The position numbers and the translations under genes were made by a program. A stretch of 64,000 bases of DNA from Eledone cirrhosa (lineage: Eukaryota). Within the stretch, counting starts at the first letter, position 1, and the number at the start of each line of letters is the position of its first letter. The notes beneath the pieces were generated by a model, which saw nothing but the letters and a program-made list of their open reading frames with translations, was not told the origin of the DNA and made no database searches. The stretch lies in contig OZ024741.1 of assembly GCA_964016885.1 (NCBI GenBank), positions 406,472,001 to 406,536,000 of the forward strand. Reading direction: 5' to 3'. Positions 1 through 64,000 of the stretch are shown here, one piece after another.

Positions 1-3000
1 ATGAATTAGGCTATGATACATATGGACTCCAGGTGTGCCATTTAATACAGGTGTGCCACAGGATTTTCACATGAATTAGGCTATGATAGATATGGACTCC
101 AGGTGTGCCATTTAATACAGATGTGCCACAGGATTTTCACATGAATTAGGCTATGATACATATGGACTCCAGGTGTGCCATTTAATACAGGTGTGCCACA
201 GGATTTTCACATGAATTAGGCTATGATACATATGGACTCCAGGTGTGCCATTTAATGCAGGTGTGCCACAGGATTTTCACATGAATTAGGCTATGATACA
301 TATGGACTCCAGCTGTGCCATTTAATACAGGTGTGCCACAGGATTTTCACATGAATTAGGCTATGATACATATGGACTCCAGGTGTGCCATTTAATACAG
401 GTGTGCCACAGGATTTTCACATGAATTAGGCTATGATACATATGGACTCCAGGTGTGCCATTTAATGCAGGTGTGCCACAGGATTTTCACACGAATTAGG
501 CTATGATACATATGGACTCCAGGTGTGCCATTTAATGCAGGTGTGCCACAGGATTTTCACATGAATTAGGCTATGATACATATGGACTCCAGGTGTGCCA
601 TTTAATACAGGTGTGCCACAGGATTTTCACATGAATTAGGCTATGATACATATGGACTCCAGGTGTGCCATTTAATGCAGGTGTGCCACAGGATTTTCAC
701 ATGAATTAGGCTATGATAGATATGGACTCCAGGTGTGCCATTTAATACAGGTGTGCCACAGGATTTTCACATGAATTAGGCTATGATACATATGGACTCC
801 AGGTGTGCCATTTAATACAGGTGTGCCACAGGATTTTCACATGAATTAGGCTATGATACATATGGACTCCAGGTGTGCCATTTAATACAGGTGTGCCACA
901 GGATTTTCACATGAATTAGGCTATGATACATATGGACTCCAGGTGTGCCATTTAATACAGGTGTGCCACAGGATTTTCACATGAATTAGGCTATGATACA
1001 TATGGACTCCAGGTGTGCCATTTAATACAGGTGTGCCACAGGATTTTCACATGAATTAGGCTATGATACATATGGACTCCAGGTGTGCCATTTAATGCAG
1101 GTGTGCCACAGGATTTTCACATGAATTAGGCTATGAGACATATGGACTCCAGGTGTGCCATTTAATGCAGGTGTGCCACAGGATTTTCACATGAATTAGG
1201 CTATGATACATATGGACTCCAGCTGTGCCATTTAATACAGGTGTGCCACAGGATTTTCACATGAATTAGGCTATGATACATATGGACTCCAGGTGTGCCA
1301 TTTAATACAGGTGTGCCACAGGATTTTCACATGAATTAGGCTATGATACATATGGACTCCAGGTGTGCCATTTAATACAGGTGTGCCACAGGATTTTCAC
1401 ATGAATTAGGCTATGATACATATGGACTCCAGGTGTGCCATTTAATGCAGGTGTGCCACAGGATTTTCACATGAATTAGGCTATGAGACATATGGACTAC
1501 AGGTGTGCCATTTAATGCAGGTGTGCCACAGGATTTTCACATGAATTAGGCTATGATACATATGGACTCCATGTGTGCCATTTAATACAGGTGTGCCACA
1601 GGATTTTCACATGAATTAGGCTATGATACATATGGACTCCAGGTGTGCCATTTAATGCAGGTGTGCCACAGGATTTTCACATGAATTAGGCTATGATAGA
1701 TATGGACTCCAGGTGTGCCATTTAATACAGGTGTGCCACAGGATTTTCACATGAATTAGGCTATGATAGATATGGACTCCAGGTGTGCCATTTAATACAG
1801 GTGTGCCACAGGATTTTCACATGAATTAGGCTATGATAGATATGGACTCCAGGTGTGCCATTTAATACAGGTGTGCCACAGGATTTTCACATGAATTAGG
1901 CTATGATAGATATGGACTCCAGGTGTGCCATTTAATACAGGTGTGCCACAGGATTTTCACATGAATTAGGCTATGATAGATATGGACTCCAGGTGTGCCA
2001 TTTAATACAGGTGTGCCACAGGATTTTCACATGAATTAGGCTATGATACATATGGACTCCAGGTGTGCCATTTAATACAGGTGTGCCACAGGATTTTCAC
2101 ATGAATTAGGCTATGATACATATGGACTCCAGGTGTGCCATTTAATACAGGTGTGCCACAGGATTTTCACATGAATTAGGCTATGATACATATGGACTCC
2201 AGGTGTGCCATTTAATGCAGGTGTGCCACAGGGTTTTCACATGAATTAGGCTATGATACATATGGACTCCAGCTGTGCCATTTAATACAGGTGTGCCACA
2301 GGATTTTCACATGAATTAGGCTATGAGACATATGGACTCCAGGTGTGCCATTTAATGCAGGTGTGCCACAGGATTTTCACATGAATTAGGCTATGATACA
2401 TATGGACTCCAGGTGTGCCATTTAATACAGGTGTGCCACAGGATTTTCACATGAATTAGGCTATGATACATATGGACTCCAGGTGTGCCATTTAATACAG
2501 GTGTGCCACAGGATTTTCACATGAATTAGGCTATGATAGATATGGACTCCAGGTGTGCCATTTAATACAGGTGTGCCACAGGATTTTCACATGAATTAGG
2601 CTATGATACATATGGACTCCAGGTGTGCCATTTAATACAGGTGTGCCACAGGATTTTCACATGAATTAGGCTATGATACATATGGACTCCAGGTGTGCCA
2701 TTTAATACAGGTGTGCCACAGGATTTTCACATGAATTAGGCTATGATACATATGGACTCCAGGTGTGCCATTTAATACAGGTGTGCCACAGGATTTTCAC
2801 ATGAATTAGGCTATGATACATATGGACTCCAGGTGTGCCATTTAATACAGGTGTGCCACAGGATTTTCACATGAATTAGGCTATGATACATATGGACTCC
2901 AGGTGTGCCATTTAATGCAGGTGTGCCACAGGATTTTCACATGAATTAGGCTATGAGACATATGGACTACAGGTGTGCCATTTAATGCAGGTGTGCCACA

Positions 3001-4488
3001 GGATTTTCACATGAATTAGGCTATGATACATATGGACTCCATGTGTGCCATTTAATACAGGTGTGCCACAGGATTTTCACATGAATTAGGCTATGATACA
3101 TATGGACTCCAGGTGTGCCATTTAATGCAGGTGTGCCACAGGATTTTCACATGAATTAGGCTATGATAGATATGGACTCCAGGTGTGCCATTTAATACAG
3201 GTGTGCCACAGGATTTTCACATGAATTAGGCTATGATAGATATGGACTCCAGGTGTGCCATTTAATACAGGTGTGCCACAGGATTTTCACATGAATTAGG
3301 CTATGATAGATATGGACTCCAGGTGTGCCATTTAATACAGGTGTGCCACAGGATTTTCACATGAATTAGGCTATGATAGATATGGACTCCAGGTGTGCCA
3401 TTTAATACAGGTGTGCCACAGGATTTTCACATGAATTAGGCTATGATAGATATGGACTCCAGGTGTGCCATTTAATACAGGTGTGCCACAGGATTTTCAC
3501 ATGAATTAGGCTATGATACATATGGACTCCAGGTGTGCCATTTAATACAGGTGTGCCACAGGATTTTCACATGAATTAGGCTATGATACATATGGACTCC
3601 AGGTGTGCCATTTAATACAGGTGTGCCACAGGATTTTCACATGAATTAGGCTATGATACATATGGACTCCAGGTGTGCCATTTAATGCAGGTGTGCCACA
3701 GGGTTTTCACATGAATTAGGCTATGATACATATGGACTCCAGCTGTGCCATTTAATACAGGTGTGCCACAGGATTTTCACATGAATTAGGCTATGATACA
3801 TATGGACTCCAGCTGTGCCATATAATACAGATGTGCCACAGGGTTTTCACATGGATTAGGCTATGATACATATGGACTCCAGCTGTGCCATATAATACAG
3901 GTGTGCCACAGGATTTTCACATGAATTAGGCTATGATAGATATGGACTCCAGGTGTGCCATTTAATGCAGGTGTGCCACAGGGTTTTCACATGAATTAGG
4001 CTATGATACATATGGACTCCAGGTGTGCCATTTAATGCAGGTGTGCCACAGGGTTTTCACATGAATTAGGCTATGATACATATGGACTCCAGGTGTGCCA
4101 TATAATACAGGTGTGCCACAGGGTTTTCACATGAATTAGGCTATGATACATATGGACTCCAGTTGTGCCATATAATACAGGTGTGCCACAGGATTTTCAC
4201 ATGAATTAGGCTATAATAGATATGGACTCCAGGTGTGCCATTTAATGCAGGTGTGCCACAGGATTTTCACATGGATTAGGCTATGATACATATGGACTCC
4301 AGGTGTGCCATTTAATACAGGTGTGCCACAGGGTTTTCACATGGATTAGGCTATGATACATATGGACTCCAGGTGTGCCATTTAATGCAGGTGTGCCACA
4401 GGGTTTTCACATGGATTAGGCTATGATACATATGGACTCCAGCTGTGCCATATAATACAGGTGTGCCACAGGGTTTTCACATGGATTA
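1..4488. repeat. 70-bp tandem satellite, ~64 copies (runs off window start)
   Basis: Unit ATGAATTAGGCTATGATACATATGGACTCCAGGTGTGCCATTTAATACAGGTGTGCCACAGGATTTTCAC recurs every 70 bp with only point variants; ends at ATGGATTA ~4488. Confidence 0.98.
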
Positions 4489-4744
4489 TAAATTCTTAAA
4501 TATTTAGAGAATTGGAAAATATTTAGAAATTTAGAGTGTTTTAATGCACTTTACCGTAACATGTGTGTTCAACTATTATTAAGCAAGCTTCGGGCGGTGA
4601 CTTGGCAGAATCGTTACAGCGTTGAGGAACATACATTGTGTATTTGTTCGTGTTCTTTATATTCTCACTTCAAATCTCTCCGAAGGTCAACTTTGTTGTT
4701 CATCCTTCTAAAAGAAAAGTCTAGAGTCTTTCTCGAGCTCGGAG

Positions 4745-4940
4745 GTTCATCAGGCCGGTGCTTACCCCGACTTCCATGGTATGAAGGGACCGAGAGTACA
4801 AGACTACCCCTTGGACAGGACGCCAGTCCATAGCCCAGTTAAACTCCAGCTATAGCTGGTACTCATTTTCAGCTGAGTATACTGGAGCAAAGTGAAATGT
4901 TTTGTCCAGGAATCGAGATGCAACACCCTTACCACTACAC
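4745..4940 (-). mobile_element. Degenerate SINE remnant (family B-related)
   Basis: Shares CTCATTTTCAGCTGAGTATACTGGAGCAAAGTGAAAT with the family B copies at ~9360 and ~62470. Confidence 0.5.
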
Positions 4941-5059
4941 TAAGTTCTTTCACGTTTATCTTTCTGGGGTCGATAAAATAAAGTACCAGTAATTACTGGT
5001 CTTCTGCCAAAAGTAGAAAAAATTATTGAGCAGACTTCCACAAGTCTGGTGAATTGGAA

Positions 5060-5103
<44 letters not shown>

Positions 5104-5445
5104 GTATAATAATTACCGGATTTGGTTTTACTGTACATTTTTTTTTTTTTTTTATCATTTGCATTCTGATTGCAAATCGACTTTACTTCTAATCACTGTG
5201 AGTTCGATGAAATGTCTATCAACAATATACTGGCGCTATACCTTACCTCCCCACCTCTTCAAAAGCAATCAACCTTTAGGAATAGCAAAATATATAATAA
5301 ATATCTATTATATTGTATATTTTTATTTGTTTGATCTTTGTAAAAGATGAACAAGAAAGTTAGTGTTCTCTTCTAGATAAAAGGTTCTACGTTATATTCA
5401 CCTCTAATATATACTTTTATATTATATATTTTTATATTATATTAT

Positions 5446-5626
5446 ATTGGCAGTATCGGTAGAGCGTCGGATGCCATGCTTTGACGTATAGAGTTACGGC
5501 TCTTGTCATTCTGAGTTCAAATCCCGCCGAGGTTAACTTTGCCTTTCATCCTTACGGGGTCGATAAAATAAAGTACCAGTAATACACTGGGTATTTGCTG
5601 GCCTTGTGCCAAAAGTGAAACAATTA
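5446..5626 (+). mobile_element. tRNA-derived SINE family A
   Basis: Pol III box A-like TGGCAGTATCGG and box B GAGTTCAAATCC, then CGCCGAGGTTAACTTTGCCTTTCATCCTTACGGGGTCGATAAAATAAAGTACCAG, a body repeated at least 7 times in the window. Confidence 0.85.
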
Positions 5627-7026
5627 TATTATATTATACTATATTGTATTATATTATATCATATTATATCATATTATATTATATTATATTGTACTATATT
5701 ATATTATAGTATACTATATTATATTATATTATACTATACTATACTATATTATATTATATTGTATTATATTATATTGTACTATATTATATTATAGTATACT
5801 ATATTATATTATATTATATCATATTATATTATATTATATTGTACTATATTATATTATATTATATCATATTATATTATATTGTACTAATATTATATTATAT
5901 TATATTATATTATATTATATTATATTATATTATATTATATTATATTATATTATATTGCATTATATTATATTGTACTATATTATATTATAGTATACTATAT
6001 TATATTATATTATATTATATTATATCATATTATATTATATTATATTGTACTATATTATATTATATTATATCATATTATATTATATTATATTGTACTATAT
6101 TATATTATATTATAGTATACTATATTATATTATATTATATTATATTATATTATATTATATCATATTATATTATATTATATTATATTGTACTATATTATAT
6201 TATAGTATACTATATTATATTATATTATATTATATTATATTATATTATATTATATTATATTATATTATATTATACTATATTATATTATATTATATTATAT
6301 TATATTATATTATATTGTACTATATTATATTATAGTATACTATATTATATTATATTATATTATATTATATTATATTATATTATATTATATTATATTATAG
6401 TATACTATATTATATTATATTATATTATATTATATTATATTATATTGTACTATATTATATTATAGTATACTATATTATATTATATTATATTATATTATAT
6501 TATATTATATTATATTATATTATACTATACTATATTATATTATATTATATTATATTATATTATATTATAATATATTATATTATATTATATTGTACTATAT
6601 TATATTATAGTATACTATATTATATTATATTATATTATATTATATTATATTATATTATATTATATTATATTATATTATATCATATTATATTATATTATAT
6701 TATATTATATTATATTATATTATATTATATTATATCATATTATATTATATTATATTATATTATATTATATTATATTATATTATATTATAATATATTATAC
6801 TATATTATATTGTATTATATTATATTGTACTATATTATACTATATTATATTATATTATAGTATACTATATTATATTATATTATATCATATTACATTATAT
6901 TATATTATATTATAGTATATTATATTATATTATATTATATTATATTATATTATAATATATTATACTATATCATATTGTATTATATTATATTGTACTATAT
7001 TATATTATAGTATATTATACTATATT
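5627..7026. repeat. (TATAT)n pentanucleotide array, ~1.4 kb, starting at the SINE tail
   Basis: Direct reading; source of the YYIIL pseudo-ORFs. Confidence 0.95.
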
Positions 7027-7340
7027 GCTTTTATTATTTTGTCGTATCTCGTTGACATTTTAACGGCCCAGGCTTTAACTAACATTACATTTCCATATGA
7101 ATAGATCGATGTCAAAAAATACAATGGTTATTGCTGCTGTTACCCAATTAGTGACCATATTGTGATTGAAAGGACAAGTTATGTCTCCGTCTTCACCTGT
7201 ATACCTGCATTTCTGTGTATGTATATATATAGATATATGTGTGTGTGTGACCATGTATTGTGTGTATATATGTGTGTATACATATTTTTTGTGTATATAT
7301 GTGCCAACATATATTATGGGTATATCTGTATGCGTGTATT

Positions 7341-7561
<221 letters not shown>

Positions 7562-8399
7562 GATATGGACATATTTTGTATGTATATATGTGTGAATATA
7601 TATTGTGTTTAACTGTATGCGTCTATTTGTGTGTGTAAATATATGTATGAGTATATATTGTGTGTATATACATTATGTGGATACATGTGTATATATATAT
7701 TGTGTATATATATATACGTGTGTGACCATATATTGTGTGTATATATATATGACTATATATTGTGTGTATATATGTGTTTATCTACGTATGAACATATGCT
7801 GTGTATATATATAAGTGTGTATATATATTGTGTATATATATATATATATATGTGTGTGGTGTGTAGGTACTGGAGACGATCGGTGTTGGTTATCTATGTA
7901 TGAACATATGCTGTATATATATATATACAGTATATATATATATTGTGTGAATATATATTGTGTATATATATTGTGTGTGTATATATATATGGTGTGTAGG
8001 TACCGGAGGCGATGGTGTTGGTTATTGTGTCTTTCCTATCAATTACCTAATTGGAAGCCATTTTGTTTTGGCCGGGGTTACAGTAAATCTTCTGATTACA
8101 CTGGTGTAGAATCAATTGAAGAGTTGAGGCCGGGGTGATTAAATCGTCTTTTCTTTACTTTGTATCTGGGAAATATCTTTGTAGCGTTCATTACATCTAC
8201 TACTATTTAAAGGATAAATGTATGGTCAGCTTTGACATGTCAGTAGAAAGAGAGAGAGAGAAGTAGAGAGATAGAGAGACAGGGAGAAAGAGAGAGAGAC
8301 AGAGACAGAGAGACAGAAAGAGAGAGAGAGGGAAGTAGGAGGAAAGAGAGAAAGCGAGAAAGAGAAAAGAGCGAGTATAATTGTGGATAATGTCGGATA

Positions 8400-8512
8400 A
8401 AGTGATTTGCAGTATTCGTTTCAGCTCTTCAGTTCAAATTCCGCCAATGTCAACTTTGCCTTTCATCCATTCGAGGTCGATAAAAAAATACCAGTCAATT
8501 ACTGGGGTCGAT
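8400..8512 (+). mobile_element. Older, diverged SINE family A copy
   Basis: AGTTCAAATTCCGCCAATGTCAACTTTGCCTTTCATCCATTCGAGGTCGATAAAAAAATACCAG aligns to the family A body. Confidence 0.7.
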
Positions 8513-9019
8513 TCTTCCTCTATATCTCTTTCTCACTTCCATTCTCTCACTCTTTATCCTTCTCTGGAAGCAATCTGCTGTGTTCAGACTTGGATATGAG
8601 TTGGGCTCTACCAGGTTTTACAAAAGTGTCCGAGAAACGTCTGTCAATCCAGCAGCCTAGCACTCCTTTAGCAGTTACGTGTGTATGTGTCTAGATATGC
8701 CCATGTATAATTGAGAAGAAGTAACATAAGGAATCTGGTGATTGCATCTTTTGGTTTTCGTCAAACAGATCAACTCTTATATATTCCAAAAAATGGGATC
8801 CGCTAAAAGGGGTTACTTAAAATACAAACAACATAGAGACTTCTTCAGCTGCGCCTTTATCGTGAAAGAGTTTCTAGGACCCATTATCACAATATTCAAG
8901 AAGCTAGATCGATCTAGGAAGCTATGAAGATCAATATACATTTGAACGTAAACGAAGCAGATTCCTTTAATTTTCTAACATCATTTGGTACCAATTTATT
9001 AATTTATTAAGGTAATGTG

Positions 9020-9500
9020 GTTGGTTTTTCACTAATCCTCGTAGGTCCCTCTCGGTCACAAATGACCATGAGTTTTGTACCTAGAAAGCTCTCCTCTGGG
9101 GCACAAGCCTGGGGAAGGTATGTTTGTATAAGACCAGCAGTCACCCATGCATGCCATTCTCCTCTCTCCATGACACCGATGTTGTTCATGGGAAAGGAAA
9201 GGGCTGATACAGCTTGGCACTATTGACGTCACAACGTATATTAGATATACACTCCATATTCTATATATGCACTAAAAAAATATATATATACACTATATAT
9301 GATGTTGTTCAAAGGAAAGACAATGGCTGATACAGCTTGACACCAGTGACGTCGCAACTCATTTCTACAGTTGAGTAAACTGGAGCAACGTGAAATAAAG
9401 TGTCTTGCTCAAGGACACAACGCATCACCCGGTCAGAGATTCGAACTCACAACCTTACCATTGTGAGCTGAACGCTTTAAACACAAAACCCTGCGCCTTC
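9020..9500 (-). mobile_element. tRNA-derived SINE family B with internal duplication
   Basis: Reverse strand starts GAAGGCGCAGGG..., has box B GAGTTCGAATC and the TGTCCTTGAGCAAGACACTTTATTTCACGTTGCTCC core also seen at 13134-13270 (+). Confidence 0.75.
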
Positions 9501-9799
9501 ATTTTTCACTGATACATATAAATTACTATTTTTTGTTGCTACTTATCCTGAAATAAAAGATCTGGAAGAAATAAAAGATTAATTCTGACTCTCTCCTCTT
9601 ATTACAGACAATTTTCAAAGGAAATTATTTAGTGTTCCACTCTTTTTCCGCTCGGTCCGTAACTACTAGGCTATTTTTCAATTACCTTATTAAAGAAGTG
9701 TTGAAATATATCCCAATAGCAATTCGCGTAATTATCGAAGAATGTCAGACTGTTATTTAGCAATAAATGAATACTTAGGAACTTTGCTACATAAATGGC

Positions 9800-9958
<159 letters not shown>

Positions 9959-10018
9959 GGTAGTGAGTAAGATATGCGAGACACACACACACACACATAT
10001 ATATACAACATACTTTGT

Positions 10019-10160
10019 GGCATATAGTTACGGTTCTTTATGATCTGAGTTCAAATCCCGCCGAGGTTAACTTTGCCTTTCATCCTTACGGGGTCGATAA
10101 AATAAAGTACCAGTAATGCACTGGGAAGTTGCTGGCCTTGTGCCAAAAGTAGGAACAATT
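10019..10160 (+). mobile_element. SINE family A, 5'-truncated
   Basis: Box B and body near-identical to 5446-5626. Confidence 0.85.
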
Positions 10161-10567
10161 ATATATATCCTTTATTATGACTAAGTAGTGAGTGTTGTTA
10201 ATCTGGAGTTTCGCCTGTGCAGTCACGGAGTCATTAGACATGACTTGTTTGATGACTCTGTGTGTACACAGGTGGCGTTGGGGTATTAGTAGTGGTGGGG
10301 GGGGGGGGGGGTAGTGGTGGGGGTGTTAGTGGTGGGGTGTTAGTGGTGGGGGTGTTAGTGTTGGTATTAGTGGTGGGGGTGTTAGTGGTGGTATTAGTGG
10401 TGGGGGTGTTAGTGTTGGTGCTGGTTGTGCTGGTGGTAGTGGTGATGTTTGTTGTGCTGGTGGTAGTGGTGGGTGTAGTAGTAGTGTTGTATGTATAAAT
10501 ATATTTCATTTACAAACAGGAACTGTAGCTATTCATCAGGAAGATTTAGTCGAAGACATTCAATTGT

Positions 10568-10990
10568 CTTCTTCTTTTTCTTCTTCTTCTTCTTCTTCTT
10601 CTTCTTCTTCTTCTTCTTCTTCTTCTTCTTCTTCTTCTTCTTCTTCTTCACCTTATTGCTGAGAGTCGTGGGGGCAGAGTCCTCAGACACTCCTTCCACT
10701 CCTTCACAAGCAACCGTCTCCAACTGATCCGGCTGGATCCCCAAGCGTGACCAGCCAAGCTCATGGATGTATGCAAACATCTAGCTCAGGGTCTTCTGTC
10801 AGTTGGATTTGCCCATTAATTTGTCCAGTGATTCTTTCCTGAGACATTCTAACCACCTGTCCATTGTATAGGAGCTGTGATCTCTCAATTCGGAGAGTGG
10901 CTTTACCTGGAGTGACTCTCTCATCTCCGTGCAATACACTTTACCGAGTGACGTTACACCAAAGACCTTTCAGAGGAATCCCATTCCAAT
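10568..10990 (-). mobile_element. Decayed LINE 3' end (RTE-like) with (GAA)n tail
   Basis: Minus strand reads fragments such as MGFL.KVFGVT, EMRESLQVKPL and GQVVRMSQER, resembling RTE C-termini, and ends in (GAA)n at 10568-10630. Confidence 0.45.
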
Positions 10991-11739
10991 TTTCTTCAAC
11001 TTAAATACATAAAGCTTATAAGATATTAACTATATTTGTATTAGGTGAGACATTAGCATTATCAATACAACATATGATAGTGTCACACGTTTTAGATAAT
11101 CAATAGGTATAAACCTATTGATACAAGGTACAGCAACAAAAATATAGAATTAAGAATTATTGATTTCTTCTCAAGATGTCTTACCTGTAATATATCGATT
11201 ATCTTTTGTTATATTTAACTGAAGCTGTTTTACCTGTTAATGTTGTAACGGGTAGATTTCTCTTCTAAAAAGAAATATTACAGACAGAAGCTTCTTACGT
11301 TTCTTGTGGTTGTTGTTGATGATGATGTGGAGGTGGGGGTGGGGTGGTGATAGTGGTGATGGTGATGATGTTGTTTTTGTTGGTAGTGGTAGTGAGGATG
11401 ATGGTGTTGTTGTTGTGGTGGTGGTGGTGGTGGTGGTAGTGGGTATTGGAGGCAGTCTTGTGTCGGTGGTGGTGATGGCGGTGGGGGTGTTGTGGGAGTG
11501 ATGGTGGTGGCGGTTGATGTGTTGGTGCTGTTGTTGTTGACGTTGTTGTTGGTTGTGTTGTTTAACCAAGGTTAACTACTAACGAGTACTTCCAGCCGTG
11601 ACCGTACCGTTTATTGAGCTAAATCAAGGTCTACATTCGATAAGATAAGATTTGGAAGAAAGTTGGTTGATGTTTAAAAGAATGGTTGTCTCGGTTACTG
11701 GATCTTTTAGATGTCACATATTCATGATTTTGGCTAGGT

Positions 11740-11779
<40 letters not shown>

Positions 11780-11914
11780 TCTCTCTCTCTCCCTCTCACT
11801 CTCTCTCCCTCTCTCCCCCTCTCTCTCTCTTATTATATATATATATATATATATTTATGTGTGAGTGTGTGTTTTTATATATATACATTCATATATATAT
11901 ATATATATATATAT

Positions 11915-12114
11915 ATAGGAAAAGGTTCAGGACCCCGACGGCAGAGCTCAAGCCGTTTCTACGGCTATTTCTGGAGTCCAGAAATAGCCGTAGAAACGGC
12001 TTGAGCTCTGCCGTCGGGGTCCTGAACCTTTTCCTATTACCCACTCTACTACCCTAAGTATCGAGTACTCTGATGCGTTATGGTCCACCTGGTTCCTTAC
12101 TACACTTCCTTCGT

Positions 12115-12115
<1 letters not shown>
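11915..12115. repeat. Fold-back element family C; perfect 61-bp-arm palindrome at 11915-12037
   Basis: ATAGGAAAAGGTTCAGGACCCCGACGGCAGAGCTCAAGCCGTTTCTACGGCTATTTCTGGA-G-reverse complement; related copies at 29681-29795, 41090-41222 and 45509-45712. Confidence 0.9.
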
Positions 12116-12160
<45 letters not shown>

Positions 12161-12556
12161 GTGAGTAACTAGTGGTTACTATCGGCGACACTGGTTGGAG
12201 CACTCAATACTGTTACTGTGTCCGTCTCTCATTGAGTTGTGCTCCAGGTTTAAGGCGGCTGTAGTTTGCAGAGTGTATATAATGTGACAATAAGAATTGC
12301 AGCTTCTTGTAAACTTTATTACATATTACAATTGTTTCCATATCGATCACCTTGGGTTTGATCATGTGATCGGATCCCGACTCTTAATCAACACTTCTTA
12401 ATTGATATGAGAGTTTACATGGGTGGTCCCATCCAAACCTATCTATCTAACCCCCGCTGTCACCTCTTGTAATGTCCCATTTCTTGTGAGACCTTCTGGC
12501 CAATAAAGAAACATATTTATCTATATATAGAGATAGATAGCTAGATAGAAAGAAAG

Positions 12557-12626
<70 letters not shown>

Positions 12627-12906
12627 AAATGGCGTGCTCGGTTGTTGCGAGTGTGATACATATGAATGAAAAATAGAGCGAGAAACGGGACTGTCCATCA
12701 TCAGTGATCTTCTGACTATCATCGGTATTTCTTCGCATTAAAGACAAGATACCTCAAAATCAGTGCGAACAATAACTAAAATAAGTTATTGGGACAGAGC
12801 GAATTGGGTGGAGAAAGAGGGACAGTAAACGAACAAAATAGTAATGCAACGTAAAGAGAGGAAATGACAGACAAGTCAATGATACATACATGTGAACTTA
12901 AGTTCA

Positions 12907-12951
<45 letters not shown>

Positions 12952-13064
12952 CTTTTTAGCTTTCTTTCTCTCTATATATATATATATATCTCCATTACGA
13001 GCGTCCTATCTCTCTTTTTCTTTCTTTCTATCTTTCTCTTTCTATTTCTCTAATTCGGTATTGG

Positions 13065-13133
<69 letters not shown>

Positions 13134-13135
<2 letters not shown>

Positions 13136-13270
13136 AGGCGTGTGGCTGAGTAGTTAGAGAATTGGATTCACAATCTTAAGGTATGAGTTCGATTCCTGGA
13201 CCAGGCGATGCATTACGTCCTTGAGCAAGACACTTTATTTCACGTTGCTCCTTCTACTTGGAGTTGCGAC
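13134..13270 (+). mobile_element. SINE family B, 5' part
   Basis: GGCGTGTGGCTGAGTAGTTAG (box A), GAGTTCGATTCC (box B), then GTCCTTGAGCAAGACACTTTATTTCACGTTGCTCC. Confidence 0.8.
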
Positions 13271-13429
13271 CGGTAGATAGTATTAGCAACTGGAAAGACC
13301 GACGGAAACATTGTTTCCTCGGTCCGATTTGACGAAAGTCGATATATGTGTCTACATACATATATATATATAGAGAGAGAGAGACGGAGAGAAATATTTT
13401 TATTTAATTACATAATAAACAACACAAAT

Positions 13430-13503
13430 TATTCCATTACCAAAGGTTTCAAGAAACTAGACGATCCTTACAGAAACGCCCAGCCCGTCCATCAGATGAA
13501 ATA
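13430..13503 (-). ncRNA. Type I hammerhead ribozyme motif (A9G variant) followed by a fold-back
   Basis: Minus strand: TATTTCAT-CTGATGG-(CTGGGCG/CGTCTAG stem II)-GAAA-CC TTT GG-TA-ATGGAATA; stem I is 8 bp with one G-U pair. Confidence 0.6.
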
Positions 13504-13605
13504 GATATCTATTTCATCTGATGAACGGGCTTATGCAATTAAATAGCTCTGTACAATACATAGAGCACTCTTCTTTGCCTTACCTTATCTACAGAAATAC
13601 TTAGC

Positions 13606-13638
<33 letters not shown>

Positions 13639-13749
13639 TAGAGAGGGGGGGTATGTGTGTAAATGTGTATAAGTATGTATCTGTGTGTGTATCTGTGTGA
13701 GTATGTGGGTGAATGAGTGTGTTCAGGGTGGAACCCAATATATATTTCA

Positions 13750-14636
13750 CTGATCTCTAGGCTTTTGGTGATCCAAGAATGAGGCACCATGTCAAATGCC
13801 TTTTTGTAGTCTATCCATCCCATGGCAAGACCAGTGTGTCTCCTCTTGTAATTCCTCATTACCATCTTATCAATAAGTAACTGGTCCTTTGTACCACGGG
13901 ACTTCTTTCGGCATCCTTTCTGTTCGTCCGGTAACAAGTTGTTTATGTGGAGGTGATGGCAGATTTCCTCCGACAATGCTTGTCAACAGTTTCCACAATA
14001 CGGACAGACATGTGATAGGTCTATAGTTGGTAACATCATTACCCTTGATTCGGTCTTTCATTACCAGAACTGTGGTACCTTTTGTCAACCACTCTGGACA
14101 TCAAGCAGTCATTGAACATGGTTGTCAGTTTCGGGTGGAGGGATGTTATATTTTTAATCCAATACCCCTGCACACCATCTGGGCCTGGTGATTTCCAGTT
14201 GGTTAGTTTTTTGGCCTGCCCCTTAAGAGTTTCAACTATGATACTCAAATCAGTCTGTTGGTGTGCCTGTTCACTAATCTCCTTTTGTACTGTCTCAATC
14301 CACACTGCCTGGTCATTATGTTTAACATCCTGCTCCCATATTCCTCTCCAGAATGTCTTAGTTTGTTCCGCCTCAGGGATCAAGTCGTTGCCTCTTTCTT
14401 TCCCTTCAAGCTGTCCAAACAACATCTTCTGGTTGTTGTCAAACATGCGGTTCTGTCTATACTGACTGACTCTGCTCTCGTATCGCCTAATTTTTGCACT
14501 CTTTGCTACAATGCGTTGCTTCAGTTCCTCTATGATAATATTTAGCTTTTTCCTCCTAGTTTTGTACTTTATTTTCAGTCTATTTTTAGTGTCTATGTTT
14601 TTTACTGTCCCATTCAGTAGGGACTCAAGCTTTCCA
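13750..14636 (-). pseudogene. R4/Dong-like non-LTR retrotransposon RT fragment, frameshifted
   Basis: [52 protein letters not shown] and [16 protein letters not shown] spread over three overlapping ORFs. Confidence 0.85.
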
Positions 14637-14638
14637 AT

Positions 14639-14672
<34 letters not shown>

Positions 14673-14673
<1 letters not shown>

Positions 14674-14780
14674 ATCCCGCCGAGGTTAACTTTGCCTTTC
14701 ATCCTTACGGGGTCGATAAAATAAAGTACCAGTAATGTACTGGGTATGTGCTGGCCTTGTGCCTAAAGTAGAAACAATTA
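14673..14780 (+). mobile_element. SINE family A 3' fragment within (TAT)n
   Basis: Body identity with the other family A copies. Confidence 0.85.
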
Positions 14781-15161
14781 TTATTATTATTATTACGTTC
14801 CACATTATGCACGTTTTTTTTCCTTTTTCTTTTTTCTTTTCACTTCTTAAACCTTGTTTGTATATAACATTATTCTTTCTGCATCTTCTGTTTAACATGT
14901 GCGACACCACACTAATACATTTCACTATCATTTGATAATGCATACGTATAAATGCTGAAACCGGTAATAGACAATAATTAAATATATAAATAGATAAATA
15001 AATGCCATTGTTAAATAATAAATAAATCAACTAATACCTTAACACTTCACACAAAGTAAAACATTTCGTTTTAATCATTTTCTAACCCAGAAAAAAGAGA
15101 GAGAGAAACAAAAAAGGAAAAAAAAATGTTTTCTTCCTCATAATCGTCTCTTTCTCCCTGT

Positions 15162-15236
<75 letters not shown>

Positions 15237-15692
15237 ATATATATATATATACATATACAAATAGGACTCTAGGACTCACTAAGCTCCCATTTAAGTATCG
15301 TCCGTGCCTCGCACTTCTGGAGGACACAACAGCAGTTATGAAATATATTCCGAGATCAAAAGATAAAGATGTAACTATCCCTTTTCATTACAGCAGCGAT
15401 GATAGATAATAATCTAGTGTCAGTGAATTGATTGAAGAATGGTAATTCTGTATTACAGAGATATTTCACATTAGAGGCAATTATACACTAATCCTATGTA
15501 AAAGAAAGGAACTTATTTCAGCCTGCCCACATATGTCCAAATGTCTTCTCATAAACTGCATCACATGCCTTCCTGGTATATTACTGTTATTATTTCTTCT
15601 GCCGAAGATCGATTAAATCAAACCTTGCTTTAAATGATATGTAACCCACTTTATAGTACATATGACAAATACGCGTTTGTATGTGTGTGAGT

Positions 15693-15800
<108 letters not shown>

Positions 15801-16009
15801 AAAAAGGAAACAGAAACATAAAAGCAAGCAACACAGTACAATGAATAAATATATTAGTTTAATGTTTGATATAATAGGGAAAGAGTCTTAACGTTTTGGA
15901 CACTAGTCCTTCATTAGATGATAGAATGAGAAATAAAAGATGAAATAGAAAGATAGAGAGTGAGATTAGGAAGGAATGAAAAAGGATTTTTTGTGAAAAA
16001 TCACGTGTG

Positions 16010-16296
16010 TTTTGAGTCAGTCCCGTGTGGATATTACTGACTAAAGAGATATATTTTGAGTTAGTCCCGTGTTTATATTACTGACTAAAGAGATATACTG
16101 AGTTAGCCTCGTGTGGATATTACTGACTAAAGATGTGTATTGACTTAGTCCCGTGTAGATATTACTGACTAAAGAGATGTATTGAGTCAGTCCCGTGTTG
16201 ATATTACTGACTAAAGAGATATATTGAGTTAGTCTCGTGTTGATATTACTGACTAAAGAGATATATTGAGTTAGTCCTGTGTGGATATTACTGACA
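16010..16296. repeat. 42-bp minisatellite (~7 copies); resumes at ~17193-17230
   Basis: Unit ~TTGAGTTAGTCCCGTGTGGATATTACTGACTAAAGAGATATA. Confidence 0.9.
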
Positions 16297-17185
16297 AAAA
16301 TTGTCAAGAAGGCCGAGGGTGTCTTGGCATCACTCAGCAAGACCTTTGTTAACCGCTCTCCAGCCATCTATTTAAAGTTATATACAGGTATGGTACGACC
16401 ACACTTGGAATTCGCATCATAAGTCTGGAACCCCCTATCTTGCTCAGAACATTGACCTCCTGGAAACTGTTCAGAGACGTACAACCAAGCGCATACCCTC
16501 CATCAGACACCTACCATACTCTGAACGCCTTGCTTCCCTGGGCATGGATTCATTGAAGCTCCGACGTCTGGCAACGAACTTGGTAAACACCCACAAAGTT
16601 ATTAACCATCTCGGCAACAACAACCCTGAGTACCTTTTTGATCTCCATGTGTCTAACACACGTGGACATGCCTTCAAAATAAGAAAACAGCACAGCTCCC
16701 ATGACTTTCGGAAACATTTTTTCACGCTTAGAGTTACTGAAGCATGGAACAAACTACCTGCGTCAGTTGTTAGCTGCCGAGACACTGCATCCTTTAAAAC
16801 CTCCATGGAACAAACTACCTGCGTCAGTTGTTAGCTGCCGAGACACTGCATCCTTTAAAACCTCCATGGAACAAACTACCCGCGTCAGTTGTTAGCTGCC
16901 GAGACACTGCATCCTTTAAAACCTCCATGGAACAAACTACCCGCGTCAGTTGTTAGCTGCCGAGACACTGCATCCTTTAAAACCCTCATGCTTCCCGAAA
17001 TTCGCCCAAACTACACCTGATGTCCCCCTTCCATACACATGCACACATGTGTATATCATGACTCATGCACTGTTCATTTTCATGACGTTTGTACATTACC
17101 CTATGTACTATACATACACTTTTGATGTATAGTAGTGCACCTGGGCACTGTACACAATATTTTCATTATTATTATTATTATTATT
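16297..17185 (+). pseudogene. CR1-like LINE 3' fragment with (ATT)n tail
   Basis: LYTGMVRPHLEFAS, VQRRTTKRIPSIRHLPYSERL and TRGHAFK...RKHFFTLRVTEAWNKLP are typical of CR1-group RT C-termini; stop and frameshift present. Confidence 0.85.
16743..16987 (+). repeat. 61-bp x4 tandem duplication inside the CR1-like 3' end
   Basis: CATGGAACAAACTACC... starts at 16743, 16804, 16865 and 16926. Confidence 0.92.
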
Positions 17186-17946
17186 TTTTTTTTTAGCCTC
17201 ATGTGGATATTGCTGACAAAAGAGATATTTGAATGGAAATGAAGTTCGAAACCCGACACCTTGATGTGAACCATTGATCCTAACACCTATCGTTCAAATC
17301 ATTAGTTAGTAGATCTATGAGAAAAATATGTAATTTTGATTTCTTTCCAATACGCTTAAGACAAATTCGATAGTAGTGTATCTTTCATTGACACAAGATC
17401 ACAAATTCACAGAATTCAGAAGGGTGTTGTATAATCGATTAAAATTACTCTCTATCATCGATTTCAGCATACTATCAATAGTAGGAAGTTATACTGTCTC
17501 CGGAGGGATTAACACGAAATTGACACTGGCAGTTATTTAAGTACAAATCGAAGAGCTACGATTGGTCAGTGAATATATGGATATTGATCGAATGGTGAAA
17601 TAAAATACTTGCATGTTTATCCAAGTTGTTCTTCAGAAGAAAACAGAAATAAAGTCACACTGAATAGAAGATCAAATTTAAGGGAAATTAAATCAAAACA
17701 ATTTAACACTTGGCAAGTTTTTGTGTATAATATGTATGTAAAATGTGTGTATATATATTAAAAATAGAAATATTATATCACAAACTCACCGGAGAGTAAA
17801 GAGAGATATATTATATTACATGCCATATATATTAGCAGAACAGGCTCTATGCTTGAAGTTGCGATATCAATGAGCTTAGTAAAAGTGAAGTTAGTGTTTA
17901 AGAAGAATTAATATGAAAAAGGATATAAGCAGAGTAATTATAAACA

Positions 17947-18254
17947 GTTTTGTGAAGGAGAATCTAAAGACATCAACATTCTTTATTCTTTATAAAATAT
18001 TTCATATAGAAAGATATTCTAACGATGAAATTTCAAAATAGAAAGATTTCAACCTGAAATCACCGATAAATATATATCACCCTATAAACATTAAAAGAGG
18101 ACAAGAAAGGCTCATATGGATGTCATTTAAAGATAAACTTTACCCCGTGCAACCTGAAGAATCAACATATATTTTGAAATTGCACCGTTAGAATATCTTT
18201 CTATATGAAATATTTTGTAAAGAATAAACTGCTTTGATTCTCCTTCACAAAACT
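17947..18254. repeat. Imperfect inverted repeat (MITE or fold-back)
   Basis: TTTTGTGAAGGAGAATC...TTTCATATAGAAAGATATTCTAACG versus CGTTAGAATATCTTTCTATATGAAA...GATTCTCCTTCACAAAA. Confidence 0.7.
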
Positions 18255-18488
18255 CTCTATATATATAATAAATGATGTTGCAGATGTGCAACGAAAGAAC
18301 TTTGATAGACTATATATATATATTTATATCTGTATTTCTAACCGTTGGTCAATCAATGATAAATGTTGATCGCCAAATGAATTAACTAAGGAGATATAAA
18401 AGATACAGTAGCGAAAACCAGCCAAACAGTGAGTGTGTTCTGTTATTTCTGACAATATTATTACAACAATATGACCCTCCCCAAGTAT

Positions 18489-18552
<64 letters not shown>

Positions 18553-18788
18553 TGTATATATATATCAACATAACACATTTTACTCTTTTTACTATTAAGT
18601 TAAGGAACCCGACTAGAATTATTTTTTATATTTTCTTTGTTTTCCCAAAAGAAGTAAGTGACATAGTCACTACTTTAAAACTCATAGTGAATGGTCTTCT
18701 AAATGTTTTTAATTAAACATACAGTATATTGCCAAATATACTATACCTACATTCATGTATACATCGCTATTTCAGAGCACCAATATTA

Positions 18789-18862
<74 letters not shown>

Positions 18863-18938
18863 AAAATGGAACGGGAACAAAACAGAGAGGCAGTACGAAC
18901 AAAGGTTTATTAGTTTCACGCTCTTGAGAGTAGGGGGG

Positions 18939-18966
18939 GACGTTTCGGGCATAAGCCCTTCTTCAT
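18939..18966 (-). ncRNA. Degenerate minimal PLE-type hammerhead motif
   Basis: Minus strand ATGAAGA-AGGGC TTAT GCCC-GAAA-CG-TC with AATAAA downstream; C3 is mutated and stem I is poor. Confidence 0.5.
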
Positions 18967-19516
18967 GCGAAAAGTGTGTGGGAAGAGAGTTCCGAGGGTG
19001 TGTAGGGGAGTGGAGGAGAAACATTTAGAAAAAAGAGGGAGAGGAAAGGGAGGAAAAACGGTGGAAGGGGTACAAATAAAAATTTAAAAAGTAAAAATTA
19101 AAATAAACATGAAGATAAACAAGTGGTGAAAGGGTGTGGGGCGTGTAGGGATGGTGGCGGGTGGAGTGGGGAGAGGGAGGAGGCGGGGTATCCAAGCGGG
19201 GAGGGCTGAAGGTGGTGTATGTGTGTAGGTGTACGTGTGTGTGTGTGTGTGTGTGAATGTGAGAGTTGGAGGAAGAACGAGGTTCCATGTTCAGGAAAAG
19301 GTGTGTGTGGGGGGTGGGGTGTAGGTCGGTGTGTGTGTGCGCGTGTGGATGGGGAGGGGTCAGAGTGGGGGAGGGGGTAGAGGATTCCGGAGGCTGAGTG
19401 TGTATATATGTGGGGGTACGGACGTGTGTGTGGTGTTTATACATATTGTCGATGTAGGTGGCGTGGTTCGAAAAAAAAACATTTTTGTGAGTGTATGTCC
19501 GTGGGTAAGTTCCTAA

Positions 19517-20253
19517 GGTGGCGATATCCAATTTTAGTGGACTAAATGCTGCTGATGCTGCTTACGTTGCTGCTAACTTCAATGTATGAGGCTATTCCAA
19601 CAAATTTACATTCCCTTTTTTTTAGCCGTTAAAAGAAATATAGATTTATTTATTGTTTTTTTTTTTGCGATTTATTTGCCACTGGGGCATAGATTTCTTT
19701 ATTTGCCACGTTTTTGTTTGTTTGTTTGTTTGTTTTTTTGCGATTTATTTGCCACTAGAGCATTAAGCGAGGGGAGTTTTTACAAAAATCAAGTACAAAC
19801 ATTTAACGAGTGATTAAAAAGGAATATAAAAAATTAAGTCCTCAATAGAGAGGCAGCCTTTTGGGGTCACACACACCCCCGTAGAAAGTGTGCGACCTTT
19901 CTGCCAGGGAGCACAGAGAGAGGGGGGTGCTCCCTTCTTCTCTTACCTGTACAAGCCGATATAGAGAGATGGCCCACTTACACGGGCCATTATTGCTACT
20001 TTCACCCATCTCGTTAAATGTTTGTACTTGATTTTTGTAAAAAAAAAACAATAAAGAAATCTATATTTCTTTTAACGGCTAAAAAAAAGGGAATGTAAAT
20101 TTGTTCGAATAGCCTCATACATTGAAGCAGGTAAGTCACCAAGTAAGCAGCAGCCAGCAGCTAGCAACAAGCAGTAAGCCACCAAGTAAGCAGCAACTAC
20201 AGCACGTAAGCAGCATCAGCAGCATTTAGTCCACTAAAATTGGATATCGGCCC
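19517..20253. mobile_element. MITE with long TIRs and TAA TSD (PIF/Harbinger-like)
   Basis: TAA|GGTGGCGATATCCAATTTTAGTGGACTAAATGCTGCTGATGCTGCTTACG ... CGTAAGCAGCATCAGCAGCATTTAGTCCACTAAAATTGGATATCGGCCC|TAA; inverted arms extend >100 bp inward. Confidence 0.7.
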
Positions 20254-20670
20254 TAAAATAGTTCCGTAGAGAGTGTGGTGCGGCCGGATATTTTCCATGT
20301 GTTGGAGTTGATAGTGGGAACGATGGCCAATGGTGTGTAATCCGTGGTTGTGTTGGTCGGAAGAGGGGAGATGTGTGGTGCGCGCGCAACAGGAAGTGGT
20401 CAGAGGGTCAAGGCAGGAGGAGGGTAGAGGAGAATGACAGGTGGAGAGGGCTGTGTGTCTGTGTGTGCGGAGAAGTGGTCAGAGGGGCAAGGCATAGCAG
20501 CAGTAGAGGAGAATGACAGGTGGAGAAAGTCAGTGTGTTAATATATATTTAAAGGTTAAACAAAGTTCAATGAATAAATCAAAGAATTAGTTTTACAGTA
20601 GATTGGAAATGACTACCATGACTGGATCTTAACCATCTACTATGTCAGGGTATGTCATGCATCATCTTAT

Positions 20671-20731
20671 TTTATCTGATGAGGACGTACTGTTGAAGTT
20701 AGCTCAGTAACTCTGAAATATGTATAATAAA
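20671..20731 (+). ncRNA. Type I hammerhead ribozyme motif
   Basis: TTTAT-CTGATGA-(GGA..TACTG/CAGTA..TCT)-GAAA-TATGTA-TA-ATAAA. Confidence 0.55.
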
Positions 20732-20951
20732 TTATACTTGATCACAAGAAGTTCTATTTTTGTTAATATTTTGAATTTATATATATGTATATATATATAT
20801 ATATATTTCTTAGTTTCATCTGATCCCCCAAGAACTAGAATATAACCCACAGTAGGAATATGTTGGCTGCCTGTCAACATAATTATTATATCTCTTTACC
20901 TCTTTCTATATTCTAAATGTTTTTTTATGATATTTGTTTTTTATTTCAATA

Positions 20952-20999
<48 letters not shown>

Positions 21000-21144
21000 A
21001 AGAAGAAGAAGAAGAAGAAGAAGAAGAAGAAGAAGAAGAAGAAGAAGAAGAAGAAGAAGAAATTAGCTTTGTCCAGACTTGAAAAGTGGATGAGCTGCGG
21101 CTAGTTTACAATGCCCGAGACTTCTCCCTTAGGGGTTCATACTA

Positions 21145-21819
21145 GTGGCCAAAACACTGTACAATGCAGTCCGTAGAAAAGATAGCCCCGCCAATAAACA
21201 TATTAAAAGCTACAACAATGTGGAAGACATCCATGTACATAATATGAAAGAGTACTGGTGGAATGTTCCAGTAAAAACCCCAATAAAATGCAGGCATAAC
21301 AGACCAGATATTATATGTGACAGGGAAAAGAAGGCATGCACAATAGTGGAAGTTAGCTGCCCAGCAGATGCCAATATAATATCAAAGATTAGCGAAAAGG
21401 AGAATATCTATGCAGAACTGATGAGAAATCTGCAGATACTCCACCCTGATTAGACCTTCAGATTTATACCTGTGATTATTGGGGCACTGAGGTATGTTAG
21501 TAACTGCCTCAATATAAATCTTGAGAAGCTGGGCTTCACAGGAACAGAAAGAACACAACTAGTTAGGAAATTACAAGTACAATCCATTAATGGAACAGTA
21601 AAAATATGTAAAACATTCCAAAAATTATGCACCTAATAACTGCATATACACATGTACAGATACAAAGCATATACATGCACACATACAACTCAAAACATCC
21701 ACACATACAATAACATCCATAAATGCACACACTTGCATGCATGAAGAGATGCATACATATCTACCTAGTTTATGTTGTGTAAATTCCAATGAGAGAGTAT
21801 TGTGTCTATGTTAGAAACC

Positions 21820-21822
<3 letters not shown>
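21145..21822 (+). pseudogene. R4/Dong-like LINE 3' end (REL endonuclease), family 1
   Basis: EYWWNVPV...HNRPDII...IVEVSCP; near-identical to ~36255-36930 (-); ends at (CT)n. Confidence 0.85.
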
Positions 21823-21885
<63 letters not shown>

Positions 21886-21918
21886 TCCTCTCTCTCTCTC
21901 TCTCTCCATCTCCCTCTC

Positions 21919-22209
21919 TCATCTTGGTTAAGAGAGTGGGACTGGCTTTGTGCAGTGCTTTTGCTCACTATAAAAGCTTCATGGCACAGGCATTCCTTTA
22001 TATCTGGAGATCTCTCTGCACTTGTCATCACATGGTACCATGGGCCCAGCACTATGTGTCAATAATTGTCACATGTGTAGTGTTTATACCAGAGTTTTCA
22101 AGTCGCTGGCTGGACTAAAAAGTCACACTCGTTCAGCGCATCGGTAGGGGTTCTCCTACGTGGATATAAAGTAGTGGACGTACTCGAAAGCGAGTTGGCA
22201 GCCACCATG
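21919..22209 (+). mobile_element. Bipartite RTE-derived element, 5'-truncated copy
   Basis: Matches the 3' half of 38763-39371; (TGTA)n tail. Confidence 0.85.
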
Positions 22210-22213
22210 TATG

Positions 22214-22290
<77 letters not shown>

Positions 22291-22349
22291 ATATGTATGT
22301 ATGTATATATAGAGATTACAGTAATCAAAGTTCAGTTTAAGTCATTTAT

Positions 22350-22398
22350 TTGCTTACAATTGTTTCCTCCAAACCGAGGTTTGGATTCTTCGGAGCAA
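22350..22398 (-). ncRNA. Hammerhead motif in the 3' pseudo-LTR (CCGAAGA core)
   Basis: TTGCT-CCGAAGA-A TCCAAACC TC GGTTTGGA G-GAAA-CAATTG-TA-AGCAA then AATAAA; palindromic helix III. Confidence 0.7.
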
Positions 22399-23928
22399 CT
22401 ATTTATAACATACTTGACCTCCTTTTCAACCCAAGAGACACATAAAACATATGCGCATATTGATCAACAGTGGGGTGACATTCATCAAATGAAATAGCAT
22501 GGCAATTTACATATAAAGTGTTACATGATAAAAATAAGTTAAAATAAAAGCAAGAGTGAAAATAAAGATAAACATGAAGCGTTGGCAGTCTATGAAGATA
22601 AAGCAAGAGGAAAGCTTAGAGTAGTCAGTGCATGAAGCAATCTCCCGTGTAGCATGCACGCTTGTCTTATCTATACATGATTAGAGTGCGTCAGAATGAT
22701 ATTTGCAGGGTCAGGCAGTTGAAGCAGGCAATCGGTCTTATAATATAGGCTGAATTATTAAGTCATTTATTCTCATACATCTGTATGATATACAGTCTCG
22801 GATGCGGGGAAACACCAAAATATCAAAAACCTTCAACATACTATAAACCTTATTGTATCGTAGGCAAGGTCGTACCACTGTCCTTGCTCACACCACCACT
22901 CACATAATCCATGAGACGCAATATATATGTAGAGAACACGCGTCTATCGTATAATTCGCAGTGGTTCAGCATATAGTCAAGCTATAAACGGTATCCAGTC
23001 GGTTCTTAATTAATATATCTTGCTGTCCAAATTCCGGAAGTGCCTGAATGATTAAGGGGAATTAATGCATAAGGGGAGGTAACTAGCTAGTTATTTTAGT
23101 TACATTACTATGCTAAACTACATTAATGGTGATTCAAATACGTGCCTATCATGTGAAGTTATAACTAATATCTAGAGTATGGTACCCATTTCTAAGTTAG
23201 AGAGTTGTTCATTAAGAAGTACAAGGGTGTATATACTAGGATGATTGCCAACCAATAATTAAGGGGTGTCATATCTGAACGTTCTATAAGAGGAGTCGGA
23301 CTCTCAAGTCACTGCTCCATGGAAATGTAATACAACAGTAGGACCTGGTATGGTCCCACTATTATATATGCCACCCGGTAGGCTCCGGGTCATTGCTTGC
23401 CTGCTTCTCCAGTAAATCTTCGGTATGGTCCGGAGATCCGATCTCTCATATAAACGCACTAGTCTGGCCATCAGGTAATAGACAACCCCCGTCTCAAATA
23501 TAAATCAATTATGTATCACATCTCCAAGCTAGAGTGGAGTCTATTAATAGGTATTAAAGGAGTCCACATCAAGATGATTACGTGCATAATTCAATGAACT
23601 GATCGCTTACAGTATATACTCACTTAACAATACGATTATCTATCTAATCATCAATCTATCTCTTGGTGGTAATCCATGCACAGGACTATGCTATCACAAC
23701 CAGTACCGTGTCCCCAGTTTATACTAATCTTATATTTGTGCAATGCAGAATAAGTAGTCCACGGTCGGGATATCAGTATTAGAGGTACAAGGGGGTATTC
23801 TCAGGGTAGGTGGCACTCAAATGCTGTCAGTATTATCTTTAGAGTATAGAGATGGGTGTGGATGTGAGGTGTAAGGTGTGCTACTGATGTTAATTGCTAG
23901 GGGTGGTGCCGGTTCCAGTCTGACATTA

Positions 23929-26410
23929 TTATATATAGGGTTTAAAGTTTTGGAACGAGTGTCGGAAGCGGTGTTGGCAATTTGCGAACACTTCTGATTT
24001 TTTATTAAGGAGATTATGTTTAGAGAAGATGATAGTATGGGTCTCTAGTAGACAGAGGTTACAAAATTTATCAGGTGGTTTGTACGATGTTGCACTACCT
24101 ACCACTTCCCGTTTAAGTGTATATATTTTATTTTTAGTTTTTAGATAGTGTATGTAGCTAGATAGTGAAGTGGAGTTGGCTAGACTGTGTTTTTTGAAAG
24201 AGTGGAGGTGCGAATTGTATCTAGTTTTGAAGCAGTTAGAAGTGGAGCCTATGTAGGTTTCAGAAGAGCTGTTAGTTGTGACTGTACATGAGTATATGAT
24301 ATCCTTGGTTAAGCATTTTTTATCTAAAGGGCAGGTTCTACTTGATCTACAGTTACAATTACTCTGGGTGCTAGTCTGCCGGTTACTATGCTGTGTAGAA
24401 GTTTGGAGGTTAGCTATAGGGTTATGGTTATGCGGGTTGTGGTACGCAGCGTTAATGTTTACACTAGTGCTATTACTACTATTTCCATTGATATTACGGT
24501 TATTTGTTATAATGTTACTTTGACTGTCATTTTGAATGTTATTTTGAAGGTTTATCGACCGTTGTGATTTAGTTTGTTGGAAGTAAGAATTAATTTTTCT
24601 TTTATTTGTACTAACTATGTGGTATGCTAAGTTAGGCGTAGTAGAGTATGAGATCTTAATAGTGTTTTTGTTTAAAAGGCCGTGGTACTTGTGGCCGGAT
24701 GGGAAGTGTTTATCTAGTAGTGAGAAGAAAGCCCTAGGAAGGTTGGTAGAGACGTTTAAATTGAAAGGAGGGTTGAAAAATGTATTATTTCTTCTTCTAT
24801 TTCTGTTTTTTATGTCTGGTGATTTGTTTCCTTTAATGTTCCTATGGTCATTTCTGTGGTGCGGGTTACTCTTGTTGTTACAATCCCTATTAGTGTGTGT
24901 GCAGTTGCTATTCTTATTATTAAATTTTCCCATGGACATGTTGTGTGAAATGATGTTGTAGCTATGTGTTTTTGTAGGTAGGAACTCTATCCCTGTATTA
25001 TGGCCTGATCTAGCTAATGCCTGATTATAATACTGCGAGTTATTGCTAAATGTGTTTATGTCATAGGATAGATTAGAGATTCTATTAGATACTCCCTTAG
25101 AGATAGAGTTCAATATAGATTTAGGGTGGTTAGACTTGGTATCTACGTAGATGAGTTTTTCATTAGGTTTGTGGAAAGGTGCATATATCATTGAGTCTAA
25201 GTAGAGTGTGGCGTCTAGGAAGTTGACGTTTTTGGTGTTTTTGTCCATGGTAATACTAAGGTTAAAGTTTTTGAATGTTTTGTGCAATAGTTTTCTAGTC
25301 CTTTCTATATTGAATTTTTTATAGTCTATAAGTAGAAGTACATCATCGCGATACAAACCACCGCTGAGGTACGGAAGTTCCCTGTGGATTAGGTTAAGTA
25401 AGTATAGGCCAACCAAATCAGTGACCTGCGCCGAGTCACTAGACCCCATAGTAATGTCGAAGTTGTTTTGCGTATCCTTGCGGGTCCATAATTGGTCCTC
25501 AAAGGTGATTATTGTTTTACGGGCCGCAAGTATGACATCAATCTGGGGTCTAGTCAAGTCACTATTGTCCATGGCCATTATAAGTGCCTTATTTAGTAGG
25601 ATAGGGGAAATAGAGGTGTAGTAAGAGTTGATATCAAATTGGATAAATTTTTTATCCTTGTTATCTATGATATTTTTGAACCATTCAATCACTTCACCCG
25701 TATTTCCCCATTGCTTAAGGTAAATCTTGTGTTTAATCTGTGGGATGATTTTGTCTAGGATTTTTTTACTGATAATGCCAATGTCAGACCTGGAGGGGCA
25801 GATTAGTCTAATCGAGGGGTTGCTAATGAAGTCTACCTTATGGTCCTTCAGAGAGAATCTAGGGGGGTTTGGGGTGTAAGGTTGTGTATGTCTCTGGAGC
25901 CCTAGTTTGGATACTATATTATAGCCTTCCATATTAATATCTTCTAAGTTTTTCATAGTGGTTTTTTTGTAGCTTTTATGTAGTTCATTATATATAAACT
26001 TTCTATACGTATTATAATCTAGGTTGTATATGTTATTAGTTTTGTCGGCATGTACAACAATTTTACTACTAGTTTTGAAGTCATTAATAGAGGTGCTAAG
26101 TTTGTTTAAGAAGGTGTTGTTTTTATTATGGTGTTTTTTGTATTTAATGTTTTTAACTAGTTTAATTAGGTCGTTTTCGAAGAGGTTTAATAGTGTGTTA
26201 TGAGGGGGGCTTCAATGTTTTAAAGCCGAAGGAGTCAAATTTGTTGGTGTTATTATCCTTGCCAGATTTGTTTCTATCATAATGGAATGTCCTCCATCTC
26301 ACTCTATTGATAAAGGAGTTTACACTGTTGATCGACAACTTTTCATATGTATTTTTGGTTGGTAAAGGTATGTTCTTGGTTGACATAGGGAGTTGGTCTT
26401 TGATCAGCAT
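23929..26410 (-). CDS. PLE polyprotein: reverse transcriptase + C-terminal GIY-YIG endonuclease (~827 aa, one frameshift near 26205)
   Basis: Supplied 675-aa ORF has QFDINSYY, FDITMGS, GGLYRDD, VNFLD, CNCx5CPLxxxC, IIY..YIGST..FKTRY..H and CNLC. Manual translation continues upstream in frame (LFENDL, ADKTNNIY) to a C6 run that joins the 26198-26410 ORF (STKNIP, RVRWR, FGFKT). Confidence 0.9.
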
Positions 26411-26665
26411 GCTGGTAATTTATGGTATATCAGCTCAACAAAATGGAGCAGTTATTAGTATTAAGGGTACTATTTATGGTTATGTATGCAATAAAACCTT
26501 TGATGGTAATATATTATATATACACAAACCCTAAATAGTGAGAGATAGTCTTTAATTACTATCCTATTACCAGTAAGTTAAATAGCTCAATGTAATAATA
26601 TCAGTTGTTATACAGAGCAGTTATATAGAGATTACAGTAATCAAAGTTCAGTTTAAGTCATTTAT

Positions 26666-26714
26666 TTGCTTACAATTGTTTCCTCCAAACCGAGGTTTGG
26701 ATTCTTCGGAGCAA
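26666..26714 (-). ncRNA. Hammerhead motif in the 5' pseudo-LTR
   Basis: Identical to 22350-22398. Confidence 0.7.
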
Positions 26715-27080
26715 CTATTTATAACATACTTGACCTCCTTTTCAACCCAAGAGACACATAAAACATATGCGCATATTGATCAACAGTGGGGTGACATTCA
26801 TCAAATGAAATAGCATGGCAATTTACATATAAAGTGTTACATGATAAAAATAAGTTAAAATAAAAGCAAGAGTGAAAATAAAGATAAACATGAAGCGTTG
26901 GCAGTCTATGAAGATAAAGCAAGAGGAAAGCTTAGAGTAGTCAGTGCATGAAGCAATCTCCCGTGTAGCATGCACGCTTGTCTTATCTATACATGATTAG
27001 AGTGCGTCAGAATGATATTTGCAGGGTCAGGCAGTTGAAGCAGGCAATCGTATATAATGTATGTATATATATATATTTAT

Positions 27081-27587
27081 GTCAGGTCACCAGTTGGTGC
27101 TAAAGGTAACATGTATCCCAGTACAACCTGTCTCATGGTCGGGTTGTTGGCGACTAAACGTGCAACGCCACCAAGGTTTCTTAGTGAGGAGGGTGACTTT
27201 GGACATCCTGCAGAACTAAAAACAAAATCTGTCAAAGGGCAAAGGAGCTCTTAAGAGTCAATGCCATTCAAAATCACCGGGAGAGATGACCCCTTAGCCT
27301 TTGTCAAGGCAGAATTCTAGGAGAAGGAAAACTCTGATATAACACCTGCAACCCTGATGGTATCCAATGATGTTGACTTGTTCTTCTTTTTGGTAAATAT
27401 CATCTTGGTTAAGAGAGTGGGACTGGCTTTGTGTAGTGCCGTTAGACACTATAAAAACTTCACGGCACAGGCATTGCATTATATCTGGAGATCTCTCTGC
27501 ACTTGTCGTCACATGGTACCATGGGCCCAGCACTATGTGTCAATAATTGTCACATGTGTAGTGTTTGTACCAGAGTTTTCCAGTCGC
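27081..27587 (+). mobile_element. Bipartite RTE-derived element, 3'-truncated
   Basis: Starts GTCAGGTCACCAGTTGG like 38763; homology stops at ...CCAGTCGC. Confidence 0.85.
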
Positions 27588-27857
27588 CATTCCTTTAACA
27601 GAATAGACAAGAGGAAATGTACGGCCCTTTCTGAATTGATCTGGAAGCTCAAACTTGAAAAGACCCCGCACTCTCTGGTCTGGTCCGTGGTTAGAAAGGT
27701 TCCCCCAGACAGAGGCGGGTCTGGTATTTGCAACCTCTGTCTTAGTGAGACACTCGAGATTCTTCATGGCGAAACCAAGCTATTAAACAGAAGGGCCGAC
27801 TTATTCGGTGCCTGCAGACACCTAAGGACGGGAACTTTCCTCAAGCTATATGGATAA
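27588..27857 (+). pseudogene. PLE GIY-YIG C-terminal fragment
   Basis: HSFNR...TALSELIWKLK...CNLCLSETLEI...LLNRRADLFGACRH matches the C-termini of the 23929 and 48520 ORFs. Confidence 0.8.
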
Positions 27858-28136
27858 ACCCCAGTTACGGCCTTCCACAACGCCCCCCCACCCCCCACCC
27901 TGTAGGTCCCCTACACCCCGTACCAATGACCAATGGACAACAACAACCGCCCATAGTTTGTGGTCCCTATGGTGGATGGTCCACCGGATCCTCTACTGGT
28001 TAGGAGTCATCAAAACCACGTTTTATTGAACCTGATTTTATATATATATATATATATATCATGTATATATATATATGTATGTATATATATTTTATATATA
28101 TATATATTTTATATATGTATGTTCTGTGTATATATA

Positions 28137-28176
<40 letters not shown>

Positions 28177-28820
28177 TTGTGCGTACATACATGCATGCGT
28201 ACATACATGCATGCATATATATGTATACACACCTGTATGGATTTGTGTGTGTAGATGTGTGAGTGTTTGAGGGGGTAGGTGTGAGTGTATGTACAAGTCA
28301 ACCAGCATAAACCTTTTATTTCTACATTTTCTAAACTATCTAAGTATTGAACTCTAACCAATATTTTAAGTATTACCACCCCACATTTTGTATGTGTGGA
28401 TGTGTGTGTGTGTCTGTGGAGGTAGGTGTGAGTGTACGTGCAAGCCAACCTACATAAGTCTTTTTATTTGTAAATTTTCTACTCTAACCATAATTTTCAG
28501 TAGCACCACTCCACATAAATTCCTCAATTTAAGAATGACCTGTAGTATCTATTTCATACTATAAACCTCAATTGAATATATATCTGACCAGGAATGCTTT
28601 TTGTGAAAATCAGTCATATGAAACTATTGTCATCTTGGCTGACGGTTTGAACTTTACAAAACCACCTGCCTCTTTGAGGTCAAATACCAACCCTACTACC
28701 ATCTACAAACTGACCAATGAGAATCAAGACTATTCCTGCTGACAACATTAAATTATTCCTAACAAACTCATATGTCCCAAGGCTCTGATACCATCAACAC
28801 TATAAACACAGAACTGACTA

Positions 28821-28876
28821 ACTGCCTGATGAGGTCATAGCCATTCAATGGCTATCATCGAAATATATATAGCAGT
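28821..28876 (+). ncRNA. Canonical-core type I hammerhead ribozyme motif
   Basis: ACTGC-CTGATGA-GGT C ATAGCCA TTCAA TGGCTAT C ATC-GAAA-TATATA-TA-GCAGT, then AATAAA. Confidence 0.8.
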
Positions 28877-29050
28877 AAATAAAGGATTATGAGTTCATGC
28901 AATTGACTTATGTTTGTCACTATATATATATATATATATATATTATTAGAAATGTAAGCTATCGCCGTATTTGGACTAAAGAAATTAAAGAAATTATTTA
29001 GCCTGATAGTGGGGTTAAGAACCCTCGGAGAAATGGGAAAAGATGAATAT

Positions 29051-29122
29051 TGACGTACATGGGAGTCGAACCCACATCTTTGGTTATCCGGATCACTGTG
29101 CTACCATTTACACCAACACATC
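29051..29122 (-). pseudogene. tRNA-like sequence (tRNA pseudogene or SINE head)
   Basis: GATGTGT/GTACGTC acceptor with G-U pairs, D arm GTGT-AAATGGTA-GCAC, T arm GTGGG-TTCGACT-CCCAT; anticodon arm poorly paired. Confidence 0.55.
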
Positions 29123-29605
29123 ACCCGTCTTTTTCCATTCAAATTAGAAGCTATAAACGTAGCGACTGTAATGTCAAGTAAGAATATTTTCGAAACAGCG
29201 AGTGGGTTTGAAATTATTAGAAATATATATACAAATTTTAGTACAGCATTAACGAAGCTTTAGGCTGCGGCTAAGCTAACGAATGCAGAATCGGAATATA
29301 GCTTTAGCACTCGATGGAGAATATTACCCCAGAGTTATAACAATACGTTTAGACAGCTTTGCAAATCAAATATAGCGACCGGCAGTCCAGCCGCATTGCC
29401 ATAGCAACGAAAAAAACTGAACTCAGGGAAAGATTTTGACTGATCTGGACCATCACGAGGAGATCGAATGTAACACATAACGCATATCGTATAGTATACA
29501 ATATCCATCACATATAACATATTCATATATATATACATATATAATATAGGCATCTTTATCATATATAAAAATGACATCTACAAGATTCGTGTTAAATCAT
29601 GGGGA

Positions 29606-29654
29606 ATTTCCTGATGATTTCATACGAATGAAACAGTTCTAGTCCTGTAGAAGT
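29606..29654 (+). ncRNA. Type I hammerhead motif with full helix III
   Basis: ATTTC-CTGATGA-T TTC ATAC GAA T-GAAA-CAG TTCTAGTC CTG-TA-GAAGT. Confidence 0.7.
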
Positions 29655-29889
29655 CATTTCTCTCTCTATATATATATATATGGGACCCCGACGGCAGAGC
29701 TCAAACATTTTCCTATTACCCACTCTACTACCCTAAGTATTGAGTACTCTGGTGCGTTATGGTCCACCTGGTTCCTTACCACATTTCCTTCGTTATATAT
29801 ATATATATATATTGGGTTGTAACATGAATTCCCGCCGTTTTTATAACACTTCTTAATAAAAGGACGGCGGGAATTTATGTTACGACCCA

Positions 29890-29896
<7 letters not shown>

Positions 29897-29953
<57 letters not shown>

Positions 29954-30032
29954 GTGTGTGTGTCTGTGTGTGTATGTATGTGTATGTGTGTGTGTGTGTA
30001 TATGTGTATATGTGTGTAGGTGTGTGTGTGTA

Positions 30033-30063
<31 letters not shown>

Positions 30064-30174
30064 GTATGTGTATAGGTGTGTGTGTCTGTGTGTATGTATG
30101 TGTATATGTGTGTAGGTGTGTGTGTGTATGTGTGTGTGTGTGTATATGTGTGTGTGTAGGTGTGTGTGTATGTA

Positions 30175-30209
<35 letters not shown>

Positions 30210-30226
30210 AGGTGTGTGTGTATGTA

Positions 30227-30261
<35 letters not shown>

Positions 30262-30297
30262 AGGTGTGTGTGTATGTATGTGTGTGTGTATATGTGT

Positions 30298-30338
<41 letters not shown>
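29897..30338. repeat. Degenerate (TG)n/(TATG)n tract
   Basis: Direct reading. Confidence 0.9.
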
Positions 30339-30341
<3 letters not shown>

Positions 30342-30642
30342 TATTACCACTGTGTAGTGTGGTATGTGAGCAGATGTGCGAGATAAGGGCCTCTATTAGA
30401 AGCCCTTACCTCACACAGCTGTAGTTGTCTTCCATTGAAGCAACAATATTCATGTCATTTCTCCTCTTATTACAAACATCCCCCCCCTCTCTCTCTTTAT
30501 ATATATCACCCTCAGTCCCCAGTCCCTCCTTTTCTCTCTCTATCTCTCAGCCTCACTTGCTCTTTCTCTCTTTCAATCTCTATGTATCTATCTATCCCTT
30601 TCTCACTGTCCCCCTTTTTATCAATCTCTCTCTCCTTCTCTT

Positions 30643-30703
<61 letters not shown>

Positions 30704-30802
30704 CTTTCTTTCTTTCTCGCCCTCCCTCTGTCCCTATCTTTCTCAATCTCTCTTTACCTCTCATTCTCTTAGTCTTTCTCTCCCTGTCTCTCTTTCTGCC
30801 TC

Positions 30803-30847
<45 letters not shown>

Positions 30848-31389
30848 GTTTCTCTCTGTCTCTTTTTTTCTTTGTCTCTCTCTGTCTCTTTGTCTCCCTT
30901 CCTTTGTTCCTCTGTTTCTCCATCTTTCTCTATCTCTCTCTCCTTCTGAGCCCCTCTCTCTTTCTCCCACTGCCCCTGTCTCTCTCCCTCTCTTGTCCCC
31001 CTTCCCCATCCCCACACACCCCTCTACCTCTCTCACCACATCTTATAAAGCCATCCCTATATTCCACCAATCAGTAGACATCCATTGTTTGACATTACTT
31101 CCAACTGATCGAGTTGTCTTCCTCACATAATTAACATTATTCTAGCTAAACACACTTTTAGCCTTTCGTCGCCTTCTAAGATCCTCCTATCCAAACTTTA
31201 CTCTATGCCATAAATCCAACAATACTGTCTTCACACAACCGACTTTCTGTCTTTAAATCAATAAATCTTCTTCTCTTCTACTTTAACTTCAAATAATTGG
31301 TCTTCTAAACAGGCATACACACACGTGTGTAAGGTCACAGATTCTGTGGCCGTCTAGAAACATCTGACTGATATAATGACAAGTCAGTC

Positions 31390-31940
31390 AATCATATTGG
31401 TGGCCTCCCCACAGCCCCGGCGGACAGAATGGAGAAGGCGTTTTCCCGGATGACGGCAGGGAGACGCGCTGGAAAAGCCATTCCAGCTCGCGAGGCTCAC
31501 ACCTGCGGCTGGCCAGCTCAGCGCCTATGGTGGTGAGTAGTGAGGTGGCCCTAGGGCCGAGGACACCAGAAGTTTCCACTGCCAAGGGTACAACCCCAAA
31601 CCTGTCGGAGAGTGACCGTTATTTGAAGAGTTTGGCCTCCTCAGCCCGACGTGCAGCAGAACCTGGGTTAGTCGCAGACTGCACCAGGTTGCGGCTGGAG
31701 AAAGTGTCTGTGCAAGTGGCATCCCAGATGAGGGGTTTGCCACCGCGGAACGGGAATATGGTCATACCATCTGTCCTTTTGCCGTCCTCTTGGTCCAGCC
31801 CCACCAGCTCCAGCTGGAAAGAGAAGCCTGCAGCGTCCAAGCCATACTTTATGACCCCGTTGAGGACAGCATGGCGTCGAAGGCGGTCGGCAATGCAATG
31901 TGGCGACAGGAAAGCGGATGGAAGCCGAAGGAGTAGGACA
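31390..31940 (-). pseudogene. CRE-like non-LTR retrotransposon C-terminal REL fragment
   Basis: DGKRTDGMTIFPFRGGKPLIWDATCTDTF and AVETSGVLGP...FQRVSL resemble the PD-(D/E)xK REL domain of CRE-clade elements; frameshifted and GC-rich. Confidence 0.7.
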
Positions 31941-32093
31941 AGATGTCGGTCGAGCCGAGTGTGTGAAAGTCGTTTCCATTCTCCTGTATTTCAAACTTGT
32001 ATGGGCTTTGGGCCTAGGGCAAGAGGGCAGAAGTGTTGCACCCCGCGGACAAGACGGCAAAAGCTTTCCCTCGACTGGTTTTCCTAAAGCAAT

Positions 32094-32530
32094 CCTTCTT
32101 CTTCTTCTTCTTCTTCTTCTTCTTCTTCTTCTTCTTCTTCTTCTTCTTCTTCTTCTTCTCCTTCTTCTCCTTCTTCTTCTTCTCTTCCTTCTTCTCTTTC
32201 TTCTTCTTCTTCTTCTTCTTCTCCTTCTTCTTCTCCTTCTTCTTCTTCTTCTTCTTCTTCTTCTTCTTCTCCTCCTCCTTCTCCTCCTCCTTCTCCTCCT
32301 TCTTCTTCTTCTTCTTCTTCTTCTTCTTCTTCTCCTTCTTCTTCTCCTTCTTCTTCTTCTTCTTCTTCTTCTTCTTCTTCTTCTTCTTCTTCTTCTCCTC
32401 CTCCTTCTCCTCCTCCTTCTCCTCCTTCTCCTCCTCCTTCTCCTCCTTCTTCTTCTTCTTCTTCTTCTTCTTCTTCTTCTTCTTCTTCTTCTTCTTCTTC
32501 TTCTTCTTCTTCTTCTTCTTCTTCTTCTTC
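32094..32530. repeat. (CTT)n/(CTC)n trinucleotide tract
   Basis: Direct reading. Confidence 0.95.
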
Positions 32531-32946
32531 ACAAGACAAATCCCCCTAACCCCTACACCTCCTAACTTCACCATATTTACGATCTTCAGACAAACCCACT
32601 AACCATTAAGCCTCCTATCTTCTCCATTTTCTTCTCTTGCTTTATTGTATGACGAAATGAAAGTATAGTGACGAGATTATTTGGTGTAGTGATGGCTAAC
32701 CAACATCTGGGATTGGTTCACATTTATTAAACTCCTCTTTCAAAGAACCAAATGATTATTTCAATAAAAAAATTTAATTACCATGTTGGCAGAAATATGA
32801 AGCATTTATGAAATAAAATTGTAACATTTCACAATCCTATTTCTTCCATTAAAGTGTTTCGGTTTGTACTGAAGTAAGAAGTCAAGATATTTTCAAGCTA
32901 TTTCAATTTATTTTTAATATGTTATTATTTTGTTCCTTTATTCAAA

Positions 32947-33137
32947 GGGCGGTGAATTGGCAGTATCGGTAGAGGGTTGGATGCCATGCTTTGATGCATA
33001 GAGTTACGGCCCTTGCCATTCTGAGTTCAAATCCCGCCGAGGTTAACTTTGCCTTTCATCCTTACGGGGTCGATAAAATAAAGTACCAGTAATGCACTGG
33101 GTAATTGCTGGCCTTGTGCCAAAAGTAGAAACAATTA
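32947..33137 (+). mobile_element. SINE family A, full length
   Basis: GGGCGGTGAATTGGCAGTATCGG...GAGTTCAAATCC...AGTAGAAACAATTA. Confidence 0.9.
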
Positions 33138-35218
33138 TTTTGTTCCTTTATTTGTTTAGCGATGCTACATTCTCCTGCAAACCAACTCAATTCTACATAA
33201 ATTCCACAGAGAATCGGTGCTGTTTAAAAAAAAAATCTGAATCGAAATTTTTCCATCTCTCTCCCTCTTTCTTTTCTTCACTCTTTCCCTATTTTTCTCT
33301 TCTCTTCCTTTCTCTTCTCTCTCTCTCACTCTCTCTCTCTCTCTATCCCTTTCTCTCCATCTCTCTCTCCTTCTCTCTCCCTCTTCTCTCCATCTCTCCC
33401 TTTCTTTCTTTCCCATCTGTCCCCATCTCTACCCTCTCTCTCTCTCTCTCTCTCTCACTCTCTCTTTTCGCTCTCCATCTCTCCCTTTCTTTCTTTCCCC
33501 ATATGTCCCCATCTCTACCTCCTCTCTCTCTCTCACTCTCTCTCTCTCTCTCTCTCCATCAAAGTGTGGACAAGTTATAAGATAAATTCGTTGGAATTGT
33601 GTTTTCCTTTCAAGGCGACTTGTAATTGCTTTCATTATCTCCCCACTCCCCCACCTTCATTCCCCCCCTTTACTTTCCTCCCCACCTTCCTTTCCCCCCC
33701 CCACTTCCATTTCCCGCCTTATTTCCTTGGTGTACTTCAAAGCTTTAAATATATTTACAAATTACCACTTGTAAAAGATCTCCTCCTCCCCTAAAGTTTA
33801 CATGAACAATTCAATTAAAGATACCCAGCGTTTCTTTAATTGGTTAACAATTAAAGTATTTTTAGCATGGATATTTGCATGTGAGGAGAAGTGCGTGAAT
33901 GTTCTTGGTGGTTTATTTTTAACAGAAAAGAAGAAAAAAATCGATTCATTGGAGGTATAGTTGGTAAAACCCGTTAGTTCTGAATAAATAGCATTTACCT
34001 TCATTTCCCTCTTGGTGTGTTTAAGAGAAGATGTATATAAAAGAATATACGAGCCATCAAAGTAGTTTGCCTTATAAATTTATCAACAGTTTATACACTG
34101 ATGTAAGAAATAAATCCACAAGGTTATATTTATTTATTTTATCGTACATGTTCCATTAGATGTGTCAGCTTAAAGCCAATTTCCTGCTCGAGATGTTGTT
34201 GTTTCTGTGTTATCAAATACTTACTGTTTTCTTAATGTTTATTTGTTTAGGTTGGCTTTTACTTTCTGGCATCGTGGGAATCTATGTGTGTGACATACTC
34301 AAGAGACTTGAAAACATGCATTTAACTAAAATCGCTTCCCTTAAAAATATATCGATCTATTCACGTATAGATTTGCTTGATTCAGCATATAGTAATGATT
34401 AAGAATATCGATCGATTTATACTATGTATAATGTGCTGATCGTTCGTTTGGTGAGACAACACAACTAAGCATTGTTCTTGTGACAATAAACCCTTGATTG
34501 GAACTAGATCAAAGTATTTCCTTTATTTATAAGGAATAGTTTCAGATATTATTTGTAATCTAGCCTCTATATTCTCCAGAAATACAGTAATGTGTGATAT
34601 CACGCATGAAATCATTGACAAATCGTTATTATTCATCAACTGTATATCTTTCAAATGTAGCTGTAATGCTAGTTCACACCTGCGCTTATTCCGCCACCTA
34701 CCCACCCCTACCACACTAGACTATATAATATCATAATACTTCAGCTCCATATGCATTTTCATAGAAAAACTACCTCAGTTCTAGAAATGTCCATATATTT
34801 TATGATGTATCAGCAACTATACACAGGATCCTACTTTTAAATTTTGAAAGCTTGCTTGAATAAAGAAAACACTTTGAAATATATTTTGAAATGTGATACA
34901 AATCTGGTGATAAAATGAAGAATTTCTATAGTTTCTCTGAATTACATCTGGAGTTGGATCATCTTTTGTTGAGCATTATTTTTTGTAAATAGTATATGTT
35001 AATATATATAACACATGGCAGAATATATGCTATATGTTATGTGATGTAAACTATGTGATATATGCTATATGATATATGCTATGTGATATATGCTACATGC
35101 CCTGTGATATATGCTATGTGATATAAAGATATACAGAATATAGGAGGAGTGAAATCGCTGTCATTGCAATACGTTTTTCATATATATATACACACACATA
35201 CCAACACACACACATACG

Positions 35219-35267
<49 letters not shown>

Positions 35268-35680
35268 CAACACACACACACATATTCACTCACACACACA
35301 TACAAACACACACACACATTCATATTCTCCCCACACACACATTCACTCACACACGCATACACACACACACACATTCATAAATCCCCCACATACACACATT
35401 CACTCACACAAACACACACCACACACCTCACTCACACACACAGATACTCAGAAAAACATACACATACACAACACACGCCACACACTACACACACAGAGAC
35501 TCACACACACAACACAACACACCACACACACACACGTTGCGATGTTATTCCATGTTATATATTCCACTCCGGAATTATATAAAGTATCCACTTCTCTCTC
35601 ATTTGTTCTTTCCATCTTTTTATGAATATGTTTGTGTAGTTTGAGATATCAGAATGATGTGTGTGTGTATGTATGTATGT

Positions 35681-36187
35681 TATCTCTTTCTCTTAATTTC
35701 GAGTATATTTTTTTGACCGGCCACCTTCCTGGTAGTAAGGTTGTAAAAGAAAGGAAATTGTCATCCCTTGAATCGCAAGAATGTTTTGCAAATTTTGAAG
35801 GTGCCAGCTATCGCAGCCATTTGTAGACTATGAATTAGGGAGCTGCGCTCTTTGTCCGCAAATCCAAGTTCAGTCATACTTTGGTCCAAGCGGGTTGGTA
35901 TATAAGCCGTAGCTCCAATAATGATGGGTATAAAGCTAAAGGTGTATCTTGGATACTGGATTTGTAAACTCCTCATCAATGGTCCGTAGATGTCCTCCTT
36001 CTTCTGTATTTTTCTGACAACGTTTACATCAAGTGGGCAGCTAATCTCCACAACAGAACACGTTTTCAATGTGTGGTCCCAAACAACAATATCAGGCCGG
36101 TTGTGCTTTAATTTGGTGGCAGTTTTTATTTTCTAGTTCCACCAGTATTCGTTAGTGCCATCTGTCTCAATATATTCTTCCTCGTTT
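35681..36187 (-). pseudogene. R4/Dong-like LINE 3' end, family 2
   Basis: HNRPDIVVWD, VVEISCPLD and IPIIIGAT; near-identical to 39469-39975; (TACA)n on both sides. Confidence 0.85.
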
Positions 36188-36254
36188 GTTGTGTATGTAT
36201 GTATGTATGTATGCATGTTCTTCTGATTTTATAATTTCACAAAGTTTTACCAAT

Positions 36255-38670
36255 AGAGAGAGAGTCGGTTTCTAACATAGACACAAGACTCTCTCATTGG
36301 AATTTATTCAACATCAACTAGGTAGATATGTATGTCTGCATGCATGTGTAGATATGGATGTTATTGTATGTGTGGATATGTATGTTTTGAGTTGTATGTG
36401 TGCATGTATATGCTTTGTATCTGTACATGTGTATATGCAGTTATTAGATGCAACATTTTTGGAATGTTTTACATATTTTTACTGTTCCATTAATACTTGT
36501 AATTTCCTAACTAGTTGTGTTCTTTCTGTTCCTGTGAAGCCTAGCTTCTCAAGATTTGTATTGAGGCAGTTACTAACATACCCCAGTGCCCCAATAATCA
36601 CAGGCATAAATCTGAAGGTGTAATCAGGGTGGAGTATCTGCAGATTTCTCATCAGTTCTGCATAAATATTCTCCTTTTCACTAATCTTTGATATTATATT
36701 GGCATCTGCTGGGCAGCTAATTTCCACTACTGTGCATGTTTTCTTCTCCCTGTCCCATATCATAATATCTGGTCTGTTATGCCTGCATTTTATTGGGGTT
36801 TTTACTGGAACATTCCACCAGTACTCTTTCATATTATGTACATGGATGTCTTCCACATTGTTGTAGCTTTTAATGTGTTTTTTATCGGGGCTATATTTTT
36901 TACGAACTGCATTGTACAGTGTTTTGGCCACTACATCATGCCTCATAGGTAGGTAGTACGGCGATGACATTTTTGGACAGCTGCTGATGACATGGGTGAT
37001 ATCCTCGATGTTAGTTCAGCAGAGTCTGCACTTGTTATCACATCTAGGTGTTTTGCCTGCATCCCTATCTCTTTTGTGAATCAGGTATTTCGTGCTAATC
37101 TCCTGTTCCTGGATTGCAAAAACGTATCCTTCAAAGTGGGAGCCAATATAGCGGTTGTTGGTCCAAGATAGACTACTTTCCTTATCTATATTACTTTCAC
37201 TCTGGAGCTTCCTGGCAACATATCCATGCATGATTTTTTGCTGATAGGCATGCAGTTTTTCATCCATGGATTCACTGCGATACTGCTGAGCGACATCCCT
37301 GGGTGTGAGTTTTTGATTATCACACAGGGAATATCTCTCAAGGAGTTCCTTCCCAACTCTCATGATCTTATCTGTTTCATGCAGATAGATTTGCTCGAGA
37401 AGCGGGCTCCTACGCTTCGAGGCTCGTAGATGTTGTCGGAGAGATATGATGCGACATTCAAATGTTGTCTGGACGATGTTAGGTCTCTGCCTCCCTGATT
37501 ACATTTCAAGTAAAGGCGGTCTATGTCACTGTTGATGTGGAAGTTTCCGGTGTTGTTCAGTATTTTTCGAGTTCCAACATCAACTGCTCGGATTTCGTCT
37601 ATCGTCCAATTGAGTATTCCAAGCGTTGGTGTTAGGACAGGCACAGCAAACACATTGTGAGTCACTGTTTTGTTTTGCGCAGAGAGTTCCGATGACCAGA
37701 TCTTTCTTAATCGGGTGTAGTATTCCCTGGTTACGCGTTCTTTATTACAGATACCATTATAGGATATGTTCTCGTCTATCCCCAGGTATCTGTAGCAGTC
37801 CTCATCAGATATCGGTGAAACAGTTAAACCATTGATGACAATGTTGCTAGATTGGGTTGTTGTTTTTCCTCGCTTTACAGTCATGTATGAGCATTTATCT
37901 TGGCCAAACTCCATTCCTATATCCTTTGTGAACGTTGTAACCAGGTCAATATTTTTCTTCATCCCATCAATGTTCTTGGCAGAGAGTTTCAGATCGTCCA
38001 CAAAGAAATTATGGGTTAGGTTCGTATTTCTGTCCTCCTGTGAGCCAATGATGTATCCCTCACATTTCTTGAGCAGAAAGGACAAGGGGTTTAATGACAA
38101 GATGAATAATATCACAGAGAGACTGTCCCCCTGAAATATACCCCTGCAATATTTTATTTTATCAGTGAAAATAGAGTCCTCCCTCTTTGTCTTTACCCTT
38201 AGGATAGTAGCCCAAGAAGACAGCTTCTCTATGGCTCTGACAATATGTCTGGGACTTTAGCAGGTTGGAGGGCCTCTATCATCCAAGAGTGGGGAACAGA
38301 ATCGAAAGCTTTCCTGTAGTCCAGCCAGACTGTAGCCATATTCCTCCTAAGTTGTCGCACCTCCAACATCGCAGTTTTGTTGATTAGGAGTTGTTCAACA
38401 CATCCCCAAATCCCTTTCTTTCCAGCTGCTTGTTCATCTGTGATGATGTTATTATTTTCACAGTGATCTTGGAGGAATAGGTTCAGGCAGGCTATATACA
38501 TCTTATACATCAGGTTCTGGCATGCAATGGGTCGGTAGTTTTTTGCCAAGTGGGTGTCTTTGTTCTTGGGGACCAGTAATGTTTGTGCTAGTTTCAACCA
38601 TTCTGGTATAAGTGTATCTCCCTTAAGAACTTGTTGGTAGAGGTCAGTAAGATATCTCCGATAGAATATT
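36255..38670 (-). pseudogene. R4/Dong-like LINE family 1, 5'-truncated (RT, CCHC, REL), frameshifted
   Basis: NYRPIACQNLMYK, WLDYRKAFDSVPHSW, GIFQGDSLS, FFVDDLK, YRYLGI, KCRLC, RHD and NRPDIMIWD. Confidence 0.9.
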
Positions 38671-38762
38671 AGTTTTTTGTACCAGTATGTTTGTATGTAC
38701 GTATGTATGTACGTACGTATGTATATATGTATGTATGTACGTACGTATGTATGTATGCTATG

Positions 38763-39371
38763 GTCAGGTCACCAGTTGGTGCTATTGGTAACATGTATCC
38801 CAGTACAACCTGTCCCATGGTCGGGTCGTTGGCGACTAAACTGGCAACCCCACCAAGGTTTCTTGGTGAGGAGGGTGACTTTGGACATCCTGCAGGACTA
38901 AAAACAAAACCTGTCAAAGGGCAAAGGAGCTCTTAAGAGTCAATGGCCATCCAAAATCACCGGGAGAGATGACCCCTTAGCCTTTGTCAAGGCAGAATTC
39001 TAGGAGAAGGAAAACTCTGATATAACACCTGCAACCCTGATGGTATCCAATGATGTTGAGTTGTTCTTCTTTTTGGTAAATATCATCTTGGTTAAGAGAG
39101 TGGGACTGGCTTTGTGCAGTGCCTTTGTTCACTATAAAAGCTTCACGGCACAGGCATTGCTTTGTATCTGGAGATCTCTCTGCACTTGACGTCACATGGT
39201 ACCATGGGCCCAGCACGATGTGTCAATAATTGTCACAAGTGTAGTGTTTCTACCAGAATTTTCAAGTCGCTGGCTGGACTAAAAAGTCACACTCGTTCAG
39301 CGCATCGGTAGGAGTTCTCCTACATGGATATAAAGTAGTGGCCGTACTCGAAAACGAGTTGACAGCCACTA
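38763..39371 (+). mobile_element. Bipartite non-autonomous RTE-derived element, full length (~610 bp)
   Basis: 5' part has GGCAGAATTCTAGGAGAAGGAAAACTCTGA (RTE 5'UTR-like, from recollection); 3' part encodes a C2H2-like remnant ([22 protein letters not shown] across copies); (TGTA)n tail. Confidence 0.75.
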
Positions 39372-39468
39372 TGTATGTATGTATGTATGTATGTATGTAT
39401 TATGTATGTATGTATGTACGTATGTATGTATGTATGTATGTATGTATGTATGTATGTATGTATGTATG

Positions 39469-40719
39469 TTATCACTTTCTCTTAATTTCGAGTATATTTT
39501 TTTGACCGGCCACCTTCCTGGTAGTAAGGTTGTAAAAGAAAGGAAATTGTCATCCTTTGAATCGCAAGAATGTTTTGCAAATTTTGAAAGTGCCAGCTAT
39601 CGCAGCCATTTGTAGACTATGAATTAGGGAGCTGCGCTCTTTGTCCGCAAATCCAAGTTCTATCATACTTTGGTCCAAGCGGGTTGGTATATAACCCGTA
39701 GCTCCAATAATGATGGGTATGAAGCTAAAGGTGTATCTTGGATACTGGATTTGTAAACTCCTCATCAATGGCCCGTAGATGTCCTCCTTCTTCTGTATTT
39801 TTCTGACAACGTTTACATCAAGTGGACAGCTAATCTCCACAACAGAACACGTTTTCAATGTGTGGTCCCAAACAACAATATCAGGCCGGTTGTGCTTTAA
39901 TTTGGTGGCAGTTTTTATTTTCAGGTTCCACCAGTATTCCTTGGTGCCATCTGTCTCAATATATTCTTCCTCGTTGTTGTTAATTTTGTTTTCCGAAGTG
40001 CGTTCCAGATGGTTCTAGCTATCCCATCGTGTCTCATGGGGAGGTAGTAGCGAGATGACATTTTTCGCAGCTGGAAACAATGTGGCTTACATCCTCGATC
40101 TTTGTTTTACATAGCTTACATTTATTGTCAGCTGATGGCCCTCCCCTTTTGTGCAGCAGATATTTGGTAGGGAGTTCTTGTTCCTGTATTGCATAGAGAT
40201 ATCCCTCAATGTGTGATGTCATAACTTGTCGGAACTCCATGCCAGGCTTTTTGAGTGGTTTATCCCCTCTATGGTCTGTGTTTTACGTCTCAAGTATCCA
40301 TGCACAACTTTTTCTGTAAATTGGTTAATTTTTTCATCTTGTTTGAACATTGAATAGGATCTTCCGATTTCTCTGGGTGAGAGATTTATATCAGGCTTTA
40401 TTCCATATCTCTCCTCACAGATCAGTCGCTATTCTAATGATATTTTTTTTTCATGCTCATAAACCTGGGCAGATGGTTGCCAACCCTTTTCCTCTGTTGA
40501 AGGTGTTGCTTCAGTGTTACTATCCGGGTCTCATATGTTGTTAATATGGATTTTAAACCCCGGCCACCTTCCTTGCGTGAGAAGTATAGCCTATCCACAT
40601 CACCATTGATGTTAAAGTTCTCAGTAACACTGAGAAGTTTGCGAGTTCTAACATCCATCTCACTTAGTTCTTGCAATGACCAGTTCAGCAGGCCAAATGT
40701 TGGCGTTAGAATTGGCACA
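39469..40719 (-). pseudogene. R4/Dong-like LINE family 2, 3' portion
   Basis: DVDRLYFSRKEGGRGL, AIQEQEL, CKLC...HIVSSC and VVEISCP; bounded by (TACA)n. Confidence 0.88.
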
Positions 40720-40901
40720 GTATGTATGTATGTATGTACGTATGTATGTACGTATGTATGTACGTATGTATGTATGTATGTATGTATGTATGTATGTATG
40801 TATGTATGTATGTATGTATGTATGTATGTATGTATGTATGTATGTATCTATGTATGTATGTATATTACAGCAGAGTGAGAACGACGAAATTTAATACAGA
40901 A

Positions 40902-41005
40902 ATGGCTTCTACAGAACTAGAACTGTTTTATTCGTATGAAATCATCAGGAATTCCTATTTCTGATTATTTCATTCAAATGAAACAGTTCGTCACCTAGAA
41001 GCCAT
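40902..41005. repeat. Head-to-head pair of degenerate hammerhead motifs
   Basis: Minus strand CTGATGATTTCATACGAATAAAACAGTTCTAGTTCTGTAGAAG; plus strand CTGATTATTTCATTCAAATGAAACAGTTC...TAGAAG; same family as 29606. Confidence 0.6.
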
Positions 41006-41014
41006 ATACATATG

Positions 41015-41091
<77 letters not shown>

Positions 41092-41230
41092 CGAAGGAAA
41101 TGTGGTAAGGAACCAGGTGGACCATAACGCACCAAAGTACTCAATACTTGAGGTAATAGAGTGGGTAATAGGAACCAGTAAGACCCCGACAGCTGAGCTC
41201 AAGCCGTTTCGACGGCTAATTCTATATATA

Positions 41231-41492
41231 TATAAAGAAAAAGAGATGAAATCGAAAATGCAACTGGAGTCTTATTTTTTTTTTAAATATATATATTTAT
41301 TTGGTTCCTTTACCGGTTTCGCAGTTCTTCTGCTTTTCAAAAGTAGAGTTGAGAACCACAGACCCTCCATCTCAACTCTACTTTTGAAAAGCAGAAGAAC
41401 TGCGAAACCGGTAAAGGAACCAAATAAATATATATATTTTTTTTTTAAATAAGACTGCAGTTGCATTTTCGATTTCATATTTTTTCTTTATA
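41231..41492. repeat. Long fold-back (~110-bp arms) carrying a hammerhead motif on each arm
   Basis: ATGAAATCGAAAATGCAACTG...GTAGAGTTGAGA / TCTCAACTCTAC...CAGTTGCATTTTCGATTTCAT. Confidence 0.9.
41381..41416 (+). ncRNA. Minimal hammerhead motif with U3:A8 core (mirror copy at 41308-41343, -)
   Basis: CTT-TTGAAAA-GCAG AAGAA CTGC-GAAA-CCGG-TA-AAG, then AATAAA. Confidence 0.6.
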
Positions 41493-41553
41493 CTTTCACT
41501 CGTGTAGGACACCTCGGTTATTTTTCAATTTGTAAAAAAAACCTCACTTCCTA

Positions 41554-41587
<34 letters not shown>

Positions 41588-41593
41588 CTGTGT

Positions 41594-41669
<76 letters not shown>

Positions 41670-41748
41670 TGTGTGTGTGTGAAGTTAATAATTCTTTGTA
41701 CATTGACTCCTGCGTTTGTTTGTCATTTAGAACTATATATATATATAT

Positions 41749-42117
41749 TAGGGTGGGCCTTATTTTTCAATTTTCTAATGGTTTAGCTCCCACCCCCTAT
41801 CCTGTTTCAATTAACAAAAAACGAATCTATGTAAAACTTTAGCACAACTGCATCGACCGTGAAATTTTGAAGTTTTCGCTTAGAAAGTCATTTTTTCAGA
41901 TAAAAATTTTTTATCTCTTATATAATCTTCTCTTAAATTAAAAACTTGTTCAGACTTATTCTTGGTATTAGAAGGATAAGTGACAATAAATATAATGGGG
42001 AAGGCAACTTGCAAAGCTGGGGACAGAGCACTGGTAGAGGGCAAACACCTATATTTCGCTGTGGGAGCAGCAACATTTTAACTTTCGGAAAATTACCTAT
42101 TGCTAAGGGCCACCCTA
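41749..42117. mobile_element. MITE with TAGGGTGG(G)CCTTA TIRs
   Basis: ATAT|TAGGGTGGGCCTTA ... TAAGGGCCACCCTA|ATAT; superfamily not assignable. Confidence 0.65.
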
Positions 42118-42191
42118 ATATACGTATGTGGGTGACAGCTGAGAGAAATGAGTACTCGGTATTGAGTAATATATATACATATATACATATA

Positions 42192-42252
<61 letters not shown>

Positions 42253-42253
<1 letters not shown>

Positions 42254-42810
42254 GAGATTCTACAGGACTAGAACAGTTTCATTCTTTAGAAATCATCAGG
42301 AATCTGGGTATCAAAAAATAAGTATGGTATTTATAGGTCTCTACAAGTGGTAGGAGAGGGTGGGGAGCGGGATGGGTGTAGGTCATTGGTTGATAGAAAA
42401 GGGAATTCATTAAAAGCTAATTCTACAAAGCTATAATTTATTTTTATTTTTAGAGTAACAAAGGCAGAAAGAATTCTATAAACAGGTTCAGGATGGGGTG
42501 CCACTCCTTATTAATAAGTTTCTCTTAAGCTAACAGGTGTCTATAAGATCAGTGGGGGTCAGTCATAGTAGATAGATTTAAAGGAAAGGGAGATTCTTTA
42601 AAAGCTAAATTCTTTAAGGTTCTACTAAGTGACAAAGGTTTAGAGAATTCTGTAGACAAATTCAAAATATTGAGTGCATATCATACTATTATCTTCAAAT
42701 TTCTCTTAAACTATTCAACTATATGCCAAAAATCAACAGACACATTCACAAACACACTCGCTCACACACTCGCGCGCACCCATAAACACACACACATACA
42801 CATATACATA
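42253..42810 (-). mobile_element. ~560-bp non-coding element ending in a hammerhead (HHR 42255-42305); inverted copy of 52620-53179
   Basis: Near-identical reverse complement; this copy has a substitution in helix III (GAAACTG versus GAAACAG). Confidence 0.85.
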
Positions 42811-42826
42811 TATATACACACACATA

Positions 42827-42860
<34 letters not shown>

Positions 42861-42863
<3 letters not shown>

Positions 42864-43080
42864 GGTGGCTGCCAACTCGTTTTCGAGTACGGCCACTACT
42901 TTATATCCATGTAGGAGAACCCCTACCGATGCGCTGAACGAGTGTGACTTTTTAGTCCAGCCAGCGACTTGAAAACTCTGGTACAAACTTGTGACAATTA
43001 TTGACACATAGTGCTGGGCCCATGGTACCATGTGATGACAAGTGCAGAGAGATCTCCAGATATAAAGCAATGCCTGTGCA
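42861..43080 (-). mobile_element. Bipartite RTE-derived element, 3' fragment
   Basis: Match to the 3' end of 38763-39371. Confidence 0.85.
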
Positions 43081-43117
43081 TATATATATACATACACACA
43101 CATACACATATACACGC

Positions 43118-43209
<92 letters not shown>

Positions 43210-43235
43210 GTACACACACATATATATATATATAT

Positions 43236-44377
43236 ATGGTGTCAACGGCCTCGGAAATCGGGGCGATCGGCACCTTACTGGAGGAGTACGAAAGGTTTAC
43301 AGGGGCTAAGCTGAACCGGGACAAGTCGATCGGTCTGCAACTCGGCACGTGAAGTTGCCGGTGAAGTTGCTCTGGGTCTGGTTCGGACCACACCTCCAGG
43401 TGGAGAAGAACTGGGGTGAGGTAACGAACAGGGTGTTTGCACTGACCCAGAAGTGGGCCGAATGCAAACTGTCCCTGAAAGGTCGGGCGGAGGTGGCGAA
43501 CACTTATATAGCGTCCGTCATCTACTACCGCCTGACCGTTGTGCCTTGCCCAAGGGAAACGCTCACCAAGATGGAGCGCGCACTCTTCCAATTCCTTTGG
43601 AAGAGGCGGGCTCCTATGGTGAGGAGATCCATCTGCTGTCAACACCCTTCGAAAGGAGGGCTGGGGAGGCCGTGGCTAATGATACGTAAACACGCATTAA
43701 GGCTACGGCACCTCCAGGTATTCCTCACCGGTCAACCGATGTGGGCCCCGTTTGTGAGGCGGACCTTTCCCAGACTCGTCTCACTCACCGAGCTGCAATC
43801 CTGGGTCAAGCAAAGACCGAGAAAACTGGGCGCCTGGCACACCGAGTGTGCCCAGGCGCTCACGGCTCTCTGGTAGGCAGACCCGGATGTCAGTGGAGAA
43901 TCCATCTCGTCATTCTATAGAGGGCTGGTGGTTAGCAGGTGCGACGACGCCCTCGGAGAAGCCCTAGGCATGGAGGAAGACGAACTGGCCAACCTGTTCG
44001 GTAGGCCATTCAGCCCGGGACCCATGAATAACTTCCAGAGATCCCTGGCCTGGCAGTGCTACAGAAAGGCTCTGCCCGTTCGAGAAAGGCTCTACAGACA
44101 TGGGCGCCCGGGTAGGGACCCGTCGAAAAAGATCTGTCCCAGATGCGTGTGCGACGAGGAAACCGTTGCACACGCATTGGTACACTGCTCGGGCATTGCC
44201 GATCTGTGGGGCTATGTCGAACAACTGCTGTCAAGGGTGGGGCCGATCCGGTTGACCACCGAGTCTATTGTAATGATCAAGCCGCCTCCCCCCTTCAAAG
44301 ATGAAGCAGAGGCGGTGTTTCTGTGCGTAATAGCCATGGTGAAAGAAGTTGTATGGTGGACGCGTCTGATGCGCTGA
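43236..44377 (+). pseudogene. Tx1/L1-like LINE ORF2 C-terminal fragment
   Basis: GAKLNRDKS, W..CKLSLKGRAEVANTYIAS, KGGLG and CPRC...ETVAHALVHC (zf-RVT-like); stops and frameshift. Confidence 0.8.
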
Positions 44378-44550
44378 TCCAGTGTGACTTTTTAGTCCAG
44401 CCAGCGACTTGAAAACTCTGGTACAAACACAACACTTGTGACTATTATTGTCACATAGTGCTGGGTCTATGGTACCATGTGACGACAAGTGCAGAGAGAT
44501 CTCCAGATATAAAGCAATGCCTGTGCTGTGAAGCTTTTATAGTGAGCAAT
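44378..44550 (-). mobile_element. Bipartite RTE-derived element, internal fragment
   Basis: Encodes HKCCVCTRVFKSLAGLKSHT on the minus strand. Confidence 0.8.
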
Positions 44551-44749
44551 TTGTTTTCAAGTGGGCATGCTTCCTTATTTAGGCAATTACACAGAGCCCC
44601 AGTCCGGGGATTGTGTTTGGAGGTGGTTGGCTTATTTAATTTTTTAGAATTGTGATTGGCTATATTCCTAGCTAGGTTAGGTGTGGTGGAGTAGGACTCA
44701 CAAATGATATCGTATACAAATGCGATGTCATCTCAGGCACCGATGATTG

Positions 44750-45099
44750 CAAAAAATACTTACATCGGCATGACCTCCAACAACTTTAAGACCCGTTGGT
44801 ATGCCCATACCCACTCCTTCAGAGAACCGGACAAATCAAACCAGACAACACTCGCCTCCTATGTTTGGGACCTCAAAAGGAACTCCACCCCCTTGACGCT
44901 TAAATGGAAAATACTCCAGAAAGCGCGCTCTTACAACGAAGGACACAAGGGCTGCGAACTTTGTATCTCAGAGAGCTACGAAATTTTATTCGCCAAGGCA
45001 CCGCTACTGAACAAACTCTCTGAACACTGCCCGAACTCCATGCACAAGAACTTTGGAACTTTCAAATACTTTAAGCCAGTGTTAAAGCCCGATGGCTAA
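44750..45099 (+). pseudogene. PLE GIY-YIG fragment
   Basis: YIGMTSNNFKTRWYAH..SF..TTLASYVWDLK..WKIL..CELCISE..LLNK. Confidence 0.85.
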
Positions 45100-45338
45100 A
45101 AACGACCTCCTCCCATTGGCTCCTATACCTCCTTCCCACCCTACCCCCACCTCAACCTGAAATACGGCCACTATGGTTATGTGAGTACCTCTTACCTATC
45201 TGCATTTTCTGCCTGTAGAGCTGTTTTCATTTCCCTGTGTATATGCGTATATTTATTGAGTACTTATTTATATGTATGTGTATATATTTGTGTGTATGTG
45301 TGTATATGTATGTGTATGTATATGTATGTGTATGTATG

Positions 45339-45423
<85 letters not shown>

Positions 45424-45434
45424 GTATATATGTG

Positions 45435-45508
<74 letters not shown>

Positions 45509-45511
<3 letters not shown>

Positions 45512-45712
45512 AAGGAAATGTGGGAAGGAACCAGGTGGACCATAACGCACCAAAGTACTCAATACTTGAGGTAGTAGAGTGGGTAATAGGAACCAGTAAG
45601 ACCCCGACAGCTGAGCTCAAGCCGTTTCGACGGCTAATTCTGGACTGCAGTAGTCCAGAATTAGCCGTCGAAACGGCTTGAGCTCAGCTGTCGGGGTCTT
45701 ACTGGTTCCTAT
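45509..45712. repeat. Fold-back element family C; palindrome at 45586-45712
   Basis: ATAGGAACCAGTAAGACCCCGACAGCTGAGCTCAAGCCGTTTCGACGGCTAATTCTGGACT...reverse complement. Confidence 0.9.
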
Positions 45713-47394
<1,682 letters not shown>

Positions 47395-47521
47395 TAGGAG
47401 GTGAGTTTTATTGTAGTACAATAAAACAATGCAGATATCGGATAAGAAGCACTCTACAGTTTGTAGGACTGCAGTATACATAATATATAAGAACAAAAGA
47501 TGGTTAAAAGAGTTCCATGTA

Positions 47522-47588
47522 TTTTATTATGCGTATTTCAAAAACAAATATCATCATGCAATAATATTTGTGTTTTCATCAGATAAAA
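47522..47588 (-). ncRNA. Hammerhead motif at the PLE 3' end
   Basis: TTTTAT-CTGATGA-long stem II-GAAA-TACGCA-TA-ATAAAA. Confidence 0.7.
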
Positions 47589-48519
47589 CAGGAAGACATG
47601 ATATGAAGGTTAACAAACACTTGTGGATAGTGCAGTTTTAAATCAACATATGAAAAGTAGTTTTAGATTGATGTGTGATATTGGGAAAAATATTTATTTT
47701 GAGGGGGGGGGTGAAAAAGAGGAGGAGATGAGAGTAAAAAGTGGAGAGGGAGGAGTATAATGAGGAAGGATGAGATAGGAGGAGAGATGGGTGATAGAGA
47801 GAGAGAGATATCTTTCATAACTGAGAAAGATATATTGTTTTACATAGAGAGGTTGAAAACCGTTGGAAGATAATGTATAAATTAAAAGAATTTGAAAATT
47901 AACGAAGAGAAAAATAATGTAAAGTTAAGGTTTGTATATTGAGGGGTTTAATAATATGTGCGATGAAAAGAAAATGTTAATATGTATTAAGAATAATATT
48001 TAAGGGTTTAATAACACGTGCGATGAAAAGAAAAAGTTAATATGTATTAAGAATGATATTAAGGGTTTAATAATATGTGCGATGGAAAGAAAATGTTGAT
48101 ATGTATTATTAAAAAGAATAAAAGGTAATTAAGTAAGGATATATTGTGAGATGAGCATGAATGAGTTAGATGAAAGGGAGAAAAAAAATAATGAATTGAG
48201 GATGAATAATCTAACGTCAAAAAAATGTTTGTTTACGAAGGATTTTTACAAGGTGATATAGAGTAAGAATGTATTGTATTATGTAATAATTGATTCTATG
48301 TTAGGCAATAGTGAGAAAAAGGTACAGATTAGGGGTTAGACATTAAAAGAAAAAGAGAAGAAAGGGAAGTGATATATAGGAGCGATATATAGAATGAGTA
48401 ACAAGATTATAGAATGTATAATAACCTTTGAAATAAGGTAGAAAGATGGGTATATTTTTAAAGAAGTGTATATATATATATGTGCCTTTGAGAAAAAGAT
48501 TCTAAATTGATAAAGAATA

Positions 48520-49992
48520 TTAGCTGTATACTTTGTGGAATGTTTTGTGGAATTTATGCAAGCAGATAGAAAACAAGTCAGTGCGTCTATTTATTATAGA
48601 ATCTAAATTAGATATAATGGTAAATTTTTCATTTAGACAGAGATTGCAAATTTTGGATAGAGAACTGTTCAAGTATGGAGACGCAGAAGAAACCTTCTTC
48701 CAAAAGATGCTATATTTAATATTTTTGTCTTTCAAGGACCATATGAGCTCTGATAGAGCCGTGTTGGTTCTTTTAAGTTTGTATTTAAAAGACGAATGAT
48801 GGTTATAAAGACGAGCTTTAAAAGAGGTGGAAGTGGAGCCAAAATAGGTGAAGGAATTGGTGTCAGTTGTAACTTTACATTCGTAAATTAAGTTTTTATC
48901 AAGACAATGGTTGTTGAGAGGACATTTATTTTTAACAGGGCAATTGCAATTGCGATTAGAGTGATTATTAACGAGTGACCTAGTGTTATCTATAGAAGGA
49001 ATTGGATTGGAGAAGTTATTTGCGATAGGAATAATAGTTTCTTGATTTAGAATGGGATTAAGAACATTTAGCGAAGTTGTGTTTGACGTTGTATTTGGGT
49101 TTGCAGAAATTAGCCTAGGGTTTACAATGACGTCGGGAGTACTTTTACTATTATTATGATATTCAGTGTTGGAAGGAAGAGATTTGGTATTTAGTATTTT
49201 ATTGTTGTGTTTAGAGATAATGTTGGAAATGTTGGAGGATGTAGAATAGGAAAATTTTATAGTGTGTTTGTTAAATATTTTACTATAGATATGTGAGGGA
49301 GGGAAGCATTTATTTAAGGCACTAAAGAATAATTTAGGAATATTGTTATTAATAGAGATGGAGAAAGGAGCATTATACCAGATTATGTTTTTGTATCTAG
49401 GTCTTTTATTAAAGTTATTGGAATGATCATGATTAATTATTCTACTGTAAGTTCTTCTAGAATTTGTTTCTTTACTATATTTGATTTTATCAGGATAGCC
49501 GTCTTTAGAAAGCGCGTTATTATAGTAATTGGCGTTAGCATCAAAGATGTTTTTATTAGAAGATAGGTTAGATATTCTTTTTCCAATATTACTAACTATA
49601 GCATTCTTGATATTAGTAGGATGGTTAGATTTAAAGTTAACATAATTTAGGTTCTCATTGTTTTTATGGTAAGGGTAATATAGGCCAGTGTCAAGATTAA
49701 GAGATACATCCAAGAAATTAGCTAGTTTGATGCTGTTATCAAATTCAATTTTTAGGTTATGTTGGTTAAAGAGATTACGTATATTGTTCTTAATAATATT
49801 AAGGTTAACTATGTTGCAATTTAAGATAGTAAAGAGTCCATCGTCACGATAAATTCCACCGCGAAGTTGAGGAATTTTCCGACTCAAAGAGTTCAAAATA
49901 AAGATACCAATTCAATCTGTCAATTGGGATGAATCGGATGCTCCCATTGTGATGTCGAAGTTGTTAGAGGTATCGGCTCTGGTCCAATATTC
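48520..49992 (-). pseudogene. PLE RT C-terminal half + GIY-YIG (458-aa ORF plus a short upstream piece)
   Basis: GGIYRDDGL, NFLDVSLNL, CNCx5CPLxxxC, LIY..YFGST..FKARLYNH and CNLC; upstream NNFDITMGASDSSQLTD* is in frame; homologous to the 23929 ORF. Confidence 0.9.
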
Positions 49993-50653
49993 GTAAACAA
50001 ACATTTTTTTGACGTTAGATTATTCATCCTCAATTCATTATTTTTTTCTCCCTTTCATCTAACTCATTCATGCTCATCTCACAATATATCCTTACTTAAT
50101 TAGCTGTTATTCTTTTTAATAATACATATCAACATTTTCTTTCCATCGCACATATTATTAAACCCTTAATATCATTCTTAATACATATTAACTTTTTCTT
50201 TTCCATCGCACATGTTATTAAATCCTTAAATATTATTCTTAATACATATTAACATTTTTTTTTCATCGCACATATTATTAAACCCCTCAATATACAAACC
50301 TTAACTTTACATTATTTTTCTCTTCGTTAATTTTCAAATTCTTTTAATTTATACCTTATCTTTCAACGGTTTTCAACCTCTCTATGTAAAACAATATATC
50401 TTTCTCAGTTATAAAAGCTATCTCTCTCTCTCTCTATCACCCATCTCTCCTCCTATCTCATCCTTCCTCATTATACTCCTCCCTCTCCACTTTTTACTCT
50501 CATCTCCTCCTCTTTTTCATCCTTTCCAGCCCTCCCCCCTCAAAATAAATATTTTCCCCAATATCACACATCAATCTAAAACTACTTTTCATATGTTGAT
50601 TTAAAACTGCACTATCCACAAGTGTTTGTTAACCTTCATATCATGTCTTCCTG

Positions 50654-50720
50654 TTTTATCTGATGAAAACACAGATATTATTGCATGATGATATTTGTTT
50701 TTGAAATACGCATAATAAAA
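50654..50720 (+). ncRNA. Hammerhead motif in the inverted PLE arm
   Basis: TTTTAT-CTGATGA-AAACACAGATATTAT TGC ATGATGATATTTGTTTTT-GAAA-TACGCA-TA-ATAAAA. Confidence 0.7.
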
Positions 50721-50797
50721 TACATGGAACTCTTTTAACCATCTTTTGTTCTTATATATTATATATTTATATATATATATGTGTGTGTGTACATGTG

Positions 50798-50834
<37 letters not shown>

Positions 50835-50837
50835 ATA

Positions 50838-50889
<52 letters not shown>

Positions 50890-50896
50890 TACATAT

Positions 50897-50958
<62 letters not shown>

Positions 50959-51089
50959 GTACACACACACATATATATATATAAATATATAATATATATG
51001 TATGGTGTATGTGTCTATATATATATGTGTGTATGTGTGTATATATGTATATATGTGTATATGTGTGTGTGTCTATATATATGTGTGTA

Positions 51090-51156
<67 letters not shown>

Positions 51157-51464
51157 GATATTAATAAATGGAAACTATATTTATAAAACCATATTTATTT
51201 CATTATACATATTTCAGGGATACCAAATTAAATTATATTACGCAGTTTTGATTGCAGATATGCATTATTTTAACAGAATGTTAAATGCATGAATGGTAAT
51301 CGTATATATGAAGGCATGAATGTTAATCGTATATATTTATGTATATATACTGTGAACTTTTTATAACACAAGGAATGTATAGCAGTGATTAAGAGAAATC
51401 ATTTGCGTTTTGTATGTCTATATTGTAGACCTGAGTAGATATAATTTCTATTTTCAGGACGTGC

Positions 51465-51509
<45 letters not shown>

Positions 51510-51844
51510 TATCTTTGCAGTAAGATAGTGGTTTCTCTAGCAATGTGTACATTTTGGATGCTTAAACTCAAATTTTAGTATATTGATCTCAAGTTTTAAA
51601 CTAAACATATAATCATTATTAAACAATGTTTAATTTCTCATATTATATATTTATGTCCCATTCATGAATATTAATATTTATATTTTTATTATTCATTTCA
51701 TATAAATTGTTAACTCAACTTAATATGACATGACGTAAAATTTTCATTATCTCCCCCTCTCTCTATATATTATTTCTCTCTCTTGAGTCATTCTCTCTGT
51801 CTGATGACTTGATATCTCTCTGTTGCTTTCCTCTGTTTTTCTTA

Positions 51845-52213
51845 TTTCTTTCTTTTTTGTTTTTTGTTTTTTGTTTTTTGTTTTTTTCTTTTTTCTTTTT
51901 TCTTTTTTCTTTTTTCTTTTTTCTTTTTTCTTTTTTCTTTTTTCTTTTTTTCTTTTTTCTTTTTTCTTTTTTCTTTTTTCTTTTTTCTTTTTTTTTTCTT
52001 TTTTCTTTTTTCTTTCTTTCCTCCTGTCTTTATTTATCTCTCTCTTTTTTCTCCATGCATTTCTCTCTCTCCGATATTTCTCCACGTTTTTTTCTTTTTT
52101 TCTTTTTTTCTTTTTTCTTTTTTCTTTTTCTTTTTTCTTTTTTCTTTTTTCTTTTTTCTTTTTCTTTTTTCTTTTTTCTTTTTTCTTTTTTCTTTTTTCT
52201 TTTTTCTTTTTTC
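51845..52213. repeat. (TTTTTTC)n-type pyrimidine tract
   Basis: Direct reading. Confidence 0.9.
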
Positions 52214-52575
52214 TCTCTCTCTCCGTCTTTTTTCTTTCTCTCCGTCTTTTTCTAATTGTCCTTAACACTAAGACTTATTAAAATAATTTAAACAATTCAC
52301 TATCCAGATGGCTTCAAAAAATAATGGTTGCATTTTAAAAGGGTACGTCAAAGCTTATTTGTAAAACTGTTATATATTGTATTTTGTCTGATGAAGGCAT
52401 ACCATAATTTAATTTGATATCCCTGATATATGTATAATGAAATAAATATGGCTATATAAATATAGTTTCCATTTATTAATATCGTATATCTACTCCAAAT
52501 ACTTGTCGAGTGCTTTATATCAGTTATAAAAATATTTACTTGTTGTATCCCAACAATTTTAAATAGAACTTTTGC

Positions 52576-52609
<34 letters not shown>

Positions 52610-52619
52610 GTGTGTATAT

Positions 52620-53179
52620 ATATGTATATATGTATGTGTGTGTGTTTATGGGTGCGCGCGAGTGTGTGAGCGAGTGTGTTTGTGAATGTGTCTGTTGATT
52701 TTTGGCATATAGTTGAATAGTTTAAGAGAAATTTGAAGATAATTGTATGATATGCACTCAATATTTTGAATTTGTCTACAGAATTCTCTAAAACTTTGTC
52801 ACTTAGTAGAACCTTAAAGAATTTAGCTTTTAAAGAATCTCCCTTTCCTTTAAATCTATCTACCATGACTGACCCCCACTGATCTTATAGACACCTGTTA
52901 GCTTAAGAGAAACTTAATAATAAGGAGTGGCACCCCATCCTGAACCTGTTTATAGAATTCTTTCTGCCTTTGTTACTCTAAAAATAAAAATAAACTATAG
53001 CTTTGTAGAATTAGCTTTTAATGAATTCCCTTTTCTATCAACCAATGACGTACACCCATCCCACTCACCACCCTCTCCTACCACTTGTAGAGACCTATAA
53101 ATACCATACTTATTTTTTGATACCCAGATTCCTGATGATTTCTAAAGAATGAAACAGTTCTAGTCCTGTAGAATCTCAT
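52620..53179 (+). mobile_element. ~560-bp non-coding HHR-terminated element
   Basis: Inverted twin of 42253-42810. Confidence 0.85.
53126..53176 (+). ncRNA. Type I hammerhead ribozyme with complete helix III
   Basis: AGATTC-CTGATGA-T TTC TAAA GAA T-GAAA-CAG TTCTAGTC CTG-TA-GAATCT. Confidence 0.8.
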
Positions 53180-53200
53180 CTATATTAAAACTTTTATACT

Positions 53201-53336
53201 CTGCAATGTATTGAGTACCTTACTTACTTACAATGTATTGAGTACCATACCTTACTCCGGTTGAATCGGAGGTAAGTAAGGTACTCAATACACCTGCAAT
53301 GTATTGAGTACCTTACTTACCTCCGATTCAACCCGG
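53201..53336. repeat. 34-bp-arm hairpin (53259-53333) with two partial direct copies upstream
   Basis: GGTTGAATCGGAGGTAAGTAAGGTACTCAATACA-CCTGCAA-reverse complement; CAATGTATTGAGTACC occurs three times. Confidence 0.9.
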
Positions 53337-53342
53337 TATAAC

Positions 53343-53377
<35 letters not shown>

Positions 53378-53380
<3 letters not shown>

Positions 53381-56300
53381 TGGAATAAATGCTCTGAAAT
53401 AGCGATATATATGTGAATATAGACATAGAATATTCGAAAATATTCTGTATGTTTATAATAAACATTTTGAAGACCTAATCGCTATAGAATAGAATACGTC
53501 ACGTATTACAATTAGATTCTCGATAAAAGCAAGGGAAGTAATCTACGCGTTTCATTCTTGTTAGAAATCATCAGGACTACATATCCAGTGCTTTTATCGA
53601 GAATGACACAGCTAGAGACTTATAGAATACTTAGCTGTGTACAGGAACTGGTTTGAAAGAGCGGTTGCCGGTCCGGCAGAAATTAGAAATTGGAATAAAT
53701 GCTCTGAAATAGCGATATATATGTGAATATAGACATAGAATATTCGAAAATATTCTGTATGTTTATAATAAACATTTTGAAGACCTAATCGCTATAGAAT
53801 AGAATACGTCACGTATTACAATTAGATTCTCGATAAAAGCAAGGGAAGTAATCTACGCGTTTCATTCTTGTTAGAAATCATCAGGACTACATATCCAGTG
53901 CTTTTATCGAGAATGACACAGCTAGAGACTTATAGAATACTTAGCTGTGTACAGGAACTGGTTTGAAAGAGCGGTTGCCGGTCCGGCAGAAAGTCTCTAG
54001 CTGTGTCATTCTCGATAAAAGCACTGGATATGTAGTCCTGATGATTTCTAACAAGAATGAAACGCGTAGATTACTTCCCTTGCTTTTATCGAGAATCTAA
54101 TTGTAATACGTGACGTATTCTATTCTATAGCGATTAGGTCTTCAAAATGTTTATTATAAACATACAGAATATTTTCGAATATTCTATGTCTATATTCACA
54201 TATATATCGCTATTTCAGAGCATTTATTCCAATTTCTAATTTCTGCCGGACCGGCAACCGCTCTTTCAAACCAGTTCCTGTACACAGCTAAGTATTCTAT
54301 AAGTCTCTAGCTGTGTCATTCTCGATAAAAGCACTGGATATGTAGTCCTGATGATTTCTAACAAGAATGAAACGCGTAGATTACTTCCCTTGCTTTTATC
54401 GAGAATCTAATTGTAATACGTGACGTATTCTATTCTATAGCGATTAGGTCTTCAAAATGTTTATTATAAACATACAGAATATTTTCGAATATTCTATGTC
54501 TATATTCACATATATATCGCTATTTCAGAGCATTTATTCCAATTTCTAATTTCTGCCGGACCGGCAACCGCTCTTTCAAACCAGTTCCTGTACACAGCTA
54601 AGTATTCTATAAGTCTCTAGCTGTGTCATTCTCGATAAAAGCACTGGATATGTAGTCCTGATGATTTCTAACAAGAATGAAACGCGTAGATTACTTCCCT
54701 TGCTTTTATCGAGAATCTAATTGTAATACGTGACGTATTCTATTCTATAGCGATTAGGTCTTCAAAATGTTTATTATAAACATACAGAATATTTTCGAAT
54801 ATTCTATGTCTATATTCACATATATATCGCTATTTCAGAGCATTTATTCCAATTTCTAATTTCTGCCGGACCGGCAACCGCTCTTTCAAACCAGTTCCTG
54901 TACACAGCTAAGTATTCTATAAGTCTCTAGCTGTGTCATTCTCGATAAAAGCACTGGATATGTAGTCCTGATGATTTCTAACAAGAATGAAACGCGTAGA
55001 TTACTTCCCTTGCTTTTATCGAGAATCTAATTGTAATACGTGACGTATTCTATTCTATAGCGATTAGGTCTTCAAAATGTTTATTATAAACATACAGAAT
55101 ATTTTCGAATATTCTATGTCTATATTCACATATATATCGCTATTTCAGAGCATTTATTCCAATTTCTAATTTCTGCCGGACCGGCAACCGCTCTTTCAAA
55201 CCAGTTCCTGTACACAGCTAAGTATTCTATAAGTCTCTAGCTGTGTCATTCTCGATAAAAGCACTGGATATGTAGTCCTGATGATTTCTAACAAGAATGA
55301 AACGCGTAGATTACTTCCCTTGCTTTTATCGAGAATCTAATTGTAATACGTGACGTATTCTATTCTATAGCGATTAGGTCTTCAAAATGTTTATTATAAA
55401 CATACAGAATATTTTCGAATATTCTATGTCTATATTCACATATATATCGCTATTTCAGAGCATTTATTCCAATTTCTAATTTCTGCCGGACCGGCAACCG
55501 CTCTTTCAAACCAGTTCCTGTACACAGCTAAGTATTCTATAAGTCTCTAGCTGTGTCATTCTCGATAAAAGCACTGGATATGTAGTCCTGATGATTTCTA
55601 ACAAGAATGAAACGCGTAGATTACTTCCCTTGCTTTTATCGAGAATCTAATTGTAATACGTGACGTATTCTATTCTATAGCGATTAGGTCTTCAAAATGT
55701 TTATTATAAACATACAGAATATTTTCGAATATTCTATGTCTATATTCACATATATATCGCTATTTCAGAGCATTTATTCCAATTTCTAATTTCTGCCGGA
55801 CCGGCAACCGCTCTTTCAAACCAGTTCCTGTACACAGCTAAGTATTCTATAAGTCTCTAGCTGTGTCATTCTCGATAAAAGCACTGGATATGTAGTCCTG
55901 ATGATTTCTAACAAGAATGAAACGCGTAGATTACTTCCCTTGCTTTTATCGAGAATCTAATTGTAATACGTGACGTATTCTATTCTATAGCGATTAGGTC
56001 TTCAAAATGTTTATTATAAACATACAGAATATTTTCGAATATTCTATGTCTATATTCACATATATATCGCTATTTCAGAGCATTTATTCCAATTTCTAAT
56101 TTCTGCCGGACCGGCAACCGCTCTTTCAAACCAGTTCCTGTACACAGCTAAGTATTCTATAAGTCTCTAGCTGTGTCATTCTCGATAAAAGCACTGGATA
56201 TGTAGTCCTGATGATTTCTAACAAGAATGAAACGCGTAGATTACTTCCCTTGCTTTTATCGAGAATCTAATTGTAATACGTGACGTATTCTATTCTATAG

Positions 56301-56674
56301 CGATTAGGTCTTCAAAATGTTTATTATAAACATACAGAATATTTTCGAATATTCTATGTCTATATTCACATATATATCGCTATTTCAGAGCATTTATTCC
56401 AATTTCTAATTTCTGCCGGACCGGCAACCGCTCTTTCAAACCAGTTCCTGTACACAGCTAAGTATTCTATAAGTCTCTAGCTGTGTCATTCTCGATAAAA
56501 GCACTGGATATGTAGTCCTGATGATTTCTAACAAGAATGAAACGCGTAGATTACTTCCCTTGCTTTTATCGAGAATCTAATTGTAATACGTGACGTATTC
56601 TATTCTATAGCGATTAGGTCTTCAAAATGTTTATTATAAACATACAGAATATTTTCGAATATTCTATGTCTATA

Positions 56675-56678
<4 letters not shown>
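53378..56678. mobile_element. 310-bp HHR-containing tandem array (retrozyme-like): ~2 units on the minus strand, then ~8.7 units on the plus strand
   Basis: TGGAATAAAT at 53381 and 53691; AAGTCTCTAG at 53991, 54301, 54611, 54921, 55231, 55541, 55851, 56161 and 56471; one HHR per unit; (TA)n on both flanks. Confidence 0.9.
54008..54096 (+). ncRNA. Type I hammerhead ribozyme of the 310-bp unit (repeats every 310 bp, 9 copies +; cores at 53538-53580 and 53848-53890 -)
   Basis: ATTCTCGATAAAAGCA-CTGGATAT-GTAGTC-CTGATGA-T TTCT AACA AGAA T-GAAA-CGCG-TA-GATTAC-TTCCCT-TGCTTTTATCGAGAAT. Confidence 0.85.
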
Positions 56679-56719
<41 letters not shown>

Positions 56720-56721
<2 letters not shown>

Positions 56722-57190
56722 GGTGGCTGCCAACTCGTTTTCGAGTACGGCCACTACTTTATATCCATGTAGGAGAACCCCTACCGATACGCTAAACAAG
56801 TGTGACTTTTTAGTCCAGCCAGCGACTTGAAAACTCTGGTACAAACACTACACCTGTGACAATTATTGACACATAGTGCTGGGCCCATGGTACCATGTGA
56901 CGACAAGTGCAGAGAGATCTCCAGATATAAAGCAATGCCTGTGCCGTGAAGCTTTTATAGTGAGCAAAGGCACCGCACAAAGCCAGTCCCACTCTCTTAA
57001 CCAAGATGATATTTACCAAAAAGAAGAACAAGTCAACATCATTGGATACCATCAGGGTTGCAGGTGTTATATCAGAGTTTTCCTTCTCCTAGAATTCTGC
57101 CTTGGTCATCTAGGGGGTCATCTCTCCCGGATATATATATACATACATGCATACACACATATATATATACATGGTGGCTGCCAACTCGTT

Positions 57191-57222
<32 letters not shown>

Positions 57223-58305
57223 CATACATACATACATACATACATACATACATACATGGTGGCTGCCAACTCGTTTTCGAGTACGGCCACTACTTTATAT
57301 CCATGTAGGAGAACCCCTACCGATGCGCTGAACGACTATGACTTTTTAGTCCAGCCAGCGACTTGAAAACTCTGGTACAAACACTACACCTGTGACAATT
57401 ATTGACACATAGTGCTGGGCCCATGGTACCATGTGACGACAAGTGCAGAGAGATCTCCAGATATAAAGCAATGCCTGTGCCGTGAAGTGTTTATAGTGTC
57501 TAACGGCACTACACAAAGCCAGTCCCACTCTCTTAACCAAGATGATATTTACCAAAAAGAAGAACAAGTCAACATCATTGGATACCATCAGGGTTGCAGG
57601 TGTTATATCAGAGTTTTCCTTCTCCTAGAGTTCTGCCTTGACAAAGGCTAAGGGGTCATCTCTCCCGGTGATTTTGAATGGCATTGACTCTTAAGAGCTC
57701 CTTTTCCCTTTGACAGATTTTGTTTTTAGTCCTGCAGCATGTCCAAAGTCACCCTCCTCACCAAGAAACCTTGGTGGGGTTGCCAGTTTAGTCGCCAACG
57801 ACCCGACCATGAGACAGGTTGTACTGGGATACATGTTACCAGTAGCACCAACTGGTGACCTGACATACATACATACATACATACATACATACATACATAC
57901 ATACATGGTGGCTGCCAACTCGTTTTCGAGTATGGCCACTACTTTATATCCATGTAGGAGAACTCCTACCGATGCGCTGAACGAATGTGACTTTAGTCCA
58001 GCCAGCGACTTGAAAACTCTGGTAAAAACACTACACTTGTGACAATTATTGACACATAGTGCTAGGCCCATGGTACCATGTGACGACAAGTGCAGAGAGA
58101 TCTCCAGATATAAAGCAATGCCTGTGCCGTGAAGCTTTTATAGTGAGCAAAGGCACTGCACAAAGCCAGTCCCACTCTCTTAACCAAGATGATATTTACC
58201 AAAAAGAAGAACAAGTCAACATCATTGGAAACCATCAGAGTTGCAGGTGTTATATCAGAGTTTTCCTTCTCCTAGAATTCTGCCTTGACAAAGGCTAAGG
58301 GGTCA
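56720..58305 (-). mobile_element. Tandem cluster of bipartite RTE-derived elements (56720-57130, full-length 57256-57864, 57905-58305) separated by (CATA)n
   Basis: Three co-oriented copies plus a 22-bp 3'-end stub at ~57171. Confidence 0.88.
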
Positions 58306-58324
58306 TATACATACATATATATAC

Positions 58325-58377
<53 letters not shown>

Positions 58378-58444
58378 TCCTTAATATCCTTGATTTCATA
58401 TTTGTCCTTGCTCCCCTTTTTTCATTGTATTTGTATATAAACAA

Positions 58445-58715
58445 GTACAAGGAGAAAGAGAGAGCAATGAGAAAAGGAGAGCAAGGAGAGCAATGAGAAA
58501 AGGAAAGCAAGGTGAACAAGGAGAAAAGGAGAGCAAGGAGGGAAGGGGGAGCAAGGAGGGAAGGGAGAGGATGGATAAAATGAGAGCAGGGAGAGCAAGG
58601 GTAAAAGGAGAGCAAGGTGAGCAATGAGAAAAGGAGAGGAAGGAGAAAAGGAGAGCAAGGAGAAAAGGAGAGAAAGGAGTGCAAGGAGATAAGGAGAAAA
58701 GGAGAGCAAGGAGAG
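58445..58715. repeat. Purine-rich ~17-bp minisatellite (GAGAGCAAGGAGAAAAG-like)
   Basis: Direct reading. Confidence 0.75.
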
Positions 58716-58784
58716 GTTAAGGCAAATATTGCTCATGTTATGTTGGAAGCAGACAAATGTGAAGAAGAATATAATGGTAACAAA

Positions 58785-59676
58785 AATGACACCACTATTA
58801 CCACGGATATATACAATAAACACACAGACACCCATCAATATTTAAATTTTAAGTCGTGCCATTCACCTCATACAAAACGCAACATCCCATACTGCCTAGC
58901 CAGAAGAATTTGTACCATTGTAGAAGATACGAATACCAGGAATAAACGCCTAACAGAACTGACAGAATGTTTGCTCAAACAAAAATACCCATCTCTACTT
59001 ATAGAAAATGGCATACAGCGGGCTATAAAAACTTAGGACAACAACTTAGGACAACCCAAGGAAGAAAAAACCAAGAACTGGTCATACCATTTATAATGAC
59101 ACACAATCCATGTCACCAGAGTATCTTCAACACTGCCAAAGCAAACCTACCGATCATTGCTCAAAGTAATGAATTAAAAGGTTTAATCACAGACCGATCT
59201 TTGACTCTTAGTAAAAGACAGCCGAAAAATTTGAAGCAATTACTAATAAAGGCAAAGTTTGACCTTAACAACAAAGACCAATCATTCACTGTATCTAAAT
59301 GCAATGATAGTCGATGTGGCACATGTCAATCCATACACGCCGGTCAATATATGAACACAAACACTGGAAAAATATTCCCAAATGCAATATGAACTGCAAA
59401 AGCAGAAATCTGATTTACTGCATTAAATGCTCGAATTGTAAAGAACTATATGAACAAACTAGAAATGCACTATCGGAACGTGCACAGGTGCACCGACAGA
59501 AAACCAGAGACCCAAATGTCCGTCAGATACCCCTGAGTAACCATTTAGCAGCATGTGGTCAAAAAATATTTATAATATTTCCATTCTACAAATTACACAG
59601 CCCAAGTGAAATCAAGAGAAAATTTAAAGAAAAGAATTTTATTGATAAATTCCAACCCAAGCTAAATGAACAATAA
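58785..59676 (+). pseudogene. Neptune-like PLE 3' fragment (RT thumb, Cys-rich linker, GIY-YIG), frameshifted
   Basis: TDIYNKHTDTHQYLNFKSCH..HTKRNIPYCLARRI, KCNDSRCGTC and NCKSRNLIYCIKCSNC...H...HL across three frames. Confidence 0.8.
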
Positions 59677-60263
59677 TAATGCTTAGGGGTATTACTCCTA
59701 CTATGACTACGCCTACGACCATGTCGGCTACCACCACTAACAATAACAAACAATAATAATAAGAAAAGTGATGTTGATCGTGATGATTACTGAAGATGTA
59801 AAAAACATAGAAAATGCTATTTTCATCATTTCTAAAAATAGCAAAACAATTGATGCTTTGGATAGGGTCAAATAGAAGTCGTTAGACATGCTCAACCAAC
59901 CTTGACACCTAAACCAATCAGCTTTAGTAATCTAGTGAAACTACACACCGATTGGTCGAAATACAGTTTGCAAAACTTAGCATTCTGTAGCCCCTTTTTA
60001 CTGCATATAAGGCACAGAATTTACCCATCTCATTACAGTTGGAAATTGCAAACCTGACTGTCACCACTGAATATAAACCTGAATATTGTGGAAGCATGAA
60101 AATACTTGTTCAATCAACATTTAACATTTAATATTCTACCCTACTATTTCATTATAATATCATTATAATTTTAAAGGATTGTAAATAAAACGAGTAAATC
60201 AGACAAAGTTGGAATTCCTTTTATTAATATAATCTTCTATACACAATCATACACACCCGTGTA

Positions 60264-60462
<199 letters not shown>

Positions 60463-60784
60463 GAATATATGTACGAGTAAAATTTGTTTGTGTAGATAAG
60501 TGTACAAACAAAAATAAAACAAGTAAGATACCAAAGTATTATTCTCAACATGGTCCTTGAGGGTTACAGTAATAGTCCAATAAGAGGGATCAGAGTATAG
60601 TAGCCAGGTGGAAGATCATGGAGTAATAATATATTTAAATGTATGGGAAAAACAAAGACTAGGCGTGAAGTATAGAAAAGAAGTAAAGAATTTAATCAAA
60701 AGTTCGTTCTTTAACATATGTTTCAATACAATATAAGTTTACATAGTGCTGGTTCTATATTAATATTATTATTATTATGCCCAA

Positions 60785-60951
60785 GGGCGGTGGATTGGCA
60801 GTATCGGTAGAGGGTCGGATGCCATGCTTTGACGTATAGAGTTACGGCCCTTGCCATTCTGAGTTCAAATCCCGCCGAGGTTAACTTTGCCTTTCATCCT
60901 TACGGGGTCGATAAAATAAAGTACCAGTAATGCTCTGGGTAATTGCTGGCC
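60785..60951 (+). mobile_element. SINE family A inserted in a hammerhead stem II loop
   Basis: Full head and body, 3'-truncated at TGCTGGCC. Confidence 0.88.
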
Positions 60952-61306
60952 CATTCACTAGCAATATATGTAATATTGTATTTCATCAGAAAAATTTCAA
61001 AGTACGAGGTAAGTTTGTTGCATCTTGCAGTAAAAGATCATTTAAATATATTGCCAGTGAATAATAATATGGAGCCATCACTATGTAGACTTATATTGTA
61101 TTGAAACATATGTTAAAGAATGAACTTTTGATAACATTCTTCACTTCTTTTCTATATTTCATGCTAAGTGTTTGTTTTTCCTATACATTTAAATATATAT
61201 ATATGTATATATATATATATTTTTTTTTTCTCAGAAGATTCCGTTAAGGGTGAAAACACCGATTCTTTGCTTAAACAATCTGTTATTGTAATAAATATAT
61301 ATATAC

Positions 61307-61394
<88 letters not shown>

Positions 61395-61423
61395 TAATAA
61401 TAATATATATATATAGTAATAAT

Positions 61424-61522
<99 letters not shown>

Positions 61523-61852
61523 TACAATAACAGAGATAGCTTAAAGCTAAACTCTGACTGGTAACCATCTCACTCAACAAACATTAGGTTATATGTTAAT
61601 ATAAACCCAATTTAAGTGTTTGGGGTGCTAACTATATGTATTTTGTGGAGAGCCAGTTGTATTATTTTATGAGATATAATTAAAGTTAAAATATATCTCT
61701 CTTTCCAAACAATTGTTTCATTATAAGTTTTCTACAAATTAGGAGATTGTTTCCAGTTTATGCAGAAGCCTAACATATATTCATGTAAGAATATATTTAG
61801 GTGGGCCCTTATAAATCATCAGTGGAAGCCCATTAAACTTTGATATAAGAAA

Positions 61853-61866
61853 AAATTCTTACCGCA

Positions 61867-61928
<62 letters not shown>

Positions 61929-61942
61929 TGCGGTAAGAATTT
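61853..61942. repeat. Palindrome with (AT)n centre
   Basis: AAATTCTTACCGCAGAAT-(AT)n-ATTCTGCGGTAAGAATTT. Confidence 0.9.
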
Positions 61943-61954
61943 ATATATATATAC

Positions 61955-61991
<37 letters not shown>

Positions 61992-62171
61992 CATATATAT
62001 AGAGAGAGAGTGACGAAAATAACCCGAATAAGCCATTTATTCCATAATTAACGTTTTTTTTATTTTTATGTTTTTTTTAAATCTATTATACTTGGTTTAA
62101 TGTTTGACTTTTGTTGCTACCTGTACCTAATGTAGCGTCTTTATAGATGGGAGAAAAGACCAGCTAATGTT

Positions 62172-62385
62172 ATGTGTGTGTGTGACAGCTCACACCTATG
62201 TGTGTGTGTCTGTGTGACAGCCCACATCTATATGTGTGTGTGTGTGTGACAGCTCACACCTATGTGTGTGTGTGTGTGACAGCCCACATCTATGTGTGTG
62301 TTTGTGACAGCTCACACCTATGTGTGTGTGTGTGTGTGACAGCCCACACCTATGTGTGTGTGTATGTGTCACAGCCCACATCTAT
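62172..62385. repeat. ~30-bp minisatellite TATGTGTGTGTGTGTGACAGCYCACAYC
   Basis: About 7 units with variable (TG)n length. Confidence 0.85.
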
Positions 62386-62464
62386 GCAGGTTTAGCTGGC
62401 CTCCTCCAAGGTATATCTCGTTGGAGGTGTCTTGGGTGATTTAATGATAGGGGCCCCAGGCCTA

Positions 62465-62610
62465 TCATCTCATTTCTACAGCTGAGTAAACTGGAACAAC
62501 GTGAAATAAAGTGTCTTGCTCAGGGAAATAACACATCACCCGGCCCGAGAATTGAACTCACAACTTTTCAATTGCAAGCCCAATGCTCTAACCACTAAGC
62601 CAAGCGCCTG
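62465..62610 (-). mobile_element. SINE family B, 5' part
   Basis: Minus strand GGCGCTTGGCTTAGTGGTTAGAGC (box A), GAGTTCAATTC (box B) and CCTGAGCAAGACACTTTATTTCACGTTG core. Confidence 0.8.
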
Positions 62611-63017
62611 CTAGAAATAAAGATAAAATTAATAAACAATCCTAGACCTCCTACAGGGAAACTCCTTCTCTATTTTGTCCGCCGGGGCCGCCGGACGGCC
62701 AGCGCGTGGGCCTTTATTTGATTCTAAAAGTGAGAGATGGGGAGAGCGAGAGAGACTGGGGCCGTGACTCTACCATCTTTGCTGAAGTATCTTGTAGAGT
62801 TAAACAAAATCTTTGAGTACATGAAAGCTACGAAAAGATACAACAGAAACTTCTGTTTTAAGGCTTCCTTTGTTACCTAATTTCCTCTGATTTTTCATTT
62901 TCTTGCACAATCTGCCTCCCATTGACCTTTTTTTATTACCAACTGGAAGGAGTACTCGATACTTCACCCTAGTCTCTCATGGCTTACTAGTTCTATACGG
63001 ACGTTTAGATTGAATAA

Positions 63018-63464
63018 ATAATTTGCCGGTGTACAAGTCGACAATTTGAGCCTAAAAATATCCCTCCGAAACCAGGAGTCGACTTGTCCGCCGAATATAA
63101 AATGTTAACCTTTACCTCTGAGGGGTAAACAGTGAAACTGCCTGCCTAACACTCGCTGTACACTACTTACCATAACTCTAGCAGCCCACCACAATTATTT
63201 CCTACTGAATCTCATATTTTTTAAGTCTATTTAACGTAGAGATTATAATAATATTTTATTTTATAACTATTTAGTGTTTATTCCCATGTTTTATATTTTG
63301 TACAAATAAAGAATGGCAGGCACATCTAGGGCTGGGGAGATGGCACTGCCTTATCGTTGGAGGGGGGGGGTCGTCTTATTCGGCGAATATAAACCTAAAT
63401 TACACCTCAGAATTTTAGGAGTCGACCTATGCACTGGATCGATTTGTACGTTGGCATATACGGT
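63018..63464. mobile_element. Possible Tc2/pogo-like DNA transposon remnant
   Basis: Terminus ...ATATACGGTA with repeated subterminal GTCGAC-containing motifs (GTACAAGTCGAC, GTCGACTTGTCC, GTCGACCTATGC); family call from recollection. Confidence 0.4.
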
Positions 63465-63542
63465 AAATAAAATAACTACCACAATACTTATTCAGACACT
63501 CACTTCCATCATTCCCATCAATACCAATATATCAATGTTTAA

Positions 63543-63843
63543 TCAAATCCCGCCGAGGTTAACTTTGCCTTTCATCCTTACGGGTCGATAAAATAAAGTA
63601 CCAGTAATGCACTGGGATAATTGCTGGCCTTGTACCAAAAGTAGAAACAATTATCAGAGCGGTGGATTGGCAGTATCGGTAGAGGGTCAGACGCCATGCC
63701 TTGCAGCAAAGAGTTACGGCCCTTTATGGTCTGAGTTCAAACCCCGCCGAGGTTAACTTTGCCTTTCATCCTTACGGGGTCGATAAAATAAAGTACCAGT
63801 AATGCATTGGGATAATTGCCGGCCTTGTGTCAAAAGTAGAAAT
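63543..63843 (+). mobile_element. Two tandem SINE family A copies (63543-63653 truncated; 63658-63843)
   Basis: Body identity with the other family A copies. Confidence 0.88.
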
Positions 63844-64000
63844 AAAAAAATGTTTAATCATAGATGAAAGAACAAAACTGATCTGTGTAACTTCCAAACT
63901 ATTATGTAATCCACATCCGTATAAACATGTGATACGTGCAAAGTTTAACAACACAACACATTTTCAACCAAGATTTTATCGTCTGATTACTGATTCGATG

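Follow-up and report, generated by a model that had tools for sequence, protein, structure and literature searches.

Structure of the array in the window

The window analyzed in this study, 64,000 nucleotides of the Eledone cirrhosa contig OZ024741.1 (assembly GCA_964016885.1, positions 406,472,001 to 406,536,000 of the forward strand), contains a retrozyme array with a 310-bp unit of 34% GC. The array consists of two diverging arms totaling 10.65 units, with nine hammerheads on the plus strand and two on the minus strand. The inverted arm (53377 to 53992, minus strand) is 616 bp or 1.99 units long and carries two hammerheads (CTGATGA from 53884 and 53574). The 3' end of this arm, at 53377, is of the long type, referred to here as B (monomer position 165-167), and its 5' end corresponds to monomer position 172. 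The forward arm (53991 to 56678, plus strand) measures 2,688 bp, or 8.67 identical units with nine hammerheads, and extends from monomer position 233 at its 5' end to a short, or A, 3' end at 56678 (monomer position 130). Monomer positions 1-310 are numbered from the predicted cut after 54068, and the predicted 310-nt monomer runs from cut site to cut site at 54069 to 54378 on the plus strand. An earlier note on this DNA had described eleven tandem units, a layout that gives way here to two arms meeting head to head with a 2-nt overlap at 53991-53992. Tandem Repeats Finder divided the region into 53377-53992 and 53991-56687; the first part is an exact reverse complement of the 310-bp repeat over 616 bp, while the second comprises eight perfect units plus 208 bp before mismatch begins at 56679, and the arms are 100% identical.

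Both ends of the array lie in a (TA)n target, of which the left part occupies 53344 to 53377 and the right part 56678 to 56718. A 35-bp tail (monomer 131-165; 53379 to 53413, minus strand) is found at the left insertion end only and is missing at the right end, with an internal copy at 54199-54233. The description of the unit as non-coding, with identical copies, proved correct, as there were no mismatches across the eight full plus-strand units and no frame of at least 120 amino acids within 53377-56678. The array is not an autonomous PLE, since the RT and GIY-YIG ORF is missing.

Hammerhead ribozyme and predicted RNA folds

The unit contains a type I hammerhead, recognized from its sequence, its folds, sub-threshold Rfam matches and its variant pattern, that occupies 54032 to 54074 in the first plus-strand copy and recurs with a period of 310 bp. 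Stem I (54032-54037/54069-54074) has 6 bp including one G.U pair and is followed by the core CTGATGA (54038-54044), found with its stems in 11 of 11 copies in the array; stem II (54045-54058) has a U.U base (54045/54058), 4 bp and an AACA loop, and then come GAAA (54059-54062), the palindromic helix III ACGCGT (54062-54067) and the predicted cut after GUA at 54068, all on the plus strand. A perfect 16-bp helix (54008-54023 with 54081-54096, plus strand) encloses the ribozyme. The earlier note had described the CTGATGA/GAAA core, the 6-bp stem I, the 16-bp helix, the palindromic helix III and the cut site after 54068; its account of the core and stems stands but overlooked that stem II begins with mismatched U.U. 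The hairpins that it reported are also present, except that TGCCGG-A-CCGGCA closes only as 5 bp with a 3-nt loop. The Rfam scan of the window returned no ribozymes reaching the gathering score: Hammerhead_HH9 matched four full copies at 19.2 bits (E = 0.16, cut-off 52), but Hammerhead_1, the model suggested for this check, was absent among the matches listed for the array.

Fold z-scores were -4.4 for the monomer and -5.1 for the ribozyme region. Helix III is predicted to form a single A-U pair around CGCG in the monomer (+5.0 kcal/mol as a hairpin), while between two copies it forms a 6-bp duplex (-7.5 kcal/mol). In work on other hammerheads, a weak palindromic helix III favors cleavage in tandem transcripts and shields the monomer circle (PMC4209133). 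Cutting should likewise be favored here in tandem transcripts, with the monomer circle protected. In circular form, the minus strand is predicted to fold more stably than the hammerhead strand (-77.9 versus -67.8 kcal/mol). Self-cleavage and the 310-nt circle are predictions for this unit.

Distribution of the family in the genome

Short patterns were used as probes to search the 3.0-Gb genome, and the unit is by no means confined to this locus. A 30-mer from the ribozyme had 4,587 exact matches (control, 0), a count that takes in only haplotypes identical across that 30-mer, and patterns for the two end types had 637 and 606 forward matches, many of the reverse matches being listed twice. The 310-bp retrozyme family is thus dispersed, with young insertions estimated from the end-pattern counts at approximately 1,200. 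Loci for detailed comparison were sampled from ten regions around the first core-pattern arrays, 60 at the first listed B ends and 20 of the approximately 28 listed A ends without a listed B partner; all except the window fall within the first ~170 Mb of contig C1. L035, which duplicates L036, was dropped before counting, together with a short match of low identity in L097, the second copy of a local duplication in L062 and two small doubled-junction pieces in L043. With the window included, 91 insertions were parsed, of which 75 were two-armed and 16 single-armed (11 A and 5 B, one stopping at a gap and several retaining a stub of the other end). No LTR-like layout was seen among the 91.

Insertion anatomy

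All two-arm insertions have their 5' ends in the center and their 3' ends outward. One 3' end falls at monomer position 130-139, a spread that reflects TA microhomology, and the other at 165-172, and the difference between A and B ends is the ~35-bp tail, present at one end only. The pairing of ends in the 75 two-arm insertions is strict, with 41 AB, 33 BA, no AA, no BB and one insertion cut by the edge of the fetched sequence. The target in the window and the flanks of the sampled loci is (TA)n or AT-rich; the sole clearly non-(TA)n site, at L034, has a target duplication of 12-15 bp, and duplications elsewhere are unreadable in (TA)n. The central 5' ends are scattered over the unit (132 ends, chi-square p = 0.24) without a pile-up at the cut site, as only 2 of 132 lie within 5 nt of it (4.3 expected). 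Arm lengths follow an exponential distribution (166 arms, mean 1,551 bp, maximum 14,079, KS p = 0.36), the longest array being L077 with 45 units, and the lengths of the two arms are nearly independent (rho 0.21, p = 0.09). A fold-back of a single cDNA was rejected because the longer arm can be either A or B (A in 28 of 63 insertions).

The central joints appear to have been made by end joining at short overlaps. Of 66 junction rows (L043 and L062 appear twice each), 45 lack filler, and these overlap by at least 2 nt in 32 cases (18% by chance) and by at least 4 nt in 13 (2.3% by chance). The remaining 21 contain filler (1-272 nt) or mismatches close by at which exact extension stops. The perfect 16-bp helix also serves as the central microhomology in three other insertions. 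The longest filler, 272 bp in L037 (3099-3370), corresponds to 5' sequence of a CRE-like LINE, and its joint is unique in the genome; the best 39 other matches to this LINE cluster on contig C25. Given the match to the LINE, the filler was rejected as a helper-derived piece.

One potential explanation for the inversions is that they are fold-back artefacts of library preparation or assembly. The central junction of the window was absent among the joints listed for four sequencing runs, and L033 and L062 adjoin assembly gaps, as an artefact would allow. However, the arms are unequal and independent in length, have different fixed ends and are bordered by unrelated unique flanks; L034 has a target duplication; and both end types are present in independent contigs from run X2, in which (AT)n loose ends occur at 54207 and 54238, equivalent to monomer positions 139 and 170. 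A two-arm layout has also been published for PLEs (PMC8557442), and an artefactual origin is accordingly very improbable indeed. The inversion is instead the strongest evidence on how the family inserts, and it supports priming from each target strand, at a pair of fixed internal sites, rather than one rolling run. The earlier note had proposed rolling reverse transcription of a circular RNA; the monomer-like template is supported, but the inversion was missed and with it the priming from both strands.

Relationship to PLEs and search for a helper

An inverted 5'-truncated copy, a tail of 30-40 bp at one end and (TA)n targets are features of PLE insertions described by Craig et al. 2021 (PMC8557442). 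Frangieh et al. 2024 (PMC11167929) report that a PLE protein, predicted to be dimeric, introduces nicks into both strands of AT-rich DNA and extends from them, and that reverse transcription begins at two internal RNA sites bounding the tail; hammerhead cutting was dispensable in vitro, where unprocessed RNA was the main substrate. The two-arm, tailed retrozyme insertions in (TA)n bear this published PLE signature. Among 16 loci of an intact Neptune-type PLE in the same genome (775-aa frames), all six two-arm copies have one short and one tailed end, the short end lying ~127 nt after the hammerhead and the tail being ~40 nt by manual count.

The 310-bp unit has no similarity to the 3' regions of three PLE families with which it was compared (Neptune-type, 1,216-1,217-aa and Hydra-like), and the genome contains many hammerhead-bearing families beyond these three. 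A profile search of the genome with four related tandem families found no helper among the matches listed, which TA repeats dominate. A very young PLE family (L154:2-2704; L250-L279), with many open frames of 1,216-1,217 aa and all 150 scored matches 100% identical over 115 aa, is a candidate helper by virtue of its age. It occurs as diverging pairs and as tandem full-length copies ~4.0-4.1 kb apart, and its paired arms have private variants in common (L263/L264, L278/L279). Within the window itself, PLE-like RT/GIY-YIG frames are found at 23929-26211 (minus strand; a young family with 830-aa frames), 48520-49911 (minus strand) and 58605-59676 (plus strand; the Neptune-type family). Pfam names none of the seven PLE-like frames in the window, and the clade names follow from reading their motifs.

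Haplotypes of the arms and the nature of the template

Sequence variants allow the template of each insertion to be traced. Both arms have the same haplotype in 64 of the 67 insertions covering the marker region, compared to an average of 8.4 matches and a maximum of 16 when arms were shuffled (2,000 shuffles), and one of the three mismatches, L099, is an artefact of indel placement. The 76 well-covered insertions contain 34 haplotypes, of which 26 are private to one insertion. A private change found in every unit of both arms implies a bottleneck of one unit at the time of insertion, and the best reading is that a circle was read for several laps, which gives such a bottleneck directly. These haplotypes, together with the insertion anatomy across the genome, support the proposal of the earlier note that this is a young retrozyme mobilized in the manner of PLEs from a monomer, circle-like template.

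Variation within arrays amounts to 162 calls in 253,549 bp (6.4e-4 per bp). Most of the 117 within-array variants (101) are restricted to a single unit and 16 occur in two or more, the latter in 8 of the 74 arrays with at least three units. Another 28 of the 74, with up to 24 units, are free of variants (one, L064, only by majority counting), and variant density is flat with array length (rho -0.12, p = 0.29). These patterns bear on a second explanation, in which short PLE-type insertions, with arms of about one unit each, were enlarged later by tandem duplication at the DNA level, the model of local amplification that Li et al. 2026 put forward. Duplication would account for private haplotypes common to both arms and for variants repeated among units in L036, L037, L052 and L077, partly at a spacing of 27 or 7 units. 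However, the predominance of single-unit variants, the long variant-free arrays, the failure of variant density to rise with length and arm lengths that are exponential and within the range of 5'-truncated PLE arms all speak against it, and we consider this origin improbable.

Some arrays have a more complex composition. In L096 both arms change haplotype after the second unit (X,X then Y), L064 is mixed, both L036 and L073 carry a rare variant once per arm, in one unit, and repeated variants are scattered along the 45-unit arm of L077. A linear multimer template would account for these patterns, as would a joint template switch or later gene conversion. A third explanation is therefore PLE two-strand priming on linear RNA, either a multimeric read-through transcript of a source array that was left uncut or cut in part, or linear monomers linked by template jumps, with the hammerhead incidental to insertion. 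The unit-level patterns common to both arms of L096, L064, L036 and L073 are in its favor, as are the use of unprocessed RNA as the substrate in vitro (PMC11167929) and the report that one of nine Xenopus retrozyme dimers was cleaved in vitro (10.64898/2026.07.22.740005). However, a linear template leaves unexplained why 26 of 34 haplotypes are private and fixed in every unit of both arms, and how arms can still reach 45 units if each copy loses its 5' part. It is also at odds with the lack of run-off at the cut site, with central junctions that recur only via the 16-bp helix or local duplication, with the genome-unique junction of the single captured foreign piece (L037) and with a 310|1 joint free of array-wide heterogeneity. 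We regard it as possible but doubtful. No ligation scars were found at the 310|1 joint, and changes near positions 2-4 were rejected as scars because they are subfamily markers.

Fixed variants and RNA structure

Substitutions that are fixed across whole arrays differ in kind from those within arrays. At paired positions, 10 of 13 array-wide substitutions keep pairing, mostly by changing A-U to G.U, compared to 13 of 67 within-array substitutions (Fisher p = 1.1e-4). The change 276A>G is found on five haplotype backgrounds and 20A>G on four. Eleven of the 33 fixed sites fall inside the 43-nt ribozyme (p = 0.004), where they are located at N7, in loop II, at the base of stem II and at wobble-compatible sites of stem I; none of the 33 affects the 12 core bases, which by itself is not significant. 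Fixed A>G sites outnumber T>C sites by 10 to 4 (p = 0.06), a bias that is weak when taken alone. On this reading of the fixed variants, the one-unit bottleneck acts on RNA of the hammerhead strand. Selection on structure or A-to-I editing would each be sufficient to produce fixed changes that keep pairing.

Proposed insertion mechanism

Taken together, the evidence makes it probable that the array is a young non-LTR retrozyme whose insertion was primed on both target strands, with a PLE-type RT/GIY-YIG protein reverse transcribing one predicted monomer circle in a rolling manner. An existing array would be transcribed and cut by its hammerheads, probably as dimers via the 6-bp palindromic helix III, and a monomer would then be ligated into a circle, a step for which the data themselves give the one-unit bottleneck. 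A PLE protein, probably acting as a dimer, would nick the observed (TA)n target on both strands. One nick would prime at RNA position ~130 and the other at ~165-172, the ends being fixed in the insertions and the priming being suggested by the published in vitro work. Each cDNA would then be extended to a random length, observed to average ~1.55 kb and to reach 45 laps, before microhomology brings the two cDNA ends together, in some cases around filler, as seen at the sequence level in the central junctions.

A more specific version has roughly an even chance of being correct. It holds that the RT/endonuclease dimer binds a single ribozyme-made circle at two sites separated by 35 nt and rolls it into both nicked strands simultaneously, fixing RNA-level changes, including A-to-I edits in the helices, in every unit of both arms. 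If true, the insertions would be a genomic record of how PLEs integrate, and the same process would explain why autonomous PLEs in this genome occur as full-length tandem copies and as inverted ones; their paired arms likewise have private variants in common.

The arrangement can be compared with L1 twin priming, which also involves two primers, an inversion and central microhomology, with a second start that is variable and internal and with non-overlapping arms. In contrast, both starts are fixed here, 35 nt apart, and both arms span the whole unit repeatedly.

Comparison with known systems

The metazoan non-LTR retrozymes described by Cervera and de la Pena 2020 (PMC7229834) are likewise tandem units of 150-450 bp with low GC (<50%), each with a type I hammerhead and no protein. 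The weak palindromic helix III is shared with the axolotl HHR_Amex1 and the U.U at the base of helix II with HHR_Amex2, both from the same paper, which proposes reverse transcription of circRNA by a PLE. The family differs in its two arms, fixed ends and tail, and its circles are predicted; the word "inverted" is absent from the main text of PMC7229834. Vertebrate retrozymes are also regarded as non-autonomous PLE derivatives by Li, Clavereau and Pollet 2026 (bioRxiv 10.64898/2026.07.22.740005), on the evidence of co-occurrence and pLTR similarity and with a preference for local amplification by unequal crossover. The link made here is the insertion signature, with no pLTR similarity found in the three PLE families compared. 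The portion of that preprint considered here does not treat tails, orientation or inverted arms.

EN+ PLEs (PMC8557442, PMC11167929) resemble the family in the inverted 5'-truncated copy, the 30-40 bp tail at one end, the (TA)n target, the two internal RT starts downstream of a hammerhead and the extension of both strands. However, the retrozyme has no ORF; in those PLEs the arms are truncated copies, or a small number of copies, of an element of 3-4 kb, whereas the retrozyme arms run through many laps of 310 bp. Non-autonomous Chlamys elements such as MRC1 (PMC8557442) are also PLE-dependent and form multicopy head-to-tail insertions, but they resemble their autonomous family at the 3' end, and most Chlamys elements are described there as lacking hammerheads.

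The retrozyme class and the PLE hypothesis are therefore already published, while the two-arm retrozyme architecture was not found in print: neither two-armed, tailed retrozyme insertions nor arm-haplotype evidence was found in the openly available main texts searched on retrozymes and on PLE hammerheads, and subscription papers, supplements and notably the model figure of PMC7229834 may also bear on this. Until now, the entry of animal retrozymes into genomes has been a matter of hypothesis, either reverse transcription of circRNA by a PLE, put forward in 2020, or amplification of PLE ends within a locus at the DNA level, put forward in the 2026 preprint. The present family offers approximately 1,200 recent insertion events that are nearly identical and carry private markers, ties retrozymes to PLE enzymology by insertion anatomy, shows that both arms come from one template and favors a template of one unit. 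It also bears on how PLEs come by their inverted-copy and tail structure. With its mapped starts (130 and 165), the 310-nt unit would be a substrate for rolling two-strand TPRT in vitro.

Related families and other observations

Several related families occur in the genome. Directly to the left of the array lies a separate PLE-type family (window 52640-53343, with a copy at ~42270-42800 on the minus strand), whose end forms a long hairpin at 53257-53334. Its hammerhead stem II is near-identical to that of the retrozyme, a 25-mer from it has 9,826 exact matches, and it has two end types ~70 nt apart, often in inverted pairs; no consistent upstream ORF was found in 30 loci. An older sister retrozyme family (window 18566-18795; L103-L132) is ~80% identical downstream of the ribozyme, has a different hammerhead and equivalent A and B ends, and is represented by 2,621 matches of a 20-mer, with no PLE frame attached to the repeat in 30 loci. 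Two further tandem hammerhead families (L062, L092 and L105, with a unit of 461-467 bp; L031, L042 and L117) have the palindromic 6-nt helix III ACTAGT and different stem I pairs and are partly alignable to the 310-bp unit.

None of the sequencing runs listed as containing the 310-bp unit is an RNA dataset. Runs X1, X3 and X6, from three studies with three other organism labels, each contain one identical self-closing contig of 340 nt at a depth of 10-15 (window 53950-54300). Trace DNA of a high-copy tandem repeat would produce such contigs as readily as a circle; carry-over, a circle and interspecies transfer are indistinguishable as their source. Elsewhere in the window, a 70-bp satellite (1-4488; 64 copies, 97% matches) extends past the window start, and a tRNA-like sequence at 29051-29122 on the minus strand (35.4 bits) is possibly the head of a SINE.
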